Positions 1 through 18,585 of a stretch of 18,585 nucleotides of DNA are shown piece after piece (positions within the stretch are counted from its first letter, which is position 1; each line of letters opens with the position of its first letter). The stretch comes from Sandaracinaceae bacterium (GTDB lineage: Bacteria > Myxococcota_A > Polyangia > Polyangiales > Sandaracinaceae), in assembly GCA_044220955.1 (NCBI GenBank), contig JBGAQA010000015.1, positions 87,194 through 105,778 of the forward strand, in the 5' to 3' direction. A program made the translations under genes and the position numbers. Below the pieces are notes generated by a model that was not told the DNA's origin, made no database searches, and saw only the letters and a list, made by a program, of their open reading frames with translations.

Positions 1-1913
<1,913 letters not shown>

Positions 1914-1931
1914 AGCCTGGCGCGAGGCCCC

Positions 1932-3936
1932 TCAGTGCGCGTGGACGAGGAAGCCGACGTCGTAGCCCGTGCCGCCGCCGATCCACTCGCCGAACATGGT
2001 CCCGACGCCGTGGAGCCAGCCGCCGTAGGTGATGCCGGCGGCGTCGACGACGATGCCGGCGATCACGTCGCTCTGCCCGGAGACGGATCCGGCGCCGCCG
2101 TTGCTCCACGAGTCGACGCCACGGAACGAGCCGTCGAGGCCCCGTGACCAGAGGAACGCGACGCCGTTCGACTGCACGGCGCCCGCCATGTTGCGCGTGA
2201 AGGTCTGCGAGCCACCGCCGAAGTCGATCATCGCGCTCCCCGTCGGCAGCCCGATCCAGCCGCCGACGTAGAGCGCGTCCGCCCCGTCGGCGCTCAGCGC
2301 GCTGACGCGCCCGCCGCCCGCGCCGATCGCGACGGCCCGCGTCGCCGCCGCCAGCGGGGCGCCGTCGCCCGCGCCCAGCGCGAGCGTGAGCAGGATCTCT
2401 GCCGACGCGCCGGGGACGAGCGCGGTGGAGGCCGCGCTGCCCGACGGGCCCGCGAGGGTGACGGGGAGCGAGGTGCACCCCGCGTCCGTGAGCGCGGCCC
2501 ACACGGCGCCCGCGTTGCGCGTCACGCGGATCGACGTCGTGTCCGTGCAGCCTGCGAGGTACGTGGTCCAGAGCCAGCCGCCGCCGGAGTCCAGGCGCAC
2601 GACCGCGACCTCGTGCCCGGCGCCCCCGGCGACGAGCGGATGCAGGCCCGTCATACGCCCGTTCGACGCGAGCCCGACGAGCACGCCGCGCGCGGAGTCG
2701 CCGTCGATCCAGAGCGCGTCGAGCGCGCCGGTGCCCATCCCCGTCGCGCGCACGAGGGCGCCGGTGCTCGGATCGAGCGTCGCGAGGACGCCCTGACCGC
2801 TCGCATCCCCGTCGAGCGTGCTCGGGGCGAGTCCACCGACGTGGATCGGGCTCGTGGTCACGGTGCGGGAGGCCACGACGACGCCGAGGTCGGTCACCGC
2901 CGCGCCGACGCCCACGTCGACGCCGCCGTTCGTGCCGAGCGAGCTCGCCCAGAGCGTCGCTCCGCTCGACGGGTCGAGGCCCGCCGCGAACGCGTCCTGC
3001 ATGTCCACCGCGGTCAGCGTCACGGGCGCGACGGGGAAGGTCCCCACGAAGGCGCCCGTGACGACGAGCTGGCCGTCCAGGAGGTCGATCGAGGCGATCG
3101 CGGCCGTGCCCTCGAGCGGACGCAGCCACTCGAGCACGCCCGAGGACGAGACGTGCGCGACCCACACCGCCGCGGGACCGCTGGACATCGCGGTCGACGA
3201 GGCGAGGCTGACGCCGAAGTTCGCCTCCTTGGTGGTGAAGCCGGCGACCGCGACGCCCGTGGGCGTGCCGCAGAGGGCCGTCACGCGCGTGCGCGGGTCG
3301 GTGGCCGCGGGGACCTCGTAGCCCTGCAGGAGCCAGTCGAAGGCGAGCCCGCCCACCGCAGGGCCGGCGGGACCACCGTCGAGCGGCCCCGCGTCTCTGC
3401 GCGTTCCTGCCGGCCGGCCGCCGTCCGAGAGCTCGTCGCCGTCGCGCGCGACGGGCGAGAGCGAGGTCGGATCGATCTCCGGGATCGCGACGCACGCCCC
3501 CGCCTCGCACGTCTGTCCGTCCGGACACGTGACCGCGGCGCAGCGCGCGGAGAGGAACACCGGCAGGGCCAGCCGCTGACCGCGGATGAAGCCGGTACGG
3601 ACGATGCGCGTGACCGTCGGGGTCGACGGGGACGACTCGTCGCAGCGCGCCATCGCGCTGACCCGCAGCTCGACGCGCGCGCTCGCGTCGTCGCCCGGAG
3701 GCAAGAGGCCGAACGAGAACGGGAGCGACACCGCCGGGATCCCGGGGCCGTGCACGTGGAACCAGTGCGGCGTGTCGATCGGCGAGAAGGGCGCGCCCGC
3801 GTCGATGCGCGAGGCCTCCGCCACGACGCACGCGATCTGCGCGTCCGGCAGGTCCGAGGAGACCACGGGCACGAGCTGCGTGCGGGGCTGCGCACGCGCA
3901 GAGGCCGAGCAGCAGTAGACAGGACATCGGTCTCAC
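1932..3936 (-). CDS. Myxobacterial-type lipoprotein with Cys-rich motif, DAG/DGG linker and C-terminal beta-propeller-like region; frameshift at ~3891 (pseudogene or sequence error)
   Basis: Body frame 1932..3890 reads QPRTQLVPVVSSDLP...RCAAVTCPDGQTCEAGACV...DGGRPAGTRRDAGPLDGG, then repeats such as SSSGVLEWLR, DPSSGATLWAS and RLDSGGGWLW. A lipoprotein signal MRPMSCLLLLGLCAC (GTG 3936 or ATG 3927, GAGG upstream) lies directly upstream in a different frame. Confidence 0.75.
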
Positions 3937-3954
3937 GTCGCGAGCCTCGTCAGG

Positions 3955-4923
3955 GTGCGAGCCAATCCACGGATCTCGATTGTGGCTTCCATCGGGGCCC
4001 GGCGCCCGCCAACATCTCGCGTCGTGACACCGGCGGACAGCGTACCGGACATCGCCCACGTCGAGCGCATCGGCGCGCCCGGGGTCGAGCCGCGCCTGCT
4101 GATCGAGGTGCCGCACGGCGCCGATCGGCGCGCGCACTACGACGCGTGGCGCCGCAAGCTCGTGGGGACGCTCCCGCCCGACCTGCACTGCTTCTTCCAC
4201 GTGAACACCGACGTCGGCGCGTGGCAGTACGGGCGGCGCGTCGCCGAGCGCGTCGCCGCGGCGCGAGCGGACGTCGGGGTCCTCCTGGTCCGCTGCCTGG
4301 TGCCGCGGACCTTCATCGACACCAACCGCGTGCCCGACGCGCCCGACGCGCTCGCGAGCGGCGGGATGACGCCGGCCCTCGCGCCCTACGTCGAGGCCGC
4401 CGAGGATCGCGCGCTCTTGATCGGCGCCCACCGCACGTACGTCGACCTCGTCGCGCGCGCCTACGAGCTCGTCTGCGGGGCGGGCGGCTTCGCGCTCAGC
4501 CCGCACACGTACGGGCCGCGCACGCTCGCGATCTCCAAGATCGATCACGAGATCGTCGACGCGCTCCGACGGGCGCACGAGCCCGCCGCGATCGAGGCGG
4601 CGCCGCTGCGCCCCGAGCTCGACCTGATCACGCGACGCCCGGACGGCGCGCGCGTCGCGCCCGACGGGATCGTCGAGGAGCTGATCGCCCGATACGCGAA
4701 GATCGGCGTCACCGCGACCGAGTCGGCGACCTACAAGATGAGCGAGGCGACCCAGAGCTGGCGCTGGCAGCTCGGCTACCCGCAGCAGGTGCTCTGCCTC
4801 GAGGTGCGGCGCGACCTCCTGGTCGAGACCTGGACGCCCTTCGAGGAGCAGACGGTGAAGGAGACCGCGGCGGACCGCTTCGCGGGGCCCCTCGCCGAGG
4901 CGATCTCGGCGCGGCTGCCATGA
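3955..4923 (+). CDS. N-formylglutamate amidohydrolase-like (Zn-peptidase fold) protein; true start possibly GTG at 4024
   Basis: Motif order LLIEVPHG, HVNTDVGA, PRTFIDTNR, PHTY, RPELDL, LCLEVRRDL resembles the FGase family pattern (PH.G, TD, R..ID.NR, H, EVRRDL). Strong GC3 bias from about 4024. Stop overlaps the rsmI start (ATGA). Confidence 0.65.
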   Translation: MRANPRISIVASIGARRPPTSRVVTPADSVPDIAHVERIGAPGVEPRLLIEVPHGADRRAHYDAWRRKLVGTLPPDLHCFFHVNTDVGAWQYGRRVAERVAAARADVGVLLVRCLVPRTFIDTNRVPDAPDALASGGMTPALAPYVEAAEDRALLIGAHRTYVDLVARAYELVCGAGGFALSPHTYGPRTLAISKIDHEIVDALRRAHEPAAIEAAPLRPELDLITRRPDGARVAPDGIVEELIARYAKIGVTATESATYKMSEATQSWRWQLGYPQQVLCLEVRRDLLVETWTPFEEQTVKETAADRFAGPLAEAISARLP

Positions 4924-5774
4924 GCGGACGCCTCTACGTCGTCGCCACGCCCATCGGCAACCTCGAGGACATCACGCTGCGCGCGCTGCGCGTCCTGCGC
5001 GAGGCGGACGCGGTGCTGGCCGAGGACACACGGCACACCCGGACGCTGCTGATGCACCATCAGATCGCCACCAAGCTGGTCGCGCTGCACGCACACACCC
5101 CCCCTTCGCGCGTCGCGTCGCTCGCCGCCGAGCTGGGGGCGGGCGCCTCGTTCGCGCTCGTCACGGACGCCGGCACGCCGCTGGTGAGCGACCCCGGCGC
5201 GGAGCTCGTGCGGGCCGCGATCGAGCTCGGCGTGCCGGTGACGCCCATCCCGGGGCCCTCGGCCCCGCTGAGCGCGCTCGTCGCGTCCGGCCTCGCCGCG
5301 CCGACGTTCGAGTTCGTCGGGTTCCTGCCGCGCTCCGGCGGCAAGCGTCGCGATCGGCTGGCGCGGCTCGCGAAGGCACCGGGCGCCGTGGTGCTCTTCG
5401 AGTCCCCCAATCGGCTCGCCTCGACGCTCGCCGACCTCTCGGGCGTCGTCGGCGAGCGCCCGGTCGCGGTCTGCCGGGAGCTCACCAAGCTCCACGAGGA
5501 GATCGCTCGCGGCACGGCCGCGGAGCTGGCCCAGCGCTTCGCGGAGGGCGCGCGCGGCGAGATCACCGTCGTCATCGGCGCACCGGCGAGCGACCCCGAC
5601 GAGGCGGAGCCGCTCGACGAGGAGGCGCTCGACCGCGCCATCGACGCCCTGCGCGAGGAGGGCCTCAGCGCCCGCGACACGGCCGACCGGCTCGCCGCCT
5701 CGACCGGCCACCCGCGGCGCGAGGTCTACCAGCGGGTCCTCGGCCGGCGGGCGGCCTCGGACGACGAAGCCTGA
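4920..5774 (+). CDS. rsmI: 16S rRNA (cytidine1402-2'-O)-methyltransferase
   Basis: MSGRLYVVATPIGNLEDITLRAL, AEDTR, VTDAGTPLVSDPG, PIPGPSA, FVGFLPR, FESPNR, CRELTKLHEE, RGEITVV. ATG at 4920 overlaps the upstream TGA; 284 aa. It is the 3' part of the 1053-aa ORF-track entry. Confidence 0.97.
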   Translation: MSGRLYVVATPIGNLEDITLRALRVLREADAVLAEDTRHTRTLLMHHQIATKLVALHAHTPPSRVASLAAELGAGASFALVTDAGTPLVSDPGAELVRAAIELGVPVTPIPGPSAPLSALVASGLAAPTFEFVGFLPRSGGKRRDRLARLAKAPGAVVLFESPNRLASTLADLSGVVGERPVAVCRELTKLHEEIARGTAAELAQRFAEGARGEITVVIGAPASDPDEAEPLDEEALDRAIDALREEGLSARDTADRLAASTGHPRREVYQRVLGRRAASDDEA

Positions 5775-5852
5775 AGAGCTGTCGCGGAATCGGGACGGCT
5801 CTTCTCGCGTCGCGATACGCGGCCCCGGCAAAGCGATTTCCGGCGACGCGAG
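5773..5852. repeat. Two adjacent inverted repeats after rsmI (possible terminator or RNA-stability structures)
   Basis: GAAGAGCTGTC (5773-5783) / GACGGCTCTTC (5794-5804), 11 bp with one G-U pair; CTCGCGTCGC (5804-5813) / GCGACGCGAG (5843-5852), 10 bp perfect. No U-tract. Confidence 0.55.
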
Positions 5853-5855
5853 TCA

Positions 5856-5864
5856 TGGTAGCCT
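5856..5864 (+). promoter_or_regulatory. Putative extended -10 promoter (TGnTAGCCT) giving a leaderless mRNA
   Basis: TG-G-TAGCCT (TAnnnT) ends 6 nt before the GTG at 5871, and no Shine-Dalgarno-like sequence is present. Confidence 0.5.
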
Positions 5865-5870
5865 CGCCTC

Positions 5871-7655
5871 GTGCGAAGGCTCGCTCTTCTCTGGCTCGCA
5901 GGGCTGTGTTCTCTGGCTGGTGTCTCGTGCGCAGGAACGGCGGGCCCACCGCTCGCGGTGCACGTGGACTGGGGCCTCGACGGCCCCGCCGGCACCATCC
6001 CCGCGGCCGTCACCCAGCTCACCGTGCTCGTCTACGTCGAGGGCACCTCCGAGCCGCAGAGCTCGATCAACACCGTGGCCAACCTCGACGACGTCGATGG
6101 CAACGGGCACCCCGAGCTCATCCGCGGCGATCTTCCGACGGGCGTGCCGATCCGGATCACGATCGAGGGCCAGGGCGCCGGCGGCGCGCTCGTCTACCTC
6201 GGCCATGCGGGCCCGTTCACGCTCGCGGCCGGCGAGCGACGCTACGTCGACCTCCGCATGTACGCCGTCGGCGCGTACACGACGATCGACGCCGGGACGA
6301 CGGCGGCGCGCATGCTCGCCACCGCGACGGCGCTGAGCGACGGGCGCGTCCTGATCGCCGGAGGCTTCACCCGCGCCACCTCCACCCCCTGCCCCGGCAG
6401 CGTCCCCTCGGCCTCGACGTGCTTCGACCTCACGGCGGCTGGCGACGCGCTGATCTTCGAGACCGCGACCGGGACCTTCTTCCCGGTCCAGGGCGGGCTC
6501 CTGCACGCGCGCGGCGGCCACACGGCGACCCTCTTGCCGGGAGACCGTGTGCTGCTCGCGGGCGGCTCCTCGCACGCGCTGCTCGCGCTCACGCCCGGCC
6601 GGGTCGCTGGCACGTACACGCCCACGCTGCAGTCGCTCGACACCAGCATCGTCACCGGAGCGAGCTTCGAGATCTTCCAGCCCGACGCCAACACCGAGGC
6701 CGAGGACGTCGACCGCGACGGCGACCCGGGCCGCGGCGGCTTCGCGGGGGCCGCGGACGACCCCACGATGCTCGGCCGGCTCGACGCGCCTCGCTTCATG
6801 CACGCGGCGGCACGCGTCCCCGGTCACCCCTCGCAGGTGCTCCTCGTCGGCGGCATCGACGCGCCCGACAGCTGGGTCGTGTACGACGACGCGCGCGCCG
6901 GTGGCTACGGCGTGCTCGACTCGACCGCGAACCGCCTGCAGGTCTCGCGCGCCATGCCGACCATCGCGCCGATCCGCGGCTCGATGGGCGAGGCCCTCTG
7001 GATCTTCGGCGGCGGTGACGCCGCCCGCAACGCCGACCTCGCCGAGGTGTGGACGCCCTCGGCGACGGCGCCGAGCGGCGGGACCGTCTCAGCCGCGATG
7101 CGCATGTTCCCCGACACGACCGACCACCCGGAGTACGCGCTGATCGGCGCGAGCGCGGTCCCGCTGGACGCGACGCACGCGGTCGTCGTGGGCTGGTATG
7201 GACCGCTCTGCGACCCGGCAGGCTCGGCGACCGCGCCCGTGTTCGGGTCGAGCGCCTCGCTCGAGCGCTGCGACTTCCCCCTGACCGGCTCGCGCAGCTT
7301 CACGGTCGACGGCATGACCGGCCGCGCGACGCTCACGACCACCCACACGCGGCACGCCTTCGCTGCCGGGGTGCGCATGAGCGACGGCACTGCCCTCTTC
7401 ACGGGCGGCATCGGCGCGCTCACCATGGTGACCGCGGGCACCAGCGATCACTTCAACGCGACGGTCCCCGGGACTGGCGCGGCCGCGACGAGCGACGTGC
7501 AGCCGATGCTCAACCAGCCGCGCGCCTTCCACGCGCAGGCCGCCCTCGACGACGGCGGCGCGCTCGTGGTCGGCGGTCTGAGCATCAACACGACCGCCTC
7601 CGTCCCGACGGTCACGATCGTGACGGGCCCGGAAGTCCTCTACCTGCCCCGCTGA
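5871..7655 (+). CDS. Lipoprotein with kelch/galactose-oxidase-type propeller repeats and DxDxDG-type loops
   Basis: Signal MRRLALLWLAGLCSLAGVSC (lipobox-like GVSC). Kelch-like repeats ATALSDGRVLIAGG, RGGHTATLLPGDRVLLAGG, RFMHAAAR...VLLVGG, RHAFAAGVRMSDGTALFTGG, RAFHAQAALDDGGALVVGG. Loops DVDGNG and DVDRDG. Confidence 0.8.
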   Translation: MRRLALLWLAGLCSLAGVSCAGTAGPPLAVHVDWGLDGPAGTIPAAVTQLTVLVYVEGTSEPQSSINTVANLDDVDGNGHPELIRGDLPTGVPIRITIEGQGAGGALVYLGHAGPFTLAAGERRYVDLRMYAVGAYTTIDAGTTAARMLATATALSDGRVLIAGGFTRATSTPCPGSVPSASTCFDLTAAGDALIFETATGTFFPVQGGLLHARGGHTATLLPGDRVLLAGGSSHALLALTPGRVAGTYTPTLQSLDTSIVTGASFEIFQPDANTEAEDVDRDGDPGRGGFAGAADDPTMLGRLDAPRFMHAAARVPGHPSQVLLVGGIDAPDSWVVYDDARAGGYGVLDSTANRLQVSRAMPTIAPIRGSMGEALWIFGGGDAARNADLAEVWTPSATAPSGGTVSAAMRMFPDTTDHPEYALIGASAVPLDATHAVVVGWYGPLCDPAGSATAPVFGSSASLERCDFPLTGSRSFTVDGMTGRATLTTTHTRHAFAAGVRMSDGTALFTGGIGALTMVTAGTSDHFNATVPGTGAAATSDVQPMLNQPRAFHAQAALDDGGALVVGGLSINTTASVPTVTIVTGPEVLYLPR

Positions 7656-7673
7656 GCGCGCGCACGGCCGCCC

Positions 7674-8888
7674 TCAGGCGGCCGCGAAAGGCCCCACGAA
7701 GGGCTCGAGCCGCGCCGACGGCACGGGCACCGCGCGGCGCTCGCTGTCCCGGCCGGGCCGGGTCGGACGGGAGGGGACCGCGCTCGGGCGCGTCACCGCC
7801 CCTCCGAGCCAGGCGACGAGGTCGTCGACGATGGCCGCCGCCGCCTCGGGTCGGCCGTTCTCGCGCGCTGCGCGAGCCATCGCGGCCCGCCGGCGCTCGT
7901 CGCCGAGCAGCCCCCGGAGCGTCTCGCCCAGCGCCTGCTCGTCGAGGTCGGCATCGCGCACCATCACCGCCGCCCCCGCGCGCTGGAGCGCCTCGGCGTT
8001 CTTCGTCTGGTGGTCGTCGGCCGCGTGGGGGTACGGCACGAGCACGGCGGGCCGACCGATCGCGCAGATCTCGGCGAGCGTGGTGGCGCCGGCCCGCGCC
8101 ACGACGAGCTGGGCACTGGCGTACGCGCGCGCCATGTCGTCGATGAAGGGCACCACCTCGGCGCGAACACCCAGCTCCGCGTAGCGCGCCCTCACGGCTT
8201 CCAGCATCGCGGCGCCCGTCTGGTGGACCACCTCGAGCCCGGCGACGCCCGAGCGCGCGAGCGCGCCCGGCAGGACCTCGTTCACGTGCTGCGCGCCCTG
8301 CGAGCCGCCGACGACGAGCACCTTGCGCGCGCGGGCCTCGAAGCCCGACGGGTCGGCCTGCGCCATCCTCGCCGCCTCGACGAACGCGCGACGCACGGGG
8401 TTGCCCACCACGCGCGCCTTGTCGCCGAAGATCGTGCGCGTCTCCTCGAAGGTCACGTACGCGCGGCCGACGATCGGCGCGAGGATCCGGTTCGTCATGC
8501 CGACGTGCGCGTTCTGCTCGAGCAGCGCCACGCGGATCCCGAGCGTGCGCGCCGCGATGAGCATGGGACCCGAGGCGTACCCACCGACGCCGAGCACGAC
8601 GTCGGGACGCGCGGCGCGCAGGATCGACACGCAGCGCGCGTACGCGCCGGGCAAGCGCATCAAGCTCGCGATCAGCTCCCCGGCGCTCCGCCCCTTCAGC
8701 GGCGTGACGTCGAGCAGCTCGAGCTTCTCGCTCGCCTTCGGTAGCACGCGCGCCTCGATGCCCTTGGGCGTGCCGACGAAGGTCACCTCGAGCGGCGACA
8801 CACGCCGCCTCAGCTCCTCGACCACGGCCATGCCCGGGAAGAGGTGACCGCCCGTCCCTCCGCCCGCGATCAGTACGCGCTCGATCAT
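7674..8888 (-). CDS. murG: UDP-GlcNAc:lipid I N-acetylglucosaminyltransferase
   Basis: IAGGGTGGHLFPG, GVGGYASGP, EQNA, GNPVR, VVGGSQGA, HQTG, ARAGATT, DDHQTKNA; about 40-aa Pro/Arg-rich C-terminal tail. Confidence 0.98.
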   Translation of the reverse strand: MIERVLIAGGGTGGHLFPGMAVVEELRRRVSPLEVTFVGTPKGIEARVLPKASEKLELLDVTPLKGRSAGELIASLMRLPGAYARCVSILRAARPDVVLGVGGYASGPMLIAARTLGIRVALLEQNAHVGMTNRILAPIVGRAYVTFEETRTIFGDKARVVGNPVRRAFVEAARMAQADPSGFEARARKVLVVGGSQGAQHVNEVLPGALARSGVAGLEVVHQTGAAMLEAVRARYAELGVRAEVVPFIDDMARAYASAQLVVARAGATTLAEICAIGRPAVLVPYPHAADDHQTKNAEALQRAGAAVMVRDADLDEQALGETLRGLLGDERRRAAMARAARENGRPEAAAAIVDDLVAWLGGAVTRPSAVPSRPTRPGRDSERRAVPVPSARLEPFVGPFAAA

Positions 8889-9061
8889 GACCCACCCAAT
8901 TGCGTCGGCTCGCCGCTCCGGCCCCTACCGTCCGCGGGCACGGCTGGAGGCGTCCGCCCGGCGGACGCGACGCAATTGTGTCGGCCCGCCTTCGGCGGGC
9001 ACTCCAGCCTTCCGCCCGCTCCCGTCCGGGTCCTCCGGACGAGCACTCCTGCCTTCTTCAT
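8885..9061 (-). other. Structured intergenic element with a 58-aa bridging mini-ORF (MKKAGVLV...EPTQLGGS)
   Basis: ATG overlaps the ftsW stop (TGATG) behind GGGAGG; TGA overlaps the murG start (ATGA). Contains a four-way-junction fold at 8942-9009 and is homologous to 12805-12882. Confidence 0.7.
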
Positions 9062-10350
9062 CACGAACCTCCCACGGCCTCGCCGACCGCCGCCGGACCT
9101 CTCGGATCCGGCTGCGCGTCGATCGCCCTCGGCGCGCGTGGCTTCTGCGAGACTGCTCTCGACTGCCCCGGTTCTTCGGCCTTGCGCGCCTCGCCGCGAG
9201 GCGAGGGCACGCACTGCCGGGAGACGTTGAGGATCACCCCGATCGCCGCCGCATCGACGACGAGCGCGGAGCCCCCGTAAGAAAGGAACGGAAGCACGAG
9301 CCCCTTGGTGGGCAGAAGGCCCATCGCCACCGCGAGGTTCGTGAAGGCAGAGAGGCCGAGGAGCAGCGTCGCTCCGGCGGCGAGGTAGGTGCCGTACTCG
9401 TCGGGCGCGTTCCACGCGATGCGCAGGCCGCGCACGACCAGGATCGCGAAGGCGCCCGTGACGATCACCATGCCGACGAAGCCGAGCTCCTCGCCGATGA
9501 TCGCGCTGATGAAGTCGGTGTGCGCCTCGGGGAGGAAGAAGAGCTTCTGCCGGCTGTCGCCGATGCCGACGCCGCCGAGCCCTCCGGAGCCGAACGCGAG
9601 CATCGACTCGACGATCTGGTAGCCGCTCCCGGCGCGATGCGCGAACGGATCGAGGAAGGCCTCGATGCGCGCGCGCCGCCAGGGCGAGAGCGCGATCGCC
9701 GCGCCGGCGGCGAGCGCGAGGCCGAGCACCGTGCCCAGGATCGGCCCGAGGCGTGCGCCGGCGAGGAAGAGCATGAGGAACGTGACCAGGCCGATCATCA
9801 CGGCGCTGCCGAGATCCGGCTGGATGATGCAGAAGAGCGCGAAGAGGCTCATCACGATCAGGTGGGGCAGCACGCCGATCTTGAAGGTCCGCATCTGCTC
9901 GGCCTTCTTCGAGAGCGAGTACGCGAGGAACAGGACGATCGTCAGCTTGGCGACCTCGGCGGCCTGGATGTCGACCGGGCCGATACGGATCCACCGCGTC
10001 GCGCCGCCTGCGGTCCGGCCGACGAGCATCGTCGCGACGAAGAGCACGAGCGTCGCGGCCACCGCCGGGTACGTCAGGGGGCGCAGGCGGTGGTAGTCGA
10101 CGCGCGAGACGCCGAGCATCGTGACGAGCCCCACGAGCGCGAACACGGCCTGGCGCACGAGGAACCGGTGCCCGTCGTGGTACGTCTGCGACGCGAACAC
10201 GGCGCTCGCCGAGAACACCATCACGACGCCGAACGCCATCAGCGCCATCGCGAGCCCGACGAGCACCGGATCGACCGGACCGAGCGGCGCCCGCACGGGA
10301 GCCGGCGCCGGCGGCACCGTGGAGCGGCGGAGGAACGACAGGACGCTCAT
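9061..10350 (-). CDS. ftsW: SEDS peptidoglycan polymerase FtsW
   Basis: Own ATG at 10350 with GGAGG 9 nt upstream (10360-10364). Motifs GVVMVFSAS, GGATRWIRIG, QAAEVAKL, QPDLGS, GYQIVES, LPEAHTDFI, GEELG, LPTKGLVLPFLSYGGS; 429 aa. Confidence 0.95.
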   Translation of the reverse strand: MSVLSFLRRSTVPPAPAPVRAPLGPVDPVLVGLAMALMAFGVVMVFSASAVFASQTYHDGHRFLVRQAVFALVGLVTMLGVSRVDYHRLRPLTYPAVAATLVLFVATMLVGRTAGGATRWIRIGPVDIQAAEVAKLTIVLFLAYSLSKKAEQMRTFKIGVLPHLIVMSLFALFCIIQPDLGSAVMIGLVTFLMLFLAGARLGPILGTVLGLALAAGAAIALSPWRRARIEAFLDPFAHRAGSGYQIVESMLAFGSGGLGGVGIGDSRQKLFFLPEAHTDFISAIIGEELGFVGMVIVTGAFAILVVRGLRIAWNAPDEYGTYLAAGATLLLGLSAFTNLAVAMGLLPTKGLVLPFLSYGGSALVVDAAAIGVILNVSRQCVPSPRGEARKAEEPGQSRAVSQKPRAPRAIDAQPDPRGPAAVGEAVGGS

Positions 10351-10379
10351 GACGACGGGCCTCCGGACGATCGGATCAT
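10347..10379 (-). other. 10-aa bridging mini-ORF MIRSSGGPSS between the inferred native murD stop and ftsW
   Basis: ATG ATC CGA TCG TCC GGA GGC CCG TCG TCA TGA, with ATGA overlaps at both ends. Shares TCGTCCGGAGG with the ftsW/murG spacer. Confidence 0.5.
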
Positions 10380-11649
10380 CGCGCACCTCGCGACTCGGGG
10401 AGCGCACGCACCGCGCGCGCGCCTTGGCGGCGGCGTCGTCGATCGTCGTCGCGTCGATCAGGGGGAGCAGAGACCCCTCGAACGCGCGCCGGATGATGGG
10501 CGTGGCCTCGCCGATCAGCACGATCGCGCGCCCGGCCCTCTCCATCCGCTCGCGCATCGGGCCGTACGAGCCCTGCTTGTCCACGCCGCCGGCGACCAGC
10601 ACGACCTTGCCCGGCAGGTCGGCCAGACCATCGAGCGCCGCGCACGTCGCGCCCACGTTCGTGGCCTTGCTGTCGTCGTAGTACGCGACCCCGTCGAGGT
10701 CGCGCACGTGCACCATGCGGTGCGGCAGGCCCGCGAACGCGCGCAGGACCCGGGCGATCACGTCCTTCTCGACGCCGACCAGGCGCGCCGCGAGCGCGGC
10801 CGCACACGCGTTCGACTGGTTGTGCAGGCCCCGGATCTTCAGCTCCGCCACCGGGACGCGCAGGCCCGAGACGCGATCCTCGAGGACCCCGTCGACCACG
10901 CGGACCTCGCCCTCCGCTCCCCAGAACGTGTGGGCGTGGCCGGCGCCGGCCCGCGCGAGCGAGAGGCAGAGCGCGTCGCCCTCGGGGACGAGCGCGTGAT
11001 CGGCCCGCTGCTGCGGATGGAAGATGCGCCCCTTCGCGGCGGCGTAGGACGCGAAGCTGCCGTGACGGTCGAGGTGGTCGTCCGTGACGTTGAGGAGCAG
11101 GGCCACGTTGCAGCGGAGCGACTCGATGTCCTCGAGCTGGAAGCTGGAGAGCTCCGCCACCACGAGGCCGTCGGGCCCCGCGGCCGGCGAGAACGCGGCG
11201 TTGGAGAGCGCATCGCCGAGGTTGCCGCCGACGAAGGTCGGCCGGCCGCTCGCCGCGCACATGTCGCCGACGAGGGTGGTCACGGTGCTCTTGCCGTTCG
11301 AGCCGGTGACGCCGACGAGCGTGCCCCGCAGCGACCAGCTCGCGAGCTCGACCTCGGGGACGACCGGAACGAACCTGGCGCGCGCGGCCTCGACGGCCGG
11401 CAACCGCGGTACGCCGGGGGAGAGCACGACGAGGTCGGCCGCCGTGAAGAGCGCCTCGGGGTGTCCCCCGAGCGAGACGTCGGCCCCGAGCGCGCGCGCC
11501 TCCGCCACCGCGCCGCCGAGCTCGGCCTCGGTCTTCTTGTCGTTGATCGTGACGCGCGCACCCTCGCGGATCGCGAGCCGCGCCGCCGCGAGGCCGCTCT
11601 TGCCCAGGCCCACGATCACCACGCGCGCGTCCTTCAGCGGGATGGCCAT
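10376..11649 (-). CDS. murD: UDP-MurNAc-L-Ala:D-Glu ligase, with a frameshifting deletion near the 3' end (~10412-10422)
   Basis: VVIVGLGKSG, VLSPGVP, GVTGSNGKSTVT, GGNLG, AELSSFQLE, LNVTDDHLDRH, GLHNQSN, GLPHRM, DDSKATNV, AGGVDK. The conserved C-terminal LSPAxxSFD motif is absent, and a plausible native end AVRALPESRGAR* sits in another frame ending at 10376. Confidence 0.92.
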
Positions 11650-11653
11650 GGCG

Positions 11654-12808
11654 TCACCGCAGCTTCAGCGTCGCGAGGCTCGCGAGCGCCAGCATGATGG
11701 AGATGATCCAGAAGCGGACGATGACCTTCGGCTCGGGCCAGCCGCGCTTCTCGAAGTGGTGGTGGATCGGCGCCATCAGGAAGATGCGCTTGCCGAAGAG
11801 CCGGAAGCTCGCCACCTGGGCGATGACGCTGACCCCCTCGACGACGAAGATGCCGCCGAGCAGGATGCTCAGGAGCTCGTTCTTCGTGAGCACGGCGAGC
11901 ATCCCGATGCCGCCGCCGAGCGCGAGCGCGCCCACGTCGCCCATGAAGACCTGCGCGGGGTAGGTGTTGTACCAGAGGAATCCGAACCCGGCGCCGAGGA
12001 TGGCGCCGCAGAACACGCTGAGCTCCGAGGCACTGCCGAGGGCCGGGATGCGCAGGTACTCGGCGACCGACGCGCCGAAGAGCACGAGGCCCGTCATGTA
12101 CGCGAGCACCGCGTACACGCCGGCGTTGATCATCACGGGGCCGATCGCGAGGCCGTCGAGCCCGTCGGTGAGGTTCACGCAGTTGCTCGTCGCGACGAGC
12201 ACGATCGAGGCGAAGATCACGTAGAGCCAGGGGGGCAGCACGGCGGCGTAGTGCGCCGGCGTCAGGACGTCCGGGTAGTGCTCGGCGCGGAACGCGACGA
12301 AGGGGACGGCGAGGTGGTTCCGCAGCGCGATCCAGTCGTGGCCGAGGCCCGCCTGCCCGTACCAGAGGTAGCCGCAGACCGCGAACGCCACGCTGAACTG
12401 GATCAGGAGCTTGTAGCGACCGGCGAGCCCGCCCGTGTCCTTCTTGGTGATCTTGAGGGCGTCGTCGACATAGCCGACGACCCCGTAGGCGACCGTGACG
12501 AGCAGCGTCAGCCACACGCTCGTCGACGTCGGGTCGGCCCACGCGACGGTCGAGACGACGAGCGCGAAGAGGATCAGGGCCCCGCCCATCGTGGGCGTGC
12601 CCGCCTTGCTGAGGTGCGACGCGGGCCCCTCCTTGCGCACGACCTGTCCGACCTGCCGCCGCTGCAGTCGCCGGATGAACCAGGGATAGAGGCCGAACGT
12701 CACGGCCATGGCCGTGAGCGTCGCGGCGAGCACACGGAACGGCACGTAGCGCAGCACGTTGAGGAAGTTCAGGCGCGGCGCGTACGGGTAGAGGAGCGCG
12801 TAGATCAT
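11654..12808 (-). CDS. mraY: Phospho-MurNAc-pentapeptide translocase
   Basis: KAGTPTMGG, GYVDDALK, SNCVNLTDGLDGLA, FLWYNTYPAQVFMGDVG, MAPIHHHFE, EPKVIVRFWII, TLKLR. Confidence 0.98.
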   Translation of the reverse strand: MIYALLYPYAPRLNFLNVLRYVPFRVLAATLTAMAVTFGLYPWFIRRLQRRQVGQVVRKEGPASHLSKAGTPTMGGALILFALVVSTVAWADPTSTSVWLTLLVTVAYGVVGYVDDALKITKKDTGGLAGRYKLLIQFSVAFAVCGYLWYGQAGLGHDWIALRNHLAVPFVAFRAEHYPDVLTPAHYAAVLPPWLYVIFASIVLVATSNCVNLTDGLDGLAIGPVMINAGVYAVLAYMTGLVLFGASVAEYLRIPALGSASELSVFCGAILGAGFGFLWYNTYPAQVFMGDVGALALGGGIGMLAVLTKNELLSILLGGIFVVEGVSVIAQVASFRLFGKRIFLMAPIHHHFEKRGWPEPKVIVRFWIISIMLALASLATLKLR

Positions 12809-12906
12809 CGGCTCGCCCCTCCGCGCCCTTCCGTCCGCGCGCGCCGCGCGCTCCCATCCGGACGCAAAGGAGCGAGCTCTCCCGTCGTGAGCCGCGCGTC
12901 GATCAT
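12805..12906 (-). other. Intergenic repeat element with a 33-aa bridging mini-ORF (MIDARLTTGELAPLRPDGSARRARTEGRGGASR)
   Basis: ATG 2 nt after the murF TAG, behind AAAGAGG; TGA overlaps the mraY ATG. Flanked by a 14/15-nt direct repeat. 31/37 nt identical to part of the ftsW/murG spacer. Confidence 0.7.
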
Positions 12907-12908
12907 CG

Positions 12909-14381
12909 CTACGCGGCCTCTTTCCGGGCCACGAGGGCCTCGACCACGCGCTCCATGCGCATGCCGCGCGAGCCCTTCACCACGACGACGTCGCCCTCGA
13001 TGAGGAAGCGGTCGACCTCGCAGACGGCGTCCATCGGATCGTCGACCTCGATCACGAGGTCGGCGCCCATCTCGCGCGCCTCTTGCGCGGCCGCGCGCAT
13101 GCGCCGGCCGCAGGCGACGAAGAGCGAGACGCCCGCGAGCGCGACGTGCTCGCCGACCAGCGCGTGCAGCTCGGTCTCGAGCGCGCCGAGCTCGAGCATG
13201 TCGCCCAGCACCGCCACCAGCCGCCCGTTGGTGGTGCGCGCGATCTCGGTCGCGGTGTCGATCGCGTTGATCACCGAGCGCGGCGAGGCGTTGTACGAGT
13301 CGTCGACGATCACCGTGCCCCCCGGGCCCGCGAGCGGACAGAGCCGACCCGGCTCGGGACGCAGGAACCTCAGCGCCTCGGCGGCCGGCTCGAGACCGTC
13401 CAGCCCCCGCGTCGCGAGGGCCAGCGCGAGCGCAGCGCCCGCGTTCTTGGCGGCGCCGGCCCCGAGCAGCGCGAGCTCGACCACGAGGTCGGAGGCGCGC
13501 CCGTCGATCCGGTAGGTGACGCGCTGGCCCGAGGCCGCGGCGCTTCGCGACACCAGCCGCACGGCGGCGTCGACGTCTCGCCCGAACCCGAGCTTTCGGC
13601 GCGCGCGCGAGCCCGCCACGTAGGGCCCGAGGCGCGGCTCGTCGGCGTCGTAGATCGCCGTGCCCGTCTCGGGGAGCGAGGTCAGCAGCGCCCCCTTCTC
13701 CCGCGCGACGCCGTCGATCGAGCCGACTCCCTCGGTGTGGACCGCCGCGACGCTCGTCACGATCCCCACGTCCGGCCGCGCGATCGCGCAGAGCTTCGCG
13801 ATCTCGCCGGGCACGTTCATGCCCATCTCCACGACCGCGAAGGTCGTGCGCGCCGGATCGATCGTGAGCAGCGTGCGCGGTACGCCGACGAGGTTGTTGA
13901 GGTTGCCCTCGGTGGCGACGACGACGTCGCGCCACGGCGGGGCGCGGAGGACCGCAGCGCACATCTCCTTGGTGCTCGTCTTGCCGACCGATCCGGTGAT
14001 CCCCACCAGGGCGGCGAGACCGCCGCCCCCAGGGCCGCCCGGGCGCGCCCGCTCGCGCGCGAACGTGCCGAGGCGTCCGAGCGCGGCGAGCGTGTCCTCG
14101 ACGAGGACCACGCCGACGGCCTGCGGCACCGCGACCTCGCGGCTCACCACGACGATGCCCGCCCCGCGCACCACGACGTCGGCGACGAACTCGTGCGCAT
14201 CGCGCTTCTCGCCGACGAGCGCGACGAACACGTCGCCGACGTACACCTCGCGCGAGTCCGTGCAGACGCAGCGAGGAGCGGCGCTCGAACGCCCCGCCTG
14301 CACGACGGTGCCACCGACGATGCCCGCGAGCGCCTCGGCGTCGCGGAGAGAGACGCTGTTTCTCGGCAGTGGTGTCGCCAT
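12909..14381 (-). CDS. murF: UDP-MurNAc-tripeptide:D-Ala-D-Ala ligase
   Basis: ATG at 14381 overlaps the murE stop (TGATG). Motifs TDSREV, DVFVALVGEKRDAHEF, GITGSVGKTSTKE, GNLNNLVGVP, VEMGMN, HTEG, DDSYNASP, LGDMLELG, VKGSRGMRME; 490 aa. Confidence 0.97.
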   Translation of the reverse strand: MATPLPRNSVSLRDAEALAGIVGGTVVQAGRSSAAPRCVCTDSREVYVGDVFVALVGEKRDAHEFVADVVVRGAGIVVVSREVAVPQAVGVVLVEDTLAALGRLGTFARERARPGGPGGGGLAALVGITGSVGKTSTKEMCAAVLRAPPWRDVVVATEGNLNNLVGVPRTLLTIDPARTTFAVVEMGMNVPGEIAKLCAIARPDVGIVTSVAAVHTEGVGSIDGVAREKGALLTSLPETGTAIYDADEPRLGPYVAGSRARRKLGFGRDVDAAVRLVSRSAAASGQRVTYRIDGRASDLVVELALLGAGAAKNAGAALALALATRGLDGLEPAAEALRFLRPEPGRLCPLAGPGGTVIVDDSYNASPRSVINAIDTATEIARTTNGRLVAVLGDMLELGALETELHALVGEHVALAGVSLFVACGRRMRAAAQEAREMGADLVIEVDDPMDAVCEVDRFLIEGDVVVVKGSRGMRMERVVEALVARKEAA

Positions 14382-15859
14382 CAGCTCGCCCCCCCGGCTG
14401 CGCGCGCGATCGCCGCGCGCGCCTCCTCGCGATCGTCGAAGTGGATCTTGGTCGTCCCGAGGATCTGGTAGTCCTCGTGACCCTTGCCGGCGATGAGCAC
14501 CGTGTCCCCCGCTCGCGCGCGCGAGAGCGCGAGGCCGATGGCCGCACGCCGGTCCACCTCCACCAGCGACTCCTTCGCGGAGCCGACGCCGGGCAGGATC
14601 ATGTCGACGATCGACCGCGGATCCTCCGTCCGCGGATTGTCGCTCGTCACGATGCACACGTCGGCACGCCTCGCCGCGGCCTCGCCCATGAGCGGCCGCT
14701 TCGCGCGGTCACGATCGCCGCCGCAGCCGAACACGACGAAGAGCCGCCCCGGCGTGATCGGCCGCAGCGCATCCAGCGCCTTCGCGACCGCGTCGGGCGT
14801 GTGCGCGTAGTCGACGAACACGGCGACGTCCCGCGGGTCGTCGACCCGCTCGAGCCGGCCGGGCGCGCCCCGGACCTCGGAGAGGGCGGCTTCGATCTCG
14901 CGCGCGCTCGCCCCGATCGCGCGCAGGATCCCGGCGGCGAGCAGCAGGTTGTCGAGGTTGTGCGCGCCGACCATCGGGCTCGTCAGGGCCATCGGCGGCT
15001 GGCCTTCCTGCGCGATCGAGGCCCGCAGCCCCGCGCGCGACATCGTCCACTCGGTCACGCGGAGCCCGGCGTCGGGGCTCGTCCGGCCGACGGTGAGCAC
15101 GCGCGTGACGCCGCGGTCGATCCGCGCGGCGATCGCGGCGCCCGCCGGATCGTCGACGTTGATCACGGCGTTCCTCGGCCGCAGGGCGACGAAGAGCCGC
15201 TCCTTGGCCTGCCGGTAGGCGTCCATCGTGCCGTGGAAGTCGAGGTGATCCTGCGTGAGGTTCGTGAACGCGGCGACCTCGAACCGGATCCCGTCCGCCC
15301 GGAAGAGCGCGAGCGCGTGGCTCGAGACCTCCATCACGAAGTGCGTCGCGCCGGCCTGGACCATGCGGTCGGCGAAGCGCGCGAGGTCGTCCGCCTCCGG
15401 CGTCGTGAACGCGCTCGGCGCGCTGAACCCCGGACCGCGCGTCTCGACCGTCCCGACGAGCGCGGGCCGCGCGCCCCGCGCTCGCAGCGCCTCGTCGACG
15501 ATCCAGGTGGTGGTCGTCTTGCCGTTCGTGCCCGTCACGCCGATCGACGTCAGGCGCGCCGTCGGATCGCCGTGGACGGCGTGTGCCGCGAGCGCGAGCG
15601 CCCGGCGCGCGTCGTCGACGCGGAGCGTCGGGACGGCGACGTCGAGGTCCGCCTCGGCGGCGACCGCGGCCGCGCCGCGCGCGATCGCGTCCGCCACGAA
15701 CCTCGCACCGTCGAGCTTCTCGCCCGGGATCGCGACGAAGAGGTCCCCCGGCACGACCTGCCGGGAGTCGTGGCGCACGTCGCGCACGAGGGTGGAGCCG
15801 TCTCCCCGCAGGGAGCGCGCGATCCCGCGCTCCACGAGCGCGCCGAGGGCGAGCGTCAC
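14381..15859 (-). CDS. murE: UDP-MurNAc-L-Ala-D-Glu:meso-diaminopimelate ligase
   Basis: DSRQVVPGDLFVAIPG, GVTGTNGKTTT, TTPEA, MEVSSHAL, FTNLTQDHLDFH, VDYAHTPD, FGCGGDRD, TSDNPR (the DNPR motif typical of mDAP-adding enzymes), AGKGHEDYQ. Confidence 0.98.
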   Translation of the reverse strand: MTLALGALVERGIARSLRGDGSTLVRDVRHDSRQVVPGDLFVAIPGEKLDGARFVADAIARGAAAVAAEADLDVAVPTLRVDDARRALALAAHAVHGDPTARLTSIGVTGTNGKTTTTWIVDEALRARGARPALVGTVETRGPGFSAPSAFTTPEADDLARFADRMVQAGATHFVMEVSSHALALFRADGIRFEVAAFTNLTQDHLDFHGTMDAYRQAKERLFVALRPRNAVINVDDPAGAAIAARIDRGVTRVLTVGRTSPDAGLRVTEWTMSRAGLRASIAQEGQPPMALTSPMVGAHNLDNLLLAAGILRAIGASAREIEAALSEVRGAPGRLERVDDPRDVAVFVDYAHTPDAVAKALDALRPITPGRLFVVFGCGGDRDRAKRPLMGEAAARRADVCIVTSDNPRTEDPRSIVDMILPGVGSAKESLVEVDRRAAIGLALSRARAGDTVLIAGKGHEDYQILGTTKIHFDDREEARAAIARAAGGAS

Positions 15860-18087
15860 GGTGCGACCTCCCCGTCCGGGCGCCGCTGGACCGGCGCCAA
15901 GGCCAGGCGCGAGGCGGGCTCCGCGACGTCGACGGCCGCCGACTCGGCCGGCGTCTGCGGGTCACCGAGCGGCGCGGCGTCGTCGGCGATCGCGCCCGGC
16001 CGCTCGAGCACCGCGTGGACGACGGCACCTCGCGGGACGATCGCGCGCGCCGCCGGCGTCTGCGAGCTGACGACGCCCGCGCCCTCGATCTCGCCGACGA
16101 GCCCCGCCGCAGCCAGCGCGACCAGCGCGTGTCGAGCCGTGACGCCCGCGAGGTCGGGCACGCGCGTCTCGTCCTCGCCGGGCTCGACCTCGGGCGCCGC
16201 CTCCTCGTGCGCCGGCGACGACGCGACGTGGAGGCGTGCCCGCTGGCGGATCTCCGCCGCGAGATCGGTGAGCGCATCGCCGCTGCCCACGGGAGGGACT
16301 CCGAGGTGACGCAGCGCCGCCTCTCCGACCCGCCGGAACACGGGGCCCGCGACCTCGCCGCCGTAGTGGCTGATGATCGGCTCGTCGATGATCACCGCGA
16401 TCACGAGGCGCGGCGACTCGGCCGGCACGAACCCGACGAACGACGCCGTCCAGCGCGCCTCGGGATCGCTCTCCGCGCGGTAGCCGCCGTGGACCTCGTC
16501 GGCCTTCTGCGACGTTCCCGTCTTGCCGGCGACGAGGTAGCCCGGGATCGCTGCCTCGGCGCCCGTGCCTTCTTCCCCGGTGACCGCCGTCAGCATGTCC
16601 GCCACGAGGCGCGCCGTGGAGCGCGGCACGACCTGACGCCGCGCGTGCGGCAGCGTCTCCTCGACGGTGTCGCCGTGACCGTCGAGAACGCGGCGAACGA
16701 GGATCGGCTCCATCAGCCGCCCGCCGTTCGCGATGGCGGTCATCGCCGTCGCGAGCTGGAGCGCGGTGACGCTCATGCCCTGGCCGAAGGCCGCCGTCGC
16801 GAGGTCGCGCTCGTACCACTCGCTGTGGTGCCGGAGCAGGCCCGAGACCTCTCCCCTCAGCGGGATGCCCGTCGTGTGACCGAACCCGAAGCGCCGGAAC
16901 GCGCGGTAGAGCCCCTGGCGGCCGAGGCGCATGCCGATGACCGCCGCGCCGATGTTGGACGACTCGGCGAGGATCTCCGCCGGGGTCAAGAGCCCGTGGC
17001 GGTGCGTGTCGTGGATGGCGCGCTCGCCCTCGACGATCTCGAAGCTGCCGTCGTGGCAGTCGATCTGCTCGCCCGCGGTCAGCACGCCCTGCGCGAGCGC
17101 CGCCGCGATGGTGAAGGGCTTGACGGTCGAGCCAGGCTCGAAGCGGTCGGTGATGGCGCGGAAGCGCCGCGCGTCGGCGCTCGACGAGGTCGGATGGTTC
17201 GGGTCGAAGGTCGGATAGCTCGCCATCGCGAGGATCTCGCCCGACTGCGGGTCCATCACGACGACGCTGCCGGCGCGCGCCTCGAACGTGCGGATCGACA
17301 GCTCGAGCTCGCGCTCCGCCACGTGCTGGATGGTGTGATCGATCGTGAGGAAGACGTCGTCGCCCTGCGTCGCGCGGTCGTCGAGCAGCGTCTCGGAGAA
17401 CACGACGCGGCCGCGGCGGTCGCGGACCGCGGGGACGTCGGCGCGCTCGCCGTGCAGGCGCTCCTCGAGCGCGAGCTCGACGCCCTCGATGCCTTCACCG
17501 TCGACGTTCGAGAAGCCGAGGACGTGCGCGGCGAGCGACCCGTTGGGGTAGAAGCGGTGGGCCTCCTCGGTGGTCGCGACGCCCGGGATGTCGAGCGCGG
17601 CGACGGCGGCAGACTCGTCGGGCGTGACCTGGCGCTCGATCCAGACGAAGTAGCGATCCGACGCGAGCCGCGTCGCGATCCGCTCGCGGTCCACGCCGAG
17701 CACCGCTGCGAGGCGCGTCGCCGCGGCCGCCGTGTCCACGCCCTCGCGGTGCATCGTCCGCGGCGAGGCGTAGATGCTGTCCACGTCCACGCTGACGGCG
17801 AGCTCGGTGCCGCTTCGGTCGTAGATCGTCCCGCGCTTGGGCGAGAGGTGCACGTCGCGCAGCTGCTGCGCCTCGGCCTCCGCGCGCAGCTCGTCTCCCT
17901 GCACGATCTGCAGGCGGTACGCGCGGTTCAGCACCGCGCCCCCCGCGGCGAGCAGGAGCACGCCCAGCATCGCGATGCGGATGCGCAGGCCGCGGAGCCG
18001 CCGCCGCGCCACCTCCTCCGGCGACGGCGGCGCCGCCTTCGCAGGCGCGTTCTTCGGAGGCGCGGTCTTGGGAGCCGCGCGGCTCAT
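15856..18087 (-). CDS. ftsI: Class B penicillin-binding protein FtsI/PBP3 with a C-terminal PASTA-like domain
   Basis: ATG at 18087 overlaps the ftsL stop. N-terminal TM helix, RGTIYDRSG, RFYPNG, GIEGVE, LTID, EPGSTVK (SxxK), SSN (SxN), FGQG, KTGT, then VPDLAGVTARHA...VVSSQTP (PASTA-like); 743 aa. Confidence 0.96.
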   Translation of the reverse strand: MSRAAPKTAPPKNAPAKAAPPSPEEVARRRLRGLRIRIAMLGVLLLAAGGAVLNRAYRLQIVQGDELRAEAEAQQLRDVHLSPKRGTIYDRSGTELAVSVDVDSIYASPRTMHREGVDTAAAATRLAAVLGVDRERIATRLASDRYFVWIERQVTPDESAAVAALDIPGVATTEEAHRFYPNGSLAAHVLGFSNVDGEGIEGVELALEERLHGERADVPAVRDRRGRVVFSETLLDDRATQGDDVFLTIDHTIQHVAERELELSIRTFEARAGSVVVMDPQSGEILAMASYPTFDPNHPTSSSADARRFRAITDRFEPGSTVKPFTIAAALAQGVLTAGEQIDCHDGSFEIVEGERAIHDTHRHGLLTPAEILAESSNIGAAVIGMRLGRQGLYRAFRRFGFGHTTGIPLRGEVSGLLRHHSEWYERDLATAAFGQGMSVTALQLATAMTAIANGGRLMEPILVRRVLDGHGDTVEETLPHARRQVVPRSTARLVADMLTAVTGEEGTGAEAAIPGYLVAGKTGTSQKADEVHGGYRAESDPEARWTASFVGFVPAESPRLVIAVIIDEPIISHYGGEVAGPVFRRVGEAALRHLGVPPVGSGDALTDLAAEIRQRARLHVASSPAHEEAAPEVEPGEDETRVPDLAGVTARHALVALAAAGLVGEIEGAGVVSSQTPAARAIVPRGAVVHAVLERPGAIADDAAPLGDPQTPAESAAVDVAEPASRLALAPVQRRPDGEVAP
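18034..18078 (-). repeat. Three imperfect 15-nt tandem repeats in the ftsI 5' end (AAPKT APPKN APAKA)
   Basis: GCGGCTCCCAAGACC / GCGCCTCCGAAGAAC / GCGCCTGCGAAGGCG on the minus strand. Confidence 0.6.
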
Positions 18088-18428
18088 CGGATCCTCCCGG
18101 CCGCGCGTCGCCGCCCACCATGCCCCACGGGGACCACGTGGTCCGCGTCCGGCACGTCCATGCCCAGCGTGCCACGCGCGATCGCCTCGACGCGCTCCGG
18201 CTCGCGCAGCGTCGCGGCCTCGATCGAGAGCAGGCGTCGCTCCTCGATGAGGCGCCGCTGCTCGCGTCGGGCCTGACCGACCTCGTAGCCGAGGCGGACC
18301 GTCTCGAGGCGCAGCGAGAGGTGCGCGACGAACGCGGCCGCCGTGGCGATCACCGCCGCGGCCCAGAGCCAGAGCACCCGCGAGCGCCGGGCCCGCGCGA
18401 GAAGCCCGGACTGCGTCCCGCCGCTCAT
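18084..18428 (-). CDS. ftsL: Cell division protein FtsL
   Basis: 114 aa; basic N-terminus, one TM helix (VLWLWAAAVIATAAAFVAHL), coiled coil, and LSIEAATLREPERVEAIARGTLGM; located between rsmH and ftsI. Confidence 0.88.
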   Translation of the reverse strand: MSGGTQSGLLARARRSRVLWLWAAAVIATAAAFVAHLSLRLETVRLGYEVGQARREQRRLIEERRLLSIEAATLREPERVEAIARGTLGMDVPDADHVVPVGHGGRRRAAGRIR

Positions 18429-18520
18429 GCGCTCGCCTCCCTCGCCCGCGGCTCACGGCGCGCGGCGCGCAATTTCGCGCTCCTGGCGCGGGGGTTGACC
18501 CGCGCCTCGGAGGCGCCGGC
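18425..18520 (-). CDS. rsmH: 3' end of 16S rRNA m4C1402 methyltransferase (fragment; not in the ORF track)
   Basis: AGASEARVNPRARSAKLRAARREPRAREASA* contains the RsmH C-terminal signature NPRARSAKLR; stop overlaps the ftsL ATG. Confidence 0.9.
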   Translation of the reverse strand, partial: AGASEARVNPRARSAKLRAARREPRAREASA

Positions 18521-18585
18521 GGCGCGGGCCGACATCGACCCCGGCGACAGCCACAAGGACGGCCACCAGCAGAGCGTTAGCGCCC

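What the first reader, a model, noticed from the sequence alone, without database searches (positions are those of the whole stretch)
8885..12908. Related spacer elements that bridge dcw genes with stop-to-start mini-ORFs (candidate coupling-preserving repeat family)
Seen: five dcw junctions are tight (rsmH/ftsL ATGA, ftsL/ftsI ATGA, ftsI/murE GTGA, murE/murF TGATG, mraY/murD 4 nt). The three with a real spacer each hold an ORF that begins on or 2 nt after the upstream stop and terminates by ATGA overlap on the next start: 12906-12805 (33 aa), 10379-10347 (10 aa), 9061-8885 (58 aa). The spacers share sequence, and deleting each from its ATG to the next gene's ATG would restore a direct junction. 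Inference: a small non-autonomous repeat (REP/MITE-like) that targets or duplicates start/stop overlaps and stays harmless in an essential operon by relaying ribosomes across itself. I cannot assign it to a named family from the sequence alone.
Basis: partly seen in the sequence, partly recalled or inferred. Interest (0 to 1): 0.85.

Follow-up and report, generated by a model that had tools for sequence, protein, structure and literature searches.

The report
MIRU-like hairpin repeat at dcw junctions
Two spacers in this cell-wall operon are copies of a small mobile hairpin repeat that usually lands right after stop codons; where it lands between overlapping genes it mostly keeps a tiny reading frame that could pass ribosomes on, a layout already described for unrelated mycobacterial repeats.

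Summary
Two of the three spacers (murF/mraY, ftsW/murG) are copies of a ~90-nt hairpin repeat with 72 loci in this genome and copies in 6 of 25 relatives. Both junctions are plain overlaps in most relatives. The third (murD/ftsW) is not a detectable member; its mini-ORF is coupled only after allowing for ~97 nt missing from the assembled murD. Copies sit at upstream stop codons (42 of 50). Stop-to-start relay ORFs are enriched (11 of 31 vs 52 of 777 control spacers). One junction was filled independently in the opposite orientation in a relative and kept the relay. But relays are a minority: 19 of 72 loci lie between convergent genes and some are in-frame inserts in genes. At sites overlapping in G000, only 4 of 7 inserts in relatives keep a link. 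Best reading: a non-autonomous repeat whose insertions are filtered by selection for coupling. This is the MIRU layout (PMC12548453) in a new sequence family; the scan noted it in at least 13 other genomes. No mobilising enzyme found; translation untested.

The parts
12909..14384 (-). murF; TAG stop 2 nt before the S1 mini-ORF
12805..12906 (-). S1 mini-ORF, 33 aa, ends by ATGA overlap on mraY; insert unit 98 nt (2 mod 3)
12894..12906 (-). left copy of the mraY 5' end (13 nt, one mismatch to 12808-12796): target-like duplication that supplies the mini-ORF start
12809..12893 (-). family A hairpin repeat; its 3' arm holds the SD-like GGAGG of mraY, predicted fully paired
11654..12808 (-). mraY
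10376..11649 (-). murD; true stop inferred at 10378-10376
10413..10418 (.). site of about 97 nt missing from the assembly (GC dinucleotide run); removes the conserved MurD C-terminal motif and makes a false murD-ftsW fusion
   Evidence: table 8 (X2 record 11; breaks in X1, X3, X9)
10347..10379 (-). S2: 29-nt insert between two ATGA, 10-aa mini-ORF; not a detectable family A member; origin unresolved
9061..10350 (-). ftsW
8885..9061 (-). S3 mini-ORF, 58 aa, from the TGATG overlap on ftsW to the ATGA overlap on murG; insert unit 173 nt (2 mod 3)
9014..9056 (-). family A repeat, 5' half
8937..9013 (-). family B: related palindromic doublet nested in the central loop of the family A copy (21 BLAST rows in the genome, some palindromes listed twice; nested the same way at C266)
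   Evidence: table 5, 52
8898..8941 (-). family A repeat, 3' half
7674..8888 (-). murG

Best explanation
S1 and S3 are insertions of a lineage-restricted, non-autonomous ~90-nt hairpin repeat (family A; S3 also holds a nested family B doublet). Shown: the repeat is dispersed and often tandem, sits immediately 3' of native stop codons, often with a short variable direct duplication, and is absent from orthologous junctions in relatives. Inferred: at an RTGA stop/start overlap the duplication puts a start on the upstream stop and rebuilds the downstream start. The GC-rich, stop-poor body is read through, and a unit of 2 mod 3 ends on the downstream start. Inserts that break the phase in coupled operons such as dcw tend to be purged, as are out-of-frame inserts in genes. 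Inferred and untested: terminating ribosomes re-initiate on the mini-ORF, unwind the hairpin that hides the mraY SD, and re-initiate on the next gene. The peptides are by-products. S2 is a separate 29-nt insert that passed the same filter.
For: 82 nhmmer hits, 0 in the reversed genome = 72 loci. Compensatory pairs in the hairpin. Empty -4/-1 junctions in relatives. 42 of 50 sense-upstream loci have the stop within -1..+9 nt of the element start; 61 of 68 in four other genomes. Flank duplication of 7 nt or more in 32% of 56 copies vs 10% for mismatched pairs. Relay 11 of 31 vs 52 of 777 (p 7e-6); given an overlapping start, 7 of 12 vs 22 of 188 (p 3e-4). Five genomes: relay or N-terminal extension in 18 of 23 sense copies vs 71 of 188 G000 controls (p 3e-4); non-coupling phase 2 of 23 vs 12 of 33 without a start (p 0.03). 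The C290 junction holds the repeat in the opposite orientation in G004, and the next junction an unrelated repeat, both in relay phase. G005 murF/mraY has three tandem units, each ATGA to ATGA. In-frame +93 and +66 nt inserts in genes. mraY SD region unpaired probability 0.00 vs 0.12-0.53 at three empty sites (prediction).
Against: Unbiased empty-site test: 4 of 7 keep a link vs 3 of 17 at non-overlap sites, p 0.13 (0.02 if one borderline locus is moved). Copies without an overlapping start also lean to the relay phase (22 of 48, p 0.05), so part of the phase signal may come from element length. 5 of 13 antisense copies with an overlapping start dead-end. Genes come from my own caller, which misplaces some starts; 66 of 234 loci were dropped as unclear. 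Two of the 11 non-G000 cases are orthologous to G000 loci. The loci were picked because they were relay or in-gene cases in G000. No enzyme and no translation data.
Confidence: 0.7

Rival explanations
1. Neutral by-product: the relay arises from RTGA duplication plus a stop-poor body and a typical unit length, is never used, and downstream genes initiate on the SD carried by the element or the host.
For: No-start copies also lean to the relay phase (22 of 48). The element 3' end carries a GGAGG-like motif 9 nt before the mraY ATG. 3 of 7 inserts at G000-overlapping sites have no link.
Against: Unit lengths vary over all three phases. Opposite-orientation and unrelated-repeat inserts at the same sites are also in phase. 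The non-coupling phase is depleted only where a start overlaps the stop.
Confidence: 0.17
2. Purpose-built coupling element: it targets start/stop overlaps and has evolved to relay ribosomes.
For: Tight placement at stops, above the share expected from TGA sites alone (42 of 66 vs 40%, p 1e-4). Relay enrichment. Stop-poor core on both strands.
Against: Only 2 of 42 stops at G000 copies are ATGA and 21 are CTGA, close to genome-wide use. 19 of 72 loci are convergent. Relay frames and strands differ between copies.
Confidence: 0.08
3. Domesticated REP-like 3' structure (mRNA stabiliser or terminator-like), kept for its hairpin; the mini-ORFs are incidental.
For: Position just after stops; convergent pairs are 19 of 63 classed intergenic loci vs 217 of 1892 spacers; conserved pairing.
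Against: Presence at a junction varies within one genus, and G003 shows only 4 matches (81% complete). It does not explain the phase bias.
Confidence: 0.05

Closest known systems
MIRUs, mycobacterial interspersed repetitive units (Supply et al. 1997, seen only as summarised in a passage of PMC12548453)
   Same: Short repeats that appear mobile and insert at start codons so that an internal ORF is coupled to the gene by a -4 overlap, thought to keep insertion harmless. Tandem arrays occur here too (tandem MIRU-VNTR arrays are recalled, not from a call).
   Different: Host is Sandaracinaceae-like. Most copies are anchored at stops without any coupling. Both orientations give relays. In-frame intragenic copies and nested family B occur. 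Sequence likeness to MIRU was not tested.
REP / BIME palindromes, GTAG and CGTC superfamilies (PMC3733652, abstract and four passages)
   Same: Abundant palindromic repeats next to stop codons, in pairs or clusters, sometimes inside ORFs.
   Different: The unit is ~90 nt, not 20-40. The stop is the host's own rather than supplied by the repeat. Flanking duplications occur. No consistent Y1 transposase partner.
Bacterial MITEs and in-frame coding repeats such as Rickettsia palindromic elements (recalled, no call)
   Same: Non-autonomous, structured, with direct duplications, tolerated in frame inside genes.
   Different: No fixed-length duplication, and no clear terminal inverted repeats for family A; no parent IS found.

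Membership tests
MIRU (works-like) | short dispersed repeat, many copies | tested here: met
   72 loci in G000; 4 to at least 150 matches in six relatives
MIRU (works-like) | appears mobile: empty orthologous sites | tested here: met
MIRU (works-like) | internal ORF coupled to the downstream gene with -4 spacing | tested here: met
   S1, S3 and 11 of 31 element spacers in G000; a minority of all copies
MIRU (works-like) | inserts at start codons as a rule | tested here: not met
   anchored at stop codons (42 of 50); 19 of 72 loci are convergent, with no start downstream
MIRU (membership) | mycobacterial host and MIRU sequence | tested here: inconclusive
   host not met: exact-pattern matches only in five MAG records labelled Sandaracinaceae, Sandaracinus, Polyangiaceae or Myxococcota; direct sequence comparison with MIRU not done
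MIRU (works-like) | ribosomes actually relay across the ORF | not testable with these tools
   no RNA holder listed
REP (GTAG/CGTC) | 20-40 bp palindrome | tested here: not met
   model length 93-95
REP (GTAG/CGTC) | GTAG or CGTC tag at one end | tested here: inconclusive
   neither tag at the ends of the family A consensus, judged by eye; no formal scan
REP/RAYT system | cognate Y1 (RAYT) transposase flanked by the repeat | tested here: not met
   2 weak hits in G000, not beside a listed copy; 1 of 17 Y1 loci in relatives has a copy nearby; none in complete G007, which has at least 150 matches
MITE | fixed-length target duplication and terminal inverted repeats | tested here: inconclusive
   duplications in excess of the null but 4-15 nt and variable; family B is a palindromic doublet
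Rfam families | match at the gathering score | tested here: not met
   one chance-level hit, E 0.7, outside the spacers

The most novel reading that the evidence does not exclude
A transposase-less repeat is inserted by a host or reverse-transcriptase route that is steered to terminating stop codons (placement exceeds TGA availability, duplications vary in length, and a complete genome with at least 150 matches has no Y1 transposase hit). Where it lands in an overlap, its SD-hiding hairpin turns a passive overlap into an obligatory relay that retunes or locks translation of essential genes such as mraY.
Probability: 0.12. Interest if true: 0.75.

Novelty: new member of a known kind. Interest (0 to 1): 0.4.

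Why it matters
It extends the MIRU layout to a Myxococcota family and supplies natural replicates: the same junction empty, filled, filled in reverse, filled in tandem, or filled by another repeat. These make selection for translational coupling testable in essential operons. It also warns annotators: the repeat creates false small ORFs and N-terminal extensions, and the murD-ftsW fusion in this assembly is very probably false.

Tried and rejected
S2 as a truncated family A copy: 33% of 250 control spacers score as high; S2 as a duplication of the murD 3' end: 36% of shuffles score as high. A real MurD-FtsW fusion: rejected. A conserved peptide: frames and strands differ between copies. Rfam: nothing. 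RAYT partner: not supported. Four RVT_1 hits in G000 were listed but not examined. The class-wide model search found 0 of 150 other genomes, with stricter filters and 28 candidates scored per genome. No RNA holder listed, which is no evidence either way. Literature searches: MIRU+DTGA, Sandaracinus+repetitive extragenic palindromic (57) and Myxococcota+MITE+intergenic repeat (68) gave no papers; some searches listed papers I did not open. A second passage search in PMC12548453 returned no text and was not repeated. No supplements were read, and Supply et al. 1997 was not seen. Scan look-ups by place and by sequence gave nothing relevant.
Full report
Observation. The window holds a minus-strand dcw cluster: ftsL, ftsI, murE, murF, mraY, murD, ftsW, murG. 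S1 (murF/mraY) and S3 (ftsW/murG) share 35 nt at 86% (E 3e-8). S2 (murD/ftsW) shares nothing significant. In the window murD reads in frame into ftsW (862 aa) and lacks the C-terminal motif seen in the relatives printed. A contig from run X2 matches both sides of 10413-10418 with about 97 extra nt. Listed contigs of X1, X3 and X9 stop or restart there, and none of the 32 listed pieces spans the joint intact; 2317 more were not shown. Adding 97 nt moves murD into the frame that ends at TGA 10378-10376, overlapping the S2 ATG. The fusion is very probably an assembly error, and S2 is a 29-nt insert between two ATGA.

The repeat. BLAST with S1 gave 58 seeds. An HMM found 82 hits at E<=0.01 and none in the reversed genome, merging to 72 loci at E<=1e-3. 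The ~90-nt unit has an outer stem and a central hairpin with compensatory changes: 5 of 22 pairs, 0 of 500 shuffles reaching the covariation score, though relatedness inflates this. There is no Rfam match. S3 carries a related palindromic doublet (family B) in the central loop, as does the copy at C266. The covariance model hits 7 of 26 genomes: all six of the genus and G007 of another genus. It hits 0 of 150 other genomes drawn from the class. An exact pattern hit 50 loci in five named MAG records labelled Sandaracinaceae, Sandaracinus, Polyangiaceae or Myxococcota.

Where it sits. With my own gene caller (6467 genes, 92% coding) the 72 loci are 29 codirectional sense, 19 convergent, 9 codirectional antisense, 6 divergent, 6 inside genes and 3 at contig edges. 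In 42 of 50 loci with a sense upstream gene the stop lies within -1..+9 nt of the element start; in four other genomes 61 of 68. This exceeds the 40% share of stops among intergenic TGA sites (42 of 66, p 1e-4). Empty sites show that the stop is the host's own. Flank duplications of 7 nt or more occur in 32% of 56 copies vs 10% in mismatched pairs, with variable length. The stop context is close to genome-wide use: CTGA 21, GTGA 13, TTGA 5, ATGA 2, GTAG 1. Overlaps are therefore not the main target.

The dcw junctions in relatives (15 genomes fetched, G009 and most other-family genomes not). murF/mraY is a -4 or -1 overlap in 13 and filled in G002 and G005; G005 has three tandem units, each running ATGA to ATGA. 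ftsW/murG carries the repeat only in G000. A MurD+FtsW tree puts G000 next to G003, which is empty, with G002+G005 as sister. S1 is thus either one gain with precise loss in G003 or two gains; a shared substitution in the duplicated mraY start favours shared ancestry (inference). In run X9 one low-depth contig reads the S3 left boundary as an exact copy of the right one, which would make a 7-nt duplication of the empty site; it may be an error.

Is the relay more than chance? In G000, 11 of 31 element-bearing codirectional spacers of 80-260 nt carry a stop-to-start ORF vs 52 of 777 controls (p 7e-6; strict overlaps 9 of 31 vs 35 of 777). Given an overlapping start, 7 of 12 vs 22 of 188. I then classed 234 loci from five genomes by flank frame alone; for the four relatives these were the best-scoring part of their matches, and 66 loci were dropped as unclear. 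Of 23 sense copies with a start on the upstream stop, 13 relay, 5 extend the next gene's N-terminus and 5 fail. The non-coupling phase holds 2 of 23 vs 12 of 33 without a start (p 0.03). Antisense copies: 8 of 13 relay. At C290, G004 has the repeat in reverse at one junction and an unrelated repeat at the next, both in relay phase. At C210, G002 and G005 relay in a different frame from G000. Two intragenic copies are +93 and +66 nt in frame (these six loci were chosen from G000 results). Against: in the unbiased test, 27 of 59 loci had an orthologous pair in G000. At 7 sites overlapping in G000, 4 kept a link and 3 did not, vs 3 of 17 elsewhere (p 0.13; 0.02 with one borderline locus moved). 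No-start copies also lean to the relay phase (22 of 48, p 0.05). Kin are not independent, and start calls are imperfect.

Mechanism. Shown: dispersal, empty sites, stop anchoring, duplications, and phase bias at overlap sites. Inferred: duplicating RTGA gives a start on the upstream stop and a rebuilt downstream start; the stop-poor body is read through; a length of 2 mod 3 (98, 173 and 29 nt here) closes the relay; selection removes most other outcomes in coupled operons. The mraY SD is predicted fully paired in the S1 stem (0.00 unpaired vs 0.12-0.53 at three empty sites), so translating the mini-ORF would be needed to open it. murG shows no such effect (0.60 vs 0.41-0.62). The mobilising enzyme is unknown: Y1 transposases do not track the repeat.

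Comparison. A review (PMC12548453, passage seen) describes MIRUs as mobile repeats that insert at start codons with an internal ORF coupled at -4, likely minimising harm. This family works like MIRU at a minority of sites, but has another host and is anchored at stops. It fails the REP length criterion (PMC3733652 passages). My searches found no paper on this family. The scan has noted the same layout in at least 13 other genomes (unchecked notes read after I had reached this reading).

Verdict. A real repeat family, new in sequence as far as these searches reach, of a known kind. Coupling is best read as a filter on where copies survive. Interest 0.4.

Noticed in passing
window 10413-10418: About 97 nt are missing from the assembly, giving a false 862-aa MurD-FtsW fusion.
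   Followed up: yes
G000:C246:16312-16392 and G000:C268:7583-7669: Family A copies inserted in frame inside protein-coding genes (+93 and +66 nt vs relatives); four further in-gene calls were not checked.
   Followed up: partly
L068 (G004:C6, junction orthologous to G000:C290:122343): A different palindromic repeat fills the junction and also forms a stop-to-start ORF; G001 and G003 have a 5-nt duplication there giving a two-codon relay.
   Followed up: partly
G003: Only 4 model matches, and empty at sites filled in G000, G002 and G005: possible lineage-wide loss, or an effect of an 81%-complete assembly.
   Followed up: no
L027 (G002 murF/mraY junction): Family A with nested family B runs into mraY, whose usual first codons seem missing and out of frame: misassembly or real damage.
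   Followed up: no
G000:C77:64182-64868: A Y1_Tnp (RAYT-like) gene flanked by its own inverted repeat, unlike families A and B, by eye.
   Followed up: partly
L360 (G002:C222): One family A copy lies within about 100 nt of a Y1_Tnp match, the only case among 17 loci.
   Followed up: no
G000:C239:31835 and G000:C229:43034: Copies lie next to tRNA-like sequences, by eye; not run through ARAGORN.
   Followed up: no
window 105-1913 (+): Lon-protease-like ORF, named by eye from the translation; not scanned.
   Followed up: no

Follow-up and report, generated by a model that had tools for sequence, protein, structure and literature searches.

A lineage-restricted, REP-like hairpin repeat at the murF/mraY junction of a Sandaracinaceae dcw cluster, with a predicted 33-codon frame across the insertion

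We analysed a window of 18,585 nucleotides, the whole stretch of DNA under study, from a Sandaracinaceae genome of 7.5 Mb in 301 contigs with 72.5% GC (G000). The minus strand of the window carries a dcw cluster comprising ftsI, murE, murF, mraY, murD, ftsW and murG. Pfam is the basis for murF, mraY, murD/ftsW and murG, and ftsI and murE were named by sequence and gene order. An RsmI-like methyltransferase gene (4920-5774) and the 3' part of a Lon protease gene (1-1913), both named by sequence, adjoin the cluster. In a capped sample of mraY genes, the best named MraY relatives come from delta-proteobacterial, Polyangiaceae and Myxococcales assemblies, at 62-69%, consistent with a myxobacterium. 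Long pieces identical to the window occur in bioreactor and activated-sludge runs. Among the matches listed there was no RNA run containing the window sequence, and a plasmid collection gave no match to it. The features at the murF/mraY and ftsW/murG junctions are the following, in window coordinates.

12909-14381, minus strand: murF (Mur ligase middle and C domains, Pfam), with its stop codon TAG at 12911-12909
12894-12908, minus strand: upstream copy of a 14/15 direct repeat, a duplicate mraY start region that holds the mini-ORF ATG
12882-12893, minus strand: 5' leader of the type A repeat, a short segment that separates the duplicated start from the core, placed by a flank position profile
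12809-12881, minus strand: conserved hairpin core (73 nt) of the type A repeat, murF/mraY copy, defined by a covarying fold
12805-12906, minus strand: predicted mini-ORF of 33 codons, from 2 nt after the murF stop to a TGA that overlaps the mraY ATG (ATGA)
12796-12810, minus strand: downstream copy of that direct repeat (14/15), which is the real start region of mraY
11654-12808, minus strand: mraY (PF00953, PF10555)
8906-9048, minus strand: second type A copy, at the ftsW/murG junction, interrupted by type B, which is nested in it
8940-9009, no strand assigned: type B, two short REP-like hairpins forming an inverted dimer centred on a CAATTG palindrome, in the type A apical loop
8885-9064, minus strand: predicted relay frame of 59 codons; it overlaps the ftsW stop as GTGA at one end and the murG start as ATGA at the other

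A first-pass annotation of the sequence had proposed that the two spacers share a pair of arms, and the alignments agree. The first arms (12806-12842 and 8903-8939) match at 31 of 37 positions and the second arms (12844-12882 and 9012-9049) at 29 of 39 aligned columns. The local alignment of the two spacers scored 43, whereas the maximum in 2000 dinucleotide shuffles was 39. A motif described as occurring twice in each spacer was found as GGAYGGRA at both junctions, and the GGAGG of mraY is indeed provided by the element, 9 nt upstream of the ATG. The 33-codon frame that bridges murF and mraY was absent from that first reading; it has no Pfam match. At the Rfam gathering score there were no matches in the window, and seven weak matches to miRNA models fell far under the cut-off.

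The repeat at the murF/mraY junction, here called type A, belongs to a dispersed family. A profile search with nhmmer gave 83 matches at E ≤ 0.01 in G000 and none in the reversed genome; at murF/mraY the match covers 12802-12891. There are 59 full-length copies in G000, with a core of 73 nt and a unit of ~90 nt. BLAST matches in relatives, with at most 40 candidates scored per genome, numbered 61 in G005, 57 in G002, 41 in G004, 30 in G001 and 1 in G003. A model of the repeat (R1) matched 33 of 33 scored candidates in each of G007 and G124, two complete genomes of a second genus. Type A is present in many copies in six relatives (G001, G002, G004, G005, G007 and G124). Across the order the model matches 5 of 121 genomes and across the class 2 of 151, both counts including G000; outside these six relatives and G000 itself, the repeat occurs in single copies only.

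The purine-rich strand of type A forms one long hairpin, in which four stems are separated by purine-rich 3x3 internal loops. These loops are mostly GGA opposite GGA, GAA or GTA (290 of the 327 copies parsed). Loops of the GGA/GGA kind can form stacked sheared G.A pairs, which is possible on the purine-rich strand only. In the murF/mraY copy, one side of an internal loop now reads TTT and is able to pair. The hairpin had 92.3% of 506 cells paired, compared with 29-45% in slid controls. Two-sided changes were found in 7 of 23 pairs and none of 500 shuffles scored as high, in a covariation test that favours the structure because the fold was drawn from the tested sequences.

Pooling the genomes gave 238 type A clusters, 20 of which lie inside called genes. 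At four loci (L137, L144, L149 and L325) the repeat is read through in frame as a C- or N-terminal extension of an ordinary protein. At another (L207, G002:C222, positions 1338-1417) a copy sits within a Y1 transposase gene that has inverted repeats of ~240 nt at its sides, and two other copies of this gene in G002 are without the insertion.

The first-pass annotation had described the murF/mraY spacer as a core-less version of the ftsW/murG element, in which a ~70-nt cloverleaf lies between the arms. The polarity proved to be the reverse. The cloverleaf is the type B element, whose YGTC tags face the central CAATTG and which is found at 31 loci in G000, free-standing at most of them; relatives have 41 (G004), 12 (G005) and 7 (G002) matches. 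We found type B nested in the type A apical loop at ftsW/murG, at C266 (both in G000) and at the mraY site of G002. Since type B is a separate element nested in type A, the ftsW/murG copy is the derived one, and the arms-only form, with its 59 full copies, is the common one. The genome-wide search for arm-only and arm-plus-core copies recovered both forms, in the proportion of 59 arms-only to 2 nested copies in G000. The idea of a modular family is supported. One half of type B shares the type A ends, so type A can be described as the same monomer with a long structured loop. A type B copy in G004 (C215:2532-2597; L035 / L511) lies in frame ~35 nt upstream of the ftsW stop, in the part that encodes the C-terminal tail, with the ftsW/murG link intact.

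The proposed insertion into the murF/mraY junction was examined by comparison with empty sites, which relatives do possess. The junction was compared at 29 loci of relatives: 21 have a 4-nt overlap (RTGA), 1 a 1-nt overlap and 2 a 6-nt gap, 3 lack a murF match, and 2 are filled. G001, G003 and G004 are among the genomes with the empty -4 overlap. Because 21 of the 29 loci overlap by RTGA, the murF/mraY spacer is an insertion, and the claim that it is flanked by a duplication of the mraY start is likewise supported. Removal of 98 bp does yield TAG-CG-ATG, as had been pointed out, but this is not the state of the relatives, in which stop and start overlap by 4 nt. No 98-nt skip that would mark precise excision was seen among the joints listed for four runs, whose contigs drop rare variants.

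Both filled relatives carry more elaborate alleles. In G005 the junction holds three tandem type A units, the second and third of which begin with the first 12 nt of mraY; the frames across them have 30, 31 and 31 codons, each RTGA-linked. In G002 (L007) a stub of the element's 3' end is followed by a duplicated mraY start and then by a type A copy with a nested type B. The first 11 codons of mraY are gone there, replaced by the nested element, and there is no obvious in-frame start, so that this allele is either a lethal-looking deletion or a misassembly. In the species tree G002 and G005 are sisters and G000 is unplaced among G003 and G004; a grouping of the three filled genomes was not rejected (AU p=0.056). 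As G000, G002 and G005 are also filled at a parC/parE-like junction that is empty in G003 and G004, a single old insertion followed by losses and a series of repeated insertions are equally possible. At most of the orthologous type A sites that we compared, one genome has the repeat and others lack it. For the exact ends we found 34 filled/empty pairs, most of them too diverged at ~70-90% identity.

We consider it reasonably likely that the spacer is the standard form of a lineage-restricted REP-like hairpin repeat, seated in the murF/mraY overlap with a duplicated mraY start, and that it is tolerated there through the 33-codon frame acting as a relay. The repeat would have entered the overlapping stop and start of murF and mraY along with a duplicate of the mraY start. 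The duplicated start would open the 33-codon frame, and with the stop of this frame lying on the real mraY start, ribosomes would be relayed across the hairpin; the insertion is likely tolerated because of this arrangement. This reading draws on dispersed copies, a covarying hairpin, the placement after stop codons, empty RTGA sites, arrays, nesting and a bridging frame at both dcw sites. Translational coupling is reported to work best at spacings of -4 to +3 (PMC12548453), and the gap from murF to the mini-ORF, at +2, falls within this range.

Several other junctions have comparable frames. For ftsW/murG, 7 of 11 relatives have a -4 overlap and G000 has the 59-codon frame. The parC/parE-like junction has a -4 overlap in G003 and G004 and relay frames of three lengths (37, 42 and 98 codons) in G000, G002 and G005; at the sites of G002 and G005 the automatically chosen downstream start is wrong, so they are labelled "broken", also in the unbiased test below, and the printed sequence has the overlap. 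Between mreC and mreD a relay frame occurs in G000 with type A and in G004 with a different-looking repeat. The latter insert (L413) has 184 nt, is a different palindromic repeat with CCCTCTCCC-type arms, and is crossed by a frame of 63 codons. Some element-free junctions (L414, L417 and L035) have the form GTGA-A-RTGA, a two-codon relay, which suggests that tiny overlap duplications are common in the genus.

Relay frames were found at 9 of 20 junctions in a first set and at 4 of 9 loci collected after the hypothesis was fixed, compared with 26 of 226 element-free gaps, although sites common to kin are not independent in such counts. After orthologous sites were merged the figure was 11 of 27 (Fisher p=0.0004). 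The start is uncertain at one of the junctions scored (L328). At sites with RTGA on both sides, our tally was 11 relays, 3 fusions and 2 broken junctions (relay versus broken, p=0.011), and the background phases were 28/22/28. As an unbiased test we took 198 clusters in relatives, 13 of which lie at junctions that are coupled and empty in G000. Their outcome (2 relays, 5 fusions, 2 upstream read-throughs, 2 broken, 2 without a start) is the random-phase expectation. There is also no bias towards a length of 3n+2 in array units elsewhere (15/8/7 of 30).

These last results bear on a reading that we think possible but doubtful, in which the repeat truly inserted and the bridging frame is a coincidence. 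The mraY gene would start afresh from the GGAGG in the 3' arm, and the RTGA duplication would give a mini-ORF with a 1-in-3 chance. The unbiased set, with 2 of 13 relays and 4 of 13 junctions left without coupling, speaks for it, as does the position of the GGAGG 9 nt before the ATG. Chance relays do occur, both in the background and at C235, where the relay is attributed to chance because the junction is uncoupled in five relatives. Opening the mraY start region costs 20.7 kcal/mol when the element is present and 18.9-23.6 kcal/mol in three empty alleles, and because the first value lies within that range the hairpin does not measurably bury the mraY start more; occlusion of the Shine-Dalgarno sequence as the reason for a relay is therefore unsupported. 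Against coincidence stands the excess of 11 relay over 2 broken outcomes among the double-RTGA sites. In addition, the relay is kept over three lengths at the parC/parE-like junction and by two different repeats at mreC/mreD, and relay phase is also seen in the three G005 units and in both dcw insertions of the window. Taken with the unbiased set, these observations make it probable that the relay acts as a survival filter where essential genes adjoin, and is not a design feature of the repeat.

The position of type A relative to genes was assessed with gene ends and starts from a purpose-built dicodon gene caller, which recovers the dcw genes. In G000, 26 of the 59 copies begin on the TGA of a co-oriented gene. 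Among the 145 of the 238 pooled clusters with an upstream gene pointing in, 111 start 5-13 nt after the co-oriented stop, whereas at the opposite end 20 of 115 convergent stops are as close. Of the 111 close stops, 37 read TGATC, versus 12% of TGA stops genome-wide, a ~3-fold enrichment. At the orthologous junctions compared, the stop beside the repeat is the host gene's own. There is no replichore bias, with 10 of 24 and 13 of 28 copies on the leading strand when the origin was set at dnaA, and lagging-strand targeting was rejected on these figures. A TC dinucleotide beside the repeat, considered as a guide or cleavage site, was inconsistent between sets relative to control windows (53/92 vs 37, 52/70 vs 23, 28/47 vs 29 and 15/23 vs 15). 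The plain reading of the placement is a preference for TGA-containing sites combined with the removal of insertions within genes, and the placement may be linked to translation termination.

The same data raise the prospect, unlikely in our judgement, that type A is kept as an RNA device, a post-stop hairpin that protects mRNA 3' ends or acts on terminating ribosomes, and that its position reflects selection and not a DNA target. The tight spacing of 5-13 nt from the stop would fit, as would an orientation that follows the gene and not the replichore, and so would the covariation. According to PMC3733652, REP-type repeats lie for the most part downstream of coding regions and are plausibly transcribed. 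Folding as RNA favours the sense strand in 310 of 327 copies, but folding as DNA favours the same strand too, in 311 of 327. Most of the orthologous sites compared have the repeat in one genome and not in others, and tandem arrays and nesting point to DNA-level copying. A role as RNA can nevertheless hold together with the insertion and relay reading preferred here.

The 14/15 direct repeat at 12796-12810 and 12894-12908 exists as the first-pass annotation had given it, and a 14/15 match over a 73-nt gap was seen at 39 of 20,000 random genome positions (0.2%). Flanking repeats with ≥10 matches occur at 14 of 92 single type A copies, compared with 1.5% in swapped-flank controls, and repeats with ≥12 matches at 3 of 92, the murF/mraY copy included. 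The repeats differ in offset and in length, which reaches 17, and a long one is missing from most copies. Tandem type A arrays are frequent and their linkers derive from the flank. At two sites, L089 and the G002 mraY site, a stub from the 3' end of the element itself precedes the left repeat. A classical target-site duplication is not supported by these observations, since only a minority of copies have long flanking repeats, which are of no constant length or offset and frequently accompany tandem arrays or a stub. The 14/15 repeat looks like a by-product of insertion or of tandem amplification, not a fixed target-site duplication.

A strict MITE model, with a modular element moved by a DDE transposase, a 15-bp target-site duplication and a murF/mraY copy that lost its core, is on these grounds very improbable. 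The rarity of the 14/15 match by chance and the excess of flanking repeats over controls would suit it, and type B does have terminal inverted repeats. Type A, however, has none besides its own hairpin, the variable repeats and the stubs that precede the left repeat do not fit a fixed duplication, and arms-only copies exceed nested ones by 59 to 2.

That the spacer is a repeat assembly artefact of a metagenome-assembled genome, a thought invited by the 301 contigs and by the faulty-looking murD/ftsW join nearby, is refuted and has next to no chance of being right, because a contig of run X2 spans 12680-12956 with zero differences, pieces from runs X1 and X20 agree, and two other species have the repeat at the same junction. 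The join itself concerns murD and ftsW, which form a single frame of 862 codons (9061-11649) with a break near 10418. MurD of the window is without the last ~40 residues found in three relatives, and the join is probably an assembly fault, as contig pieces of X1 and X9 stop fitting at 10418-10421.

We searched for a mobilising enzyme among Y1 (PF01797) families. None of 18 Y1 loci is flanked by type A or B, and in the two complete carrier genomes, G007 and G124, there is no match to PF01797 and none to a local Y1 family (L211-type); within the limits of this search no dedicated transposase for type A or B was found. In G005 the L211 locus has a 28-nt inverted repeat (335-362 and 2032-2059) around a Y1 gene and one ORF, and it shares the central palindrome of type B. 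Within the order, 22 of 121 genomes carry this Y1 family, and almost none of these has the repeat; the family was rejected as a partner because it is missing in the complete carriers and present in many non-carriers. The two Y1 genes of G000 were also rejected as partners, since their inverted repeats are different ones or are lacking. A Y1 gene of G000 lies between 70-nt inverted repeats (L001, 1134-1203 and 1915-1984) that start with a GGGGTCAC-type motif, an arrangement that resembles the TIRtrons described in PMC3733652.

Returning to the insertion and relay reading, type A would be a non-autonomous mobile DNA that prefers TGA-containing sites, as the TGATC enrichment suggests. The long direct repeat would stem from copying during insertion, or from an array that took in flanking DNA as it was amplified and later collapsed, and not from a fixed staggered cut. 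At coupled junctions of needed genes, only lengths that keep the coupling, by a 3n+2 relay or an in-frame fusion, would tend to survive. The best guess for the mobiliser, given the tagged hairpin and the dimer anatomy, is a HUH-type single-strand nuclease acting in trans. A bolder proposal, to which we give little credence, is an undescribed class of small mobile DNA in myxobacteria, directed to translation stop signals (5-13 nt, sense strand, independent of replication), with a strand-specific hairpin of three stacked GGA/GGA loops, a non-Y1 enzyme and self-nesting dimers, which colonises essential operons through copied stop/start relays.

These sites provide a natural series of alleles at single junctions of essential operons: empty, with one unit, with three units, nested, and with a different repeat. 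Together with two complete carrier genomes, the series makes two ideas testable, namely coupling as a filter of insert length modulo 3 and the cause of the tight placement after stops. For annotation, frames of 30-60 codons across these repeats are probably not protein genes. The main points of interest are the tight anchoring to stop codons and the missing mobilising enzyme (among Y1 families).

We compared type A with published families of small repeats. A literature search, with most subscription papers and supplements outside its reach, found no published description of this family. REP, BIME and REPIN elements with their RAYT (TnpA-REP) transposases are described as having inverted doublets, head-to-tail amplification that includes flanking DNA, and covarying palindromes (PMC2817692, PMC6006769), all of which resemble what we see, whereas type A and B are without the GTAG tag and no flanked Y1 gene was found among 18 loci. 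Short ORFs across the attC hairpins of integrons are reported to relieve a translation block of the next gene by termination-reinitiation (PMC8876359). The likeness is that a short frame runs across a hairpin; no integron or integrase was seen around the repeat, which lies in core housekeeping operons.

MIRUs (mycobacterial interspersed repetitive units) are described as 40-100 bp long, with about 40-50 dispersed copies, tandem variants and insertion at start codons (PMC12548453, PMC3184786). They belong to a different phylum and were likened to type A by their description. The likeness covers size range, tens of copies, a GC-rich internal inverted repeat, filled and empty sites and, in part, short direct repeats; type A, with its 73-nt core, ~90-nt unit, 59 full copies and 30 array units, corresponds in size and copy number. 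The MIRU reading frame has ends that overlap the neighbouring genes at -4, a feature found at both window sites (on the murF side +2, not -4) and at 13 of 29 testable junctions, not at most copies. The tetranucleotide direct repeat of MIRU type corresponds to RTGA on both sides at coupled sites, and is otherwise variable, often longer or absent. MIRUs as described lie at start codons, whereas type A lies behind stops (111 of 145), and the two coincide only at RTGA overlaps. Most type A copies lie away from coupled junctions, and no 3n+2 length is built into the unit, which sets the family apart from MIRUs. The MIRU relay idea itself appears to rest on one 1997 study (PMC12548453, PMC3184786).

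CGTC-tagged REPs (PMC3733652) are similar in their CGTC/TGTC tag beside a GC-rich stem-loop, in their dimers and clusters and in their position downstream of genes. Halves of type B have this tag on their pyrimidine strand, as do many of the type A copies of G000 and G004; it is absent from the murF/mraY copy, whose tail is the mraY start. The CGTC REPs are stated to have no known mobilising enzyme and no dedicated transposase (PMC3733652), and none was found for type A or B among Y1 families. The main text of that paper does not mention Sorangium, Myxococcus, Anaeromyxobacter or Haliangium. The norm described there is an 8-9 bp stem starting with AT pairs, a 4-5 nt loop and a CCA tail, mostly in head-head dimers with the tags outside. 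In contrast, type A and B stems start with G/C, carry a CACTCC-like tail and no CCA, and have in type A a 60-nt hairpin for a loop; the type B tags lie inside the dimer around CAATTG, the TT type that is rare in CGTC families (PMC3733652). By analogy, then, type A resembles a MIRU in how it works at coupled junctions and a CGTC-type REP in its architecture, and the features tested do not place it in either family. As it lacks defining features of each, we file it as a variant of the small non-autonomous palindromic repeats.
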